Shown: one piece after another, positions 1 to 64,000 of the stretch
Layout: the number at the start of each line of letters is the position of its first letter
Numbering within the stretch: the stretch's first letter is position 1
Assembly (NCBI GenBank): GCA_963745405.1
Contig: CAVUWY010000002.1
Location: 2,005,013 to 2,069,012, forward strand
Direction: 5' to 3'
DNA: 64,000 nt
Source: an uncultured Chloroflexia bacterium
GTDB lineage: Bacteria > Chloroflexota > Limnocylindria > Limnocylindrales > CSP1-4
The notes under the pieces: generated by a model
Told to the model about the DNA's origin: nothing
The model's input: the letters and a program-made list of their open reading frames with translations, nothing else
The model's database searches: none
Translations under genes and position numbers: made by a program

Positions 1-341
1 ACGGTCGCTACGCTCTCGAGCTCGCCCGCCGGACGGGCGGCTCGATCGAGTCGATCCCCGATACCGAGACAGCGGCGGCCATCCGTTCCGTGGCGGCCCT
101 CGAGGGGCTCTTCCCCGAGACGGCCGGCGGGGTGACGATCGCCGCGGCGGAGCGGGCCCGCGCGGCCGGCGTCATCGGACCCGACGACGAGGTCGTCGCG
201 CTCCTCACCGGCAACGGCCTCAAGACCCCCGACGCACGGACGTTCGGGTTCGACGAGCGACCCGCCACCGCCGGATCGCCCGGCCTCGCACCGGTCATCC
301 GGCCCAGCCTCGACGCGTTCGAGCGGTGGCTCGAGGCATGA
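1..341 (+). CDS. Threonine-synthase-like fold-type II PLP enzyme, C-terminal fragment (5' end outside window)
   Basis: Frame 3 is open from the window edge to TGA 339-341. The C-terminal motifs (ALEGLFPETAGG..., VVALLTGNGLKTP) are typical of the ThrC/CysM-type C-terminus. The stop overlaps the next start (ATGA). Confidence 0.7.
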   Translation, partial: GRYALELARRTGGSIESIPDTETAAAIRSVAALEGLFPETAGGVTIAAAERARAAGVIGPDDEVVALLTGNGLKTPDARTFGFDERPATAGSPGLAPVIRPSLDAFERWLEA

Positions 342-745
342 CGACGGTGCGCGTCCCCCCGGTCCTGCGGACCGCCACCGGCGGCCTCAAGCAGGTCGAG
401 GTCGGTGGCGACACGGTCGGCGAGGCCATCGCCGGCCTGACGGCGGCGTACCCGGCGCTGGCGCCCCAGCTGCTCGACGCCCAGGGCGGGCTGAACCGGT
501 TCGTCAACGTCTATCTCAACGACACCGACGTCCGCCACCTCGATGAGCTGGCGACCCCGGTCGGCGAGCGGGACACGCTCGTCCTCCTGCCGGCGATGGC
601 CGGCGGCGCGACGGAGGACCGGCCGGGATCGGGACGCTTCGGGTCCGGATGCCTCGGGTCCGGTGGCGAGCCGTTCTGTCCGTGTACCGGCACCCGTGGA
701 TCGCGCGTGGACTGCGCGTGTCCGGGGCGAGCCTCGGAGGGCTGA
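338..745 (+). CDS. MoaD/ThiS-family ubiquitin-like sulfur-carrier protein with internal Gly-Gly followed by a ~45-aa Cys-rich tail
   Basis: MTTVRVPPVLR...VNVYLND...LVLLPAMAGG matches the MoaD/CysO beta-grasp pattern. ATG 338 overlaps the upstream stop. The ORF continues past GG to TGA 743-745. Confidence 0.7.
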   Translation: MTTVRVPPVLRTATGGLKQVEVGGDTVGEAIAGLTAAYPALAPQLLDAQGGLNRFVNVYLNDTDVRHLDELATPVGERDTLVLLPAMAGGATEDRPGSGRFGSGCLGSGGEPFCPCTGTRGSRVDCACPGRASEG

Positions 746-869
746 AGCCGGCGACCGACTCGGTCGCCCGAGCGCAGGACCGAGACTCGCGAACTACCCG
801 CAGCCGGCCCTGCTGCCCCTCGTCGCCCGTCCCTCCCTTGCGCGGCGTGCGCACCTCCCGGAGAAATCG

Positions 870-1343
870 ATGACCCGTCCCATCGCCGTCCGTCTCATCG
901 ACCCGCGCGGCCACCGTTTCGGTGGCGCCCTGTCGGTCGTGCTCCTCGTCCTCGCCACGCTCCTCGACCTCCCGGTCGTCGTCGCCTTCGTCGCGGTCGC
1001 CCTGGGCGTCAGCGCCCTGTTCGGGACCCAGTACTCGATCCTCGGCAAGCCGTGGCCGACGATCCGCCGCGTCCTCAAGCTCGGCCCGCCGAAGGAGCCC
1101 GAGCCCGAATTCGGCCCGCGCTTCGCCCAGGCGCTCGGCTTCGTCGGGCTGGCCCTCGGCTTCGCGCTCCTCGTGGCCGGTGCCGAACCGCTCGGCTGGA
1201 TCCCCGTGATCGCCGTGGCGGTCCTGCAGACGCTCCTCGCGGCGACCGGCTACTGCCTCGGCTGCAAGCTGTACGTCCTCCATTGGTGGGTGCCCGACCT
1301 GTTCGATCGCCTCATCGGGAGGTACTCCGCCGGGGCGGAGTAG
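870..1343 (+). CDS. DUF4395-like integral membrane protein
   Basis: ATG at 870 within ORF 543..1343. Four hydrophobic segments and a C-terminal CLGC motif, as in DUF4395 proteins (recollection of the family). Confidence 0.6.
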   Translation: MTRPIAVRLIDPRGHRFGGALSVVLLVLATLLDLPVVVAFVAVALGVSALFGTQYSILGKPWPTIRRVLKLGPPKEPEPEFGPRFAQALGFVGLALGFALLVAGAEPLGWIPVIAVAVLQTLLAATGYCLGCKLYVLHWWVPDLFDRLIGRYSAGAE

Positions 1344-1464
1344 GCCGTGCCACTCGCGTCGGCGGGCAGGCAGCGGTTCACCGATCTCACCGCCGTTGCC
1401 CGCGCCGCAAATGGCCCGCATCATATGGGCGGCACACGCCCCAGCGATGACCGGAGGAGGTGAG

Positions 1465-2091
1465 ATGGCACGCGACGATGAGCGACTCATGCGCTCCCAG
1501 CAGGACCCGATCGTCGGAGGACTCCCGGAAGTGCCCGGGATCCTCGCCGCGATCAGGCTGACGCCCGGGCTCGGCGTCCATCTCCGAGGCCTGGCCGACG
1601 AGCTGCTCGTGAATGATTTCCCGGGCGCGACGCTGGCCCGCCCCGAGCGGGAGATGCTGGCGACAGCCGTCTCGGCGGCGAACGACTGCTTCTACTGCAT
1701 GGATTCGCACGGCGCGTTCGCGACCGCGCTCCTCGAGCGGACCGGGGCGACGGACCGGGTCCCCCTCATCGATACGATCAAGCTCGGCTCGTCCGAGGGG
1801 CTGGATCCGAAGATGCAGGCCCTGCTCCACATCTCGCGGACGGTCCGGCGCGCCCCGCTCGAGCTGTGCGCCGAGGACGTCGAGGCGGCCCAGGCGGCCG
1901 GTGCGACCGACGCCGACGTCCAGCTGGCCGTCCTCATCGCCGCCGCGTTCTCGATGTACAACCGGATGGTCGACGGCTTCCGGGCGATGACGCCGCCGAC
2001 CGCCGAGGCCTATCGCTCCCGCGCCGCCGAGATCGCCGAGCACGGCTACAGCGACCAGCGGGTCGTGTCGGTCCCAGGCGCTCGCGGCTGA
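1465..2091 (+). CDS. Carboxymuconolactone decarboxylase / AhpD-like peroxidase-related protein
   Basis: ATG 1465 is preceded by GGAGGAGG. The CFYC (CxxC) motif and surrounding helices are typical of the CMD/AhpD family. Confidence 0.7.
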   Translation: MARDDERLMRSQQDPIVGGLPEVPGILAAIRLTPGLGVHLRGLADELLVNDFPGATLARPEREMLATAVSAANDCFYCMDSHGAFATALLERTGATDRVPLIDTIKLGSSEGLDPKMQALLHISRTVRRAPLELCAEDVEAAQAAGATDADVQLAVLIAAAFSMYNRMVDGFRAMTPPTAEAYRSRAAEIAEHGYSDQRVVSVPGARG

Positions 2092-2245
2092 CCGGCGAAG
2101 ATCGAGACGCCGGGCGACATCCGGGCGGGTATCGTTCGACCTGGATCCGCCGGGAGGCGCTGACGCACGGCCGCCCAACCAGATCGTCTGGGCCGTGTCG
2201 AGCCGATGACGGCAGCGGGCCCGACACCGTGTGGAGGGATGCGAC

Positions 2246-2590
2246 ATGGCAAGCGCTACGTTCACCAAATGGATGGTGGGAGAGGGCCCGGACATGGCTG
2301 GCGTCGTCGGCGGTGCCGCGGGCGATGGGGCGTACGCCGGGAAGGTGCTCGATTACAACCCTGGCGCGACGACCGTCATCGAGGCGAGATACCGCTTCAG
2401 CGGTTCAGCCCGCCCGTTCACGGCTCTCGTCCACGTCGAGCAGACCGGCCTCGAGGCGGTCATCTCCGGGGTCGTCACCGATGGCTGGGGCAAGGGCAAC
2501 CTCGTGACCGGCAGCTACACCGAGATCAAGTGCGACCACGACGGCGTGACCACCGACTGCTGGCGGGGCGCGCTCGAGATCGCCGACTAG
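2246..2590 (+). CDS. Hypothetical protein
   Basis: GC3-rich ORF with ATG at 2246. No recognisable domain. Confidence 0.45.
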   Translation: MASATFTKWMVGEGPDMAGVVGGAAGDGAYAGKVLDYNPGATTVIEARYRFSGSARPFTALVHVEQTGLEAVISGVVTDGWGKGNLVTGSYTEIKCDHDGVTTDCWRGALEIAD

Positions 2591-2694
2591 CCTGACGAGG
2601 GTGCCCATGGCCCGCGCGGAGGGGCCGGACGGCCCTCGCGGCGGCTCACCGGAGACCGCGACACTGGCCCATCAACTCGAAGGGAGTCGATGTG

Positions 2695-3090
2695 ATGACC
2701 AGGGTCCTCCTCGTCCACCACGACATCGACCTTGCCGACCAGGAGGCCGACGCGCTGCGTCGGCGCGGCTACGAGGTCCAGCAGTGCATGGGACCGATCG
2801 GAGCGCAGTGCCCCGTCCTGGCCGGACATCGCTGCGAGATGGCCGAGAAGGCCGACGTCCTCGTCTATGACGCCTGGGTGACCGGCGAACCGGAAGGGGC
2901 ACAGCGGCTGATCGAAGGCCTGCGGGAGACCCACCCGGACGTGCCCGTGGTGCTCATGGCGACCGGGATGGAGCCGGACTGGATCGAGCTCGCCGGCGAG
3001 CATCGGATCACGCCGCTCGTGGGGCAGCCGACGGGTGCCCGCATCGCCGACGCGATCGAAGAGGCGATCGACGCCGTCGCCGACCACTGA
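2695..3090 (+). CDS. Stand-alone receiver-like (pseudo-receiver) domain protein
   Basis: CheY-like beta/alpha pattern (VLLVHHD..., VLVYDAW, VVLMATG). The conserved Lys position reads QP, and a Cys-rich insert is present. SD GGGAG lies upstream. Confidence 0.5.
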   Translation: MTRVLLVHHDIDLADQEADALRRRGYEVQQCMGPIGAQCPVLAGHRCEMAEKADVLVYDAWVTGEPEGAQRLIEGLRETHPDVPVVLMATGMEPDWIELAGEHRITPLVGQPTGARIADAIEEAIDAVADH

Positions 3091-3126
3091 GCCCGACGAC
3101 CGAGGGCTCGCCGTCGCGTGCGCAGG

Positions 3127-4608
3127 TCAGATGACCTGGGCGAGCCGCTCCGCGAGTGCCTCCGCGATCATGATCGCGATGACGTGGGGGAACCCGGAGG
3201 GCGGCTCCGGGATGATCGAAGCGTCGACGACCGCGAGCCGGTCGACGCCGTGGACTCGACCGAGCGCGTCGACGACGGCATCGCGATCCGGTGACGGTCC
3301 CATCGCGCAGGTCCCGACGACGTGGGGGATCGAATAGGCGTTCTCGACGACGCGTCGGCGCCAGCCGGCCTCGCCGTGTGGACTCGACGGCGGCGCTCCG
3401 GTGCAGAGGCCGCGGATCTCGGGACGCCGCGCGAGTTCCAGGCCGCGGCGATATCCCTCGACGAGGCGATCGACGTCGGCCGGCTCGCGCAGGCCCGGCA
3501 GCTCGATCCGTGGCGGATCAGTCGGATCGGCCGATCGGAGGCGGACCGATCCACGGGAGATCGGCCGGAGGAGGATCGGATCGAGGTAGAACGATGGATC
3601 GTCGGCGGACGGATCGCTGGTCCAGAACATAAGGTCGGCCCCGCGAGCGGGCGCCGCGGAGCTGCGGAACGTCGTGATCGAGTGCAGGATCGGGCCCTTC
3701 GTCGCCCTGCCGCTCCAGCCCGAGGGCAGGTCGACGCCCGGATGGTCGGCGAGGTTCGCGCCGACGCCGGGCAGGTCCACCTGCGGCTCGATGCCGAGCG
3801 GGCGGAGGTCGTCCGCCGGCCCGATGCCGGACCGCATGAGGATCGAGGGACTGCCGTACGTCCCGGCCGCCAGGATCACCCAGCCGGCCCGGATCCTCGT
3901 CCCGTCGACGAGCTCGACGCCGGTCGCGCGGTCGCCATCGAGCGTCACCCGCGCGACGACCGAGTCGGCCCTGATGGTGAGCTTCGGCCAGCGCCGATCG
4001 AGTGGCAGATAGGCATCGGCGGTCGTCGCTCGCACGCCGTCGCGTGAGCTCATCGGCATCCGCCCCGTGCCGATCGCATCCGGGGCGTTCAGATCCTCGA
4101 CGCGCGGGTAGCCGAGCCCGTCGAAGGCAGCCAGCGCCGCGGCGTGGATCTCGGAGACCGGATGGTCGGAGTAACGGGTGATGGGGATCGGTCCGCTGTT
4201 CCCGTGCCACGGGTCGTCGCCGAACTCCGCGTCGGACTCGAGGCGCCGAAAGGCCGGCAGGACATCGTCGAAGCCCCAGCCGGCGTTGCCCCTGGCCGCC
4301 CAGGCATCGAAGTCCGCCGCCGCGCCGCGGACGCCGAAGCGCGTCAGCCACGACGTCCCGCCGAGGAGTCGGCCGCGGCGGAGTTGCCGGGTCGCCCCGG
4401 TCGCGTCGGGCTCCGACTCGAACCCCCAGTCCGGGATCGATGGCAGGTTCCAGCCGTCCCGAAGCGCCGCTGGAGTGACCTCCCGCAGGTCCGGTCCCGC
4501 CTCGAGCAGCAGGACGCGTCGCTCGCCCCACTCCGCGAATCGCCGGGCGAGCACGCAGCCGGACGCACCGCCGCCGACGATCGCGATGTCGAAGTCGTCA
4601 CGTTCCAT
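3127..4608 (-). CDS. GMC-family FAD oxidoreductase (choline-dehydrogenase-like)
   Basis: N-terminal DFDIAIVGGGASGCVLARRFAE Rossmann motif and full-length GMC architecture (493 aa). Confidence 0.85.
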   Translation of the reverse strand: MERDDFDIAIVGGGASGCVLARRFAEWGERRVLLLEAGPDLREVTPAALRDGWNLPSIPDWGFESEPDATGATRQLRRGRLLGGTSWLTRFGVRGAAADFDAWAARGNAGWGFDDVLPAFRRLESDAEFGDDPWHGNSGPIPITRYSDHPVSEIHAAALAAFDGLGYPRVEDLNAPDAIGTGRMPMSSRDGVRATTADAYLPLDRRWPKLTIRADSVVARVTLDGDRATGVELVDGTRIRAGWVILAAGTYGSPSILMRSGIGPADDLRPLGIEPQVDLPGVGANLADHPGVDLPSGWSGRATKGPILHSITTFRSSAAPARGADLMFWTSDPSADDPSFYLDPILLRPISRGSVRLRSADPTDPPRIELPGLREPADVDRLVEGYRRGLELARRPEIRGLCTGAPPSSPHGEAGWRRRVVENAYSIPHVVGTCAMGPSPDRDAVVDALGRVHGVDRLAVVDASIIPEPPSGFPHVIAIMIAEALAERLAQVI

Positions 4609-4635
4609 CCGGACCTCCGATGGCGCGAGCGGCCC

Positions 4636-5304
4636 TCAGGCGCGGCCCCTCGTGGTGGCGACATCCGCCTCGTTGCCGAAGGCGTCGGCGAGTGTCCACC
4701 ACGTCGGCGCGAAGTCGTCCCGCACCAGCCGACCCCCGGCGGCGAGGGCCGCCGCGACGCGGGCTTCGCCCTGCTCTTCCGGCACCCAGACCGCGATGTG
4801 GATCGCGCCCCCGCCGTCCGGACGAGGCTCGCGCATCGTCTCGAACCAGAACGGCGCTCCACGATAGTGCGGGTCGACGAGGTCCTCGTCCGGGCTGTCG
4901 GGGCGCGGCTCGTAGCCGAGCACGGCCCGCCAGAACGGCATGACCGCCGCGATGTCGAGCGCACCGGGGATGATGAGCAGGCTCTGGACGGCGGACGGGT
5001 CGGCGGTCAGGCCCTGGTCGCGGGCCACGGCCGAGATCCGTCGGGCGAGCTCGACGTCGCGCGTGCTCGGCCCGTACCAGTCGTCGGTGACAGTCAGGAG
5101 GCGGACGGTGACGCCGTCGTGCCGCAGGTCGATATCGGGATGGTGGGGATCCAGGTCGGGCAACTCGCTGATCGCGAGGGCGAGCCGCGCCCCTTGGGCG
5201 AACGACCGCGTGCGGAAATACGCGCAGGCGCCGTCGCCGACGAGGCGCCAGTCCTCGGTGCCCTCGGCTTCGTGGAATTGTCGCGGGGTGATCCCTTCCG
5301 TCAT
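4636..5304 (-). CDS. Pterin-4a-carbinolamine-dehydratase-like domain fused to a VOC (glyoxalase-fold) domain
   Basis: Start MTEGITPRQF at 5304. An HHPDIDLRHDGVTVRL PCD-type motif is followed by a glyoxalase-like C-terminal half. The upstream part of ORF 4636..6261 is antisense to the next gene. Confidence 0.6.
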   Translation of the reverse strand: MTEGITPRQFHEAEGTEDWRLVGDGACAYFRTRSFAQGARLALAISELPDLDPHHPDIDLRHDGVTVRLLTVTDDWYGPSTRDVELARRISAVARDQGLTADPSAVQSLLIIPGALDIAAVMPFWRAVLGYEPRPDSPDEDLVDPHYRGAPFWFETMREPRPDGGGAIHIAVWVPEEQGEARVAAALAAGGRLVRDDFAPTWWTLADAFGNEADVATTRGRA

Positions 5305-5346
5305 CAGAACCTCAGTCCGGGCGGTCGAAGGGAGTATGACCGAGCG

Positions 5347-6351
5347 ATGCCGGCCGTCGTCACCGCGAAGGCCCGGATGAGGACGGCGTCCACGTACGAT
5401 GCGCGCGTGCAAGGCGACCCTGGCCGGACCGTCGACTGGCTCCTCGACTCCGACCCTGCCATCCGCTGGCAGGTGATGCGGGACCTGACGGGGGAGCCGG
5501 CGAATGTCGTCGTCGCCGAGCGCTCCAGGATCGCGACCCAGGGCTGGGGCGCCCGGCTGCTCAGGCTCCAGGCGCCGGATGGCCGGTGGGGCGGCCGGCC
5601 CTGGTCGCACGATCAGACGGACACGTTCCATACACTCGAGCTCCTGCGGCGGTTCGGCCTCGATCCCCGGAGCGAGGAAGCTCGGCGGGCGGTCGACCTC
5701 GTCCGCGCGCGCGTCACCTGGCGCGATCCCGATTTCGAGACCCCGTGGGCAGACAACCGGTTCTTCGAGGGTGAGGTCGAGCCGTGCATCAACGGCAACC
5801 TCGTCGCGACGGGCTCCTATTTCGGCCTGGACATGTCGCCGCTCGTCGACCGCCTCCTCGCCGAGCAGCTCCTCGACGGCGGCTGGAACTGCGAGGTCGA
5901 GAACGGGGCGACGGTGTCGTCGTTCGGCACGACGATCAACGTCCTGGAGGGCCTGCTCGCCTACGAGCGAGCGACCGGTGGCTCGGCCGAGGTGGCTGCG
6001 GCACGCGTTCGGGGTGAGGCGTACATGCTCGAACGCCGGCTGTTCCGTCGGAAGTCGACCGGCGAGGTGATCGACCCGGACTGGCTCCGCTTCTCGTTCC
6101 CGACCTGGTGGCACTACGACGTCCTCCGCGGGCTCGACCACCTGCGGGACGCCGGGATCGAGCCCGATGAGCGCATCGCCGAGGCGGTCGGAATCGTCGA
6201 GGCCGCCCGCGACCGCGACGGTCGGTGGCCGCTGGGGACCGTCTACCCGGGCGAAGCACATCTCCAGATGGAGGGCGGCGAGGGCGAGCCGAGCCGATGG
6301 AACACCCTCCGCGCCCTGCGCGTGCTCGACTGGTTCGCCCGGGGCGGGTGA
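5347..6351 (+). CDS. Prenyltransferase / squalene-cyclase-like alpha-alpha toroid repeat protein
   Basis: C-terminal 335 aa of ORF 4144..6351. Repeated DGRWG / DGGW motifs are typical of terpenoid cyclase/prenyltransferase repeats. ATG at 5347 (alternative 5377). Confidence 0.55.
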   Translation: MPAVVTAKARMRTASTYDARVQGDPGRTVDWLLDSDPAIRWQVMRDLTGEPANVVVAERSRIATQGWGARLLRLQAPDGRWGGRPWSHDQTDTFHTLELLRRFGLDPRSEEARRAVDLVRARVTWRDPDFETPWADNRFFEGEVEPCINGNLVATGSYFGLDMSPLVDRLLAEQLLDGGWNCEVENGATVSSFGTTINVLEGLLAYERATGGSAEVAAARVRGEAYMLERRLFRRKSTGEVIDPDWLRFSFPTWWHYDVLRGLDHLRDAGIEPDERIAEAVGIVEAARDRDGRWPLGTVYPGEAHLQMEGGEGEPSRWNTLRALRVLDWFARGG

Positions 6352-6458
6352 TCGAACGATCGAGCGCCGCGGCTCCGTCGCCCGGGTTCGCCGGGGTGGA
6401 CCCTACGCGACGTCGCGGCCTAGACTCGACCCGCGAGGGACATGTTCGGGAGGGAGAG

Positions 6459-6977
6459 ATGGGTGGTCGGCTCGCGTCCGTGCTGTTCCTGGCGGTCGTC
6501 ACCGCCGCGTGTTCGAGCGGATCTCCCCCGATCGGTCCGGCCGACGAGCTGACACCGCCGCCCGCCGGACCGGCCGATACCGGCGACCTCTGCCGGCTCC
6601 TGACGACCGGTGATCTGCAGTCCGTGACCACGATCGCCTGGAAGGACGGCGTCCCCATGCCCGACGGGCTGCCGCCCTTCTGCCAGTGGCGCCTCGTCCC
6701 GACCGACGTCATCACCACGATGGACGCCTACGTGGACGCGAGCTTCGTGTCCGGTCCGCTCGACGACGCGACCGCGTCCTACCCCGGTGCCGACCCGATC
6801 ACGATCGGTGGCAAGAACGGCAAGATCCAGGGCGGTGCGGAGACGGCACACGCCTGGCTGGATCTCGGCGGCGGGAAGATCCTCCGACTGGAGATGGCGT
6901 TCGGACCGAACCTGGGCCTGGACGATGCGGTCAAGATGGCGCCGAAGCTGGCCGAGCTCGCCCTCGGACACGTCTGA
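6459..6977 (+). CDS. Lipoprotein, function unknown
   Basis: ATG 6459 after GGGAGAG. Signal peptide with lipobox VTAAC. Confidence 0.6.
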   Translation: MGGRLASVLFLAVVTAACSSGSPPIGPADELTPPPAGPADTGDLCRLLTTGDLQSVTTIAWKDGVPMPDGLPPFCQWRLVPTDVITTMDAYVDASFVSGPLDDATASYPGADPITIGGKNGKIQGGAETAHAWLDLGGGKILRLEMAFGPNLGLDDAVKMAPKLAELALGHV

Positions 6978-7065
6978 CTCATCGCGTCCGGCAGCGACCC
7001 GGTCGCGGCCATCTGGAGCGCGTGCAGGCTGACGGACGGTTCCCGGCCGCCGGTAGGATGAACTG

Positions 7066-7752
7066 GTGACTTCCCAGCTTCGCGTGCTCATCGAGGAACC
7101 CACGAGGGGCAAGCGCTGGGTCGCCGTCGCGGCGGACTGGCCGGGTCTGGAACGGGGCGCCAAGGCGGAGGACGAGGCGGTCGAGAAGCTCGCCCATTAC
7201 GTGCCGCGATACCTCCCGGTCGCGAGGCGCGTCCGGTTGGGGGCGGAGCTCGAGGCCCAGACCGACGTCGACATCATCGGCCGCTACCGGGGCGTCGGCT
7301 CGACCGACTTCTGGGGCATTTCGTTCGCGCCCTCGCCGCTCGACCGCGGGCCGTACGACGCGCCGACCTTCGACCGTCAGGTGGGGCTGCTGCGCGCGGC
7401 CTGGGCCGAGTTCGACGAGACGGTCGCCCGAGTGTCGGCGGAGCTCCGACCCGGTATCCGCGGCGGCGGCCGCTCCCGCGACGTGATCGTGCGGCATGTC
7501 CTGGCGACCGAGGGTGGCGATTTCTCGAAGCGCGTGAAGGTGCCATCCGAATGGGAGGACCTGCAGACAACGGACGAGCTCGCCCACCATCGAGACCGCT
7601 TCGTCGAGGCGATGCGCGCCTGGTACGCGGAGGGCAAGCCGCTCGGCAACTGGACGATCCCGTACCTGCTCCGCCACACGGCGTACCACGTGCTCGACCA
7701 CACCTGGGAGATGCAGGACCGGGACCTGACGGAGGATGCCACCGTCGGATGA
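7066..7752 (+). CDS. DinB-like helical-bundle protein
   Basis: GTG start. The C-terminal HTAYHVLDHTWE His pattern resembles the DinB/YfiT-like fold. Confidence 0.5.
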   Translation: MTSQLRVLIEEPTRGKRWVAVAADWPGLERGAKAEDEAVEKLAHYVPRYLPVARRVRLGAELEAQTDVDIIGRYRGVGSTDFWGISFAPSPLDRGPYDAPTFDRQVGLLRAAWAEFDETVARVSAELRPGIRGGGRSRDVIVRHVLATEGGDFSKRVKVPSEWEDLQTTDELAHHRDRFVEAMRAWYAEGKPLGNWTIPYLLRHTAYHVLDHTWEMQDRDLTEDATVG

Positions 7753-7882
7753 CCGCTCCCGGCGTGGCCGACGGGACGGTCGTCGGCTCGTCCGCGGTGT
7801 GGTGTCAGCCCCCCGATGAAGCGGCCTCGGGGCGAGGATCCTCCGACGCCCTCAGCCCACGTTTCCGGTTTTGTCCATAGAC

Positions 7883-7924
7883 TTGACAAAGCCCCTGTGA
7901 CTGGCGCAGATTCGACTTTGTCAA
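7883..7924. promoter_or_regulatory. 9-bp perfect inverted repeat TTGACAAAG-N24-CTTTGTCAA upstream of the ROK gene
   Basis: Read directly: 7883-7891 and 7916-7924. AT-richer patch in the 238-bp spacer. Each arm contains a TTGACA hexamer. Confidence 0.3.
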
Positions 7925-7989
7925 CTCTCTTGCCAAAGCTGCGCTCGGCCGGGGTCAAGGGTGGTTGCGTTCGAGGAGTGCCCGCCCCG

Positions 7990-9168
7990 ATGATCGCCAG
8001 CGCGACGGTGCTGCCCGAAAAGGCGACGCACCAGCAGACGCGGACGTTCAATTCGCAGCTGGTACTGCGCGCACTCCACGATCGTAGTCCGCTCTCGCGG
8101 GCCGACCTGGCCCGCATCACCGGTCTGACGCGCACCTCGGTCGGCGACCTCGTCGGCACGCTCATGGACGACGGCCTGATCGAGGAAGTCGGTCGTGGCC
8201 ACTCGAGCGGGGGCAAGTCCCCGATCCTGCTGCGAGTCGCTCCAGACGGTCGCCACCTGATCGGGCTCGACCTCGCCGAGGCGCAGTTCAGCGGTGCCGT
8301 CGTCAACCTTCGTGGCGAGATCCTCCGCTCGATCCACCTGCCCATCGAAGGATGGAGCAGCGAAGCCACCGTCGAGCTCGTCTTTCAGCTTGTCGACGCC
8401 CTGCGCGCGGATGACCGGTCGCCCCTCCTCGGCATCGGCATCGGCGCGCCCGGCGTCATCGACACGAGCACGGGGATCGTCCGCTGGTCGGTCCACCTGG
8501 ACTGGGCTGAGCTCCGACTCGGGCCGCTGCTCGAGCAGCGCTACGGCGTGCCGGTCGTGGTCGCCAACGACAGTCACGCGGCCGCCCTCGCCGAGCTGAC
8601 CTTCTTTCGCCGCCCGCGGCCGAACAACCTCATCGTGATCAGGGTGGGTCGCGGAGTCGGCGCCGGCATCATCATCAATGGCCAGCTCTTCCAGGGCGAC
8701 GGATATGGCGCCGGCGAGTTCGGCCACGTCTCGATCGGCGGCGCCGAAGGTCCATGCCGATGCGGGCGGGAGGGCTGCCTCGAGACGATGACGAGCATGA
8801 GCGCCATGGTCGACGCGGCTGGTGCGCTCGAGCCGTCGATCACCGACGAGACCGGCCTCGTGGCCGCCTTCGGGGCCGGCGTCACCGCCATCCGCCGGAT
8901 CGTCCTCGATGCCGCGCGCGAGCTCGGTCTCGCGGTGGGCTGGCTGATCGGCGTGCTCAACGTTCGCCACGTGCTGCTGGTCGGCCGGGTGGCGGACTTC
9001 GGCGACGACTGGCTCGGCGAGGTCCGGCGGTACGCCGGGTCGAGCGCACTGACACTGCTCGCCCGCGACACGCAGATCGAGTTCGGCCACGTGCACGACG
9101 ACGTGGTCGCCCTGGGCGCGTCGGCGCTGCTCATGGAGCGGCAGCTGGGCCTGGGGTTAGTCCGATGA
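7990..9168 (+). CDS. ROK-family transcriptional regulator
   Basis: N-terminal wHTH (LSRADLARITGLTRTSVGDLV), followed by a ROK sugar-kinase-like fold with a CRCGREGCLE zinc motif. Confidence 0.85.
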   Translation: MIASATVLPEKATHQQTRTFNSQLVLRALHDRSPLSRADLARITGLTRTSVGDLVGTLMDDGLIEEVGRGHSSGGKSPILLRVAPDGRHLIGLDLAEAQFSGAVVNLRGEILRSIHLPIEGWSSEATVELVFQLVDALRADDRSPLLGIGIGAPGVIDTSTGIVRWSVHLDWAELRLGPLLEQRYGVPVVVANDSHAAALAELTFFRRPRPNNLIVIRVGRGVGAGIIINGQLFQGDGYGAGEFGHVSIGGAEGPCRCGREGCLETMTSMSAMVDAAGALEPSITDETGLVAAFGAGVTAIRRIVLDAARELGLAVGWLIGVLNVRHVLLVGRVADFGDDWLGEVRRYAGSSALTLLARDTQIEFGHVHDDVVALGASALLMERQLGLGLVR

Positions 9169-9331
9169 TCGCTCATCCCTGCATCGGCTTGCCCGATCGA
9201 GAGGGGGTGGGCGAGCGATAACCCTATTGCGGCTCTTGCTGGACCGAATACCATGCATGGACCCAGCGGAGTCTGGGCCAACGGAGCCCACTCGATACCC
9301 CAGTCATGGCAATTCGAAGGAGGAGGAATCC

Positions 9332-10819
9332 ATGGTCAAGACATTGAGGACAACGACCGCATTGGCGGCTGTTGTCATGCTCGTGGTCGGCGCGTGCTCG
9401 ACGAGCGCGACGCCGTCGCCGAGCGCGTCCAGCGCGCCGGCCGCGACCACGCCGCCGGCTGCGTCTTCGTCTGCCGGCGCGTCAGCCGCGGCGCCGAGCG
9501 CTGCGCCTTCGGCCGCGGCAGCCGTGCCGACGGTCCCGACCGGTTACACCGAGCTGGACAAGGCACTCGGCTCGGACCAGCCCTACAAGGGCAAGACGGT
9601 TTCGATCCAGGTCCAGTGGACCCAGGGCGAACTCACAAACTTCCAGAACTCGCTGGCCGACTTCGCGAAGGCCACGGGTATCACTGTCCAGGTCGACAGT
9701 GTCCCGACCAGCCACGAGACGGTTCTGAAGAGCCGGATCGAGGGCGGGGCGCCGCCTGACATCGCTCAGCTCGCCCAGCCGACGCCTGTCCTGGCCTACG
9801 CGGCCGAGGGCAAGGTGATCGACCTGGCCACGTTCATGCCCGGCGGCAAGCTCCAGTCGGAGCATCCGGCCACGATCGGCCTGGTCAGCCAGGGCGACAA
9901 GATCTGGGGCCTCCCGTACAAGGCTGACGTCAAGTCGACGATCTGGTACCCGATCAAGGCGTTCGCTGCCGCGGGTTACACGGTGCCGAAGACGTGGACC
10001 GACCTCATCGCGTTGTCCGACAAGATCGCCGCGTCCGGCACCAACCCCTGGTGCATCAGCGCAGGCGGCCCAGGCGACGCGACCGGCTGGCAGATCACCG
10101 ACTGGGTCGAGGAAGTCGTCCTCAAGACGAAGGGCCTCGCCTACTACAACGACTGGATCAGCCACAAGGTCACGTTCGAAGACCCGGGTATCAAGGACGC
10201 GTTCGACAAGTACGTCGGCAAGATCTTCTTCACCCCCAACTACGTGTACGGTGGCGCGCAGGCGATCATCAACACGGATCAGAAGACGACCATGGATCCG
10301 ATGTTCAATCAGGACCTGGCGGCACCGAAGTGCTGGATGCAGAAGGTCCCCACCTGGTACGGGCCGGACTTCTTCCCGGATCAGCGGGCCAGCGGCCAGC
10401 CGTCCAAGTACGTCGTCGGTACGGACGTCGGGATCTTCCCGTTCCCGACGATCGATCCGAGCCAGGCCAACATCGAGGGCTCCGCTGACACCATGATGGT
10501 GCTCAAGGACCGGCCCGAAGTTCGCGCGACCATCGAGTTCCTCGCCACGCCGCAAGGCCTCCAGCGATGGATCGAGGCGGGCAGCGCGATCTCGACCAAC
10601 ACCTCCACCCCGGACTCCTGGTACGCCGGGTCCTACAAGCTGCAGGTCGCGTCGGGCATCGTCAAGACCGCTGCCGGCATCGGCTTCGATGCTTCGGATC
10701 TCATGCCCGGTGCCGTCGGCGCCGGCACGTTCTGGACCAAGTCCGTCGACTGGGTCAATAACAACGGTCAGAACACCGATGCCACGCTGAAGGCTATCGA
10801 CGACAGCTGGCCCAAGTAA
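9332..10819 (+). CDS. ABC sugar transporter substrate-binding lipoprotein
   Basis: ATG 9332 after AGGAGGAGGA. Lipobox VVGAC, then an Ala/Ser/Pro linker and a family-1 SBP body. Confidence 0.85.
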   Translation: MVKTLRTTTALAAVVMLVVGACSTSATPSPSASSAPAATTPPAASSSAGASAAAPSAAPSAAAAVPTVPTGYTELDKALGSDQPYKGKTVSIQVQWTQGELTNFQNSLADFAKATGITVQVDSVPTSHETVLKSRIEGGAPPDIAQLAQPTPVLAYAAEGKVIDLATFMPGGKLQSEHPATIGLVSQGDKIWGLPYKADVKSTIWYPIKAFAAAGYTVPKTWTDLIALSDKIAASGTNPWCISAGGPGDATGWQITDWVEEVVLKTKGLAYYNDWISHKVTFEDPGIKDAFDKYVGKIFFTPNYVYGGAQAIINTDQKTTMDPMFNQDLAAPKCWMQKVPTWYGPDFFPDQRASGQPSKYVVGTDVGIFPFPTIDPSQANIEGSADTMMVLKDRPEVRATIEFLATPQGLQRWIEAGSAISTNTSTPDSWYAGSYKLQVASGIVKTAAGIGFDASDLMPGAVGAGTFWTKSVDWVNNNGQNTDATLKAIDDSWPK

Positions 10820-10839
10820 GTTATCGTCAGCGAACTAGC

Positions 10840-10873
10840 GCGGGGCGCCGACCCCCTCGGGTCGGCGCCCCGC
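10840..10873 (+). terminator. 15-bp perfect GC stem-loop between the SBP and permease genes (attenuator or stabiliser type, no U-tract)
   Basis: GCGGGGCGCCGACCC-cctc-GGGTCGGCGCCCCGC, read directly. Confidence 0.4.
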
Positions 10874-10937
10874 TACTATCGGCTCGGCGCCCGCTACTGA
10901 TCGAGTACCACTACTACTGATCGATAGAGGAGGGTAG

Positions 10938-12104
10938 GTGGCCGCAGTCCCGCGCAGCGAGAACCCACCGCTGTCGCGTTTCATCCTGCCGATCCTGGGC
11001 CTGGTCGCCCTCGGCGCGTGCGTCGGCGGGATCCTCGTCCTGATCGATCCCCACGGCGGGGCGAACCTGCTCGCCGGGATCTACGACACGCTCGGGAACA
11101 GCTCCGGGGCCCAGGCTCTGCGCAACGGCCAGGGTGACCAGGTGATCGCCAAGCTGATCCTGGCCGTCATCGCCCTCGGCGTCGGCGTCGGCGGGATCTG
11201 GCTGCTGTTCCTCGGCGTCGGCGGACTGGTCGGCACGCTCCGGCCGGACCGGCGCGATCGGATACTGCCGTGGGTGTTCGTCGGCCCCGCATTGATCCTG
11301 CTGGCCACGTACCTGCTGTACCCCGGGGTGGCGACATTCGCCCGCAGTTTCTTCGATGCCAAGGGAGCGTTCACCCTCGACAACTACGCCGTGATGACGA
11401 CTCCCGACATGATCGAGATCCTGCGGAACAACGTCATCTGGCTCGTCGTGGCGACGGGTGGCAGCGTGATCCTCGGCCTCGTGTTCGCCGGCCTCTTCGA
11501 TCGGATCCGCCGGGAATCGCTGGCCAAGACGCTGGTCTTCCTGCCGCTGGCGATCTCGCTGATCGGCGCATCCGTCATCTGGGGATTCATGTACGCCTGG
11601 GAGCCGGCGGGTCAGCCCCAGATCGGACTCCTGAACGCCATCATCGTCGGGTTCGGTGGGAAGGCGATTCCCTTCTTCACCTCCAACCCGCTCAACATCT
11701 TCGCCGAGATCGTGATCATGATCTGGCTCCAGACGGGCTTCGCGATGGTCGTGCTCTCGGCCGCCATCAAGGGGGTCTCGACCGAGGTCATCGAGGCGGC
11801 TCGGCTCGATGGAGCCAATGAGCGCCAGCTCTTCCTCCGGGTCATCGTGCCCCAGATCCGTGGCTCCATCGTCACGGTCGCCACGACCATCGCCATCGTC
11901 ACCCTCAAGATCTTCGACATCGTGTACGTGACGACCGGCGGCCAATTCGGCGATGACGTGGTCGCCAATCGGATGTTCCACGAGATGTTCCAGTTCTTCA
12001 ACGACGGCCATGCCGCGGCGATGGCGACACTGCTGTTCGTCGCCGTCCTGCCCGTCATGTACGTGAACCTCCGGAACTTCCGCAGACAGCAGGTGGAATC
12101 ATGA
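10938..12104 (+). CDS. ABC sugar transporter permease (MalF-like)
   Basis: GTG start after GGAGGG. Multi-TM protein with an EAA-type loop (IEAARLDGANERQLF). Confidence 0.85.
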   Translation: MAAVPRSENPPLSRFILPILGLVALGACVGGILVLIDPHGGANLLAGIYDTLGNSSGAQALRNGQGDQVIAKLILAVIALGVGVGGIWLLFLGVGGLVGTLRPDRRDRILPWVFVGPALILLATYLLYPGVATFARSFFDAKGAFTLDNYAVMTTPDMIEILRNNVIWLVVATGGSVILGLVFAGLFDRIRRESLAKTLVFLPLAISLIGASVIWGFMYAWEPAGQPQIGLLNAIIVGFGGKAIPFFTSNPLNIFAEIVIMIWLQTGFAMVVLSAAIKGVSTEVIEAARLDGANERQLFLRVIVPQIRGSIVTVATTIAIVTLKIFDIVYVTTGGQFGDDVVANRMFHEMFQFFNDGHAAAMATLLFVAVLPVMYVNLRNFRRQQVES

Positions 12105-13003
12105 CCGCGCCCGCCCTGCCAGCCGCCCGCGCCACGGCACGCGTCTCGCCCTGGCGGCCGGCGCTCCTGCGCAGCCTGCCGGTACGGCTCTCCGTCCTGG
12201 TGATCTGCGCCCTGTGGACCATCCCCACCCTGGGTCTGCTGGTGACGTCGGTGCGCAATCCGGAGCAGATCAGCTCCACCGGCTGGTGGACGGCGCTCCT
12301 CAACCCGCTCGCGCCCGACCAGTGGACGCTTTCGAACTACAGCCAGGTCCTCAACGCCGGCGGCATGGGCCCCGCCTTCCTCAACAGCCTGATCGTGACC
12401 GTGCCGTCGACCGTCATCCCGATCACCATCGCGGCGTTCGCCGCGTATGCGTTCGCCTGGATCCCCTTCCGCGGCCGCGGCATCCTGTTCACCATCGTCG
12501 TGGGACTGCTGGTCGTGCCCATCCAGATGTCGCTGATCCCGGTCCTGAAGCTCTACAGCGGCGCGTCGCTGTACGGCACGTTCCTCGGAATCTGGCTGGC
12601 CCACACCGGCTTCGGCCTGCCGCTGGCGATCTTCCTGCTCTACAACTTCATGTCGCAGCTGCCCCGCGACCTGTTCGAATCGGCCGCCCTCGACGGGGCG
12701 TCGCACCTCCAGACGTTCATCCGGATCGTGCTCCCGCTGTCGATCCCGGCCCTCGGCGCCTTCGCCATCTTCCAGTTCCTGTGGGTCTGGAACGACCTGC
12801 TCGTCGCGCTGACGTTCCTGGGTCCGTCCAACGACCTTCGGGTCATGCCGACGGCTCTCTATGCCCTGCTCGGGAGCCGGGGTGGACAGTGGCAGCTCCT
12901 CACCGCCGGCGCGTTCGTCACCATGGCCCTGCCGCTGCTGGTCTTCCTGTTGCTCCAGCGGGCCTTCGTCAGAGGGATCCTGGCCGGCTCAGTGAAGTCG
13001 TGA
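12101..13003 (+). CDS. ABC sugar transporter permease (MalG-like)
   Basis: ATGA overlap with the upstream permease. EAA loop (ESAALDGASHLQTF). Confidence 0.9.
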   Translation: MTAPALPAARATARVSPWRPALLRSLPVRLSVLVICALWTIPTLGLLVTSVRNPEQISSTGWWTALLNPLAPDQWTLSNYSQVLNAGGMGPAFLNSLIVTVPSTVIPITIAAFAAYAFAWIPFRGRGILFTIVVGLLVVPIQMSLIPVLKLYSGASLYGTFLGIWLAHTGFGLPLAIFLLYNFMSQLPRDLFESAALDGASHLQTFIRIVLPLSIPALGAFAIFQFLWVWNDLLVALTFLGPSNDLRVMPTALYALLGSRGGQWQLLTAGAFVTMALPLLVFLLLQRAFVRGILAGSVKS

Positions 13004-13060
13004 CGCCGGCGCCGTCCGCGTCGCCGTCGTCGGCCCCGGGTGGCCGATCGCGGAGGGACT

Positions 13061-14425
13061 CTACTCCCCGGCGATGAGCCGCTGATACCAGCGCGCGCTG
13101 TCCTTGGGCGTCCGGCGCTGGCTGTCGAAGTCGACGTGGACCAGGCCGAACCGCCGGCTGTAGCCGTAGCTCCACTCGTAGTTGTCGAGCAGCGACCAGG
13201 CGTGGTAACCGGTCAGCGGCACTCCTCCCTCGAGTGCCTCGGAGACCGCGGCGACGTGGCGTGCCAGGTACTCCAGCCGGCTCGCGTCGCGCACGCCACC
13301 GTCCTGGTCGACGGTATCGGGGTACGCGGCGCCGTTCTCGGTCACCACGATCTCGCGGGGCGCGTAGGTCCGATGGAGCTCGAGCAGGACGTCGCGCAGC
13401 CCGTCGGGTGCGACGTGCCAGTCCATCTGCGTCTGCTCCGAGTCCGCCACGGCGCCGATCTCCCAGTCGAAGGGGCGGTCCGACCTCGCGCTGACGGAGT
13501 CGCGCCGGTAGTAGTTCAGGCCCAGGTAATCGAGATCGCCGGCCGGTGGCTCGGCGAGGTCGACGCCCTCGAGGTGCCCGGCTGCGCGATGCGCCTCGAG
13601 TCCGAGCGCCGGGTAGCCACGGCCGAAGAGCGGATCGAGGAACCACGCGTCGCGAGCGGAGCTCCACTGCTCGGCGGCGATCCGATCCCGCTCCGAACCG
13701 GTCGCCGGCGAGACCTGGTTGACATCGATGGCCACGCCGACTCGCGGGTGGTCGACCAGTGCGCGGATCGCCCCGGCCGCGCCGGCATGGGCGCGCAGTT
13801 GGTTGTCGGCCACCCGGATCGCCGTCGGCCAGTGGCGCAAACCTGGTGCATGGATGCCGTCGGCGTGGCCGATGAAGGCGAAGACGGCCGGCTCGTTGAA
13901 CGTCATCCAATCCTTGACCCGGTCGCCCAGGTTCGATGCGATCAGTGCGGCGTAGTCCGTGAACCAGTCCACGACCTGCGGGTCGGCGAAACCGCCGCGG
14001 TCCTGCAACGCCTGCGGCAGGTCCCAGTGGAACAGGTTGACCAGCGGTCTCACGCCCGCCCCGAGCAGGGAGTCGACGAGGCGCTGGTAGAAGTCGAGGC
14101 CGCGCTGGTTGACGGCACCGGTCCCCGTAGGCAGGACGCGCGGCCAGCTGACGCTGAAGCGATAGGCGCGCGCTCCCAGATCGGCCAACAGCCGTACGTC
14201 CTCCGGGAAGCGGTGGTAGTGGTCGCAGGCGACGTCGCCCGTGCTGCCATCGGCGATGGCGCCCGGCTGGCGAGCGAAGGTGTCCCAGATCGACGGTCCT
14301 CGGCCGTCCTCGGCCGCCGCACCCTCGATCTGGTAGGCGGAGGCGGCGAAGCCCCAGCCGAAGTCGGCGGGGAAGGGCCGGCCGAGACGGACCGGGTCGG
14401 TGTCGAACGTCGGCGGTGCACTCAC
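13061..14425 (-). CDS. GH1 beta-glucosidase
   Basis: FGWGFAASAYQIEG N-terminus, acid/base TFNEP and nucleophile VTENG motifs. Confidence 0.9.
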   Translation of the reverse strand: MSAPPTFDTDPVRLGRPFPADFGWGFAASAYQIEGAAAEDGRGPSIWDTFARQPGAIADGSTGDVACDHYHRFPEDVRLLADLGARAYRFSVSWPRVLPTGTGAVNQRGLDFYQRLVDSLLGAGVRPLVNLFHWDLPQALQDRGGFADPQVVDWFTDYAALIASNLGDRVKDWMTFNEPAVFAFIGHADGIHAPGLRHWPTAIRVADNQLRAHAGAAGAIRALVDHPRVGVAIDVNQVSPATGSERDRIAAEQWSSARDAWFLDPLFGRGYPALGLEAHRAAGHLEGVDLAEPPAGDLDYLGLNYYRRDSVSARSDRPFDWEIGAVADSEQTQMDWHVAPDGLRDVLLELHRTYAPREIVVTENGAAYPDTVDQDGGVRDASRLEYLARHVAAVSEALEGGVPLTGYHAWSLLDNYEWSYGYSRRFGLVHVDFDSQRRTPKDSARWYQRLIAGE

Positions 14426-14635
14426 CCGTCGATCGTATATGAGTCAGTCCGCTCCTGGCGGTCGCACCCGGGATTCCCGGGTGAATCAGCCTATCGCTAC
14501 GACCGACCCGCCGCCTCGGCGGCCCTGTATCGTTCGCCGCGGTGCCTCCCTCATCCGCCGGGCGAGGGACGGTGCCTGGGTCGAAGGTGGTTGCCGTGAC
14601 GCGCATCCGGGAGATCGAGCGGGTCGAGGCGACGC

Positions 14636-15106
14636 GTGCCCGGTGAGGCACTCCTCGTCGGGATCGCGACGATCGCCGTCGTCGTGGCCGGTTTCGCGGC
14701 GATCGCACCCGGACTGGCGGCGGACAGGGCGGGCTGGACGGCCGGCCAGCGCTTCCGCCTCCGCGGCATCGTGTCGACGAGCTTCAACGTGACGTTCGAG
14801 AGCCTGCTGCCGGCGGTGCTCTATCCCGCGCTCGACGACGCACGGATGACGCTCGTCGTCTCGAGCGCCCTGGTCTTCTTCTATGCGCTCTTCGTCATCA
14901 CCGTCCGGTATCGACAGCTGGTCCAGGCGCGGGTGCCGTGGGTCCGCTGGACGCAGTTCGTCGTCGCCTCGGGGGTCACGGCGACAGCCCTGTTCGGACT
15001 GAACGCTCTCGTATTCGCGTCCCTGACCGTGTACGCGCTCGCCCTGTGCCTCCAGCTGTCCGTGGCCGCCATCAGCTTCTATTCGCTGGCCGCCAGCGCC
15101 GAGTAA
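14636..15106 (+). CDS. Hypothetical integral membrane protein
   Basis: GTG start. 4-5 hydrophobic helices. No known domain recognised. Confidence 0.45.
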   Translation: MPGEALLVGIATIAVVVAGFAAIAPGLAADRAGWTAGQRFRLRGIVSTSFNVTFESLLPAVLYPALDDARMTLVVSSALVFFYALFVITVRYRQLVQARVPWVRWTQFVVASGVTATALFGLNALVFASLTVYALALCLQLSVAAISFYSLAASAE

Positions 15107-15129
15107 GGCGTCAAGCGCTCCCCGACCAG

Positions 15130-15804
15130 CTAGCTCTGGTCGGCGTACTGCAATGGCGTGACCACGAAGCCGTCCGGCAGTTTCACGCCGGTCGCGTGGT
15201 TCGGGCAGTAGCCGTTCGGGTTCTTGGCCAGGTACTGCTGGTGGTAACCCTCGGCGTAGTAGAAGGGCCCTGCGTCGGCGATCTCCGTCGTGATCTGGCC
15301 GTAGCCGGAGGCCGTCAGGCTCTTCTGATACGCGTTGCGCGAGGCCTCGGCGATCGCCCGCTGATCGGCGTCGGCGACGAGGATGATCGAGCGGTACTGG
15401 GTGCCGTGGTCGTTGCCCTGGCGCATGCCCTGGGTCGGGTCGTGGTGCTCCCAGAAGACCTTGAGGAGCTCCTCGTACGAGACCTTCGCCGGGTCATAGA
15501 TGACGAGGACGACCTCGGCATGGCCGGTCTTGCCGCTGCAGACCTCGCCGTAGTCGGGGTTCGGTGTGAGGCCGCCGGCGTAGCCGACCGCGGTCGACAC
15601 GACGCCGGGGGTCTCCCAGAAGTCCTTCTCGTCGCCCCAGAAGCAGCCGAGTCCGAAGATCGCCGTCCGGGTCCCGTCGGGGAACGGCGGAACGATCCGC
15701 TGGCCGTTGACGAAATGAGTCTCGGGGACCGCCATCGGGGTGGCCCGACCGGGCAGTGCATCGGTTGGGTTGGGCATGGTCGCGTCGCGCTTGAAGAGGA
15801 ACAT
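15130..15804 (-). CDS. msrA: Peptide methionine (S)-S-oxide reductase
   Basis: GLGCFWG active-site motif. The N-terminus MFLFKRD...DALPGR aligns with enterobacterial MsrA from memory. Confidence 0.9.
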
Positions 15805-15906
15805 GACCTGAGTGTAATCAGCAAGGGAATCGCTGCAGGCGTGCCGGGCGAGGGCGGGTCCGCGGGGACCGGGACGCCGGCCGGTCGACCACGCTACCGT
15901 GAACCG

Positions 15907-16581
15907 ATGACCGAGACCGGTCGGCGCTACATCGACCTGAGCCACGAGATCGTCGACGGGATGACGACGCATCCGGGTATCCCGGCCCCCACCATCTCGA
16001 CGTTCCTCTCGTACGAGGACTCGGCCGCCCGCTACGCCCCCGGCACCACCTTCCAGATCGGCCGGATCGACCTGGTCGCCAACACCGGCACGTACATCGA
16101 CACGCCGGCCCACCGCTTCGCCGGACGGGGAGACACGGCCGATCTCGCCCTCGCTGCGATCGCCGACCTGCCCGGAGTCGTCGTCGACTGCTCAGGGGAG
16201 GATCGGGCGATCGGGCCCGATGCTTTCAAGGGCATCGAGCTCGCCGGCCTCGCTGTCCTCGTCCGCACGGATTGGGACCGCCACTGGGGGACCCCCGAGT
16301 ACCTCGTCGGCCACCCGTTCCTCACCGGCGCCGCAGCGGAGCGGCTCGTCGCCGCGGGCGTGGCCGCGGTCGGGATCGACTCGCTCAACGTCGACTCGCT
16401 CGAGGACCCCGGCCGGCCCGCCCATACCGCGATCCTCGGCGCCGGGCTGCCCCTCATCGAGCACCTGACCGGCCTCGGTGGCCTCCGGACCGGAGGGTTC
16501 CGGTTCTTCGCCGTCCCGCCGCGGGTAAGGGGCATGGCGACATTCCCGGTCCGAGCCTTCGCGATCGTCGGCGAGGGCTGA
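15907..16581 (+). CDS. Cyclase-family protein (arylformamidase/kynurenine-formamidase-like)
   Basis: C-terminal 224 aa of ORF 14938..16581. YIDLSHEI...GTYIDTPAH motif of the putative cyclase family. Confidence 0.75.
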
Positions 16582-16618
16582 CGAGGCGCCAGGAAATGTT
16601 GACGGACTAGCCCAGAGC

Positions 16619-16653
16619 CTGCTACCTTGTACTGACAAGGTAGCAGGTAGCAG
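16619..16653. promoter_or_regulatory. Candidate PadR operator overlapping a putative promoter
   Basis: 12-bp perfect palindrome CTGCTACCTTGT-actg-ACAAGGTAGCAG (16619-16646). It is followed by tandem GTAGCAG GTAGCAG ending at the padR ATG. TTGACG at 16599-16604 and TACCTT at 16623-16628 could be the -35/-10 elements. Confidence 0.45.
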
Positions 16654-16974
16654 ATGAACCCAGCGAAACTCAGCCAGCTCCGAAAAGGCCTCCTCGAGTT
16701 CCTGATCCTCGACATCGTGTCCTCCGGCGATGTCTACGTCGCGGACATCGTGGAGCGCCTCGGCCGCACCGACTTCGCCACCCGGGAAGGGACGTTGTAT
16801 CCCCTCCTCAGCACGATGCGACGCGAGGGACTGCTCGACTACGACTGGCGCGAGTCGGCCGCCGGGCCGCCGCGCAAGTACTACCGCCTCACCGACCTCG
16901 GTCGGGATCACCTCGCGGAGTTCCGGGCCTACTGGGCCGCTCTGACATCGCTCATCGAAGAACTGGGAAGGTAA
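16654..16974 (+). CDS. PadR-family transcriptional regulator
   Basis: LEFLILDIV...YPLLSTMRREGLL...KYYRLT is the canonical PadR wHTH. Confidence 0.85.
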   Translation: MNPAKLSQLRKGLLEFLILDIVSSGDVYVADIVERLGRTDFATREGTLYPLLSTMRREGLLDYDWRESAAGPPRKYYRLTDLGRDHLAEFRAYWAALTSLIEELGR

Positions 16975-16978
16975 CAAG

Positions 16979-17482
16979 ATGGAAAAGACGACAGTCGTCA
17001 GCTTCACCGGAGACGACAAGCAGTACCGCTTCGACCAGGCCGCCTACGACCGGCTCGAGCGGTACCTCGATCGGGCCGGCCGCCGGCTCGCCGACGATCC
17101 GGACCGGGCGGAGGTCCTCGGCGACCTCGAGCGCTCCATCGGCGACCGGCTCTCAGCGATGCTGGGGTCCACCGACCGGCTGATCACCGCCGCGGACATC
17201 GAGGCGGTCCTCGACGAGATCGGCATGGTCGACACCGGCCGCGATCCAGGGACCGATGAGAGTGCCCCGCCACCGCGCCGTCGTCGGCTCCGCCGGATCC
17301 AGCAGGGTCAGGCGTTCGCCGGCGTGTGCAACGGCCTGGCCGACTATGCCGACATCGGCGTCGACTGGGTGCGGACCGGGTTCGTCCTCGGCTCGCTCGT
17401 CACCGGCGGTCTCCTGGCGGTGGTGTACATCGCGCTCGTGTTCATCCTGCCGGTCAGCCCGACCCGCGACTCGCCGAGCTGA
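16979..17482 (+). CDS. PspC-domain membrane protein
   Basis: The C-terminal FAGVCNGLADY...WVRTGFVL... PspC motif is followed by a TM helix. It lies 4 nt after padR. Confidence 0.75.
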   Translation: MEKTTVVSFTGDDKQYRFDQAAYDRLERYLDRAGRRLADDPDRAEVLGDLERSIGDRLSAMLGSTDRLITAADIEAVLDEIGMVDTGRDPGTDESAPPPRRRRLRRIQQGQAFAGVCNGLADYADIGVDWVRTGFVLGSLVTGGLLAVVYIALVFILPVSPTRDSPS

Positions 17483-17553
17483 CGGGCGCGCACTCCGCCT
17501 GGCGGGTGCCCGTCCGGGACCAGGAGGGACTGTTGGTAGACTTGGTCCCTCGG

Positions 17554-17629
17554 GCGGGAGTAGCTCAGTCGGTAGAGCGTCAGCCTTCCAAGCTGAATGT
17601 CGCGAGTTCGAACCTCGTCTCCCGCTCCA
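17554..17629 (+). tRNA. tRNA-Gly (anticodon UCC), CCA encoded
   Basis: Hand-folded cloverleaf: acceptor GCGGGAG/CTCCCGC, D stem GCTC/GAGC, anticodon stem TCAGC/GCTGA, loop CTTCCAA, T arm GCGAG-TTCGAAC-CTCGT. 76 nt. Confidence 0.9.
17584..17629 (+). repeat. attL core (3' 46 nt of tRNA-Gly)
   Basis: CCTTCCAAGCTGAATGTCGCGAGTTCGAACCTCGTCTCCCGCTCCA. Matches 22211-22256 at 45/46 positions (C17613 versus T22240). Confidence 0.8.
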
Positions 17630-17745
17630 ACCCCTCTTTTCGTGCTCGGATCGAGCGATAGCCTGATCGTCGAGCCGATTCGCTGAATCGCCAAAACAGT
17701 GCCACAGCGACAAACTGGACAGATTCGATTTAGACTCCGCGGGCT

Positions 17746-18657
17746 ATGCCTACCACCGCCCCGTCGGTCACGGGACCCCTCGTCGCCGACCTCCTTCCCT
17801 CATTCCGTCGTCACCTCCGGGCCGAGAATCGCTCGCCCGGGACCGAGCGTGTCTACTGCGACACGGTCAACGACTTTGATCGGTTCCTCGTCCGCAGCGG
17901 GATGCCGCGGACGGCCCGCTCCCTCCGCCGGGAGCATGTCGAGGCGTTCATCGAGGCGCGCCTGGCGACGGTCGCCCCGGCGACGGCCAACCGGGAATAC
18001 CGCTCCCTACAGGCGTTCTTCAAGTGGGCCGACGGCGAGGACGAACTCGACGCCTCGCCGATGGCCCGGATGCGCCCGCCACGCGTCCCCGAGAAGCCCG
18101 TCCCGATCGTCGCCGATGACGAACTCGCGCGACTCCTCCGGGCATGCGAGGGCAAGACCTACGTCGATTTCCGGGACACCGCGATCATCCGGCTGTTCGC
18201 GTCCTCCGGCGCTCGTCTCTCCGAGATCGCGGGCCTGACCACCGACGATGTCGATTTCGATGACGAGGTAATCCGGGTCATCGGCAAGGGCAATCGGCCA
18301 CGTGCCGTCCCGTTTGGGCGCAAGGCCGGACGGGCGCTCGATCGCTACCTCCGCCTCCGCGGTCGGCGGCGTGACGCTGCCCGCTCCGAACTCTGGCTCG
18401 GCCTTGCCGGGCCGATGACGCCGTCCGGGATTTACCAGGTTATCCGGGACCGCTGCCGACTGGCCGGGATCGACCACGTCAACCCCCACCGGTTCCGCCA
18501 CACGTACGCCCACAAGAAGCTCGCGGGCGGCATGCAGGAGAACGACCTCATGCGTCTGACGGGCTGGCGGTCGCGGTCGATGGTGGGCCGGTATGCGGCC
18601 TCGACCGCCGATGAACGGGCGAGGGCCGCCTTTCGCAAGCTCGACGACGAGGTATGA
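17746..18657 (+). CDS. Tyrosine recombinase / phage-type integrase
   Basis: SAM-like N-domain plus catalytic R...HRFRHT...GRY motifs. 303 aa. Confidence 0.9.
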   Translation: MPTTAPSVTGPLVADLLPSFRRHLRAENRSPGTERVYCDTVNDFDRFLVRSGMPRTARSLRREHVEAFIEARLATVAPATANREYRSLQAFFKWADGEDELDASPMARMRPPRVPEKPVPIVADDELARLLRACEGKTYVDFRDTAIIRLFASSGARLSEIAGLTTDDVDFDDEVIRVIGKGNRPRAVPFGRKAGRALDRYLRLRGRRRDAARSELWLGLAGPMTPSGIYQVIRDRCRLAGIDHVNPHRFRHTYAHKKLAGGMQENDLMRLTGWRSRSMVGRYAASTADERARAAFRKLDDEV

Positions 18658-19244
18658 GCGGTCATCGCAGTCCGCCTGAGAGGGACGACCGGCCCCCCGA
18701 CGTCGATCCCGACAGCGACCCGCCGTACGGCAACATCGAGACGCTCATCGATCTGGACCCCACCGGGTTGGCCCACTTGCTCGACGCGGTGGCTCGGTTC
18801 AGCAATGACCAGGACCTCACCGCGGTGGTCGACACCCTTGAAGGGGCTCGACCGATCCGCACGCCGCCAGGCGTACGCCTTGGAGCCGTCCGCCCAGTCC
18901 CGCCGGACGTGGAACGCGACGACCGTCCCGGCAGCGTCACCCTCACCCACCCGACCGCCGGTCCGTCGATCGCGAACCTCAGCTCGGGCCAGTGGCACGA
19001 GCGGCCAGGCGACCCAGACCGCGACCTCGTCGAGCGATGGGCCCCCCTCATCGCCGCCAGGCTCGGGGGGCGGGGGGTGCCGTGTGCCGTGGAGGGGTGC
19101 GGGGCCGATGCTGCCGTCATGCTGACGGGGCGGGTGGCGATCTGCCGACCCCACCTCGATACCCCGGTCGGGGCGGCACTGCCCAAGCGGGGCGGGCTGC
19201 GGGCTGCCGCCGCGTCCGTCACCGCCGCGCTCGTGCGCGCCTAG
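18654..19244 (+). CDS. Hypothetical protein translationally coupled to the integrase
   Basis: ATGA overlap with the int stop. GC3-rich. Cys/His cluster CAVEGC...CRPH. No family recognised. Confidence 0.45.
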   Translation: MSGHRSPPERDDRPPDVDPDSDPPYGNIETLIDLDPTGLAHLLDAVARFSNDQDLTAVVDTLEGARPIRTPPGVRLGAVRPVPPDVERDDRPGSVTLTHPTAGPSIANLSSGQWHERPGDPDRDLVERWAPLIAARLGGRGVPCAVEGCGADAAVMLTGRVAICRPHLDTPVGAALPKRGGLRAAAASVTAALVRA

Positions 19245-19307
19245 GGTGCGCGGTCGGGCGGACGAGTCGGCGATGAACAAGGCGGTCTATCTTCTGGGCT
19301 CATCGAG

Positions 19308-19763
19308 ATGAGGCCACCGATGATCCGCACTGCCGTTCTGATGATCGTTGCTCTGGTCGCCATGGCGGCCTGTGCGACTCAGTCCGGCGCACCAACGGCC
19401 ACAGCGACTGCAGTCAGGTCCCCCGTGGCCTCAACCTCGCCGAACGCCACCGGATCACCGCTGCCATCCGGTGGGATCTCCGAAGCGCGGGCAATCGACC
19501 TCGCTCGTAACCACAGTTCGCTCGCGACATTCGTATCCGCATCGGCAGGTTTCTTCCGCGATCTGAACATCGACCCCCACATCGGGCCCGGTTATCCCGT
19601 CAGCGGGGATCAGACCGTGTGGGCCGTCACGTTCACGGGTGAAGAGACCATCTGTGGTCCGGACGGGACATGCTTGTCCCCGCGTCCGGGCATGACCACC
19701 GTCTATCTCGACTATCTCACCGGGGACTACCTCAGCGCCGATGGGGCAGCGCCTGCGCCTTGA
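19308..19763 (+). CDS. Putative lipoprotein (islet cargo)
   Basis: Signal peptide with AMAAC lipobox. Lower-GC codons than the flanks. Confidence 0.5.
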   Translation: MRPPMIRTAVLMIVALVAMAACATQSGAPTATATAVRSPVASTSPNATGSPLPSGGISEARAIDLARNHSSLATFVSASAGFFRDLNIDPHIGPGYPVSGDQTVWAVTFTGEETICGPDGTCLSPRPGMTTVYLDYLTGDYLSADGAAPAP

Positions 19764-19953
19764 GCACGTTCCTGGTACCGCTCTCCGCGACCGTCGACAG
19801 GCGTTTCTTGCCGGGTCGATGGTGCGCGCCCGGACCTAACGGCGCGAAATGGTCGAGCACGAGGCGATATTCGGCGATTTTTCAGGCACGGATGGAGCGT
19901 GGCAAGACCTGTCGGCGGAATCTCTCCCCGGGTGGCGTGGAGGCGGTGACGGC

Positions 19954-20328
19954 GTGACGGGGGCTGAGCGGACCCGCCGCTGGCGGGCCAGAAAAAGAGC
20001 GGAATCCGCTGATTCGACCCGAATAAACCTCCATCTCCTCGGGCCCGCCGTGATAATGCCGGGGGTCCGCGGCGGGCCCGTGGCGAGAGGCGTCGAGGCG
20101 ACGATCCGGGCCCTCCGCCGGGCCGATCGCCTCGACGCCATCGACGCCGCGATCGTCGCGACTGCCCGGACCACCGGCGCTGCCCTCGACGCGGCTCCGG
20201 TCGCCTACCTGGCGGCGATCGCCCGCGTCCACCTGGCCGTCCTCGCCGTCCTCACCGGACGGGAGGCTCCGGCCAGCGACGAACTCGATCGCTTCCTCGC
20301 CTCGCTCCGGGAGGCGACGCCGGGCTAG
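19954..20328 (+). CDS. Hypothetical protein with basic N-terminus (AERTRRWRARKRA)
   Basis: In-frame GTG 19954 within ORF 19849..20328. Start uncertain. Confidence 0.35.
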   Translation: MTGAERTRRWRARKRAESADSTRINLHLLGPAVIMPGVRGGPVARGVEATIRALRRADRLDAIDAAIVATARTTGAALDAAPVAYLAAIARVHLAVLAVLTGREAPASDELDRFLASLREATPG

Positions 20329-20807
20329 GAGTCCTCCACGCGGAGCCGCTCGTTGACGATCGAGCGGGTGTGCCGGAGCCGACGGGCCATGACCTCGTCG
20401 CCGCGAAGCTCCGCCGACCGCGCCGCCAGGGCGAGCGCGCGATTGACCTCCTGCGTCTCGCGGACCTGCTGCAGCCGGGCAGCGGTCCGAAGGCCGAATG
20501 ACTCGGCCTCCCGAGCGCCGTGCTGATGCCGGTCGAGGTAGTCGGCGACGTCGTCCGAACGGTAGCGACGATGGCCCGCCGGTCCGACCACGTGGTAGGG
20601 GATGAGATCGGGTGACCATCGCCGGAGGGCGTTCTTGTGGACTCCGATAGCGGCGGCGGCCTCGCCGATCGAGAGGTCGCCGCGGAGGTCACCGACCCGG
20701 ATATGCGCCGCCACGGTTCCAGAGTGTATGTCGGCGCTGAGGCCGCGGAGCCGTGAGATTTCACGCGTAGACTCGTCGCACAGACGAGGCGCGAGCCGGT
20801 CGCCCAT
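20325..20807 (-). CDS. MerR/excisionase-type HTH DNA-binding protein (candidate Xis or repressor)
   Basis: LSIGEAAAAIGVHKNALRRW...GHRRYRSDDVADYL matches the excisionase-family HTH pattern. Alternative GTG start at 20714. Confidence 0.7.
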   Translation of the reverse strand: MGDRLAPRLCDESTREISRLRGLSADIHSGTVAAHIRVGDLRGDLSIGEAAAAIGVHKNALRRWSPDLIPYHVVGPAGHRRYRSDDVADYLDRHQHGAREAESFGLRTAARLQQVRETQEVNRALALAARSAELRGDEVMARRLRHTRSIVNERLRVEDS

Positions 20808-20855
20808 TCCTCGACCGGCCCGCTCGTCGCGACCTTGGACCACCACGAGGAAGGC

Positions 20856-20969
20856 ATGAACTGTCGCAACTGCCACGAGGCCATCAAGGTCAACAAGTCC
20901 GGGAAGCTGGTCCACGAGGCGACCGGGTCGATCTACTGCCAGAACAGCGGCAAGAAAGCCGAGCGCTAG
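20856..20969 (+). CDS. 37-aa CxxC micro-ORF (MNCRNCHEAIKVNKSGKLVHEATGSIYCQNSGKKAER)
   Basis: Below the ORF-track cutoff and found by reading. GAGG lies 5 nt upstream of the ATG. 34/36 codons end in G/C. It is divergent from the HTH gene and ends 35 nt upstream of the 351-aa ORF. Confidence 0.45.
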   Translation: MNCRNCHEAIKVNKSGKLVHEATGSIYCQNSGKKAER

Positions 20970-21004
20970 ACCGAGCCGATCAAGCCGTAGACGGAGAGTG
21001 ATCT

Positions 21005-22060
21005 TTGGGCCGTCGCCGACGTCACCGTGCGTTCTTCCTCATCGAGGGCCTTGGCGTCCCGGGTCCGTGGCGGATCGGTGTGACGACGATCCGGTCAGCA
21101 GCGTGGATGCGCGCCCACCTCGCCAGCGTCGCCGCCGCCTTTCCCGGGCACCTCCGTGACGATGTATGGAATCACGCTTTGACGGACGAGCCCGCGACGT
21201 CCGTCATCGAAGTGCCGTACGTGGGGACGTTCGCCCAGGCCACTGACGCGCTCCCTGAGCTAGTCGAGGTGGCGCGAGATGCCGTCGCCATCCTGCGACT
21301 CTTCCAGCGATCGCATTTCACGATGGACATGGAGTTTCAGGCGTTCGGGCTGCCGGATGATCGGACGAACTCCGTGTCTCACTACTGGTTGACGGATTCA
21401 TCGGGCTTTAAGGCAGCGGGAACCGGCTGGGCTGGTGGCCCCGCGCCCTTCACATTTCGCCCTGGGCATCAACGCGCGTTCTATGCCGATGCTCGGTTCC
21501 GTTATCTAGGTGAGGCACTGTCAGCGCCGGACGTGTCTCGGACGGAATGGCAACGGCAGCTCCTCCGAGCGGTGCGGTCGATGCACGTCGCACAGGCGAG
21601 TCCGCGGCCATCAAGCAAGGTCATCGCCTACGCGGTGGCGCTGGAGGCGGCGTTCGGCGACGGGCCGGGTTTCAAGCGCAAGAAGGGCGATGGAAGCGAG
21701 GGGTTCCGTATCGCCCGACGGGCCGCCATGGTCAGCTGTCGAGGCGAAGGCATCCCGCGACACGGATCGGGCCGTCCTGCGTGCGACATTCTCCTAGCGA
21801 CGAGTGATGACGACCTGCGGAAGCGCCTAGCCGACCACGGCGGTCGATGCTCAGCCTATGAGAACGCCAGGGGAACCACCTTCGCGCGCAACGCCGCGCT
21901 CCACGAGGCCGAGGATGGGTTCGACGAGTCGGACATCCGAATGATGCGAACGCGGACCGATGACGCGATCCTTTCGGCTATCGAGTGGGTCATCGAAGCG
22001 GGGGCCGAGAACATCGCCGACCTCGACGAGGCCATGGACTCGGTCCCGAGACCGATTTAG
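21005..22060 (+). CDS. Orphan 351-aa protein with two R-x4-6-H (HEPN-like) motifs
   Basis: TTG start 6 nt after GGAGAG (alternative starts GTG 21080, ATG 21107). RAVRSMH at 21566-21586 and RNAALH at 21887-21904. Lower GC than the flanks. Confidence 0.6.
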   Translation: MGRRRRHRAFFLIEGLGVPGPWRIGVTTIRSAAWMRAHLASVAAAFPGHLRDDVWNHALTDEPATSVIEVPYVGTFAQATDALPELVEVARDAVAILRLFQRSHFTMDMEFQAFGLPDDRTNSVSHYWLTDSSGFKAAGTGWAGGPAPFTFRPGHQRAFYADARFRYLGEALSAPDVSRTEWQRQLLRAVRSMHVAQASPRPSSKVIAYAVALEAAFGDGPGFKRKKGDGSEGFRIARRAAMVSCRGEGIPRHGSGRPACDILLATSDDDLRKRLADHGGRCSAYENARGTTFARNAALHEAEDGFDESDIRMMRTRTDDAILSAIEWVIEAGAENIADLDEAMDSVPRPI

Positions 22061-22210
22061 GCCGGATTACGGTCGTACCATTCCCTCGCGGTTAGGCATA
22101 GCCGCCGGGGCTCGCGGCCACTGGTCGCGGGCCCGCTGATTCCGAGCGACAAACTGGACAAATTCCGGGTGTGTCGCCACGCTCGCGGGCATAGCAGAGC
22201 GACACCGTGA

Positions 22211-22256
<46 letters not shown>

Positions 22257-22373
22257 GTTCCCCTCCGCGTCGAAGACGACCTCGATCGAGGCGCGCCGAG
22301 CGCGATCCCGAACGGCGGGCGGATGCGCGGGGACTATCATCGCCGCCTCGCACCTCGGGAAGGGAGGACGACG

Positions 22374-22991
22374 GTGACTGACTACAACGAGCAGTTCGAC
22401 AACACCGAGGCCTCGTACGACGAGACCGATGCGGAACGGCTGCGGCAGGAGGCGAAGGCCAGCCTCGACAGCGCCAAGAGCCAGTTCGACGCTGTATCGA
22501 CCGACCCGCAGCGCGGTCATCCCGAGGACGCGAGCCGCCACCTGCAAGGTGGGATGGACGACCTCCAGGAGGGGATGGACGCCGGCGTCCGGGCCGACCA
22601 GCTCGACCAGGCGGCGGGCCTCCACGCCGCGTCGACGGAGACGTTCCACGAACGCGACGACGCTCGAGACGCCGCCGGGCGGGAGCACATCGCGGCCGAG
22701 GGCGCCGACATGGTCCTCGACTTCACCGACATGTCGGAGGCGGACAAGACGAAGTGGCTCGCCGAGAAGGGTGCTCGTGAAGGCGCGGCCCAGGCCCTCG
22801 ACGATCGGGACGACGCGCTCACCGAGCGGGGGATCGACCAGCGCCATGAGGCGAGCCAGCTCGAGGACGAGGCTCGCTCCGGGCTGCCCGGCCACTCCTG
22901 GGAGGAAGACAAGTACCGGGGGACCCCGGGTGGACCGGCGACCGATCCGACGGCGGGGACGCCGTCCGACGACGGGACGCCGCTGGAGTAG
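22374..22991 (+). CDS. Hypothetical acidic, helical protein
   Basis: GTG 22374 after GGGAAGGGAGG. Asp/Glu-rich. No domain recognised. Confidence 0.45.
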   Translation: MTDYNEQFDNTEASYDETDAERLRQEAKASLDSAKSQFDAVSTDPQRGHPEDASRHLQGGMDDLQEGMDAGVRADQLDQAAGLHAASTETFHERDDARDAAGREHIAAEGADMVLDFTDMSEADKTKWLAEKGAREGAAQALDDRDDALTERGIDQRHEASQLEDEARSGLPGHSWEEDKYRGTPGGPATDPTAGTPSDDGTPLE

Positions 22992-23058
22992 CTCCGCCTC
23001 GCGGAGCCGTTCCCGCTCGGTCGATGGTGTCGCTGGCGGCGACGGCTACGATGCGTCC

Positions 23059-24813
23059 ATGCACGGATCGAAGGCCGGCGACGACTCAGCCGCGGCGTCA
23101 CGGCTCGCGCACGATCCCGACGCGCTCGTCGAGACGATCCGCGCCTCCGTCATCGGCGATGACGAGGCGGTCGCGGGCCCGTTCGGCGTGCGGCGGGTCA
23201 CCTACGCCGACTACACGGCATCGGGCCGCTCGCTGACCTTCATCGAGGACTACATCCGCGACGCGGTCCTGCCGCTTTACGCGAACACCCACACCGAGTC
23301 GTCGGGGACCGGGCTCCAGACGACCCGCTTCCGCGAGGAGGCCCGAGAGACGATCCGCCGGTCGGTCGGCGGAAGCCCCGACCACGCCGTCATCTTCACC
23401 GGCTCGGGCTCCACATCGGCCGTCAACAAGCTCGTCCTGGCGATGGGCCTGCGCATCCCGGCCGAGCTCGACGAGCGCTACGGCCTGTCCGAGCGGATCC
23501 CCGAGGGGGAGCGGCCGGTCGTCTTCGTCGGGCCGTTCGAGCATCACAGCAACGAGCTGCCGTGGCGCGAGTCGATCGCCGACGTCGTCGTCATCCACGA
23601 GGACGCCGACGGCCACATCGATCGGGTCCACCTGGCCGAGGAGTTGCGGCGCTACGCCGACCGGCCACTCCGCATCGGCAGCTTCACCGCCGCCTCGAAC
23701 GTGACCGGCATCGTCTCCGACACGTACGGCATCGCCCGCCTCCTCCACGAGCACGGGGCGCTGTCGTTCTGGGACTTCGCGGCCGCGGCGCCGTACGTCG
23801 AGATCGAGATGGACCCGCCGGGCGACCCGCTCGCCTACAAGGACGCGATCTTCATCTCGCCCCACAAGTTCATCGGCGGACCGGGCACGCCGGGCGTCCT
23901 CGTCGCCCGTCGCGAGCTGTTCCGGAACCGGGTCCCGACGCTCCCCGGCGGCGGCACGGTCGCGTACGTGAACCCGACCGAGCACGTCTACCTCGACGAC
24001 ATCGAGCATCGCGAGGAGGGCGGCACGCCGGCCATCGTCGAATCGATCCGGGCCGGTCTCGTGTTCGGCTCAAGGAGGCCGTCGGCGTCGAGGCCATCCG
24101 GGATCGCGAGGAGTCGTTCATCCGGCGGGCCATCGAGCGCTGGGACGCCCATCCCGACATCGAGATCCTCGGCAATCACTCCGCCGAACGGCTGTCGATC
24201 GTGAGCTTCATCATCCGCCACGACGGCCGCTACCTCCACCACAACCTCGTCGTGGCGCTGCTCAACGACCTGTTCGGCATCCAGTCGCGCGGCGGCTGCT
24301 CGTGCGCCGGTCCATACGGCCATCGCCTGCTCGGCATCGACATCGAGACCTCGCACGAGTTCGAGCGCGAGATCTCGCGCGGCTGCGAGGGCATCAAGCC
24401 CGGCTGGGTCCGGGTCAACTTCAACTACTTCATCAGCGAGACGGTCTTCGAGTTCATCCTCGACGCGGTCGAGCTCATCGCCAGCGACGGCTGGCGGCTC
24501 ATGCCGCAGTACGCGCTTCGAGCCGGCGACGGGCCTGTGGCGCCATGCCGGCGTGGCGGTCGAGGCGCCGCTGTCGCTCCACGACATCCGCTACGACGAG
24601 GGCCGGATGACGTACGCGGCCCACCGCCACCGAGAGCCCGAATCGCGGCTCGCCGACTACCTGGCCGAGGCGCGCAGGCTTGTCACCGCCTCGCCGCAGC
24701 CGTTGGCCGCGGCGGTCGAGGGCTCGGCCTCACTCGCGGTCGGCCCCGACTTCGAATCGCTGCGCTGGTTCTGGCTGCCGCACGAGGTCGCGGCGCGGGT
24801 GGCCTCGGCCTAG
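23059..24813 (+). pseudogene. Class-V aminotransferase / cysteine-desulfurase-like PLP enzyme disrupted by two frameshifts
   Basis: The conserved sequence runs in frame 1 to ~24066, in frame 0 from ~24069 to ~24512, then in frame 1 from 24514 to the stop at 24813. Read in the original frame, a stop occurs at 24204. Confidence 0.7.
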
Positions 24814-25217
24814 ATCTCGGAGCCGCAGGCCCTGCACTTCGTCGCCTCGACCGCGTTCGGCTCCCTGCAGAAGGGGCAGTCCTTGTGGGGCGCCTCTTCC
24901 TCCTCGCGGATGAACATCTTGCCGAGCATGAAGGCGACGAAGGCGACGATCACGAACACGATGAGCGTGTTGATGAAGGCGCCCCACAGGATCGCGACCT
25001 CGGGGACCGGCTTGCCGCTCGAGTCGATCGAGGCCGACTTGAGGACGATCTTGAGGTCGGAGAAGTCCACCCCGCCGAGGATGTAGCCGATCGGCGGCAT
25101 GATGATGCCGTTGACGAGCGAGTTGACGACCGTCCCGAGGGCGGCCCCGATGATGACGCCGATGGCCAGGGCGAGTGCGTTCGACTTGACCAGGAACCCT
25201 CGGAACTCGGACAGCAT
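24810..25217 (-). CDS. mscL: Large-conductance mechanosensitive channel with C-terminal zinc-ribbon tail
   Basis: MLSEFRGFL...AIGVIIGAA...IMPPIG MscL signature. The tail is CPFC-x11-CRAC. Confidence 0.85.
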   Translation of the reverse strand: MLSEFRGFLVKSNALALAIGVIIGAALGTVVNSLVNGIIMPPIGYILGGVDFSDLKIVLKSASIDSSGKPVPEVAILWGAFINTLIVFVIVAFVAFMLGKMFIREEEEAPHKDCPFCREPNAVEATKCRACGSEI

Positions 25218-25307
25218 TCCACTCCCTCCTGCGTGCGGCGCCTCTGTCGAGCGGATGGTGCGTCAGCGGTCCCGGCCGCCGCAACCCGGGCGCCGGCGTC
25301 GCCCGGC

Positions 25308-26090
25308 CTATCCCTCCGGGAGGGGCACCCCGAGGACGTTGAAGCCGCCGTCGACGTAGATGACCTCGCCCGTCACGGCCGACGAGAGGTCCGAGGCCAG
25401 GTACAGGGCGGTCTTGCCGACGTCCTCGATCGTGATGTTCGAGCGGAGCGGGGTCACCGAGGCGAAGGTGCCGTACATCGACTTGAAGCCGCTGATGCCG
25501 GCCGCGGCGAGGGTCCGGATCGGGCCCGCAGAGATGGCGTTGACCCGGATGCCGTCCGGGCCGAGGTCGGCGGCCAGGTAGCGGACCGACGCCTCGAGGG
25601 CGGCCTTGGCGACCCCCATGACGTTGTAGTTGGCAACGACCTTCTCGGCGCCGTAGTAGCTGAGCGTCATCACGCTCGAACCGGGGTGGAGGAGCGGTCG
25701 CGCCTCCCGGACGAGGGCGACGAGCGAGTAGGCGGAGACGTCGAGGGCGAGGGTGAAGCCATCGCGCGACGTGTCGACGAACGCGCCTTCGAGGTCCTCC
25801 CGCTTGGCGAAGGCGAGAGCGTGGACGAGGATGTCGAGGTCGCCATGGGCGTCGCGCCAGCGGTCGAAGACCCGCTTGACCTGCTCGTCCGACTGGACGT
25901 CGCACGGCTCGACGAAAGTCGACCCGAGACGCTCGGCGAGCGGGCGGACCCGCCGGTCGATGAGGCTCTCGACCGACGAGAAGCCGATCGATGCCCCTTC
26001 GGCGTGGAGGGCCTGGGCGATGCCCCAGGCGATCGAGTGGTCGTTCGCCACGCCGAAGATGAGGGCCTTCCGGCCGTCGAGCATGCCCAT
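25308..26090 (-). CDS. fabI: Enoyl-[acyl-carrier-protein] reductase (NADH)
   Basis: Full-length SDR of FabI type (GVANDHSIAWGIA..., YYGAEKVVANYNVMGVAKAALE). Confidence 0.9.
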   Translation of the reverse strand: MGMLDGRKALIFGVANDHSIAWGIAQALHAEGASIGFSSVESLIDRRVRPLAERLGSTFVEPCDVQSDEQVKRVFDRWRDAHGDLDILVHALAFAKREDLEGAFVDTSRDGFTLALDVSAYSLVALVREARPLLHPGSSVMTLSYYGAEKVVANYNVMGVAKAALEASVRYLAADLGPDGIRVNAISAGPIRTLAAAGISGFKSMYGTFASVTPLRSNITIEDVGKTALYLASDLSSAVTGEVIYVDGGFNVLGVPLPEG

Positions 26091-26331
26091 CGGGGGAGGC
26101 CTCCTCTCGTCTCCGTCTCGTGGGGCAGGATAGCGTCCGGCCGACCCCGGCCGTCGGCCGCGTCAGGGCCCTCCGGGGGTCGGGTCATGACCTCGACGGT
26201 ACCTTCGTCCGGTGCATCGAAGCGTCGCGGGGTGACATCAAGGGCATGCGCAGGAGCGCGCGGCGCGGTACGCTGCCCCTACTGATGTCGACCGTCATGT
26301 CGTCCGTCGCCGCACCGCCCGGTGGGGATCG

Positions 26332-27309
26332 ATGAGCCCGCTTTCGCCGCGAAAGGCCGCCCAGGCCGCCCCGCAACAGGAGCGCCGAGCCGCGCCCCGC
26401 CCGGCACCGCGTCGTCCCGCGACGCCGGCCGCCCCGGCGACCCGTCCGTCGCCCGGAGCGCTCGCGGGCGTCCGCGGTCTGCTGCTCGACCTCGATGGCG
26501 TCCTCATCCTCCAGGGCGCGGCCATCGCCGGCGCGCCGGAGGCGATCGCCGAGCTGGATCGGCGGGGCCTGCCGTATCGCGTCGTCACCAACACGTCGCT
26601 CGTGAGCCGCACCTCGCTGTCCTCGTGGTGCATGCGGGTCGGCCTGCGGATCCCGCCGGGTCGGATCATGTCGGCGCTCTCGGCGAGCGCGGCGTACACC
26701 GCCCGGGCCTACCCCGACCGGCCGATCTTCGTCATCGCCTCGGACGACGCCCGGACCGAGTTCGCCGGCCAGCACCTCCTCACCGCGGCCGAGGCCGACG
26801 CGAAGCGGGCCGAGGCCGCCGCGGTCGTGATCGGCGACTCGCCCGAGGAAGCCACCTACGCCAACCTCAACCGGGCGTTCCGCCTCATCCGCGGCGGCGC
26901 CCAGCTCATCGGCATGCACAAGAACCGCTGGTGGCTGACGCCGGCCGGCCCGACCCTCGACTCCGGCGCATTCGTGGCCGGCCTCGAGTTCGCCGCCTCG
27001 GTCAACGCCCTCGTCCTCGGCAAGCCGTCGCCGGCCTTCTTCCGGGAAGCGGCTGCGGCGCTGCGGGCCGAGGTCGGTGCGACGGGCAAGCCGGTCCGCA
27101 GCAGCGGCCGGGCTGATCTGGCGATGGTCGGCGACGACCTGTGGACCGATGTCCTCGCCGCCCAGCGGCTGGGGCTCCGCGGCGTGTTCGTCCTATCCGG
27201 CAAGCACGGTGAGGAGGACCTCGCCAGGGCGGCCCAGGCCGGCCGTGGCGGCGGCGTCCCCGACCTTGTGGCGGCTTCCATGACCGAGGTCGTCGCCGCG
27301 CTAGACTAG
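26332..27309 (+). CDS. HAD-superfamily subfamily IIA hydrolase with Pro/Ala-rich N-terminal extension
   Basis: LLLDLDGVL motif I, VTNTS motif II, GDDLWTDV motif IV. Confidence 0.75.
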   Translation: MSPLSPRKAAQAAPQQERRAAPRPAPRRPATPAAPATRPSPGALAGVRGLLLDLDGVLILQGAAIAGAPEAIAELDRRGLPYRVVTNTSLVSRTSLSSWCMRVGLRIPPGRIMSALSASAAYTARAYPDRPIFVIASDDARTEFAGQHLLTAAEADAKRAEAAAVVIGDSPEEATYANLNRAFRLIRGGAQLIGMHKNRWWLTPAGPTLDSGAFVAGLEFAASVNALVLGKPSPAFFREAAAALRAEVGATGKPVRSSGRADLAMVGDDLWTDVLAAQRLGLRGVFVLSGKHGEEDLARAAQAGRGGGVPDLVAASMTEVVAALD

Positions 27310-27417
27310 GGTCGACGACCCTCGGAGCCGCCCGCGATCGACCGACCGGCACGGACCGGTCCGACCCACCGGCGAGGTCCGGCTCACGCGCCTCCGACGC
27401 ACCGCAGGAGCACGCCG

Positions 27418-28998
27418 ATGACGACCGACGCCGCGCCGCGTCTCAAGATCACCTACGCCACGCTTCGCAACGACAACGACCAGCTCCACGCCCAGTTCGA
27501 GGCAGGGCTCGAGACCGTCCGTCGTTCGCTCCTCGGCGGGCATCACCGCAACTTCGTGGGCGGCGCCGAGCGCGATGGCGACGGCACGTTCGAGAAGCGC
27601 TCGCCGATCGACCGCTCGGTCATGGGCACGTTCGCGAAGGGGACGCGTGAGGACGTCCGGGACGCGGTCGCGGCGGCCCGCGATGCCTTCCCGGCCTGGA
27701 GCCGTCGCCCCTGGCAGGAGCGAGTTGCGCTCCTCCGCAAGGTCGCCGACGCGATAAGCGAGCGGCAGATGGAGTTCAGCGCCCTGCTCTCGATGGAGGT
27801 CGGCAAGAACCGCCTCGAGGCGCTCGGCGACGTCGAGGAGACGGCCGATCTCATCCGCTGGTCGTGCGACATGATGGAACGCAACCACGGCTTCGACGAC
27901 GTGATGGGCAACCTCGGCGACGAGACGGTCCATACCCGCTCGGTCCTGCGGCCGTACGGGGTCTGGGGCGTCATCAGCCCCTTCAACTTCCCCTTCGCCC
28001 TGTCCGGCGGCCCGGCCGGCGGCGCGCTCGTGGCCGGCAACACGGTCGTCTACAAGCCCTCCTCCGACGCCCCCATCTCCGGCCAGTGCCTCCTCCAGGC
28101 GATGCGGGCGGCCGGCATCCCCGACGGCGTCTTCAACCTCGTGGCCGGTCCGGGCGAGACCGTCGGTGCCGAGATCCAGGAGAACGAGGGAGTCGACGGG
28201 GTGATCTTCACCGGCTCGTTCGAGGTCGGCTGGCACCTCTACAAGAACTTCGCCAAGCGCTACCCGAAGCCGGTCATCGTCGAGATGGGCGGCAAGAACC
28301 CGGCGATCGTCTCCCGGCATGCCGACCTCGACGAGGCGGCCGAGGGCGTGATGCGCTCGGCATTCGGCTTCTCCGGCCAGAAGTGCTCGGCCAACAGCCG
28401 GGTCTACGTCGAGCGGCCCGTCCTCGCCGAGTTCACCCGCCGGCTCGTCGAGAAGACCGAGGCGATCACCATCGGGGACCCGGTCGACCGGAAGAACTGG
28501 CTCGGCCCGGTCATCAACGAGCGGGCGACCGAGCGCTACGACAGCGCGGTCGCCGAGGCGCGACGCGACGGGCGCGTCCTCATCGGCGGCGAACGGGTGA
28601 CCGAAGACGGCCTCGATGCTGGGTACTTCGTGGCCCCGACGGTGGTCGGCGACCTGCCGACGGACCACCGCCTGTTCCGCGACGAGCTGTTCGTCCCGTT
28701 CACCGCGGTCGCCGCGGTCGATTCGATCGAGGAGGCGCTCCGCCTCTCCAACGCCGTCGACCTCGGCCTGACGGCCGGGTTCTACTCCGAGGACAAGGCC
28801 GAGTGCGATCGGTTCCTCGACGGGATCGAGGCCGGCGTCGTCTATGTGAACCGGCGGGCCGGCGCCACGACCGGCGCCTGGCCGGGCATCCAGCCGTTCG
28901 GCGGCTGGAAGGGCTCGACGGCGACCGGCAAGGCCGGCGGCGGCTTCTATTACGTCCAGCAGTTCATGCGCGAGCAGAGCCAGACCGTCGTCGACTGA
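27418..28998 (+). CDS. Aldehyde dehydrogenase, L-glutamate gamma-semialdehyde (P5C) dehydrogenase-like
   Basis: 526-aa ALDH with catalytic EMGGKN and FGFSGQKCSA motifs. Confidence 0.8.
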   Translation: MTTDAAPRLKITYATLRNDNDQLHAQFEAGLETVRRSLLGGHHRNFVGGAERDGDGTFEKRSPIDRSVMGTFAKGTREDVRDAVAAARDAFPAWSRRPWQERVALLRKVADAISERQMEFSALLSMEVGKNRLEALGDVEETADLIRWSCDMMERNHGFDDVMGNLGDETVHTRSVLRPYGVWGVISPFNFPFALSGGPAGGALVAGNTVVYKPSSDAPISGQCLLQAMRAAGIPDGVFNLVAGPGETVGAEIQENEGVDGVIFTGSFEVGWHLYKNFAKRYPKPVIVEMGGKNPAIVSRHADLDEAAEGVMRSAFGFSGQKCSANSRVYVERPVLAEFTRRLVEKTEAITIGDPVDRKNWLGPVINERATERYDSAVAEARRDGRVLIGGERVTEDGLDAGYFVAPTVVGDLPTDHRLFRDELFVPFTAVAAVDSIEEALRLSNAVDLGLTAGFYSEDKAECDRFLDGIEAGVVYVNRRAGATTGAWPGIQPFGGWKGSTATGKAGGGFYYVQQFMREQSQTVVD

Positions 28999-29031
28999 CC
29001 GGTCCGCCCGCGGGCGGCGTACGGGCGCGAC

Positions 29032-30024
29032 CTACAGGTCGACCGGCGACCCCGTCTCGGCCGAGCGGAGGAGCGCCTCGAGGGCGCGCGCCTGACCGAG
29101 CGCATCGGCCCGGCCGAGGAGTGGCGGCTCGCCGCTCCGGATCGCCCGGCTCACGTCCTCGACTTCGAGCTGGTACGGGTCGGCGATCTCGAGGGCCGTC
29201 TCGACTCCGTCGCGGATCAGCGTCGCCGGGTCCGACTGCCAGGGATCGGTGAGCACGAACGAGCCCGTCGTCCCGATCGGCTCGAGGCCGCGATGGTCGG
29301 AGCGGAAGCCGCAGCTGAACTCGGCGAGCGTGCCGCTCGGGAAGTGGAGGACGCCGGTGAAGCGGACGTCGACACCGGTCGGGCCCATGTCGGCGAAGCC
29401 GAACACGCGGTCCGGCTCCTCGCCGGCGACCACCCGGGCTCCGCTCACGCAATAACACCCGACGTCGAGGAGCGCGCTGCCGTCGACCTCCGGATCGAGG
29501 CGGACGTCCGAACGGGGATCGGAGAGGTCGTCCATCGCCCACGAGAACGAGGTCCGGATCGTGTGGACGGTCCCGATCTCCGCCAGCAGGGAGCGGAGGA
29601 CCGCCACCTGCGGATGATGCCGCCACATGAACCCCTCGGACAGGACGAGCCCCGCCGCGTCGGCCGCGTCGAACGCCTCGACGACCTCGGCCGGATGGCG
29701 GGTGTACGGCTTCTCGACAAGGACGTGCTTGCCGGCCGCGAGCGCCTGCATCGTGAGCGGGTGGTGGAGCGAGTTCGGGGTCGCGATGTAGACCGCCTCG
29801 ACCGCCGGGTCGGCGAGGAGCTCCTCGTACGAGCCGTGAGCGGTCGGGATGGCGTTGGCCGCCGCGTAGGCCTCGGCCTTCGCCCGGTCGCGGCTGCCGA
29901 CCGCGACGACCTCGACGGCGGCCGACTTCCGCGCCCCGGCGAGCAGCTTCTTCGTGATGTTCGCGGTCGAGAGGATCCCCCAGCGGACAGGCTCGCGGCT
30001 CGGCTCGTGGGTCATGCCTGCCAC
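29032..30024 (-). CDS. Gfo/Idh/MocA-family oxidoreductase
   Basis: N-terminal Rossmann VRWGILSTANI and EKP motif. Confidence 0.85.
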   Translation of the reverse strand: MAGMTHEPSREPVRWGILSTANITKKLLAGARKSAAVEVVAVGSRDRAKAEAYAAANAIPTAHGSYEELLADPAVEAVYIATPNSLHHPLTMQALAAGKHVLVEKPYTRHPAEVVEAFDAADAAGLVLSEGFMWRHHPQVAVLRSLLAEIGTVHTIRTSFSWAMDDLSDPRSDVRLDPEVDGSALLDVGCYCVSGARVVAGEEPDRVFGFADMGPTGVDVRFTGVLHFPSGTLAEFSCGFRSDHRGLEPIGTTGSFVLTDPWQSDPATLIRDGVETALEIADPYQLEVEDVSRAIRSGEPPLLGRADALGQARALEALLRSAETGSPVDL

Positions 30025-30025
30025 T

Positions 30026-31063
30026 CTAGATGCTGGCGCCGGGCACCGTCACCATCGGTTCGAGCCCCTGCTCGACTGGGTCGAGTGCTCCCCGGGCGGC
30101 CAGGGTTCGATAGAGCTCGACCGTCCGGCGGACCGCCTCGCCGAGCGGGGTGACCGGGACCGGGCCGATCGCCGCCAGCTCCTCGTCGGCGATCTCCTCG
30201 GGGAACGGCAGGCCGGGCTCGACGAAGTCGATCGTCGCTCCGGCGCCCGGCACCGCCGCGTCGATCGCGTCGATGAAGTCGCGGACGTGGGCGAGGCTGC
30301 CGCCGAGGTTGAAGGTCCGGGCGCCCTCGAGCGAGGAGCGGCCGGCGAGGATGAGGGTCCGGGCTACGTCCTCGGCGTACTGGAAGACCATCCGCCCGCC
30401 GAAGCTGATCGTGTACGGCCGGCCGACGACGGCGGCGACGATGGCCTTGGTCGGCGTGCTCGTCAGGCCCTGGTCCCGGCCCGGCCCGAAGACCGTCATC
30501 GGCCGCAGCCCGATGCTCGACAGTCCGTTCTCGAGCCAGTAGACCGCGGCCGTCCCCTCGTTCGCCTGCTTGTAGACCCCGTAGTGGTTCACCGGGTGGG
30601 CCGTCGCCGTCGCCTCGAGGCGATGGGTCGACGGATCGGCGTCAGCGGCATCGAACATCCCGATCGAGCCCGTGTAGACGAGGTGGCCGATGCGGTCCGC
30701 CCGGCGACGGACCGCCTCGAAGACGTTGACCGTGCCGAGCACGTTGACCCGGGCACCGAGTGGCGGGTCGGCCCGGCAGAACGGCACCTGGAGCGCCGCG
30801 AGGTGGATGACGTTCGTGATCGCGTGCTCGTCGAGCGCTCGCTCGATCGAGTCGAGGTCGGTGATGTCGCCGCGGACGACGATCACCGAGGCAAGCTCCT
30901 CGTCGGTCGCGATCTGGCGGAGCCGCCGGGTGTCCGTCGCGAGGTCGAAGGCGACGACGGGCACGCCCTCGCGGGCGAGGGTCCGTACGGTCCAGGCGCC
31001 GATGCAACCGAGCGCGCCGGTGACGAGGAATTGCTCCCCGCTCGCGTCTCTCGGCTGCGTCAT
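30026..31063 (-). CDS. NAD-dependent epimerase/dehydratase (extended SDR)
   Basis: VTGALGCIG glycine motif and YxxxK (YGVYK). Confidence 0.85.
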   Translation of the reverse strand: MTQPRDASGEQFLVTGALGCIGAWTVRTLAREGVPVVAFDLATDTRRLRQIATDEELASVIVVRGDITDLDSIERALDEHAITNVIHLAALQVPFCRADPPLGARVNVLGTVNVFEAVRRRADRIGHLVYTGSIGMFDAADADPSTHRLEATATAHPVNHYGVYKQANEGTAAVYWLENGLSSIGLRPMTVFGPGRDQGLTSTPTKAIVAAVVGRPYTISFGGRMVFQYAEDVARTLILAGRSSLEGARTFNLGGSLAHVRDFIDAIDAAVPGAGATIDFVEPGLPFPEEIADEELAAIGPVPVTPLGEAVRRTVELYRTLAARGALDPVEQGLEPMVTVPGASI

Positions 31064-31152
31064 CCGATCCTGCCCTCGTGTTCAGTAGGCTGGCGGTCGG
31101 TCTACGGACTGAACGTTATCGGCAGGATAGACGAGACGTCAACCCGACCCCC

Positions 31153-32025
31153 TCAGGCCGTCGTGTCGACGCGCGTGGCAGCGAGCGGGTTCGACAGCAT
31201 GGCGGCGAGCCGCTGCAGGTCGGCCACGAGCTCGGCCCGCCGTTCCTCGGTGGCCCGTGCCTTGAGGAGGGTCACGCTCGCCCCGTAGATGCCCTCACCC
31301 GAGCCACGCCGCGGGATGGCGATCCCATAGCAGACGACCCCTTCGGATGCCTCCTCGTCGTCGATGGCGAAGCCCCGGGCGCGGACGCCCTCGAGGTCGG
31401 CGAGGAGCTCGGGAACCGTGCGATGCGAATGGCGCGTCATCGTCGGCAGCCAGTGGACGCCACGGAGCCGGCCGGCGACCTCGTCGGGTTCGAGCGCGGC
31501 GAGGGCGGCCTTGCCGAGGGCGGTGCAGGTGGCCGGCAATCGGCGGCCGATCTCCGAGGCGAGGCGGATCGGCTGTCGCCCGTCGTGGCGGGCGATGTAC
31601 GTGACCTCGAGGCCGTCGAGGACGGCGAGCTGCATCGTCTCGTCGGAGGCGGTGACCAGGTGCTCGCACGCCTCGTAGAACTCCTGGACCTGATCGACCG
31701 CGGCGAGGTACGCCCCGCCGAGCTCGGCGAGCCGGCGTCCGAGGGCGAAGCCGAGCCCGACGCGACGAAGGAGGCCCGCCTCGACGAGCGCGGCGCAGAT
31801 GTTGGCGATCGAGGATTTCGGCAGCCCGAGCCGACGTGAAAGCTCGCTCGTTCCGAGGGGCTCAGTCGCGTCGACTGCGAGGAGATCGAGGATCGCCGCC
31901 GCCCTGGTCACGGCCGGCGCGAGCGATCCGCCGCCATCGGCTGCCGGCCCGGCGCCGTCGCCGCTCGGGTCCGTCCCATCGCCGTCGACGACCGGTGTTC
32001 GGACGGGGAAGGATCGACCACTCAT
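31153..32025 (-). CDS. IclR-family transcriptional regulator
   Basis: wHTH (LGTSELSRRLGLPKSSIANI) plus the IclR effector domain. ATG at 32025 within the longer ORF. Confidence 0.8.
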   Translation of the reverse strand: MSGRSFPVRTPVVDGDGTDPSGDGAGPAADGGGSLAPAVTRAAAILDLLAVDATEPLGTSELSRRLGLPKSSIANICAALVEAGLLRRVGLGFALGRRLAELGGAYLAAVDQVQEFYEACEHLVTASDETMQLAVLDGLEVTYIARHDGRQPIRLASEIGRRLPATCTALGKAALAALEPDEVAGRLRGVHWLPTMTRHSHRTVPELLADLEGVRARGFAIDDEEASEGVVCYGIAIPRRGSGEGIYGASVTLLKARATEERRAELVADLQRLAAMLSNPLAATRVDTTA

Positions 32026-32357
32026 GCCGCCGTGAACCTCCCCGCGCGTGCACTGACCCCAGGCCGAACCGTGCCCTGGGCCTCGAGCCGATCGCCGTCC
32101 GTCCTCAGCATACGGGAGCGACCTCCATCCTGATGCGACCGTCTTGACACCAGTTCGATACTGTTCAGCATACCGCGCATCGTCCAGTCCATTGGACAAG
32201 CCCAGCAGGAACCGAGGAGGAGCCGAGAGGGCCCGACGACACCCACGACGCCGGGACGGGCGTCGAGCACCGAATCAGGCGGCGGGTTCGTTCCGGCCGC
32301 CGATGGGAGCGGCGAGGACCGCCCCCACGAGGGAGTGCCCAGGGAGAAGGAGGAAGC

Positions 32358-33926
32358 ATGCGCCACGGATCCCTACTGGCCTGGTCGGTCAGACTTTCGG
32401 TGGTCGCACTGATCGCGACCGCCTGTGGAGGGTCGGCGACACCGGCTCCGAGCGGAGCGGCACCCAGTGCAGCGGCACCCAGCCAAGCGGCATCCAGCGG
32501 GGCGGCACCCAGTGCGGCGGCCGAGGACTTCACCGGTGTCAGCGTCAACGTCCTCACCTTCACCGGTCCGCAGATCGCCGAGCCGCTCCAGCGCCACGCG
32601 CCGGAGTTCAACAAGCTGACCGGGGCGAAGGTCTCTGTCGTGACGGTCCCGTTCAGCGACCTGTACACGAAGATCCTCACCGACGTCTCGACCGGCACGA
32701 ACAGCTACCAGGCGTTCGTCTTCGATCCGCAGTGGATGGGCGACTTCGTCGGGCCCGGCTACCTGGCCGACCTGTCGGACAAGGTCAAGAACGACCCGAC
32801 CATCCAGTGGAACGACGTCGGCCCGTTCTTCCGCGATTTCAGTGCGTCGTACCAGGGCAAGACGTACGCGATCCCCCTCGACGGCGACTTCCACATGGTC
32901 TACTACCGGACCGACCTGCTGGCCAAGGACGGTCTCAAGCCGCCCGCCACATGGGACGACTACCTGACCATCGCGGCCAAGTACAACAAGCAGGACCTCA
33001 ACGGCGACGGCACGCCGGACTACGGCTCGTGCATCTCGAAGAAGCGCAACTCGCAGGCGTACTGGTTCATCACCTCGATCGCCGGTGGCTTCATCCAGAG
33101 CAAGGGCACCAACCAGGGCGCCTTCTTCAGCACGGACGACATGAAGCCGCTCATCCAGAACGACGCGTTCGCAGCGGCACTCGACATCTACAAGAAGACG
33201 GGCGACTACGGCCCGCCGGATGAGCTCAACGACGACGTCGGGGCGACCCGCGGCCTGTTCACCTCGGGGCGCTGCGCCCTGTCCATGGACTGGGGCGACA
33301 TCGGGACCCTGGCCATCGATCCGAAGACCTCGAAGGTCCAGGACAAGGTCGGGGCGGTCATCCTGCCCGGCTCGAAGAGCGTCCTCGACCGGTCGACCGG
33401 CAAGCTCGTGCCGTGCGACACGACCGTCTGCCCGTACGCGGTCGACGGCATCAACCACGCCCCGTTCGCCTCCTTCGGCGGCTGGTCGGGCGCGGTCAAC
33501 GGCAAGATCGACGCGAAGGTCCAGGACGCGGCATACGCGTTCCTCGCCTACGTCAGCGCGCCCGCCCAGTCGAACGTCGACGTGACGATCGGGGCGACCG
33601 GCTTCAATCCGTACCGCACGTCACAGTTCACGGACACGAGTGCGTGGCTGAAGGCGGGCATGAGCGAGCAGGCCGCGAAGGACTATCTTGGAGCCATCCA
33701 GGCGAGTCTTCAGAGCCCCAACATGATCCTCGACATGCGGATCCCGAAGACCCAGCAATACCAGCAGGTCGTGCTCGACCAGGCGGTGTCCCAGTTCCTG
33801 GCCGGCGAGATCGATCGCGATACCGCGATGAAGCAGATCAACGACGGCTGGGAGGAGATCACCAACACCGAGGGTCGCGACAAGCAGCTCGCGGCCTACA
33901 AGGCGAGTCTTGGCGTCCAACGCTGA
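32358..33926 (+). CDS. ABC sugar transporter substrate-binding lipoprotein
   Basis: AAGGAGGAAGC SD, lipobox IATAC, family-1 SBP body. Confidence 0.85.
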   Translation: MRHGSLLAWSVRLSVVALIATACGGSATPAPSGAAPSAAAPSQAASSGAAPSAAAEDFTGVSVNVLTFTGPQIAEPLQRHAPEFNKLTGAKVSVVTVPFSDLYTKILTDVSTGTNSYQAFVFDPQWMGDFVGPGYLADLSDKVKNDPTIQWNDVGPFFRDFSASYQGKTYAIPLDGDFHMVYYRTDLLAKDGLKPPATWDDYLTIAAKYNKQDLNGDGTPDYGSCISKKRNSQAYWFITSIAGGFIQSKGTNQGAFFSTDDMKPLIQNDAFAAALDIYKKTGDYGPPDELNDDVGATRGLFTSGRCALSMDWGDIGTLAIDPKTSKVQDKVGAVILPGSKSVLDRSTGKLVPCDTTVCPYAVDGINHAPFASFGGWSGAVNGKIDAKVQDAAYAFLAYVSAPAQSNVDVTIGATGFNPYRTSQFTDTSAWLKAGMSEQAAKDYLGAIQASLQSPNMILDMRIPKTQQYQQVVLDQAVSQFLAGEIDRDTAMKQINDGWEEITNTEGRDKQLAAYKASLGVQR

Positions 33927-33981
33927 CCCCCTGACTCAGGATCGGCGAGGCCCGGCCCCCCTCGAGGGGTCGGGCCTCGGC

Positions 33982-35106
33982 ATGACTCCCGCCGGGCAGC
34001 GTGTCCGGCCGACCGTTCGTCGACCGGGCGGCGCACTGGCGCCGAGGAACGTGTTCCTCTGGCCGTCGCTGCTCGTGATCCTCGCCCTGTCGATCTTCCC
34101 CCTCGTCATCTCCCTGTACCTGTCGCTGTCCCGCCTCGAGTTCACCCCGGACGGCATCGACATCTCGTTCCTCGGGATCAACAACTACCAGACGCTCCTG
34201 TTCGGCAGCGAGCAGTCCCATCTCATCGGCGTGATGAAGACGCCGTCGCTCCTCGGCTGGACGATCTTCGTCGTCGGGACGGGTCTCCTCGCCTGGGCGT
34301 TCGCTCTGGCCATCCGCGGTGGGGTGGGCCTCCTCGGGCTCGTCTTCCGGGCCCTCGGCGGCCTGTTCGGGGTCGGTCTGCTGTGGCTTCTCGTCGCCAC
34401 GACGTTCAGCCCGGGCGGCCGGCCGGGGACCTTGTTCGTCACCCTGTCCTACGTCTTCGTCGGCCTGACGATCCAGTACGCCCTGGGCCTCGGGCTCGCC
34501 CTCCTCGTGACCCAGCGCTTGCCCGGCCGCCGGTTCTTCCGGGTCGTCTTCCTCATCCCGATGATGATCACGCCGGTCGGCGTCGCCTACATGTTCCTCA
34601 TGCTGTCGGACACCGGGAAGGGGCCGTTCGTGCCGATCTTCGATGCCATCGGCGGCCAGGACTGGACGTGGGTCAACGATCCGTGGCTGGCCCGGATCGC
34701 GGTGATGATCGGCGACATCTGGCAATGGACGCCGTTCATGTTCATCGTCCTCCTCGCTGCGCTCGAGGGGCAGGACGTCGAGGTCGGCGAGGCGGCGCTC
34801 GTCGATGGGGCGAACCGCCGCCAGGTCTTCAGCCACATCACCTGGCCGGCACTCCTGCCGGTCACGACGACCGTCATCCTCATCCGGATGATCGAGGCGT
34901 TCAAGATCATCGACCTGCCGAACATCCTCACCAACGGTGGGCCCGGCACCGCCACCGAGTCGCTGACCCTTCAGTCGTACTTCGACTGGCGGACCCTCAA
35001 CCTCGGCAGATCGGCGGCGCTCGCCTACATCCTCCTGATCGTCGTGACGATCTTCTCGGTCGCCTACGTGACACTCGTCCGGCGGCGGGTGACGGTCCAC
35101 GAATGA
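33982..35106 (+). CDS. ABC sugar transporter permease
   Basis: Multi-TM with EAA loop (GEAALVDGANRRQVF). ATG 33982 within ORF 33910..35106. Confidence 0.85.
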   Translation: MTPAGQRVRPTVRRPGGALAPRNVFLWPSLLVILALSIFPLVISLYLSLSRLEFTPDGIDISFLGINNYQTLLFGSEQSHLIGVMKTPSLLGWTIFVVGTGLLAWAFALAIRGGVGLLGLVFRALGGLFGVGLLWLLVATTFSPGGRPGTLFVTLSYVFVGLTIQYALGLGLALLVTQRLPGRRFFRVVFLIPMMITPVGVAYMFLMLSDTGKGPFVPIFDAIGGQDWTWVNDPWLARIAVMIGDIWQWTPFMFIVLLAALEGQDVEVGEAALVDGANRRQVFSHITWPALLPVTTTVILIRMIEAFKIIDLPNILTNGGPGTATESLTLQSYFDWRTLNLGRSAALAYILLIVVTIFSVAYVTLVRRRVTVHE

Positions 35107-35116
35107 GGGCAGCCCG

Positions 35117-36157
35117 ATGACCATCGTCCCGGGTCGCCGATCCCCACGGCGCCGGTCGCCGCTCGCGATCAGCCGACGGGCGAGGGTGGTGTCGTACGCC
35201 CTGCTCGGGATCTGGACCTTCGTCGTCCTGTTCCCGCTGTACTGGCTCGTCGTCACCTCGCTGAAGCTGCCGATCCAGGTCGACAGCGGGCCCGTCTACA
35301 TCCCGTTCGTCGACTTCCAGCCGACCCTGGACAACTGGCGCTACATCCTCGTCGACCTCCAGAGCGACACCGTCCGCCCGTACGTGAACACGCTCATCGT
35401 CGGGCTGACGAGCTCGCTCATCGCCCTCATCCTCGGGTCGGCCGCGGCCTATGCGCTCGTCCGCTTCCGCTATGCCCCGCGGACCGGCGTCGTCGGGTTG
35501 TTCATCGGCTGCCTGCTGTACGTCGTGATCGCGACGATCATCGGCGCACCGTTCGTGCTGGCTATCGTGTCGGGCATCGCGATCTTCGCGATCCTGTACC
35601 AGACGATCGGGCGGCGCTTCTCCGGGTCGCTCGGCAACAGCAACGTCGCCTTCTGGCTCATCTCCCAGCGGATGCTGCCGCCGGTGGCCGTCGTCATCCC
35701 GATCTACGTGCTGTTCCAGCGCCTCGGCATGCTCGACACGCTCCAGGCGCTGATCATCACGTACGTCGCGGTCAACCTGCCGATCGTCGTCTGGCTGATG
35801 CGCGACTATTTCTCGACGATTCCGGTCGAGCTCGAGGAGTCGGCGGCCGTCGACGGCGCTTCGCCGTACCGCGTCTTCCGTTCGATCGTCCTGCCGATCG
35901 CCGTGCCCGGCCTCGTCGCGACGTTCCTCTTCATCCTCGTCTTCGCCTGGAACGAGTACCTCCTGGCCCTCTTCCTCTCGTCGGCGAACGCCCAGACGAT
36001 GCCGCTCACGGTGGCGGCCCAGAACGCGACCCGGGGACCGCAGTGGTGGTACATGTCCGTCCTGATCCTCATCATGATCGTGCCGGTGATCGCGGTGGCG
36101 GTCGCGCTCGAACGCTTCATCTCGCGGGGTCTGCTCGTGGGCGCGGTCAAGGGCTGA
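35117..36157 (+). CDS. ABC sugar transporter permease
   Basis: Multi-TM with EAA loop (EESAAVDGASPYRVF). Confidence 0.85.
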   Translation: MTIVPGRRSPRRRSPLAISRRARVVSYALLGIWTFVVLFPLYWLVVTSLKLPIQVDSGPVYIPFVDFQPTLDNWRYILVDLQSDTVRPYVNTLIVGLTSSLIALILGSAAAYALVRFRYAPRTGVVGLFIGCLLYVVIATIIGAPFVLAIVSGIAIFAILYQTIGRRFSGSLGNSNVAFWLISQRMLPPVAVVIPIYVLFQRLGMLDTLQALIITYVAVNLPIVVWLMRDYFSTIPVELEESAAVDGASPYRVFRSIVLPIAVPGLVATFLFILVFAWNEYLLALFLSSANAQTMPLTVAAQNATRGPQWWYMSVLILIMIVPVIAVAVALERFISRGLLVGAVKG

Positions 36158-36265
36158 TCCCGGCCGCCGATCTGCGGCGCTCGGCTATACTCCCGGTCGA
36201 ATATCCAGCCTGCATAAAACGTATCCGCTCGCGCGCCGGCGCCCGTCCTCCAGCCACCATCGACC

Positions 36266-37582
36266 GTGAGGTTCCCCGTGACATCGGCTGCTCCCCGCTC
36301 CGCCCAGCCCCGCACGGTCCCCGACATCGTGACCGAGCTGCCCGGACCGAAGGCCCGGGCCCATATCGCGTTCGATGAGGCGTGGACGTCACCGAGCCTG
36401 CCGCGGGCCTACCCGATCGTGCCGGTCCGCGGGCAGGGCCTGACCGTCGAGGACATCGACGGCAACCTGTTCCTCGACTTCGCCGCCGGGATCGCGGTGA
36501 ACTCGACCGGCCACGCCCATCCGGCGGTGGTCGAGCGGATCCAGCGCCAGGCGGAGTCGCTCATCCACTTCAGCGCTTCGGACTTCTACCTGCCGATCTA
36601 CGCCGAGGCGTGCAGCGAGATCGCCCGGATCGCGCCGATCGACGGGCCGGTCCGGGCCTACCTCGGCAACAGCGGCACCGAGGTCGTCGAGGCGTCCCTC
36701 AAGCTCGCCCGGTACGCCACGAGGCGCCAGTACATCGTCGCCTTCCTCGGCGCCTTCCACGGCCGGACCTACGGCAGCGTCTCGCTGACCGCTTCGAAGT
36801 CGAAGTACCACGCGGGCTTCGGGCCGCTCCTGCCGGGCATCTATCACGCGCCGTTCGGGCATGTCGCCGACCTCGCCTGGTTCGACGAGGTCCTCTTCGA
36901 CAAGCTCATCCCGGCCAACGAGGTCGCGGCCATCGTCGTCGAGCCGATCCAGGGCGAGGGCGGCTACATCGTCCCCGAGGACGGCTTCCTGGAGGGCCTC
37001 CGCGAGATCTGCGACCGCCACGGGATCCTCCTCATCGCCGACGAGATCCAGTCGGGCGCCGGGCGGACCGGCCGGATGTGGGCGGTCGACCACTGGGGCG
37101 TGAAGCCCGACATCCTGCTCACCGCGAAGGGGATCGCATCGGGCATGCCCCTCGGGGCGATGGTCGCCCGGGCCGACGTCATGGAGGCGTGGGGTCCCGG
37201 GGCCCACGGCTCGACCTACGGCGGCAACCCGCTCGCCTGCGCGGCGGCGCTCGAGACGATCGGCCTCCTCGAAGGCGGCCTCGTTGCCGCTGCCGAGATC
37301 CGCGGTGGCCAGGCGATGGCCGGCCTCGCCCCGCTCGTCTCGCGGTTCCCCGAGGTCGTCCGCGAGGTCCGTGGCAAGGGCCTCATGATCGGCATCGAGT
37401 TCGACACCGCCGAGCGGGCGGAGGCGGTCCAGATGGCCGCCTTCCAGCGCGGGTTGCTCGTCCTCGAATGCGGCAAGTCGAGCGTCCGGATGTGCCCCGC
37501 CCTGACGGTCAGCATCGGCGAGATGGAGACAGCGCTGCGGATCTTCACCGAGTCCGTCGCGGAGGTGGCGGCCGAGGCGTGA
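36266..37582 (+). CDS. Class-III (omega) aminotransferase, GabT-like
   Basis: GNSGTEVVE..., ADEIQSGAGRTGRMWA, LTAKGIASG (PLP lysine) motifs. GTG start at 36266 or 36278. Confidence 0.85.
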   Translation: MRFPVTSAAPRSAQPRTVPDIVTELPGPKARAHIAFDEAWTSPSLPRAYPIVPVRGQGLTVEDIDGNLFLDFAAGIAVNSTGHAHPAVVERIQRQAESLIHFSASDFYLPIYAEACSEIARIAPIDGPVRAYLGNSGTEVVEASLKLARYATRRQYIVAFLGAFHGRTYGSVSLTASKSKYHAGFGPLLPGIYHAPFGHVADLAWFDEVLFDKLIPANEVAAIVVEPIQGEGGYIVPEDGFLEGLREICDRHGILLIADEIQSGAGRTGRMWAVDHWGVKPDILLTAKGIASGMPLGAMVARADVMEAWGPGAHGSTYGGNPLACAAALETIGLLEGGLVAAAEIRGGQAMAGLAPLVSRFPEVVREVRGKGLMIGIEFDTAERAEAVQMAAFQRGLLVLECGKSSVRMCPALTVSIGEMETALRIFTESVAEVAAEA

Positions 37583-38499
37583 CCGCGAAGGTCGCCTCGA
37601 TGCGCGACGCGGTCGCGGACCTCGTCCGGGACGGCGACACGGTGGCGATCGAGGGCTTCACCCATCTCATCAGCTTCGCGGCCGGTCACGAGATCATCCG
37701 CCAGCGCAAGCGCGACCTGACCCTGGCCCGACTGACACCTGATCTCATCTACGACCAGATGATCGCCGGCGGGGTCGCCCGCAAGCTCATCTTCTCGTGG
37801 CTCGGCAACCCCGGCGTGGGCGGGCTGGGAGCGATCCGGCGACGGATCGAGGACGCGGACCCGGCCCCCCTCGAGGTCGAGGAGTACAGCCACTTCGGGA
37901 TGGTCGGGCGGTACACGGCGGGCGCCACGAACCTGCCCTTCTACCCGCTCCGAAGCTACTTCGAGACCGATCTGCCGGCCGCCAACCCGCTCATCCGGCC
38001 GATCGAATCGCCGTACGGCGACGGCACGGTCTACGCGGTCCCGCCGCTCCGCCCCGACGTGACCATCGTTCATGCCCAGCGGGCCGATGCGGCCGGCAAC
38101 ACCCAGGTGTGGGGCCTGCTCGGCTGTCAGAAGGAGGCCGCCTTCGCCGCCGACCGGCTCATCGTCGTCGTCGAGGAACTCGTCGACGAGGCGGTCATCC
38201 GGGCCGACCCGAACCGGACGATCATCCCCGGCTTGATCGTCGACGCCGTCGTCGTCGAGCCGTACGGCGCCCATCCCTCGTACGTCCAGGGCGCCTACGA
38301 CCGCGACAACCGCTTCTATCGCGATTGGGACCCGATCACCCGTGACGAGGCCTCGATCCAGGCCTGGCTCCGCGACTGGGTCTACGACGTCGACGGCCGA
38401 CCGGCCTACGTCGACAAGCTCGGCCCCGAGCGGATGGCCTCCCTGCGGCCCTCCGGCGCGGCGCCGTCGGGCTCGGTCGATTACGGCGAGTACCGATGA
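37579..38499 (+). CDS. CoA-transferase subunit A (glutaconate/3-oxoacid CoA-transferase family)
   Basis: GTGA overlap with the upstream stop. AVADLVRDGDTVAIEGF... is the typical subunit-A N-terminus. Confidence 0.8.
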   Translation: MTAKVASMRDAVADLVRDGDTVAIEGFTHLISFAAGHEIIRQRKRDLTLARLTPDLIYDQMIAGGVARKLIFSWLGNPGVGGLGAIRRRIEDADPAPLEVEEYSHFGMVGRYTAGATNLPFYPLRSYFETDLPAANPLIRPIESPYGDGTVYAVPPLRPDVTIVHAQRADAAGNTQVWGLLGCQKEAAFAADRLIVVVEELVDEAVIRADPNRTIIPGLIVDAVVVEPYGAHPSYVQGAYDRDNRFYRDWDPITRDEASIQAWLRDWVYDVDGRPAYVDKLGPERMASLRPSGAAPSGSVDYGEYR

Positions 38500-39317
38500 G
38501 CGGCGGGCACGGCCGTGAGCGGCGAGGCACGGCCGTGAGCGGCGAGTCGCCCTTCTCGAAGTCCGAGATGATGATCGTCGCCGCTGCCCGCGAGCTGGCC
38601 GGCCAGCAGGTCTGCTTCGTCGGGGTCGGCCTGCCGAACATCGCCGTCAACCTCGCCCAGCGGACCGTCGCCCCGGACCTCGAGCTCGTCTACGAGGCCG
38701 GTGTCTTCGGGGCGCGGCCGGCCCGTCTGCCGTTGAGCATCGGCGACCCCACGATCGTCACCGGCGCGACGGCGGTCACGAGCATGTGGGACCTGTTCAG
38801 CCTCTATCTCCAGGGCGGCCTCATCGACGTCGGCTTCCTGGGCGCCGCCCAGATCGACCGGTTCGGCAACATCAACACGACGGTGATCGGCGAGTACGAG
38901 CATCCGACGACGCGGCTGCCCGGTTCCGGCGGTGCCTGCGAGATCGCCATCAACGCCCGCCAGGTCTTCGTCATCGTCCGCCAGACGAAACGGAGCTTCG
39001 TCGAGCGGCTCGATTTCCGCACGAGCGCCGGCAACCTCGGCGGGGCGGCCGATGCCGAGCGGATCCGGCGCGAGCAGGGCTGGCTCGGGCGCGGGCCGAG
39101 CGTCGTCGTCACGGACCTCGGGATCTTCCACTTCGACGACGACGGCGAGATGCGCCTCGACTCCCTCCACCCCGGGACGACGGTCGAGCAGGTCCGCGAT
39201 GCGATGGCGTGGTCGCCTCGGGTGGCCACCGACCTGGCGGTCACGCCGGAGCCGACCGCCGAGGAACTGCGGCTCATCCGGGTCGAGCTCGACCCCGACG
39301 GCGTCTACACCCGCTAG
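38496..39317 (+). CDS. CoA-transferase subunit B
   Basis: EMMIVAAARELAGQQVCFVGVGLP... and the SGGACE catalytic Glu region. The true start may be GTG 38535 (see the tandem duplication). Confidence 0.8.
   Translation: MSGGHGRERRGTAVSGESPFSKSEMMIVAAARELAGQQVCFVGVGLPNIAVNLAQRTVAPDLELVYEAGVFGARPARLPLSIGDPTIVTGATAVTSMWDLFSLYLQGGLIDVGFLGAAQIDRFGNINTTVIGEYEHPTTRLPGSGGACEIAINARQVFVIVRQTKRSFVERLDFRTSAGNLGGAADAERIRREQGWLGRGPSVVVTDLGIFHFDDDGEMRLDSLHPGTTVEQVRDAMAWSPRVATDLAVTPEPTAEELRLIRVELDPDGVYTR
38507..38546 (+). repeat. Perfect 20-bp tandem duplication (GCACGGCCGTGAGCGGCGAG x2)
   Basis: Read directly: 38507-38526 equals 38527-38546. Confidence 0.85.
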
Positions 39318-39383
39318 CGCTCGCGCTGCCGCTCGCGGCCGCCGCGTATCCTCGACCAGTCGCGGATCTCCGTGGAGGGAACG

Positions 39384-40079
39384 ATGGGCCCGCGCCTGCA
39401 CGAGTGGTGGTCGAGTGACCGGGAGCGGCGTTTCGCCGACCGAGCGGCGGCCGGCCGCGCCCTCGGCGAGCTGCTGGCGGCGGCAGATCCGCCGTTCGAC
39501 CCAGCGAACACGACCGTCCTTGGACTGCCGCGTGGCGGAGTGCCGGTGGCGGCGGCCGTGGCGGAGCAGCTCGGAGCGCCGCTCGACATCCTCGTCGCCC
39601 ACAAGGTCGGTTCGCCCGACAACCCGGAGCTCGCGATCGGCGCGGTCGCGACGGACGGGACCACGCTCGTCGAGCCATGGGCCGGGGAGGTCGGACTCAG
39701 AGGGGAGGGGGCGTTCGCCGTCGCGGCGGCAGCCGAGCTCGAACGGGCCCGCGAGCGTGAACGACGCCTTCGGGCCGGCCGCCCGGCGCCCTCGTTGGCG
39801 GGACGGACGGCGATCCTCGTCGACGACGGCATAGCGACGGGCGCGACGATGCATGTCGCGGTCCTCGCCGCCCGGGCCCAGGGCGCGGCCCGGGTCGTCG
39901 TGGCGGTGCCGGTCGCGGCGGCCGAGTCGGCTGCCGCGTTGCGCCGGATAGCCGACGGGGTGGTGGCCGTCCTCGAACCCGCCGACTTCCGGGCCGTCGG
40001 GGAGTGGTACGAGCGGTTCGACCAGGTCGACGACACCGAGGTCGCGGCGACGCTGGCGGCGGCTGCCGCTCGCGACTGA
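39384..40079 (+). CDS. Phosphoribosyltransferase-family protein
   Basis: VLGLPRGGVPVA and the PRPP loop ILVDDGIATGATM. ATG 39384 lies 5 nt after GGAGG. Confidence 0.7.
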   Translation: MGPRLHEWWSSDRERRFADRAAAGRALGELLAAADPPFDPANTTVLGLPRGGVPVAAAVAEQLGAPLDILVAHKVGSPDNPELAIGAVATDGTTLVEPWAGEVGLRGEGAFAVAAAAELERARERERRLRAGRPAPSLAGRTAILVDDGIATGATMHVAVLAARAQGAARVVVAVPVAAAESAAALRRIADGVVAVLEPADFRAVGEWYERFDQVDDTEVAATLAAAAARD

Positions 40080-40171
40080 AGGCGCAGGGCCACCGCGGGC
40101 CACGAGCCGGCTCGCTCGACGCTACCCAGGGTCGCAGGCCATTCCGACGGCGGAGCCATACAATCGGCCGG

Positions 40172-41557
40172 ATGCCCGCCGAGCGTTCACGCCCATCGAG
40201 CGCCGCCCTGCCAGGACGTGTCTTCCGCCGCTCCGCCATGCCCGATCCGCCGATCGCGGTCCGGGCCGAGGGCTCGACCGTCTGGGACGCCGACGGGAAG
40301 GCGTACCTCGACGGCGCCGGCGGCGCGATCGTCGTCGGCATCGGCCACGGCCGGGCCTCGGTCGCTCGGGTCATGGGGGAGCAGGCCGGTCGGATCGCCT
40401 ACGCCCACGGCAGCACGTTCACGTCCGAGGCGCTCGAGGCGTACGCGGTCGAGGTCGGCCGGCACCTGCCCCTCGACGGTCCGACGATCTACCCGGTCAG
40501 CGGCGGCTCCGAGGCGATGGAGACCGCGCTCAAGCTTGCCCGCACCTACCACCTCGCCCGGGGAGAGGCGGATCGCTGGATCGTCATCAGCCGGTGGGGC
40601 AGCTACCACGGCAACACCCTCGGTGCGCTGGACCTGTCCGGTCGGCGGCCGCTCCGTCGTCCGTACGAGGGCTGGCTGGGGCGGTTCCGCCACGTCAGTG
40701 CCGCCTACCCGTACCGTGCCGGCGAGCCCGCGGCCCAGGCGCTCGGCAGTGGCGCCGAGCTCGCCGCGGAGCTCGAGGCGGCGATCGAGGCCGCCGGGCC
40801 GGGCACGGTCGCCGCGTTCGTCGGCGAGCCGATCGTCGGCGCCACCCTGGCCGCGGCCGTGCCACCGGACGACTACTGGCCGGCCATCGCCGACGTCTGC
40901 CGCCGCCACGGCGTCCTCCTCATCGCCGACGAGGTCATGACCGGCTTCGGGCGGACCGGCCGCTGGTTCGCGATGGACCACTGGGGCGTCCGGCCCGACA
41001 TCCTCGTCACGGCCAAGGGAGCCACTTCCGGGTACTGGCCGTTCGGCTTCGTGGCGGTGTCGGACGAGGTCGCCCGGACCGTCACGGATGCCGGGCCGTT
41101 CGTCCACGGCTTCACCTACAGCCACTCCCCGGTGGGTGCCGCGGTCGCTCGCGAAGTGCTCCGGATCATCGAGACGGAGGATCTCGTCGCGGCGTCGGCG
41201 GCGAAGGGAGAACGACTGCGGACGCTGCTCGGCGACCGCCTCGGCGGCCACCCGAACGTCGGCGACATCCGGGGCCGCGGGCTCATGGTCGGCCTCGAGT
41301 TCGTCGCCGACCGCGAGACTCGCCGCGCCTTCCCCCGTGCCGCCCGCCTGACCGAGGCGATCGTCCGCACCGCCCGAGAACGTGGCCTCCTCGTCTACCC
41401 GGGGACCGGCAACGCAGACGGCGTCGACGGCGACCTCATCCTCCTCGGCCCGCCCTTCGTCGTCACCGACACCGAGCTCGTCGCGATCGCCGATCGACTG
41501 ACGGCCTCCGTCGATGTCGCGATCGGGTCCCTGTCCGAGGCCGCGACTGCACGCTGA
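40172..41557 (+). CDS. Class-III aminotransferase (omega-amino acid:pyruvate type)
   Basis: SGGSEAMETALK, ADEVMTGFGRTGRWFA, VTAKGATSG motifs. Confidence 0.85.
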   Translation: MPAERSRPSSAALPGRVFRRSAMPDPPIAVRAEGSTVWDADGKAYLDGAGGAIVVGIGHGRASVARVMGEQAGRIAYAHGSTFTSEALEAYAVEVGRHLPLDGPTIYPVSGGSEAMETALKLARTYHLARGEADRWIVISRWGSYHGNTLGALDLSGRRPLRRPYEGWLGRFRHVSAAYPYRAGEPAAQALGSGAELAAELEAAIEAAGPGTVAAFVGEPIVGATLAAAVPPDDYWPAIADVCRRHGVLLIADEVMTGFGRTGRWFAMDHWGVRPDILVTAKGATSGYWPFGFVAVSDEVARTVTDAGPFVHGFTYSHSPVGAAVAREVLRIIETEDLVAASAAKGERLRTLLGDRLGGHPNVGDIRGRGLMVGLEFVADRETRRAFPRAARLTEAIVRTARERGLLVYPGTGNADGVDGDLILLGPPFVVTDTELVAIADRLTASVDVAIGSLSEAATAR

Positions 41558-41644
41558 GGGGCGGCTCCGCCGCGGCCTGGAGGAGACCGAACGCTCGCGG
41601 ACTCTCCGCCTTGACAAGGCTGGCAGCTGCCCCACGATGGGCGG

Positions 41645-41866
41645 ATGGGAGCACCCCCTCCAGGGATAGCCGCCGAAGCTGCCCGTCAGGCGCTCGTCCG
41701 GGACGACGGATCGGCCTCGGACGACCGGTCGGCGCTCGACGAGGAGGAGCTGCGCGAGCTGGAGCGGGAGGAGTACTACCCGGACGAGGCGAAGGCCCAG
41801 GACGCCGTGCCATCGCCCCCGAAGGCCGGCCTCCTCGACCACCTGTTCCGCCGCCGAGGGCGTTGA
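41645..41866 (+). CDS. Possible small acidic hypothetical protein
   Basis: ORF only. No SD or homology recognised. Confidence 0.2.
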   Translation: MGAPPPGIAAEAARQALVRDDGSASDDRSALDEEELRELEREEYYPDEAKAQDAVPSPPKAGLLDHLFRRRGR

Positions 41867-41913
41867 GGTCGCCGGCGGTCGGAGCCTAACGCGCGGGGCG
41901 ATGGGAGTGGACG

Positions 41914-42294
41914 ATGCGAGTAACGGACGGCCGCCGACCTTCGCGCCGGATCCCGCGCTACTGGCGTCGGCTCCGCTGGCCGTTCGCGATCGGCGCCTGG
42001 CTCGTCGTCGGGCTGCTTCTGCTCCCGAGCTTCGCGAGCGCCGTCGGTCCCGGCTCCTCGCATCTCGGCGTGGTCCGGGAAGTCAGCGGGACCGTCTCGC
42101 TCGTGAACTTCGACGGCACGGCGTTCTGTCTAGATACCGACGCGACCGGCGAGCAGTACTGCTCGATCCCCTATCGGTCGGCGTCCGACCCACTCGTCGT
42201 CGGTGAGCACGTCACGGGAACAGTGGTGCGGATCTCCAGTGGCGATGGCTCGGTCGAGGCCTTCGTGGTCACGGACCCGGCCCCCGACCCGTAG
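41914..42294 (+). CDS. Hypothetical membrane-anchored protein
   Basis: Arg-rich N-terminus, one TM helix, beta-rich ectodomain. Confidence 0.4.
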   Translation: MRVTDGRRPSRRIPRYWRRLRWPFAIGAWLVVGLLLLPSFASAVGPGSSHLGVVREVSGTVSLVNFDGTAFCLDTDATGEQYCSIPYRSASDPLVVGEHVTGTVVRISSGDGSVEAFVVTDPAPDP

Positions 42295-42370
42295 GTCGTA
42301 AGGTCAACGCTCGCGGACGGCGTCGCAACCACGCCTCCGGCGGAGGCGCCCTGGTCGCGTGACAGGGTAC

Positions 42371-42979
42371 TCATGCTCGAGGGTTGTCAGTCGCGGGCTC
42401 ACTCGATCCTGAGGGCTGGGCCCGGATCGCGAGTCCGGGCGCCAGGCGTAGCACGAGCGACATTCCGACTGCTCCTCCCAACGCCCCGATGACGTTGAGA
42501 AGCACGTCGTTCACGTCGGCGCTGCGCTGATCCGGGGCAACAACCTGCCACGCTTCGATGGCGACGCTCACGAGCAGCGCGAGGACGAGCACGTTCCGTC
42601 GACTCATGCCGAGGCGCCACGTGACGGCCGCCCCTAACGGTACGTACAAAGCGAGGTTGCCGATCGCGTTGAATGCCGCGATATCTCCCTCCTGCGAGAG
42701 AAGACCCTGAAGGACCGGAACGACGGGCTCCCAGTTGATGCCTGGGGGCGGCTGGTATTGATCGGCCATGGGGATTCGCAGCGGCACGATCGTGAACGCC
42801 ACGATCGCAACCACGCCGGCCGCTAGGAGCGCCTCCACGACGGAGATGGTCGTGGCAGCCTGGATGGTCTGCCTGCGCGTCCGGACCACCGCGATGACCG
42901 TCCACGCGACGACGATGACGATCAGTGCCTGACCAAACAGCGCGATCGGATACTTCAGTTCTCGGAGAACGGTCTCCAC
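42371..42979 (-). CDS. VanZ-like family membrane protein
   Basis: NAIGNLALYVPLG ... DVNDVLLNVIGALGG VanZ motifs. GTG 42979 lies 7 nt after GGGAG (the ORF extends to TTG 43036). Lower GC than the neighbours. Confidence 0.7.
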   Translation of the reverse strand: METVLRELKYPIALFGQALIVIVVAWTVIAVVRTRRQTIQAATTISVVEALLAAGVVAIVAFTIVPLRIPMADQYQPPPGINWEPVVPVLQGLLSQEGDIAAFNAIGNLALYVPLGAAVTWRLGMSRRNVLVLALLVSVAIEAWQVVAPDQRSADVNDVLLNVIGALGGAVGMSLVLRLAPGLAIRAQPSGSSEPATDNPRA

Positions 42980-43273
42980 GATCGGGCTCCCGGAACTTAG
43001 TGATCCACCGCGATCACCGGCAGCCGAACTGTACAAGCTGTCGTTCTGCCTGGAGCCCGGACCGACGGTCGCAACTCACGTAGGCGGCCGCGCAATCGCG
43101 TGCCATGGGCGCGCGCCGGCGGACAAGGGCCCGCACTTACTGTGCCGTCACCTCCGGCCGCGGCTCAGTGGCGGGGGGGTCCGGCCAGGCGCTCGTCCCG
43201 TTGAGTCAGTCCCGAGTCACCGTGGTCAGGTTCATCGTGACCGGGACGCCTGGCCTCCGGAGCTCCAGGGGAC

Positions 43274-43528
43274 TCACGCCTCGACGAGGATCACCATCGT
43301 TTCGGGCAGCACGCCGTCATACTCCATCGCCTCGGCGCCGGCCTCGGTCCGCATGAAGGCCATGACGGCGTCCATGTCGGCAACGTCCATGAGCACCGCC
43401 ACTTGGGTCGGGTTCTGCGGGTTGACGAATGTGCGGATGTTGGTGACGCCGAGGGGGCCGAACACCTCTTCGCGCTTCGGCGAGGCAAGCCAATGCTTGC
43501 TGTCCGATCCCATCCCCGAGCCGGACAC
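43274..43528 (-). CDS. Small hypothetical protein, possibly the 3' part of a disrupted gene
   Basis: 84-aa ORF. An upstream ATG at 43599 is out of frame because of a 2x7-bp tandem repeat. Confidence 0.3.
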   Translation of the reverse strand: MSGSGMGSDSKHWLASPKREEVFGPLGVTNIRTFVNPQNPTQVAVLMDVADMDAVMAFMRTEAGAEAMEYDGVLPETMVILVEA

Positions 43529-43637
43529 CGGCGAACGAATCGCGGATCGCGGATCGCGGTTTCGACGTCCTCGCGTGTGGGTTGGTCGAGTTGCGGCATC
43601 GTCGCGACCTCGAGCTGCCGCTCGTGATCGCGAGCGA

Positions 43638-44192
43638 TCAGGTCAGGCTGCGGCGGGAACCGGCCCGGAGGAGCAGCGCGACGCCGATGAGCACGATGGC
43701 GATCGGCCAGGCGTAGCGCGCGATGTCGGGGAAGCCGGCGACGTGGCTGGCGACCGTCGAGCCGCCGCTCAGGACGAGCAGGCCGCCGACGACGAGCTGC
43801 CAGCCCCAGCCGCCTCGGCCGGCCGCCCGGATGAGGGCGATGGCGACGAAGGCGATGCCGAGGAAGAGCGTGCCCCAGCCGTCGCCGGAGATGATCCCGG
43901 CATCGGACAGGACGCTCGCCAGGGCGAGGGCGGTCACGATGCCGCCGATGTAGAGGGCCGACGATCGCCGGTTGAAGAGCCACGAGACGAGGAACGCCAG
44001 GCCGATGGCGAGGACGAGGATCGAGCCTGCCTGGCGGAACTCCGGCGAGAGCTGCTGCAGGAGCAGCAGCCCGCCGAAGATGACGAGGAAGATGCCGAAC
44101 CACGGAAGCCCCGGCCGAACGTCTCGGCCGGTCTCCCAGTTCCAGGTCGCGACGTGGACCTGGCCGTGTTCGTCCTGGTAGGAGCCGCTCAC
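43638..44192 (-). CDS. Hypothetical integral membrane protein
   Basis: Five hydrophobic helices. Starts 4 nt after the MMPL stop, so it is co-transcribed. Confidence 0.6.
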   Translation of the reverse strand: MSGSYQDEHGQVHVATWNWETGRDVRPGLPWFGIFLVIFGGLLLLQQLSPEFRQAGSILVLAIGLAFLVSWLFNRRSSALYIGGIVTALALASVLSDAGIISGDGWGTLFLGIAFVAIALIRAAGRGGWGWQLVVGGLLVLSGGSTVASHVAGFPDIARYAWPIAIVLIGVALLLRAGSRRSLT

Positions 44193-44196
44193 CTGG

Positions 44197-46542
44197 TCAG
44201 CCTACCGCGCCGGCCGGACTGGCGCCATCGACGGCCGTGCCCTCGGGCGCATCGTCGGAGTCGTCCTCGACGTGGTCGAACCCGACCCGATCGGCGATGC
44301 CCTTGAGTGGGCCCGGCGCCCACCAGTTCCAGTTGCCGAGCAGGCGCATCGTCGCCGGCACGAGGAGGACCCGGACGATCGTCGCATCGATGAGGACGGC
44401 GATGGCCATCCCGACGCCGATGCTCTTGATCGTGATCACGTCCGCCAGGGCGAAGGCCGCGAAGACCGTGACCATGATCAGCGCCGCGCCAGTGATGACG
44501 CCGGCCGTGCGGGCGACCCCCTCCGCCACCGAGGCCCGGTTGTCGCCGGTCCGTCGGTAGGTCTCCTGGATCCGCGAGAGCAGCAGGACCTCGTAGTCCA
44601 TCGAGAGGCCGAAGATCACGCTGAACATGATGATCGGGTTGCCGGCGATGGTGTACCCGAGCGGCTCGAAGTTGAGGACGTTGGACAGGTTGCCGTCCTG
44701 GAAGATCCAGACGAGGGCGCCGAAGCTCGCGCTGATCGACAGCAGGGTCATGACGACCGCCTTGATCGGGATCGCGATGGAGCCGAAGAGGAGGAACAGG
44801 ACGATCGCGCTGACGAGCAGCGTCGTGCCGATGGCCAGCGGCATCTTGTCGGCCTGGCCGAGGAGGAAGTCGTGGCCGGCCGCGGCCGTCCCGCCGACCT
44901 GGGTCGTGATGCCCTCGCCGGCCGGCAGCGCCCGGATCCCCGGGATCATCGAGGTCGCCTCGGGCGTCGACGGATCGAGCGGGCTGATGGCGTCGAAGCG
45001 GACGATCGAGCCGCGGACGTAGGCCTGCTGCAGTTCGGTGATGGCGGCCGCGACCTGCGGTGGTCGCTGGGCTGCCGGCATCGCATAGATGGCGGCGACT
45101 TGCTCCGGCGTCAGGGCCGCGCCGGTGGTCGGGTCGGTCAGCGAATAGGCACCCTCGACCCGGCTGATGTTCGCCAGCTTGCCGAGGTCGGCCGCGTAGG
45201 TCGCGAGGGCGAGCGCGTTGGCCGGTGACGTCGGATCGCCCTGGACCGTGGCGAGCACCTGGATCGGCGTCGTCTCGCCGGCCGGGAACTCCTGCTGGAG
45301 GGCGATGTACGCGTCGCGACTCTCGACGCCGGGCGGGTAGATGGCCGGGCCCGGAACGCCCTGCTCGAGGTGGAAGAACGGCGAGCCGACGATGAACAAG
45401 AAGGCGAGGACCGGGATGAGGACGGCGATCGGCCGCTTCATGACCGCGGCGGCGACCGTTCCCCAGCGGCTCGTCCCGCTGGCCGGCCGCGGAGCGCGCC
45501 CGAAGCGGGTGAGGAACCCAGCCAGGCTGAGGGCGTTGACTCGCGGGCCGAGCATCCCGAGGACTGCCGGCAGCAGGGTCAGGGCGAAGAACAGGGTCGA
45601 GAGCACGACGAGGGAGCCGGCGATGCCGATGCTCCGCAGGGCGGCGGCCGGGAAGAAGAGGAGGCCGGACAGGCCGATGGCGACCGCGAAGCCGGAGAAC
45701 GCGACGGCCTTGCCGCTCGTTGCGATCGCCTTCTCGACGGCGTCCCCGACGGTCCGACCGCGCCGCAGCTCCTCGCGGAAGCGGCTGACGATGAAGAGGC
45801 TGTAGTCGATCGAAAGGGCCAGCCCGAGCATCGTCGCGATGTTGAGGACGTAGACGCTCATCGTGATCTGGCCGCTCACGAAGTAGATGAGGCCGAGGGT
45901 GGTCGGGATCGCGAAACCGGCGACGAGGAGGGGCATGCCGGCGGCGATGATCGAGGCGAAGACGAAGATGAGGATGAGTGCGGCGAACGGCAGGCTCACC
46001 GCTTCTGCCCGCTGGAGGTCCTTCTCCGAGAGAGCGGCCGAGTCCTGGGTGATCGGCCCGTAGCCGGTCAGCTGGAACATGTACCCGGCCGGCGGCTCGA
46101 TCGCGGCCCGGATCGGGTCGACGAGCGCGACCGACTCCTCGTCCGTGGCGTTGAGTTCCACGACGACGTAGGAGGCATCGTTGGCCGTGCTGATGAAGCG
46201 GCTGTCGCCCGTCTGCGCGTAGCCGACGATGCCGGCGACGTTCGGATCGGCCTTGACGGCGGTCAGGCTCGTGGCGATCGCGCCCTGGAACTCGGGCGAG
46301 GTCGCCTGGGAAGCAGTCGTCGTGCGGTAGAGGACGACGATCGTGCTGCGGCCCGCGCCGAAATCACTGGCGAGCGTGTCGGCGACGTGAGCCGACTCGG
46401 AGTTCGGATCGAGCCAGCCGCCGGAGGAGAGGCGGCTGGAGGCCTGCGAGGCGAACGCGCCGATGCCGACGGCGACGACGATGGCGAGGATGGCGACGAG
46501 GCGGCGGCGGCGATAGACGAAGGCGCCCCAGCGGCTGAACAT
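44197..46542 (-). CDS. MMPL-family (RND superfamily) transporter
   Basis: 781 aa with the duplicated 6-TM + loop architecture and typical MMPL motifs (LSIDYSLFIVSRFREE / LSMDYEVLLLSRIQE). Confidence 0.9.
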   Translation of the reverse strand: MFSRWGAFVYRRRRLVAILAIVVAVGIGAFASQASSRLSSGGWLDPNSESAHVADTLASDFGAGRSTIVVLYRTTTASQATSPEFQGAIATSLTAVKADPNVAGIVGYAQTGDSRFISTANDASYVVVELNATDEESVALVDPIRAAIEPPAGYMFQLTGYGPITQDSAALSEKDLQRAEAVSLPFAALILIFVFASIIAAGMPLLVAGFAIPTTLGLIYFVSGQITMSVYVLNIATMLGLALSIDYSLFIVSRFREELRRGRTVGDAVEKAIATSGKAVAFSGFAVAIGLSGLLFFPAAALRSIGIAGSLVVLSTLFFALTLLPAVLGMLGPRVNALSLAGFLTRFGRAPRPASGTSRWGTVAAAVMKRPIAVLIPVLAFLFIVGSPFFHLEQGVPGPAIYPPGVESRDAYIALQQEFPAGETTPIQVLATVQGDPTSPANALALATYAADLGKLANISRVEGAYSLTDPTTGAALTPEQVAAIYAMPAAQRPPQVAAAITELQQAYVRGSIVRFDAISPLDPSTPEATSMIPGIRALPAGEGITTQVGGTAAAGHDFLLGQADKMPLAIGTTLLVSAIVLFLLFGSIAIPIKAVVMTLLSISASFGALVWIFQDGNLSNVLNFEPLGYTIAGNPIIMFSVIFGLSMDYEVLLLSRIQETYRRTGDNRASVAEGVARTAGVITGAALIMVTVFAAFALADVITIKSIGVGMAIAVLIDATIVRVLLVPATMRLLGNWNWWAPGPLKGIADRVGFDHVEDDSDDAPEGTAVDGASPAGAVG

Positions 46543-46791
46543 CTCGGTGATCCTTCCTCGTGTGGGCCGCGGATCGGCGGCTGGTCGAGTGTCGTTCGGT
46601 TGCCAGGCACCTTATCGCCAACGGCGAGGTGCCGCCACGGGTCGATCCGGAGGACGTCGCGACCGGATCCTCCCGTCCAGAGGTGCCGACGGTCGAGCCT
46701 GCGCCGTATGCTCCGCCCCTGCGGCTCGGAGGTCACGCCTGACGGCGTCGCCCATCCGCGCCCGACAGCGGCGAGGTCGATGGCGAGGTTC

Positions 46792-47730
46792 ATGGCGCAC
46801 GTCCAGACCGTCCGCGGCCCGATCCCCGTCGAGGAGATCGGCTTCACCCTCCCTCACGAGCACACGGCCATCGCGTTGTGGCACATCGAGGGACGCTGGG
46901 ACTACTGGCAGCTGACCGACGATCGGCCGGTGATCGAGGCCGAGCTCGCGCTGTTCCGCGATGCCGGCGGATCGTGCCTCGTCGAGCTCACCCTGCCCGG
47001 CGTCGGTCGCGATCCTTCTCGCCTGGCTGCCTTGTCCGAGCGGACGGGGCTCCACATCGTCATGGGCTGCGGCTGGTATCGCGGGGCGTACTACCCGCCC
47101 GAGGCGCTCATCGATCGGCGCTACGTCGACGACCTCGCCGACGACCTCGTCAGAGAGGCGACCGACGGGGTGGGCGAAACCGGCATCCGGCCCGGGATCA
47201 TCGGCGAGATAGGGACCGACAAGCCGTGGATCTCGCCGGCCGAGGAGCGCGTCCATCGGGCGGCCGCACGGGCGTCGGTACGGACCGGTCTCGGCATCAC
47301 GACGCACGCGGTGATGTCCGCCGTCGGCCTCGCCCAGCTGCGGATCTTCGAGGAGGAGGGCGTCGATCCGGGGCGGGTCGTCATCGGCCATGCCGACTCG
47401 TACCCGGTCCTCGACCATTACCTCGCGCTCCTCGAGCGGGGCGCGAACATCGAGTTCGACTTCCTCGGCATGAGCTTCACCCCGACCGAGCGCCACGGCG
47501 AGGAGCGGATCGCGGGCCTGGTCGTGGAGCTCCTGTCGCGCGGCTTCGGCGGCCAGGTCCTGCTCTCCCAGGATGTCTGCCACGACAGCCAGCTGAAGCG
47601 GTACGAGGGGAACGGCTACGTCCACCTCCACGAGTCGTTTCTGCCCCGACTGCGCGTGCTCGGGGTGTCACAGGCCGAGATCGACCGCCTCACGATCGAC
47701 AACCCGCGGCGGATCCTCGCGATCGGGTAG
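46792..47730 (+). CDS. Phosphotriesterase-family (PHP) amidohydrolase
   Basis: GFTLPHEH metal-binding motif at the N-terminus and a TIM-barrel hydrolase pattern. Alternative ATG at 46780. Confidence 0.85.
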   Translation: MAHVQTVRGPIPVEEIGFTLPHEHTAIALWHIEGRWDYWQLTDDRPVIEAELALFRDAGGSCLVELTLPGVGRDPSRLAALSERTGLHIVMGCGWYRGAYYPPEALIDRRYVDDLADDLVREATDGVGETGIRPGIIGEIGTDKPWISPAEERVHRAAARASVRTGLGITTHAVMSAVGLAQLRIFEEEGVDPGRVVIGHADSYPVLDHYLALLERGANIEFDFLGMSFTPTERHGEERIAGLVVELLSRGFGGQVLLSQDVCHDSQLKRYEGNGYVHLHESFLPRLRVLGVSQAEIDRLTIDNPRRILAIG

Positions 47731-48018
47731 CGGCGCCAGGGCGCTGGCTCCGGGCCGATCCAGCAATTCGCTCCGCCGGCCGGCTTCGCCGGGTTGCCGC
47801 AGGAATATTCACTCCGCGACTAGCGAACGCCTATACCGGCCCCACGCGGACCGAACCCGGCGGATGGCCGCCCCCTGGGACTCGGATCCACGCTCAGCCG
47901 GGCCGGTCGACCCGCCGTCGGGCCTCGTTTCGGACCGTCCGGAGCGCTTGAACGCGCCTGCTAATCACGGGGTGAATACGGGAGCCGACAGGCCCGGCGG
48001 GCGGCGTGTTCCGGCCGC

Positions 48019-48209
48019 AGATATCGGTCCCACCATTAAGAAACGCTTGTTCGGGGCTCCATACGCCGGCGGACCGGGGCTCGCGGCCCGGTTCCGGCCG
48101 CGCCGGGCGGTGGATCACGCTCAGCGAGAGCCTCGTAGGCGCTGTCGTCCGGCCCCGAATCGATGACCCGACCGCCGAAACGCGATTGTTAATGCTGGCA
48201 CCGATATCT
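48019..48209. repeat. MITE-like / long-hairpin element: 28-bp imperfect terminal inverted repeats (24/28) flanking 135 bp
   Basis: AGATATCGGTCCCACCATTAAGAAACGC (48019-48046) versus the reverse complement of 48182-48209. AT-richer than the surroundings. Confidence 0.5.
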
Positions 48210-48210
48210 C

Positions 48211-48347
48211 GGCCGGAGGCCGGAGGCCGGAGAGCTGAGGGACGCCCGGAGGCCGGAGGCCGGAGGCCGGAGGCCGGAGGCCGGAGGCGGGGCGCCCGCG
48301 GCCGGAGGGCGGAGGGCGGAGTCCCGGAGAGCTCGGGGACGGCCGGA
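48211..48347. repeat. Heptamer tandem-repeat array (GGCCGGA)n with higher-order structure
   Basis: 3 copies at 48211-48231 and 5 copies at 48251-48285, plus degenerate copies up to 48347. CCGGAGAGCT(G/C)(A/G)GGGACG recurs ~96 bp apart. Confidence 0.85.
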
Positions 48348-48384
48348 AGCCGTGGGGCCCGGTGCCCGGGCCCGGAACGAACGG

Positions 48385-48828
48385 TCAGCCTTCGAGCGTG
48401 GCCTCGACGCTGAGCTCGACGTTGCCCTTGAGGGCCTTCGAGATCGGGCAGCCGTCGCGGGCCTTCTCGGCTGCCTCGAGGAAGCTCGCGGGGGTGGCGC
48501 CGGGAACGACGCCGCGCACGGTGATGTGGGCGGAGAGCACGGTCCAGCCCGAGTCGCGCTTGTCGGCGGTGACCGCGACGCCGACGTCGAGGCGGGTCGG
48601 CGGGGTGCCGGCCTTGGCGAGCTCGTTCGAGCAGGCCATCGAATAGCACGACGCGTGGGCGGCGGCGAGGAGTTCCTCGGGGCTTGTCACGCCTTCGGGC
48701 TCGCCGGTCCTCGAAGCCCAGGTGATCGGCAGGTCGCGGAAGACGCCGGTCGTCCCAGCCGTCACGACACCCTTCCCACCGAGCAGGTCGCCCGACCAGC
48801 TCGCGCTGCCTTGTCTCGTCGCGGCCAT
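48385..48828 (-). CDS. osmC: OsmC-family peroxiredoxin
   Basis: 148 aa. EELLAAAHASCYSMA and the CPISKAL Cys motifs. Confidence 0.85.
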   Translation of the reverse strand: MAATRQGSASWSGDLLGGKGVVTAGTTGVFRDLPITWASRTGEPEGVTSPEELLAAAHASCYSMACSNELAKAGTPPTRLDVGVAVTADKRDSGWTVLSAHITVRGVVPGATPASFLEAAEKARDGCPISKALKGNVELSVEATLEG

Positions 48829-48967
48829 CGATGGCCCTCCCTTCGCTGCGGTGGCCGCAATCGTCCCACAGGGGCCGATCTGGCGGCTGAAACCGGCGAC
48901 GCGGGTGCGGCGCAGGGCGCCCGCGTCCGCCGCGCCGCCGTCCGCCCGAGCGTGAGTCGGCCGTCGA

Positions 48968-50323
48968 TCAGACGAGGCGAGCCCGCAACGCCCGGACGAG
49001 GTCACGGTGCCGAGCGGTCCGCGGGAATACGATCTTGCGGACCTCGCCGAATCGACGGTGGGCCTCGATCGCCTCGGCGAGCGCGTCCACGAACCCGGGA
49101 GCCCCGAGCGGCTCGAACCGATCCTCCCACCAGAAGTCGACGATCCGGAGCGCGTCCGCCTTGCGTTCGATCCGCGGCTCGAGGCGACCGACGAGCCGGT
49201 CGCCGAAAAGGATCGGGAGGACGTAGTAGCCCCAGCGCCGCTTGCGCTCGGGAACGTAGACCTCCCAGATGTAGTCGAAGTCGAACAGCTCACGCCACAG
49301 GTCACGATCCCAGGCGAACGGATCGAGCGGGGCGATGAAGGCGACCCGCGGCGCGACGCCGCCCGGTGGCACGCGCCGGGCGATCTCGTCCTCGGCCCGA
49401 CCGAGCGTGTCGATGTCGGCGGCGATCACGTACCTCGTGCGCCGAACCCCCTCGACCTCGACCGGGATGAGCGCGCCACGCGACAGGAGCTCGCCACGGA
49501 CGACGGACTTGTCCGATGCGCGCGACAGGCCGACGAAGATCTCCGCCTGGCCGCCGGCCGCCACGAGTCCGTGGGCCCGATAGCGCGACAGGAGCCGATG
49601 CCGATGCTGTTCGGCCTCGACCGGGCGGTTCGCGAGGAGCTCGGCCGGGTAGAGGCGCTCGGTCAGGTCGTAGATGCGCCGATTGCCGTCGCGCCGGACG
49701 ATCCCGAGGATGCCGGCTTCGGCAAGCGCCTCGAGCAGAGCCCGGACCGGGTTCGTCGGGCGCCAGTACCAGTCGATGGCGGCCCGCGGCTCGAGGTCGG
49801 TCGAGGACATGGCGCCGTTCTCGCGGATCCGATCGAGCAACTCCTTCACGAGCGGAGCGTGCTCGTCGAATGCGCCGCCCCCATGCGCGAGCGCGTGGCG
49901 ATCCCAGGTGATCCGGTGGAACGGGAGCTCGGATGTCGGCAGGATCGAGAGGCCCTTGTTATAGGCCTCGAAGAGGACCCGCCGCTCGTACAGGAGCTCG
50001 TCGGTCCACTCGCGCCGATAGCCGTCGATCCGAGCGAGCAGCGTGAGGTCGTGGTTGCGGCCGGCGATCTCGAGCGGATCGAACTGCAGCGACCCGAGCC
50101 GATCGACGACCGTGAGGACGCTCGATGGATCCGGCGGCAGCGAGCGCGGCGGGGCGAGGAGGTGGCGCAGGACGAGGAATCGCCGGGCGACGGCGGCCGA
50201 GACCGGGCGAGCCGGTATCGATGCGGCGGTCGGCTTCGTCGAGCGCGCGGGCGTGCCGGCCGCTGGCGTCTTCGGGCCGGGTGGCTTCGTCGGTCGGGAC
50301 CGCCCGGTCGGTTCTGGGCTCAC
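48968..50323 (-). CDS. YcaQ/AlkZ-like winged-helix DNA glycosylase family protein
   Basis: LQFDPL..., FDFDYIWEVYVPERKRRWGYYVLPILFGDRLVGRLEP resemble E. coli YcaQ from memory. The GTG 50323 start is uncertain. Confidence 0.7.
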   Translation of the reverse strand: MSPEPTGRSRPTKPPGPKTPAAGTPARSTKPTAASIPARPVSAAVARRFLVLRHLLAPPRSLPPDPSSVLTVVDRLGSLQFDPLEIAGRNHDLTLLARIDGYRREWTDELLYERRVLFEAYNKGLSILPTSELPFHRITWDRHALAHGGGAFDEHAPLVKELLDRIRENGAMSSTDLEPRAAIDWYWRPTNPVRALLEALAEAGILGIVRRDGNRRIYDLTERLYPAELLANRPVEAEQHRHRLLSRYRAHGLVAAGGQAEIFVGLSRASDKSVVRGELLSRGALIPVEVEGVRRTRYVIAADIDTLGRAEDEIARRVPPGGVAPRVAFIAPLDPFAWDRDLWRELFDFDYIWEVYVPERKRRWGYYVLPILFGDRLVGRLEPRIERKADALRIVDFWWEDRFEPLGAPGFVDALAEAIEAHRRFGEVRKIVFPRTARHRDLVRALRARLV

Positions 50324-50453
50324 CGGACCGATGGTAGGGCGCGAAGCGGGCAGGTGGTGGCACCATTGCGTCGGCGGCGTCGATCGGACGCGCCGGGCTA
50401 CGGATCGGATCGGTGGGCACGAGGCCCGAGGGCACGAGGCCGAGGAGGGGACG

Positions 50454-52034
50454 ATGCTCGACGCGGACACGCTGGCCGCGGTCATCGGTGGGGTCGTCGC
50501 CTTCCTCGTCGTCGCCGGCTGGGCCGTGCTCCGCTGGCGAGCCGTCGGGCGCGACCCGACGTATCACGACGACGACTCGGTCCTCCTCGCGGCCCCGCCC
50601 CCGGGGATGACGGCCGCGACCGCGACGGTCATCGACGGCCGGCCGTCCCAGCTCGCCCTGACCGCCGGGCTGCTCGACCTCGCCAGCCGCGACGAGATCG
50701 CCTTCCGCGACGAGGATCCCGCGGCGCACGGGAACCACCCGATCGGCATCGAGATCCGGGGCGGTACGAGCGACGACCCGCGGATCCGTCTCAACCGGCG
50801 GCGCCCGGTCGGCGACGGGGAGGCCTGGCTGCTGACGATGCTCAAGGAGACGATCGTCGAACAGGCGGCCCACGGCGGCTCCCTCGACGATCGGCCCGAC
50901 ATGCAGATGAACGCGATGACCGCGATGCTCGGGTTCTTCGGCTTCGAGGGGACCGCCGCGATGAGCGGCCAGAGCGACGGGCCGGGCGGCGCGTTCGTCG
51001 GAGGGATGACGGCGGGCATCCCCGACGTCGACACGCTCATGGCGGGCATGGAATCTCGATCCGGCAAGCCGATGTCGGACAAGGCGCGGGCTTCGCTCGG
51101 GCGGATGACGCCGATCCTCGGGGCGCTCCGCGATCCGGAATCGATCGGCGATCCGGACGCGTTCATCGATCGGATGGCCGCCTCGACCGGCAAGCAGCCG
51201 ACTCCCGAGGAGCGATCCCAGTACAAGGCCTGGATCGCGCAGCTGGTCGCGGCTCGGCAGCAGCAGAAGGAGATCGCGTCGCCGGCGGCCGTGGCCCCGG
51301 TCGATCCCGCTCCGATGACGGCAGATCCGGCCATGGCTGTCGCACCCGCGACCGTGGCGGCCGCGGTAGCTCCGGCGACACCCTCGACCGTGGCGGCTGG
51401 GGCGGTTCCAGCCGCGTCTGTTCCGGCGGCGCCGGCCCCGGCGGGCGCCCTGCCGTACCTGGCGGCTCAGCAGGCGGCGATGTTCCATCCACCGCTCGGG
51501 TTCGGCACGTTCCTCGAGACGTACGCCAAGCGACATGGCTGGATCGCCTCGATGTCGATCACCCGCCGGTTGCCGTGGCGGATCCTCGGCGCCGTCGAGG
51601 TCATCGCCGGCATCGTCATCGCCGGCGTCGCCGGCTCGCAGCCCGGGATCCTGCTCGGTGCCGGGCTCGGGGTGATCGCCGGCGGCGTCGCGACGTGGCT
51701 CATCGCCCCGGCGATGGCGGTCAAGACGCAGGAGGGGGCCGTGATGAAGGCCCAGCTCGCCGCCTACCAACGAACCCTGCAGGCGACCTTCGCCTCGGCG
51801 GCGGTGCTCGACGACACGCTGACGGCCAAGGGGATGAGCTGGCTGGAGACGCCCGACCAGATCCTCGTCTGGGGCGTGGCCCTCGGACTGCGCGATCAGA
51901 TAGCCGACCTCCTCCGTCGGTCGACGTCGACCGGGGGAAACGATGGGTCGGCGGCCGTGGTGACCGACCTGGGCATCTTCGAGGGCATCGAGCGGATCGG
52001 GACCGTCGTGCCGAAGCAGCACCACGAGGCCTGA
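50454..52034 (+). CDS. DUF2207-like membrane protein
   Basis: ATG 50454 after GAGGAGGGG. N-terminal TM, a central Ala/Pro-rich region and C-terminal TM pairs. The family call is tentative. Confidence 0.5.
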   Translation: MLDADTLAAVIGGVVAFLVVAGWAVLRWRAVGRDPTYHDDDSVLLAAPPPGMTAATATVIDGRPSQLALTAGLLDLASRDEIAFRDEDPAAHGNHPIGIEIRGGTSDDPRIRLNRRRPVGDGEAWLLTMLKETIVEQAAHGGSLDDRPDMQMNAMTAMLGFFGFEGTAAMSGQSDGPGGAFVGGMTAGIPDVDTLMAGMESRSGKPMSDKARASLGRMTPILGALRDPESIGDPDAFIDRMAASTGKQPTPEERSQYKAWIAQLVAARQQQKEIASPAAVAPVDPAPMTADPAMAVAPATVAAAVAPATPSTVAAGAVPAASVPAAPAPAGALPYLAAQQAAMFHPPLGFGTFLETYAKRHGWIASMSITRRLPWRILGAVEVIAGIVIAGVAGSQPGILLGAGLGVIAGGVATWLIAPAMAVKTQEGAVMKAQLAAYQRTLQATFASAAVLDDTLTAKGMSWLETPDQILVWGVALGLRDQIADLLRRSTSTGGNDGSAAVVTDLGIFEGIERIGTVVPKQHHEA

Positions 52035-52126
52035 GCCGAGAGATACCTGCAACGTCGCAGAGCGGACTGTCGGGGCATTTGGATCGCCAAGGTCGTCAGG
52101 ATGGAGTCATCCACACGAGGTACCGC

Positions 52127-52666
52127 ATGACCGACATCACGCTCGGCGACCGCACGGTGTCGCTGCCTGACCTGCCCCGGCTCGACCTTCCGCGACCGGA
52201 TGTGTCGCTGCCCGATCTCCCGATCAAGGACCTGTCGCTGCCCGAGCTCTCGCTGCCGGACATCTCCCTGCCGGACCTTCGCCGCAGGTCCTCGGCGTCG
52301 CCGTCGACCCTGCCGATGGTGCTGCTGACCCTGGCGGCCGGGCTCATGCTCGGGATCGTCCTTGCCGCGCTCGCCTGGACGCTTGCGCCGGTGCGCGAGA
52401 CGGCTCAGCGGATCCGCGGCCGGTTCAGCGGCCCGTCCTGGACGAAGGTGCCGGAGCATGAATACCTCGAGAACGCGCTCGCCGGACGACCGAGGGAGCG
52501 CGACGACGAGGTCGTCTCCGAGCCGTCGGCTCGATCGGCGGCCTCGTCTCCCGCCGCCGCGGCGCCTTCCACCACGCCGAAGACCGCCTCACCGAATGGG
52601 TCGACGGCCGCCGGCCACAAGGTGTCGCCGAGATCGACGGTCGCCCTCGATCCGGGCCAGCCTTAG
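52127..52666 (+). CDS. Hypothetical single-pass membrane protein with N-terminal [DE][LIV]SLP pentapeptide repeats
   Basis: ATG 52127 within ORF 49007..52666. VSLPDLPRLDLPRPDVSLPDLPIKDLSLPELSLPDISLPDL, then a TM helix and a low-complexity tail. Confidence 0.5.
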   Translation: MTDITLGDRTVSLPDLPRLDLPRPDVSLPDLPIKDLSLPELSLPDISLPDLRRRSSASPSTLPMVLLTLAAGLMLGIVLAALAWTLAPVRETAQRIRGRFSGPSWTKVPEHEYLENALAGRPRERDDEVVSEPSARSAASSPAAAAPSTTPKTASPNGSTAAGHKVSPRSTVALDPGQP

Positions 52667-52721
52667 TCCTCTCCAGGCCCGGGAACCCGCGACGCCGCTG
52701 AGCGGCGCCCGGCCGACGATT

Positions 52722-53585
52722 TCACCCGAGGCGCTCGACGTATCGCCGCCGCCACTCCTCCGTCGGCCCGACGTTGTTGAACGTGTAGAGATGGAAGTCG
52801 ACGACCCGGGCGACCGGGTCCGCGGCGATCGGCCCGATCCCGTCGAGCAGCCCGTCGGGCCGGTAGAAGCCGCCGGAGCGGATGAGGCGGGCCACGAAAC
52901 GGGCGTTCTTCGACAGGAACCGATGCGTGTCGGCGACCCCGATGCGTGCCGTGATCGCCAGCAACCGGTGCGGCTCGGCCACGCCGGGGATACCGATGTG
53001 GACCGGGAGCTCGAGGCCCTCCGCCCGCCGCGCGTCCAGCCACGAACGGATCGCCGACGGGTCGAAGCACAGCTGGGTCGTCATGTAGCTGGCGAAGCCG
53101 GCCTTCGCCCGCAGCGCCTCGAGAAGCGGCCCGTCGGCGATGAACGGGTGACCCTGCGGGTAGCACGGCACGCCGATCTCGGTGAGCGGATGTCCGATCT
53201 CGGCCATCGCCCGGAGGAGCGCGAGACCGTCGACGAACTCCCCCGGCTCCTTCGCATCCCCCCCGACGATGAACGCTCGGTCGGCCCCGACCCCTTCGAG
53301 CCAGGCGAGGAGGTCGCGGAGGTGGCCCCGATCCCGGATCATCCGCGCGGAGAGATGGGGGACCGCCCGGAAGCCGGCCGCCTGGAGCTGCTCGCACAGG
53401 GCGACCGTCGCCTCGATCCCCTTGGCCGGCGATGCCGTGACCGAGATGGTGGCCCCGGCCGGCAGGGCGGCCGCCTGCTCGATCGTGTTCTTGAGCGGGA
53501 TCAGCTCGAACGTGGGCTCGCGAAGGAGGGCGAGGATCGCGGCCCGGGCATCGACCGAAAGCCCCGAGTGGCGACGGAAGAGCAC
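52722..53585 (-). CDS. metF: Methylenetetrahydrofolate reductase (MetF-like)
   Basis: FELIPLKNT..., VPHLSAR, CYPQGHP motifs. GTG 53585 lies 4 nt after the MttB stop. Confidence 0.8.
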   Translation of the reverse strand: MLFRRHSGLSVDARAAILALLREPTFELIPLKNTIEQAAALPAGATISVTASPAKGIEATVALCEQLQAAGFRAVPHLSARMIRDRGHLRDLLAWLEGVGADRAFIVGGDAKEPGEFVDGLALLRAMAEIGHPLTEIGVPCYPQGHPFIADGPLLEALRAKAGFASYMTTQLCFDPSAIRSWLDARRAEGLELPVHIGIPGVAEPHRLLAITARIGVADTHRFLSKNARFVARLIRSGGFYRPDGLLDGIGPIAADPVARVVDFHLYTFNNVGPTEEWRRRYVERLG

Positions 53586-53589
53586 CGCC

Positions 53590-55128
53590 TCAGACTTCCG
53601 AGTCGGGCAGGACGGCCTTCCGCTTGACGATGAACTCGAGGAGGGCCTCGTCGATGGCGTCGTCCATCGGCGGCGCCTCGTACTCGGCGAGCATCCGCTT
53701 CCAGATGGCGTTCGCCCGCTGGGAGGCGTCGAGGCTGCCGTCCTCGAGCCACTGCTCGAAGCTGTTGTTGTCGGCGATCTCGGAGCGGTAGAACGCCGTC
53801 TCGAAGTTGGCCAGCGTATGGGCCGTGCCGAGGAAGTGCTGGCCCGGTCCGTTCGCGATGATCGCGTCGACGGCCTGGCCGTTCTCCGAGAGATCGATGC
53901 CCTTGACGAAGACGGCGGCCATCCCGCATTGGTCGACATCGAGGATGAACTTCTCGTAGCCGATGGCGAGGCCACCCTCGAGCCAACCCGCCGCGTGGAG
54001 GACGAAGTTGACCCCGGCGAGGATCGTCGGGCCGAAGGTCGCCGCGGACTCGTAGGCCGCCTGGGCATCGGCGATCTTCGAGGCACACAGGTTGCCGCCG
54101 GAGCGGAACGGGACGCCGAGCCGCCGGGCGAGGGCGGCCATCGCGTAGAGGACGAGGGCCGGCTCCGGTGTCCCGAACGTCGGCGCGCCCGACTGCATCG
54201 AGATCGAGCTGGCGAACGAGCCGAGGATGACCGGCGCCCCCGGTCGGACGAGCTGGGTGAAGGCCATCCCGCCGAGCGACTCGGCCAGCGTCTGGGCGCA
54301 GACGCCGGCCGCCGTGACCGGGGCCATCGCCCCGGCGAGGATGAACGGGGTGATGACCGTGGCCTGGTTCGCCTCGGCGTAGGCCCGCGCCGAGCCGAGC
54401 ATCGTCCCGTCCCAGACGAGAGGGGAGTTGGCATTGATGAGGCTCGTGATGACCGTGTGGTCCTCGAGGTAGTCCTCGCCGAAGAGGATCCGGGCCATCG
54501 CCACCGTGTCGCGCGCCCGGTCCGGGTGCGTCACCGAGCCCATGAACGGCTTGTCCGAGTAGCGCATGTGGGCGTAGACCATGTCGAGGTGCCGCTTCTG
54601 GACCGGCACGTCGACGGGCTCGCAGACCGTCCCGCCGCTGTGGTGGAGGTGCGGGGTCATGTAGGCGAGCTTCACGAAGTTGCGGAAGTCCTCGATGGTG
54701 CCGTAGCGGCGGCCGTTGTCGAGATCGCGGACGAACGGGGTCCCGTACGACGGCGCGAAGACCGTCGCGTCGCCGCCGATGCGGACGCTCCGCTCCGGGT
54801 TGCGGGCGTATTGGACGTACTCGCGCGGCGCCGTCGCCTGGACGATCGAGCGGGCGAGGCCGCGCGGGAAGCGGACCCGCTCGCCGGTCACGTCGGCCCC
54901 GGCCTCGCGGAAGAGCCGCAGCGCGTCGGGATCGCCGCGGAAGTCGAGGCCGACCTCCTGGAGGATCGTGTCGGCGTTGTGCTCGATGATCGAGAGGCCC
55001 TCCTCGTTGAGGACCTCGAACGGAGCAAAGGTGCGTGTCAGATACGGCACGTAGGCGTCGTGCGAGTGCGCCCGCAGCGCCCGTCGCGCGTCGCGCCCGC
55101 CGGATCGGCGACGTGGTGCCTCGTCCAT
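53590..55128 (-). CDS. MttB-superfamily methyltransferase, non-pyrrolysine type (quaternary amine:corrinoid methyltransferase candidate)
   Basis: 513 aa with full-length similarity to the trimethylamine methyltransferase family. No in-frame TAG. Confidence 0.9.
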   Translation of the reverse strand: MDEAPRRRSGGRDARRALRAHSHDAYVPYLTRTFAPFEVLNEEGLSIIEHNADTILQEVGLDFRGDPDALRLFREAGADVTGERVRFPRGLARSIVQATAPREYVQYARNPERSVRIGGDATVFAPSYGTPFVRDLDNGRRYGTIEDFRNFVKLAYMTPHLHHSGGTVCEPVDVPVQKRHLDMVYAHMRYSDKPFMGSVTHPDRARDTVAMARILFGEDYLEDHTVITSLINANSPLVWDGTMLGSARAYAEANQATVITPFILAGAMAPVTAAGVCAQTLAESLGGMAFTQLVRPGAPVILGSFASSISMQSGAPTFGTPEPALVLYAMAALARRLGVPFRSGGNLCASKIADAQAAYESAATFGPTILAGVNFVLHAAGWLEGGLAIGYEKFILDVDQCGMAAVFVKGIDLSENGQAVDAIIANGPGQHFLGTAHTLANFETAFYRSEIADNNSFEQWLEDGSLDASQRANAIWKRMLAEYEAPPMDDAIDEALLEFIVKRKAVLPDSEV

Positions 55129-57206
55129 CAGCGTGTCTCCCTCGATCCGGCTGCCACGACCCGTCGTCGCCGCCGCTCCGCCCGGCCCTGCGGTCCCTCG
55201 TCGGTGATCGAGCGGGCAGTCGGCAGTTCGACCGCCGCTCGGAGATGCGGGTAGGCGGCCGTCCGGTGGGGGAACGCCATCGCCTCGACGAAATGCTCCT
55301 GGAAGCGCGGCTCGATCGCCGTCTCGATCTTCTCCACCCGCCGGACGACCTGCTCGATCTCCCGCCGTGCGGCACCCGACAGGAGGGCGATGAGGGCGCC
55401 GGTCCCGGCGGCGTTGCCGGCCGGCGACGCGTCGGCGGGGTCGCAGTCGGGGATGAGGCCGAGGACCATCGCGTGAAGGAGGTCGATCTGGCTGCCGAAC
55501 GCGCCGGCCAGGCGGATCTCCTCGACCTCGTCGACCCCGAGGTGGTCCATGAGCAGCCGGATCCCGGCGTACAGGGCCGCCTTGGCGAGCTGGATCGCCC
55601 GGACGTCGTTCTGGGTGATGACGATCCGCGGCGCGCGCGTCGCCCCGGGCTCGATCGGCTCGGCGGGCTCGTGGAGGACGTAGCTGAAGGTCCGGCCGTC
55701 GGGGACGACCCGTGGGCTCCGGGCGGTGAGACTGCCGTCGACGATGCCGTCGGCGGTGATCACCCCGGCGAGGAACAGCTCGGCGATGGCCTCGACGATC
55801 CCCGACCCGCAGATGCCGGTGACGCCGAGCCGCCGCTCGACCGACTCGAACCCGGGCTCGTCCGACCAGCGCGGTGAGCCGATCACCCGGAACCGTGGCT
55901 CGAGTGTCTCGCGGTCGACCCGGACCCGCTCGATGGCACCCGGCGCTGCCCGCTGGCCGCTGCTGATCTGGGCGCCCTCGAAGGCGGGCCCGGTCGGGCT
56001 CGATGCGGCCAGCAGCCGGTCCTTCGTCCCGAGGACGATCTCGGCGTTGGTCCCGACGTCGACGGTGACCCGGACGCGCTCGGCCCGCTGGGCCTCCTCG
56101 GCGAGGATCACCCCGGCCGTGTCGGCGCCGACGTGGCCGGCGATGCAGGGCAGGACGTAGACCCGGGCGCCGGGGTGGACGCCGCCCACTTCGATCTCCG
56201 CCGCGGTCGTGTGGACGGCCCGATCGGTGGCGAGGGCGAACGGCGCGGATCCGAGGGGGACCGGGTCGATGCCGAGCAGGAGGTGATGCATGATCGGGTT
56301 GCCGACGACCGACAGCTCGAGGATGTCCTCGCCGTCGATGCCGCCCGACGTCGCCAGCCCGGCGACGAGGCTCGTCAGGGCGTCGCGGACGGCCCGCGTC
56401 ATCTCGACCGCCCCGCCGTCGTGGAGCATCGCGTAGCTGACCCGGCTCATGAGGTCCTCGCCGAAGCGGATCTGCGGATTCATCACGCCGCTGCTGGCGA
56501 GGACCGCCCCACTGGCGAGGTCGGCGAGGTGGCCGGCGATGGTCGTCGAGCCGACGTCGATGGCGACCCCGTAGGCCCGATCGTGGAGGCCGGACCAGAT
56601 GCCGATGACGGAGCGCCCGTCGTGGACGGCGACGGTCACCCGGCCGCCGTCGTGCTCGAGGGCCGGCTGCAGCGCCCGGACGACCTGGAGATCGGCCTCG
56701 AGGCCCTCGAGGGCCCAGTCGCGCTGCAGCTCCTCGAACAGGCGGGCGAGATCTCCTCCCGGCCGGGCGAGCTCGGCCGGTGGCACGACGACGTAGTAGA
56801 GCCGGATGACGGGGTCGACGACGAACTCGCGGACGTCGAGGCCCTTGCGGACGACCTGGCGATGAACCTGGCTCTCCGGTGGGACATCGATGAGGACGTC
56901 GCCGTGGAGCTGAGCGGTGCACGACAGCCGCCGATCGTCGGCGAGGCCACGGGCGTTCCGATACTCGGTCTCAAGGGCGCCCGCCGGCGAGAGGTGATCG
57001 GGGGCGGAGGTGATGCCGTGCTTGGGGAACGTCCCGCCACCAGGCGTCACCTGGCAGCGGCCGCACAGGCCGCGGCCGCCGCAGACCGAGTCGATGTCCA
57101 CGCCGAGGGCGCGGCCCGCATCGAGGACGGTCGTGCCCTCGGGGAACCGGCCCCGCCGCCCCGACGGGGTGAAGATGACGAGCGGTTCGGCGGACGAGGA
57201 GGCCAT
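55128..57206 (-). CDS. Corrinoid reductive activase (RamA-like: 2Fe-2S ferredoxin + ASKHA ATPase domain)
   Basis: N-terminal CGGRGLCGRCQV ferredoxin motif. A long ASKHA body with DVGSTTIAG and DVGTNAEIV phosphate motifs. Confidence 0.85.
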   Translation of the reverse strand: MASSSAEPLVIFTPSGRRGRFPEGTTVLDAGRALGVDIDSVCGGRGLCGRCQVTPGGGTFPKHGITSAPDHLSPAGALETEYRNARGLADDRRLSCTAQLHGDVLIDVPPESQVHRQVVRKGLDVREFVVDPVIRLYYVVVPPAELARPGGDLARLFEELQRDWALEGLEADLQVVRALQPALEHDGGRVTVAVHDGRSVIGIWSGLHDRAYGVAIDVGSTTIAGHLADLASGAVLASSGVMNPQIRFGEDLMSRVSYAMLHDGGAVEMTRAVRDALTSLVAGLATSGGIDGEDILELSVVGNPIMHHLLLGIDPVPLGSAPFALATDRAVHTTAAEIEVGGVHPGARVYVLPCIAGHVGADTAGVILAEEAQRAERVRVTVDVGTNAEIVLGTKDRLLAASSPTGPAFEGAQISSGQRAAPGAIERVRVDRETLEPRFRVIGSPRWSDEPGFESVERRLGVTGICGSGIVEAIAELFLAGVITADGIVDGSLTARSPRVVPDGRTFSYVLHEPAEPIEPGATRAPRIVITQNDVRAIQLAKAALYAGIRLLMDHLGVDEVEEIRLAGAFGSQIDLLHAMVLGLIPDCDPADASPAGNAAGTGALIALLSGAARREIEQVVRRVEKIETAIEPRFQEHFVEAMAFPHRTAAYPHLRAAVELPTARSITDEGPQGRAERRRRRVVAAGSRETR

Positions 57207-57217
57207 CGCGGTCCGGG

Positions 57218-58126
57218 TCAGCCCGCCGCGGCGTCGACCGCGGCCCGGCGGCGGTTCACCCGTCGGCCGCCCTCGCCGTTGGCCGGCGGCTCGCGGAACG
57301 TCCTGATCCAGCGGCCGCACTCGGGGTCGTTGCCGAGCAGGACGTCGCCGCCCATCACCGCGGCCCGGACCTCGGGCAGCAGGGGGTTCGTGATCGCCGA
57401 GGTGAGCCCGTTCGACATCGCCATCGTGAGGAAGGCGGCGTTGATGCCCTCCCGGTTCGGCAGGCCGAAGCTTACGTTCGAGGCGCCGCACGTCGAGTTC
57501 ACCCCGAGCTCGTCGCGGAGTCGGTTGAGGATGCGAAAGACCTGGCGGCCGGCGGACGCCATCGCTCCGATCGGCATGACCAGCGGATCGACGACGATGT
57601 CCTCGCGGGGGATGCCGTGGTCGGCCGCCCGCTCGACGATCTTCTTCGCCACCGCGAAGCGCACGTCCGGGTCCTCGCTGATGCCGCTGTCGTCGTTGGA
57701 GATGGCGACGACCGCCGCGCCGTACTTGCGGACGAGCGGCAGGACCCGTTCCAGCCGTTCGTCCTCGCCGGTCACCGAGTTGACGAGTGGCTTGCCGACG
57801 TAGGCCGCGAGGCCGGCCTCGAGCGCCTCGACGATCGACGAGTCGATCGAGAGCGGGACGTCGACCAGCGACTGGACCAGGCGGATGGTCTGGGCGAGGA
57901 TCGCCGGCTCGTCGGCGAGGGGGATGCCGGCGTTGATGTCGAGCATGAGGGCGCCGGCCTCGACCTGGGCGAGCACGTCCCGCTCGACCCGGCTGAAGTC
58001 GCCCCGCTTCATCTCCTCGGCGAGCGCCTTGCGGCCGGTCGGGTTGATCCGCTCGCCGATGATGACGAATGCGCCGTCGCCGATGACGACCTCGCGGGTG
58101 GCCGACGAGACGACCGTCCTCGTCAC
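57218..58126 (-). CDS. Methyl-tetrahydrofolate:corrinoid methyltransferase (pterin-binding, MtrH/AcsE-like)
   Basis: GERINPTG, DINAG, NSV, SNVSFGLP pterin-binding barrel motifs. GTG start overlaps the upstream stop. Confidence 0.85.
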   Translation of the reverse strand: MTRTVVSSATREVVIGDGAFVIIGERINPTGRKALAEEMKRGDFSRVERDVLAQVEAGALMLDINAGIPLADEPAILAQTIRLVQSLVDVPLSIDSSIVEALEAGLAAYVGKPLVNSVTGEDERLERVLPLVRKYGAAVVAISNDDSGISEDPDVRFAVAKKIVERAADHGIPREDIVVDPLVMPIGAMASAGRQVFRILNRLRDELGVNSTCGASNVSFGLPNREGINAAFLTMAMSNGLTSAITNPLLPEVRAAVMGGDVLLGNDPECGRWIRTFREPPANGEGGRRVNRRRAAVDAAAG

Positions 58127-58473
58127 GCGTCGACCTTCTTGCCGAGCGTCTCGTCGTGGGCTGGCGGCAGGGCCGGGCCGCCGTCGACGCCGCCGGACTG
58201 GATGAGCTGGGCGAGGCGGTGCTTGTCGTACTCCGTCTCCAGGCGGGTGACCTCGGCCGCTACCTCGGTCTCGATCTCCTCGCCGCACGGCCGGGCGACC
58301 CGTCGCCACTCCTCGATGTACTCGTTGTACGACCGCTTGCCGGCCCGGCTGGCGGCCTTGTCGATGGCGACCTGGAAGCGGGGATGGAGCACTTCCTTGC
58401 TGGCCCGCCGCCCGTCGCGGGCGAGGACTTGGGCGGGGATGTCGCGCCACCAGATGACGGTGAGCTGGGCCAT
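58123..58473 (-). CDS. Small conserved hypothetical protein (117 aa) of corrinoid methyltransferase clusters
   Basis: MAQLTVIWWRDIPAQVLA... From memory it resembles the Pfam 'virulence factor' family. Tightly coupled on both sides. Confidence 0.55.
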   Translation of the reverse strand: MAQLTVIWWRDIPAQVLARDGRRASKEVLHPRFQVAIDKAASRAGKRSYNEYIEEWRRVARPCGEEIETEVAAEVTRLETEYDKHRLAQLIQSGGVDGGPALPPAHDETLGKKVDA

Positions 58474-58475
58474 CC

Positions 58476-59129
58476 TCAGGCGGCCTCGACCGCCGCGGCG
58501 CCCGCTGCGAGCTCGAGCGCCGAGCGCATCGATGTCGCCAGCTCGCCGAGCCCGGTGTACCGCCGCTCCAGGGGCAGGCCGAGTCGGTCGGCCGCCGCGC
58601 CGGCCGCCTCCGTCAGCGCATCGTCCTCGGTCTGGGCGAGGTAGACGACCCGGCGGTAGTTGGCGAAGTAGACGTCGCGCAGCTCGGGATGACGGTCGAG
58701 CCCGAGGCCGCGTACGACGAGCCGCTCGAAGTTGCGGACGAGGAAATCGGTCAGGTAGAAGGTGCCCGGCTCCTCCTCTGCAAGATCGGCGAAGGCGGCC
58801 CGGCCCGCGTAGACCTCGTAGCAATGGGCGCCGGCGAGTCGCTCGACGCCCTCCGCTTCGAGGACCCGATCGAGGAGCCCGCCGGTCCCGCAGTCGGCAT
58901 AGGCGACGAAGATCCGGTCGTGGGTCGCCCGCCCCGCCCGGATCCGCTCCTGGACGGCGGCCGGGATCCCGCCCGGACGATCGTGCAGGCTCGCCGGCAG
59001 GCAGGAGATCGTCACGTTGGCCAGGGCGGCCTGGCGGACGATGGCGACAAGCTCGGTGGCGAGGGCGCCGCAACCGATGACGAGGACACGGGGGGCGGCC
59101 GGCGTGGCAGCCCGACCGCGCGGGATCAC
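58476..59129 (-). CDS. DUF1638 domain protein
   Basis: VLVIGCGAL...ADCGTGG...HCYE pattern typical of DUF1638. GTG 59129 lies 10 nt after the corrinoid-protein stop. Confidence 0.65.
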   Translation of the reverse strand: MIPRGRAATPAAPRVLVIGCGALATELVAIVRQAALANVTISCLPASLHDRPGGIPAAVQERIRAGRATHDRIFVAYADCGTGGLLDRVLEAEGVERLAGAHCYEVYAGRAAFADLAEEEPGTFYLTDFLVRNFERLVVRGLGLDRHPELRDVYFANYRRVVYLAQTEDDALTEAAGAAADRLGLPLERRYTGLGELATSMRSALELAAGAAAVEAA

Positions 59130-59139
59130 CTGAGTGATC

Positions 59140-59835
59140 TCAGGCGACGCCGGCACGGCGGCGGTCGACGAGCGTGCGGGCCGTCTCGGCGGCGATCGCG
59201 GCATCGCGGCAGTACGCGTCCGCCCCGACGGCCATCCCGAACTCCTCGTTGAGCGGCGCGCCGCCGACGAGGACGATGTAGTCGTCCCGGATGCCCCGCG
59301 ACTTGAGCGCCTCGATGACGACCTTCATGTACGGCATCGTCGTCGTGAGGAGGGCCGACATGCCGAGGATGTCGGGCTTGTGGGTCTCGAGCGCCGCCAG
59401 GAACTTGTCGGCATCGGTGTTGATGCCGAGGTCGAAGACCTCGAAGCCGGCGCCCTCGAGCATCATCGCCACGAGGTTCTTGCCGATGTCGTGGATGTCG
59501 CCCTTGACCGTCCCGATGACGACCTTGCCGACGGGCTTGGCCCCGGTCTCGGCGAGGAGCGGCCGGAGGATGCCCATGCCGGCCTTCATCGCGTTGGCGG
59601 CGAGGAGGACTTCGGGAACGAAGAGGATGCCGTCGCGGAAGTCGATGCCGACGATGCGCATCCCCTCGACGAGGGCCTCATTGAGGACGCGCTCGGGACC
59701 CCAGCCCCGGCCGAGGAGGATATTCGTGCCCTCGACGATCTCGGCGGCCATGCCGTCGTAGAGGTCGTTGTGCATCTGCTCCGTCAGCTCCTCGTCGGAG
59801 AGACTGGCGAGATCGAGCTCTTCGTCGTCGGCCAT
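59140..59835 (-). CDS. Corrinoid (B12-binding) protein, MtgC/MttC-like
   Basis: B12-binding-2 cap domain plus Rossmann domain with the DxHxxG motif (GDIHDIG) and the MSALLTT motif. Confidence 0.9.
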   Translation of the reverse strand: MADDEELDLASLSDEELTEQMHNDLYDGMAAEIVEGTNILLGRGWGPERVLNEALVEGMRIVGIDFRDGILFVPEVLLAANAMKAGMGILRPLLAETGAKPVGKVVIGTVKGDIHDIGKNLVAMMLEGAGFEVFDLGINTDADKFLAALETHKPDILGMSALLTTTMPYMKVVIEALKSRGIRDDYIVLVGGAPLNEEFGMAVGADAYCRDAAIAAETARTLVDRRRAGVA

Positions 59836-59913
59836 GGCGCTGGTCGTATCTCCCGGTATCGAGCCCCCCGCACCCGATGGGGGTTCCCCCCGCCACCCAT
59901 CGAGCGCCGGCTA

Positions 59914-59946
59914 TTCCACCATGCGGAACGGTGCCGTATGATGGAA
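59914..59946. promoter_or_regulatory. Candidate IclR operator: 13-bp inverted repeat TTCCACCATGCGG-N7-CCGTATGATGGAA
   Basis: 11/13 symmetric. It lies in the 145-bp divergent spacer between the corrinoid operon and iclR, 35 bp upstream of the iclR ATG. Confidence 0.4.
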
Positions 59947-59980
59947 CGCGCCGGTGGCAGCGTAGCCCGCGGAGGCGCCG

Positions 59981-60745
59981 ATGTCCAGAGTCCAATCCGT
60001 CGAACGCGCCTTCGCCGTGCTCGGTGCGCTCGCCGACGGACCGCTCGGCGTCACCGAGATCGCCGATCGCGTCTCTTTGCCGAAGAGCACCGTCGCCCGG
60101 CTCCTGCGAACCCTCCAGGAGGAGGACGCGGTCGAGCAGGCGAGCGGCGACAGCCGCTATCGACTCGGCGAGCGGATCGCCTCGCTCGCCGCCGGGGTCA
60201 CCGCCGGTGGGAGCATCGTCTCCATCGCCCGCCCCGACCTCGAGGAGCTCGCGACCATGGCCGGCGAGGCGGCCGGTCTGGCCATCCCCGACGGGTTCCG
60301 AGTCCACTACATCGACCAGGTCGATACGCCGAACGCCGTCCAGGCCCGCGACTGGACGGGTACCCGGGTGCCGATGCACGCGGTCCCGTCGGGCCAGGTC
60401 ATCCTTGCCCACCTGCCGCCGGCCGAGCTGGAGCGTTTCCTCGCCGAGCCGCTCGAGCGGTTCACCCCGCGCACGCTCACCGATCCTCCCGCCCTCCGCC
60501 GACGCCTCGACGAGGTGCGCCTCGAGGGTCTCGCCTGGGTCCACGAGGAGTTCGACCTCGGGATCGACTCCGTCGCCGCGCCGATCCTCGACAGGGGCGG
60601 GTCGGCGGTCGCGGCCATCCACGTTCACGGCCCGTCCTATCGCTTCCCGCGCCGCGACTCCTCCCGGCTCGCCGAGCAGATCGCGGCGGCCGCGGCGGCT
60701 ATCTCCGATCGCCTCGAGCGCACCTCCGGCGGCGCCCGCCGCTGA
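59981..60745 (+). CDS. IclR-family transcriptional regulator
   Basis: SVERAFAVLGALADGPLGVTEIADRVSLPKSTVARLL wHTH plus the effector domain. Confidence 0.85.
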   Translation: MSRVQSVERAFAVLGALADGPLGVTEIADRVSLPKSTVARLLRTLQEEDAVEQASGDSRYRLGERIASLAAGVTAGGSIVSIARPDLEELATMAGEAAGLAIPDGFRVHYIDQVDTPNAVQARDWTGTRVPMHAVPSGQVILAHLPPAELERFLAEPLERFTPRTLTDPPALRRRLDEVRLEGLAWVHEEFDLGIDSVAAPILDRGGSAVAAIHVHGPSYRFPRRDSSRLAEQIAAAAAAISDRLERTSGGARR

Positions 60746-60863
60746 CGACCAGCACTCACGACCGCGGTTGGCCCCCGGTCTGTCCCGCCTCTCGCGCGCG
60801 CCGCTTGACGCCGCCAGCCGGAGCCCCAATCCTCAGACGTCGAAGCCCACCGAGAGGACGCCC

Positions 60864-62333
60864 GTGCCGGACCTGTTCATCGACGGCTGCTGGACCGCCG
60901 GGTCGTCCGGTGAGATGAGCCCCGTCGTCGCCCCGTTCGACGGTCGGACCCTGACCCACGTCGACGTGGCCGCGGACGACGACGTCCAGGGGGCGATCCT
61001 GGCCGCCCGCCACGCCTTCGACCACGGACCGTGGCCGTCCACGCCTGCCCCCGAGCGCGGCGCACTCCTCGGTCGGATCGCCGACCTGCTCGAGCGCGAC
61101 CTCGAGGAGATCGCCCGCGAGGAGACGAGCAACACCGGCAAGGCCCTCCGCGAGGGTCGCTACGACGTCGAGGATTCCGCCCGCGTCTTCCGCTACTACG
61201 CCGGTCTCGCCGACAAGGACGCCGGCCGGGTGGTGGCGACGGGCACGCCCGGCGCTCTGAGCCGCATCGTCTACGAGCCTATCGGCGTCTGCGCCCTCAT
61301 CGGACCGTGGAACTACCCGCTCCTCCAGATCTCGTGGAAGATCGCTCCGGCCCTCGCCGCGGGCGACACGTTCATCCTCAAGCCGGCCCAGCTGACGCCG
61401 CTCACCGCGATCCACCTCATCCGGCTGATCGAGGAGGCGGGCCTGCCGGCCGGCGTCGGGAACCTCGTCCTGGGTCCGGGCGAACGGGTCGGGCGGGCCC
61501 TTGCCGAGAGTCCGGCCGTCGACTTCGTCTCCCTGACCGGTGGCATCGATGCGGGGCGGGAGATCATGCGGTCGGCCGCCGGCAACATGAAGAAGGTCGC
61601 CTTCGAGCTCGGCGGCAAGAGCCCCAACATCGTCTTCGCCGACGCCGACTTCGAGACCGCGGTCGACAACGCCCTCACCGCCGCGTTCGTCCACTCCGGC
61701 CAGGTCTGCTCGGCCGGCTGCCGGGCCCTCGTCCAGGACGGGATCTACGACCGCTTCGTCGCCGAGGTCGCCCGGAGAACCGAGCTCATCCGCCTCGGCG
61801 ACGGCTTCGACGAGGCGACCGAGGCGGGGCCGCTCATCAGCGAGGCCCATCGCGCCAAGGTGGAGTCCTACATCGAGATCGGGCGGGCCGAAGGTGCGCG
61901 CCTCGTGGCCGGCGGTCGGCGGCCGACGGAGCCCGAGCTGCAGGACGGCTTCTTCGTCCGGCCGACGGTCTTCGCCGACTGCGACCGCGGCATGCGGATC
62001 GTCCGCGAGGAGATCTTCGGGCCGGTCCTCACGATCGAGCGCTTCTCGACCGAGGAGGAGGCCGTCGAAGCGGGCAACGACACGACCTACGGCCTGGCCG
62101 GCGCCGTCTGGACCGCCGACGCCTCACGGGCCCAGCGGGTCGCCTCGAAGCTTCGCCACGGGACGATCTGGATCAACGACTATCACCCGTATCTGCCGCA
62201 GGCCGAGTGGGGCGGCTTCAAGCAGTCGGGCATCGGCCGTGAGCTGGGGCCGACCGGTTTCGACGAATACCGCGAACCGAAGCACATCTACCAGAACACC
62301 GAGCCGGGGCCGTCGGGCTGGTTCGGCGGCTGA
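60864..62333 (+). CDS. NAD-dependent aldehyde dehydrogenase, betaine-aldehyde-dehydrogenase-like
   Basis: GTG 60864 after GAGAGGA. ELGGKSP and SGQVCSAG catalytic motifs. The C-terminal WINDYHPYLPQAEWGGFKQSGIGRELG is typical of BetB-type enzymes. Confidence 0.8.
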   Translation: MPDLFIDGCWTAGSSGEMSPVVAPFDGRTLTHVDVAADDDVQGAILAARHAFDHGPWPSTPAPERGALLGRIADLLERDLEEIAREETSNTGKALREGRYDVEDSARVFRYYAGLADKDAGRVVATGTPGALSRIVYEPIGVCALIGPWNYPLLQISWKIAPALAAGDTFILKPAQLTPLTAIHLIRLIEEAGLPAGVGNLVLGPGERVGRALAESPAVDFVSLTGGIDAGREIMRSAAGNMKKVAFELGGKSPNIVFADADFETAVDNALTAAFVHSGQVCSAGCRALVQDGIYDRFVAEVARRTELIRLGDGFDEATEAGPLISEAHRAKVESYIEIGRAEGARLVAGGRRPTEPELQDGFFVRPTVFADCDRGMRIVREEIFGPVLTIERFSTEEEAVEAGNDTTYGLAGAVWTADASRAQRVASKLRHGTIWINDYHPYLPQAEWGGFKQSGIGRELGPTGFDEYREPKHIYQNTEPGPSGWFGG

Positions 62334-62437
62334 GGGCCGGGGCCCTTTCTCGGGCCAAGCCCGGGCCCGTATCGGGCCGGACCGGAACGGCCCGGTCGAT
62401 GACCGGGCCGTTCGTGTCTGTGAGCTGAGCCAGTCGG

Positions 62438-64000
62438 TTACTCCGCCGGGATCTCCGCGTGGATCGCGTCCAGGTCGACTCCCTGCGAGCGCCGGACGAG
62501 CCGGGCCACGACGTAGACGACCGCGGCGATCACGTAGATCGCGGCGAGGAATTGGATGGATTGGGTATTGCCGATGCCGATCCCGTAGAGCGGATCCCAC
62601 AGCCACTGATAGATGACCCAGCCGAGGAAGATCGTCGTTATCGCGCCGGCGATGCTGATGATCGGCAGTCCGCCGATCGCATACCGGACGAGGGGCGACT
62701 TCTGATAGATGTCCTTCTTCCACCACGGCAGGATCGTGGCAGCGATCGCAGTCCCGAAGAACGTGACCGCGATGACGAGCGATGCGTCGAGGGTGAGCTT
62801 CGAGAAGCCCGTCACGTACGAGTACAGGTACGAGACGATGACCCCCGGGATCATGATCAGGAGCAGTGCCGTCCACGGCACGCCGCGGTCGGAGACGCGG
62901 GCGGCCCGCTCCGGCAGGACCCGGTCGAAGGCGGCGGCGAAGATCATCCGGGTCGAGGACAGCCAGAGGGTCCCGGCCCAGCCGAGGAACCAGACCCCGA
63001 AGATGATCACGATGATCATCTGGATGAGGTGGTTGTCGATGAGGAACGCCGCCAGCATCGGCGGGTAGCCCCAGATCGGGATCGCCGGTGCAGTGGTGAC
63101 GTAGCCGTAGGCGTAGTTGATGAAGTTGACGTTGCCGGCGTTGAAGAAGTCCCAGCCGAACGTCTTCGCCGCGAGCAGGACGAAGACGATGGCGAGGATG
63201 ATCGTGACCCACAGGCCGCCGAGCATCCCGTTGAGGACCTTGCGGAAGTCGCCGGCCCCGCGGACCTCGCCATAGAGGGTCGCGCCCCAGTTCGGGTAGA
63301 GGATCCAGAACATCATGAACGGCAGGAGCAGCCAGGTCCCGGTCCCGAGCCCGAAGTCGAGCGGCGAGCCGCCGGGCACGAAGGCGTCGTTGGCCACCGC
63401 GTTGTCGATCGTCGCCTGGTAGGCGTTGGCCACGCCGAACAGGCTCTGGCCCTCACGGTCGAAGGCGGTCTTGAAGGCATCCTGTGACCCGACGAGCATG
63501 AGGATGAACATCGCGGCCAGGGCGATGAGGCCGATGTAGAGGCTCACCCGCTGGATCCGGGCGTAGCCGGCCATGCCGAGGGCCACGGCGCCCGAGGCGA
63601 TGATGATCGTGATGATCGAGACGGTGAACGTGCCGGTCGCCGTCCCGAGGAAGGTCAGCAGGTCGGTGGCGCCGGCGATCGCGGCGAGCGGCTGCAGCAC
63701 CTCGATGTTGAGGATGTAGCCGTAGATCGGTGCCCACAGGGCGAGGATGAACCACCAGCCGGTGCTGGACAGGACGAAGCCGATGCCGCCTCGCCGCATC
63801 CCGAGGATCGCCCCGATCACCAGCCCCGCGATGCCGGCGACGATGGCGATGGCATCGCCGAGGGCGAAGGCGTTGGCGGCCAGGTAGCCGGTCAGTCCGC
63901 CGACGAGGGCGGCGACGACGGCCCCGGGGACACCGTCGAAGATCCGAGTCTGCCAGACGTAGTCGCCGCCGGCCCGGGGCATGACGGCGATAAGACCGGC
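62438..64000 (-). CDS. APC-superfamily amino acid/amine permease (5' end outside window)
   Basis: 12-TM pattern. The ORF stays open to the window edge (…AGLIAVMPRAGGDYVW is an internal APC motif). Confidence 0.85.
   Translation of the reverse strand, partial: AGLIAVMPRAGGDYVWQTRIFDGVPGAVVAALVGGLTGYLAANAFALGDAIAIVAGIAGLVIGAILGMRRGGIGFVLSSTGWWFILALWAPIYGYILNIEVLQPLAAIAGATDLLTFLGTATGTFTVSIITIIIASGAVALGMAGYARIQRVSLYIGLIALAAMFILMLVGSQDAFKTAFDREGQSLFGVANAYQATIDNAVANDAFVPGGSPLDFGLGTGTWLLLPFMMFWILYPNWGATLYGEVRGAGDFRKVLNGMLGGLWVTIILAIVFVLLAAKTFGWDFFNAGNVNFINYAYGYVTTAPAIPIWGYPPMLAAFLIDNHLIQMIIVIIFGVWFLGWAGTLWLSSTRMIFAAAFDRVLPERAARVSDRGVPWTALLLIMIPGVIVSYLYSYVTGFSKLTLDASLVIAVTFFGTAIAATILPWWKKDIYQKSPLVRYAIGGLPIISIAGAITTIFLGWVIYQWLWDPLYGIGIGNTQSIQFLAAIYVIAAVVYVVARLVRRSQGVDLDAIHAEIPAE

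Follow-up and report, generated by a model that had tools for sequence, protein, structure and literature searches.

Demethylation through an MttB-type corrinoid system has been published for aerobic bacteria, namely Ruegeria pomeroyi, Sinorhizobium meliloti and marine Proteobacteria, where it occurs together with RamA, DUF1638 and MetF2 (PMC12478193). R. pomeroyi no longer grows on glycine betaine once mtgC or mtgD is knocked out, and this compound induces MetF2, RamA and DUF1638; the S. meliloti cluster, named MtgBCDE, comes with both reactivation modules (PMC12478193). Further, Phaeobacter inhibens has a split methionine synthase (Price et al. 2018, PMC5764234) composed of separate B12-binding and pterin-binding proteins, and genetics in this organism shows that DUF1638 has co-fitness with the split MetH and acts together with a RamA-like protein. 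Among anaerobes, the MtgB/MtgC/MtgA system of Desulfitobacterium hafniense (2QNE, 9YCE; PMC13080624) carries out glycine betaine:THF methyl transfer by means of a corrinoid protein and a second methyltransferase that acts on THF. In the strictly anaerobic acetogen Eubacterium limosum, the MttB-family paralogues MtpB, MtcB, MtyB and MthB (with MtqC, MtqA and RamQ) are served by a single corrinoid protein.

Here, we describe a related locus in a 64,000-nucleotide stretch of DNA (the window) from a Chloroflexota genome. Seven minus-strand genes without internal stops span 52722-59835, and frame plots of GC3 together with start/stop mapping upheld the tight spacing of an earlier note on this DNA (gaps or overlaps of -4 to +11 nt), with junctions of +10, +2, -4, +11, -1 and +4 nt. 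No terminator-like sites were found on the minus strand within the operon, and the codon-position GC of all seven frames is as in expressed genes. The operon and its immediate neighbours are the following:

59140-59835, minus strand: g1 (231 aa), MtgC-type corrinoid protein with a B12 cap, a B12-binding domain and DIHDIG (DxHxxG) at residue 113
58476-59129, minus strand: g2 (217 aa, GTG start), DUF1638 protein (PF07796, 99 bits), genetically implicated partner of a RamA-like activase
58123-58473, minus strand: g3 (116 aa, overlapping the start of g4 by 4 nt), PF13769 ('Virulence_fact') protein (67 bits), a conserved module component
57218-58126, minus strand: g4 (302 aa, GTG start), MtgD-type methyl-corrinoid:THF methyltransferase, a pterin-binding TIM barrel of the MetH-Fol/AcsE type
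55128-57206, minus strand: g5 (692 aa), RACo/AcsV-type ATP-dependent reductive activase of corrinoid proteins with an N-terminal 2Fe-2S domain and an ASKHA ATPase
53590-55128, minus strand: g6 (512 aa), non-pyrrolysine MttB-superfamily substrate:corrinoid methyltransferase (MtgB-like)
52722-53585, minus strand: g7 (287 aa, GTG start), divergent MTHFR paralogue ('MetF2')
59836-59980, no strand: divergent mtgC/iclR intergenic region of 145 bp, with presumed promoters and operator
59981-60745, plus strand: divergent IclR-family regulator (PF09339 and PF01614)
60864-62333, plus strand: BetB-like aldehyde dehydrogenase (PF00171, 561 bits)
62438-64000, minus strand: APC-superfamily permease (PF13520), possibly continuing past the window end

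The corrinoid protein and the pterin-binding methyltransferase proposed in the earlier note are both borne out by domain content. In addition to its DxHxxG motif, g1 matches PF02310 (100.8 bits) and PF02607 (58.6 bits), with MtgC_2 as its top NCBIfam model (207 bits, under the model cut-off) and 1Y80 as its top PDB match (202 bits), and is 74% identical to the cobalamin-binding protein of the S. meliloti MtgBCDE cluster. g4 matches PF00809 (100 bits) and exceeds the cut-off of NF005719 (354 vs. 259 bits), shares 63% identity with its S. meliloti orthologue, and has the MetH Fol domain (1Q7M) and MeTr (2YCK) as PDB matches at E ~1e-39. g4 is of the MetH-Fol/AcsE type, in which it differs from the D. 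hafniense system, and no structure of D. hafniense MtgA was among its PDB matches at E<=1e-10.

The RamA-like activase read from the sequence likewise stands: g5 contains the RACo linker, middle and ASKHA domains (PF14574, PF17651 and PF17650) and a plant-type 2Fe-2S pattern (Cys42/48/51/96), and it matches the RACo of Carboxydothermus hydrogenoformans (3ZYY), which has the same N-terminal motif and domains, over the full length (residues 6-649, E 2e-82). RACo acts on CoFeSP, whereas the partner of g5 would be an MtgC-type corrinoid protein; the AcsV model gives 326 bits on g5, as opposed to 93 bits for the archaeal RamA model TIGR04270, far under its cut-off of 500. In g2, residues C20, H49, D79, C80, H102 and C103 are invariant over 32 orthologues and C43 is kept in at least 90%, while its AF2 model (pLDDT 92.8) shows a generic two-lobed Rossmann-like fold with Asp/Glu racemases as the top match (Z 8.6). 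Where the earlier note left the role of DUF1638 unassigned, published genetics implicates it as a partner of a RamA-like protein (PMC5764234). The small third gene is conserved, as had been noted, although its length is 116 rather than 117 aa and its family can be named: in Chloroflexota, Actinomycetota and Proteobacteria alike, a PF13769 gene separates DUF1638 from MtgD (or MetV), and is present in 20/20 same-family genomes with a high-scoring MttB in the class sample. We found no PDB fold match to the AF2 model of g3 (pLDDT 90) and no paper mentioning the small PF13769 protein.

The seventh gene, previously called MetF, does belong to the MTHFR family, but PF02219 scores only 25.5 bits on it, which makes it a divergent member. 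Its closest solved relative is S6MTHFR of Sphingobium lignivorans SYK-6, a 'type 4' methyl-THF-oxidising MTHFR (PDB 7XG9; PMC11868366), with E 2e-35 vs. 1e-4 for canonical MetF. Both proteins are encoded beside a demethylase yielding methyl-THF, which is corrinoid-dependent here and LigM (not corrinoid-dependent) in the case of S6MTHFR. Five residues highlighted for S6MTHFR are replaced in g7 (L48 by S, R78 by M, F215 by I, C219 by I and P268 by T); it is the genomic context that carries the oxidative direction we infer for g7. The genome has a further MTHFR at another place, which is canonical and forms a fusion with a homocysteine methyltransferase.

Overall, the operon contains the same families, in the same roles, as the R. 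pomeroyi DSS-3 and S. meliloti systems (Mausz et al. 2025, PMC12478193), that is, PF06253 MtgB, MtgC, pterin-type MtgD, a RACo-type activase, DUF1638 and a catabolic MTHFR, and shares with them an aerobic host and linkage to later demethylation steps. Of the six shared proteins, five are 52-74% identical to their counterparts in the S. meliloti/Paracoccus clusters (g6 65-67%, g1 72-74%, g4 62-63%, g5 55-56% and g2 52-53%), or 53-74% for S. meliloti alone, and the PF13769 protein is 39% identical to its S. meliloti counterpart. The MtgC-DUF1638-PF13769-MtgD-RamA block is found beside the g6 orthologue in 9/11 long Chloroflexota loci, and in 6/13 cases in Actinomycetota and 13/27 in Proteobacteria. 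Unlike in R. pomeroyi and S. meliloti, however, this Chloroflexota genome has all seven genes in one translationally coupled operon, and a single divergent S6MTHFR-like protein ends it, as opposed to the mid-cluster MetV(PF12225)-MetF pair of Proteobacteria.

Since R. pomeroyi and P. inhibens cannot make methionine without the same proteins, and the latter also has a RACo-like (RamA-like, DUF4445) activase and DUF1638 for reactivation, g1, g4, g5 and g2 could instead mainly constitute a split MetH, with g4 running in reverse, a separate homocysteine-binding MtgE accepting the methyl group, and betaine demethylation as a secondary activity. Two stand-alone PF02574-type homocysteine methyltransferase matches in the genome (C2:1477519-1478382 and C2:1494154-1495059) would fit this scenario, although one of them has an internal TGA. 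We consider it improbable, because the genome encodes a full-length MetH (1663 bits, model positions 2-1182 of 1182), so that a split enzyme is not needed, and no MtgE-like gene was found in or beside the operon; unlike in the proteobacterial systems, therefore, a dual role in methionine synthesis is not required here. Further, the last two genes of the operon are those for MttB and a catabolic-type MTHFR, and DMGDH-EtfBA is linked to it (below).

Turning to the substrate, g6 covers 499/500 positions of PF06253 (753 bits) and, in line with the earlier note, no in-frame TAG was found within it. Its PDB matches are 4YYC (726 bits), D. hafniense MtgB (2QNE/9YCE, ~410 bits) and Pyl-MttB (7XCL, 105 bits), that is, g6 is a non-Pyl MttB-family TIM barrel of moderate similarity to MtgB (~411 bits vs. 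726 for 4YYC). The active-site comparison that the earlier note had suggested gives a divided answer: three of the four betaine-binding residues of MtgB known from experiment are kept, Y128, R342 and H378 of g6 being equivalent to the betaine-contacting Y97, R312 and H348 and invariant among 76 g6 orthologues, but the F356 position is occupied by a glycine (G386), also in all 76. In D. hafniense MtgB, F356 is one of two cation-pi residues, and its loss raised Km ~800-fold; W382, which is invariant in the orthologue group, may substitute for the missing aromatic.

It is thus conceivable, although in our view rather unlikely, that the same machinery serves another physiological methyl donor, such as proline betaine, carnitine/gamma-butyrobetaine, choline/phosphocholine, dimethylglycine or trimethylamine. 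Apart from the glycine at the F356 position, characterised MttB members with different substrates keep R312 and often H348 without the aromatic pair, and up to 11 MttB paralogues in relatives suggest many substrates within the family. MtyB and MtcB differ in preference at 53% identity, and hence specificity is not settled by sequence similarity; the E. limosum enzymes, which have other substrates, act on acidic quaternary amines by means of the conserved Arg. The three retained contact residues argue for betaine, however, and in a second, orphan MttB paralogue of the genome the equivalent of Y97 is Gly and that of H348 is Gln, which makes this paralogue a stronger candidate than g6 for a different substrate. 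The S. meliloti g6 orthologue belongs to the core MtgBCDE cluster, which has bmt and the ATPase gene of a glycine betaine/proline ABC transporter in its vicinity.

Genomic context points the same way. About 6 kb past the operon lie a DAO+FAO_M+GCV_T protein of 847 aa, of the dimethylglycine dehydrogenase (DMGDH) type, EtfB and EtfA, and the best DMGDH orthologue (65-86% identity) was directly beside EtfBA-IclR-operon in 5/5 relatives tested (three Chloroflexota and two Actinomycetota), a linkage conserved over two phyla that argues against another donor. The BetB-like neighbour, which also suits betaine, has TIGR01804 (betaine-aldehyde dehydrogenase) as its top NCBIfam model (623.6 bits, slightly below the 668.6 cut-off); on the other side of the balance, its adjacency to the operon was not seen in related Chloroflexota/Actinomycetota loci and is particular to this genome. 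An IclR orthologue (>=45% identity) adjoins the operon in 9/11 of the Chloroflexota loci that span 15 kb or more, and the mtgC/iclR intergenic region, which has one 15-nt imperfect inverted repeat and no sigma-70 consensus match, probably plays a regulatory role. The permease frame stays open in the genome to window-equivalent 64228. Also counting against betaine, no BCCT transporter was found in the genome, and its sole OpuAC match is distant and in two pieces. Hence, where the earlier note left the substrate unassigned, this linkage, the BADH-like neighbour and the retained binding-site residues lead us to glycine betaine as the most likely, provisional assignment.

The earlier note had also placed the operon in an actinobacterial-type genome and the non-Pyl MttB enzymes in anaerobes, and both statements need revision. 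By identity (78-90%), the MttB enzyme, the DMGDH and the operon are nearest to those of Chloroflexota MAGs that carry the labels Ca. Limnocylindrales or 'Chloroflexia', with Actinomycetota second (72-77%); the host is a Ca. Limnocylindria-like member of Chloroflexota. MtgBCD was shown in aerobic R. pomeroyi in 2025 (PMC12478193), and the present host, unlike D. hafniense and E. limosum, is an aerobe: its genome has a haem-copper oxidase. OsmC and GMC oxidoreductase genes are within the window as noted before, although the latter is 50 kb off. If Co(I) chemistry is held to be unworkable in an oxygen-respiring cell, the operon might be an inactive or anaerobiosis-only relic, and MttB-family systems were indeed first characterised in strict anaerobes. 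We find this very hard to accept, given the seven intact frames with the codon-position GC of expressed genes, the 78-90% identity of g6 over many Chloroflexota and its retention in 24/35 sampled same-family genomes, the dedicated activase, and the aerobic function demonstrated in R. pomeroyi (PMC12478193). As for the cofactor, the check on cobalamin supply proposed earlier returned an AdoCbl riboswitch (59 bits vs. a gathering score of 50) upstream of BtuFCD-like genes, while CbiC and CobS were not found in the genome; B12 thus appears to be imported rather than made, unlike in the R. pomeroyi and S. meliloti systems.

Taken together, we favor the hypothesis that the operon is probably an aerobic MtgBCD-type, cobalamin-dependent demethylation system with glycine betaine as its most likely substrate, and the route proposed earlier (substrate to Co(I), to THF, to methylene-THF) is supported. 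Under this hypothesis, g6 would bind a quaternary amine with a carboxyl group, glycine betaine being the most likely one, and present an N-methyl to the Co(I) of g1, giving dimethylglycine and methyl-Co(III); g4 would transfer the methyl to tetrahydrofolate, and g7 would oxidise methyl-THF to methylene-THF for C1 oxidation or assimilation. Corrinoid oxidised to Co(II), presumably a frequent event in an aerobe, would be re-reduced by g5 with ATP, with the DUF1638 protein, and possibly the PF13769 protein, as putative accessory factors. Dimethylglycine would pass to the neighbouring DMGDH-type flavoenzyme, from which electrons would flow by way of EtfBA into the respiratory chain, and the BetB-like dehydrogenase and adjoining permease could provide betaine from an imported precursor. 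While the pathway itself was already described in 2025, the operon represents a new host and a new layout for an MtgBCD-type system.

Seven consecutive coding frames run on the minus strand from position 59835 down to 52722 of the window, as revealed by a codon-position GC plot, with the gene ends set by subsequent mapping of starts and stops; raw ORF lists were crowded with shadow frames because the G+C content of the window is ~70%.

Genes of the operon (window coordinates)
g1, 59140-59835, minus strand: MtgC-type corrinoid protein, 231 aa, B12 cap and B12-binding domains (PF02607 + PF02310)
g2, 58476-59129, minus strand: DUF1638 protein, 217 aa
g3, 58123-58473, minus strand: PF13769 ('Virulence_fact') protein, 116 aa
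g4, 57218-58126, minus strand: MtgD-type pterin-binding methyl-THF:corrinoid methyltransferase, 302 aa (PF00809; NF005719 score exceeds the cut-off)
g5, 55128-57206, minus strand: activase, 692 aa, RACo linker, middle and ASKHA domains (PF17650, PF17651, PF14574)
g6, 53590-55128, minus strand: full-length MttB-family protein, 512 aa (PF06253)
g7, 52722-53585, minus strand: MetF2, 287 aa, marginal match to the MTHFR model

The junctions from g1 to g7 measure +10, +2, -4, +11, -1 and +4 nt, so that remapping returned the same gaps and overlaps (-4 to +11 nt) as the earlier note, and no terminator-like site was found on the minus strand within the operon. The gene identities proposed in that note were borne out for the corrinoid protein, which carries the DxHxxG base-off/His-on motif (DIHDIG at residue 113) next to its two B12-related domains, and for the DUF1638 and pterin-binding methyltransferase genes. 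The MttB-superfamily gene is also free of an in-frame amber codon as had been claimed: g6 matches PF06253 with 753 bits over profile positions 1-499 of 500, and has no internal stop and no in-frame TAG (pyrrolysine). Three other assignments needed adjustment. The conserved small ORF is real, one residue shorter than the 117 aa first given, and is a PF13769 protein; the last gene, called MetF, does belong to the MTHFR family, though marginally so; and the activase described as RamA-like has both the 2Fe-2S part (ferredoxin pattern Cys42/48/51/96 at its N-terminus) and the ASKHA part but aligns over its full length with the RACo structure 3ZYY (E 2e-82) and scores 93 bits vs. a cut-off of 500 against the archaeal RamA model TIGR04270, which makes it RACo/AcsV-type rather than a true RamA.

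The premise that non-pyrrolysine MttB systems belong to anaerobes is outdated because of published work on Ruegeria pomeroyi and Phaeobacter inhibens. Without MtgC and MtgD, the aerobic R. pomeroyi can neither grow on glycine betaine nor make methionine (Mausz et al. 2025, PMC12478193), and betaine induces PF06253 proteins (MtgB), the metF paralogue MetF2, and RamA-like and DUF1638 proteins (PMC12478193). The corresponding genes are co-located in Sinorhizobium meliloti and many marine Alpha-, Gamma- and Deltaproteobacteria, often together with the later demethylation steps (PMC12478193). In P. inhibens, DUF1638 and RamA-like DUF4445 proteins are co-fit with a split methionine synthase (Price et al. 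2018, PMC5764234), a study that proposed no specific function for DUF1638. We retrieved the S. meliloti and Paracoccus methylovorus clusters by tblastn of plasmid and replicon records. In both, the MttB-family gene is divergent from the genes for a cobalamin-binding protein and DUF1638, followed in order by those for an 'MTHFR C-terminal domain' protein, an MTHFR, a methyl-THF:cobalamin methyltransferase and an ASKHA protein; the S. meliloti record annotates an additional 'virulence factor' gene in the cluster, and bmt and the ATPase gene of a glycine betaine/proline ABC transporter lie in the vicinity. Identities to the two clusters are 72-74% for MtgC (g1), 65-67% for MttB (g6), 62-63% for MtgD (g4), 55-56% for the activase (g5) and 52-53% for DUF1638 (g2), and PF13769 (g3) shares 39% identity with its counterpart in the S. 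meliloti cluster only.

Like the aerobic system of Mausz et al. 2025, the operon encodes MtgB (PF06253), MtgC (PF02607 + PF02310) and MtgD (PF00809) together, these three being 63-74% identical to their S. meliloti counterparts; the reactivation pair and the catabolic MetF2 are matched by g5, g2 and g7, and the aerobic host is matched here by a haem-copper oxidase subunit I (COX1, 449 bits) and an ETF-linked downstream step of the dimethylglycine dehydrogenase (DMGDH) type. The operon is a representative, from Chloroflexota, of the aerobic MtgBCD-type system for demethylation of glycine betaine that was published in 2025, with glycine betaine as the predicted substrate of g6. The methyl route proposed in the earlier note holds in outline as a mechanism and is not new, the system having been published (PMC12478193). 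The Chloroflexota member differs from the published one in three ways: its genes form a single operon, its MTHFR is of another type, and it is uncoupled from methionine synthesis.

For g6, MAGs labelled Candidatus Limnocylindrales or 'uncultured Chloroflexia' supply the closest homologues (78-90% identity), followed by Actinomycetota (Gaiellales, Thermoleophilia and Acidimicrobiales, 72-77%) and Proteobacteria (68-72%), and the neighbouring DMGDH gives the identical order of phyla. The genome (3.2 Mb in 4 contigs, 71% G+C, estimated completeness 85%) is therefore most likely Chloroflexota, class Limnocylindria; the actinobacterial type first suggested does not hold, Actinomycetota being the second-closest group for both proteins. 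The Pfam match to the oxidase subunit I gene (C2:1590542-1591877; C2 coordinates are genome positions outside the window numbering) falls in two pieces in different frames, the result of a frameshift or else of an error in the assembly.

Across 121 sampled genomes of the class, 24 of the 35 from the same family carry MttB genes vs. 1 of the 85 from other families. To describe conservation of the operon, homologues of all window proteins were placed by tblastn in 80 related loci. In the loci that are 15 kb or longer, the core of MtgC, MtgD and activase lies beside the MttB orthologue in 10/11 from Chloroflexota, 11/13 from Actinomycetota and 13/27 from Proteobacteria, and is joined by both DUF1638 and PF13769 in 9, 6 and 13 of those loci, respectively. 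The order IclR<>MtgC-DUF1638-PF13769-MtgD-activase-MttB-MetF2 is common to Chloroflexota, Actinomycetota and the window. The Chloroflexota and Actinomycetota versions end in a single MTHFR resembling S6MTHFR, whereas both proteobacterial loci examined for this feature (L053:14313-15790 and L072:13265-14808) have a MetV-like (PF12225) gene and a canonical-type MetF between PF13769 and MtgD, and a g7 homologue is absent from all 27 long loci of Proteobacteria.

Among solved structures, S6MTHFR itself comes closest to g7 (7XG9, E 2e-35), with the Thermus thermophilus and other canonical MetF structures reaching only ~1e-4. In Sphingobium lignivorans SYK-6, this enzyme oxidises methyl-THF that a THF-dependent demethylase produces, and it defines the 'type 4' group, whose members occur next to demethylases (PMC11868366). 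The context of g7 is closely analogous, g7 being likewise an MTHFR beside a demethylase system. However, the residues L48, R78, F215, C219 and P268 highlighted in that paper are S, M, I, I and T in g7, that is, not conserved, and membership in type 4 is therefore not established. A second, canonical MTHFR domain is encoded elsewhere in the genome, in one 690-aa open frame with a homocysteine S-methyltransferase domain (a YitJ-like fusion, C2:1979965-1981704); g7 is therefore a dedicated paralogue.

With respect to the substrate of g6, three lines (the neighbouring genes, a conserved DMGDH-EtfBA linkage and the binding site) point to glycine betaine. The operon is adjoined by a divergent IclR regulator, an APC permease and an aldehyde dehydrogenase that scores best against the betaine-aldehyde dehydrogenase model (623.6 bits vs. 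a cut-off of 668.6); a search for a BCCT transporter found none. Shortly beyond the end of the window, an 847-aa DAO+FAO_M+GCV_T protein of the dimethylglycine/sarcosine dehydrogenase type is encoded, followed by the electron-transfer flavoprotein genes EtfB and EtfA (C2:2070893-2075266, equivalent to 65881-70254 in window numbering and to L025:3893-8266), with one metallophosphoesterase gene and one NUDIX gene between the permease and DMGDH. This linkage is no local accident: the best DMGDH orthologue (65-86% identity) abuts EtfBA in 5/5 genomes checked past the locus edge, DMGDH is directly adjacent in three more loci (L037, L038 and L105), and EtfBA lies upstream of IclR in 8 of the 24 long Chloroflexota and Actinomycetota loci. 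A GMC oxidoreductase gene at 3127-4608 of the window was considered as a linked gene and rejected as too distant from the operon. In the divergent spacer between mtgC and iclR (window 59836-59980), we observed a 15-nt imperfect inverted repeat (59867-59881 / 59896-59910) and TTCCA/TGGAA-type half-sites near 59914-59946, which are possible IclR operators; no sigma-70-like promoter was found in this divergent region.

Turning to g6 itself, its closest solved structure is 4YYC ('putative trimethylamine methyltransferase', 726 bits), for which a literature search returned nothing, followed by Desulfitobacterium hafniense MtgB (2QNE and 9YCE, ~410 bits) vs. 105 bits for the pyrrolysine-containing MttB 7XCL. 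These PDB-entry scores, together with the binding-site residues, form the basis on which we place g6 within the MttB superfamily; far closer to the non-pyrrolysine structures than to 7XCL and free of an in-frame TAG, g6 belongs to the non-pyrrolysine branch. For D. hafniense MtgB, the betaine site has been defined from mutants and a structure with bound ligand (Picking et al. 2026, PMC13080624), with Y97 and F356 making cation-pi contacts and R312 and H348 holding the carboxylate (PMC13080624). Mapped by HMMER alignment to 2QNE (chain numbering offset 16), these four residues correspond to Y128, G386, R342 and H378 of g6, respectively. The earlier note had proposed such an active-site comparison, and its outcome is divided: the equivalents of Y97, R312 and H348 are kept, both carboxylate holders included, and are invariant in 76 orthologues from three phyla, whereas the F356 position is Gly in 76/76, so that only one of the aromatic pair remains. 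An invariant Trp (W382) lies four residues upstream of G386 in the same orthologues. Since three of the four betaine-site residues are kept and the fourth is lost, g6 is not filed as a strict-sense MtgB.

A second MttB-family paralogue, an orphan 40% identical to g6, lies outside the window (C2:1721517-1723034, L012:9517-11034). Where MtgB has Y97 and H348, this paralogue carries Gly and Gln, and its substrate is probably a different one; without a corrinoid protein of its own, it would therefore have to share g1. It is flanked by a DUF4032/Kdo-kinase-like gene and a DUF6855 gene, and a D-lysine 5,6-aminomutase alpha-like gene is found 2.4 kb upstream. Some genomes of the same family (relatives G002, G062 and G098) hold 8-11 MttB-family matches, several in tandem, which implies a wider range of methylated substrates in the lineage.

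The published aerobic system uses MtgC and MtgD a second time, for methionine synthesis with MtgE, usually in genomes lacking MetH. Here, a full-length MetH is encoded (1663 bits) and no MtgE-type gene linked to the operon was found; methionine synthesis can therefore do without the operon, in contrast to the situation in R. pomeroyi. Both metH and mtgBCD have been reported in 28 genomes (PMC12478193), and dual methionine use is therefore frequent, not obligatory, in MtgBCD systems. A further homocysteine methyltransferase match (C2:1477519-1478382) contains an internal TGA. As to the cofactor, searches of the genome for CbiC and CobS found neither, with the caveat that its estimated completeness is 85%. 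An AdoCbl riboswitch (RF01482, 59 bits vs. a gathering score of 50, E 3e-9; the generic cobalamin riboswitch model RF00174 gives a below-threshold 24 bits at the same site) precedes a BtuF/BtuC/BtuD-like transporter, a Peripla_BP_2/FecCD/ABC_tran operon; this stretch lies on the minus strand (C2:511176-514308, L011:1176-4308). The organism thus probably imports B12, a gene complement that suggests B12 auxotrophy with uptake.

The DUF1638 and PF13769 proteins deserve separate consideration. DUF1638 has invariant C20, H49, D79, C80, H102 and C103 and a nearly invariant C43 across 32 orthologues. Its confident model (pLDDT 92.8) shows two lobes and a Rossmann-like fold, for which many unrelated families give matches at Z ~8, such matches being generic (e.g., Asp/Glu racemase at Z 8.6; cobalt chelatase CbiK at E 7e-3, TM 0.31). 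A reasonable guess from the model is that the four conserved Cys and two conserved His would form a metal or Fe-S site between the lobes. The PF13769 protein (invariant W9, R10, I12, P13, Q15, L29, F33, Q34, A36, D38, A41, Y52, L87 and G95) is modelled as a four-stranded sheet with three helices (pLDDT 90); Foldseek found no solved relative of g3 at E<=0.001, the best VIA-align match was Z 3.5, and we found no paper mentioning the family. In the class sample, the 20 same-family genomes with PF13769 are exactly the 20 with a high-scoring MttB orthologue, counts that are not independent as the genomes are related, and in at least 14 of the 20 the PF13769 and MttB genes share a strand and are separated by 3-5 kb. 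PF13769 also matches the Bacillus subtilis control, which has no MttB, and is therefore not strictly tied to MttB. Its position beside MetV-MetF or MtgD suggests a folate-side role. Apparent PF13769-MtgD fusions in two loci (L049 and L058) were rejected as ORF-extension artefacts and open frames in GC-rich DNA. It is tempting, yet rather doubtful, to regard this 100-130 aa protein, mis-named 'virulence factor' and translationally coupled to g4, as an obligatory, unrecognised subunit of oxygen-tolerant corrinoid methyl-transfer systems that may, jointly with DUF1638, protect the corrinoid or restore its reduced state, or else link MtgD to the MTHFR. The PF13769/DUF1638 pair is the best remaining lead.

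Collectively, these results widen the range of aerobic, B12-dependent demethylation of glycine betaine, adding Limnocylindria-like Chloroflexota and Actinomycetota, both abundant in soil and freshwater, to the marine and rhizobial Proteobacteria; in the added lineages the entire route is one compact operon linked to DMGDH-EtfBA. This layout provides clean material for resolving the roles of DUF1638 and PF13769 in the published system, and how an MtgB-like enzyme may bind betaine when the aromatic residue F356 is missing. The genome combines the system with MetH and B12 import, apparently without B12 synthesis, and the lineage would therefore depend on B12 for its consumption of a common osmolyte.
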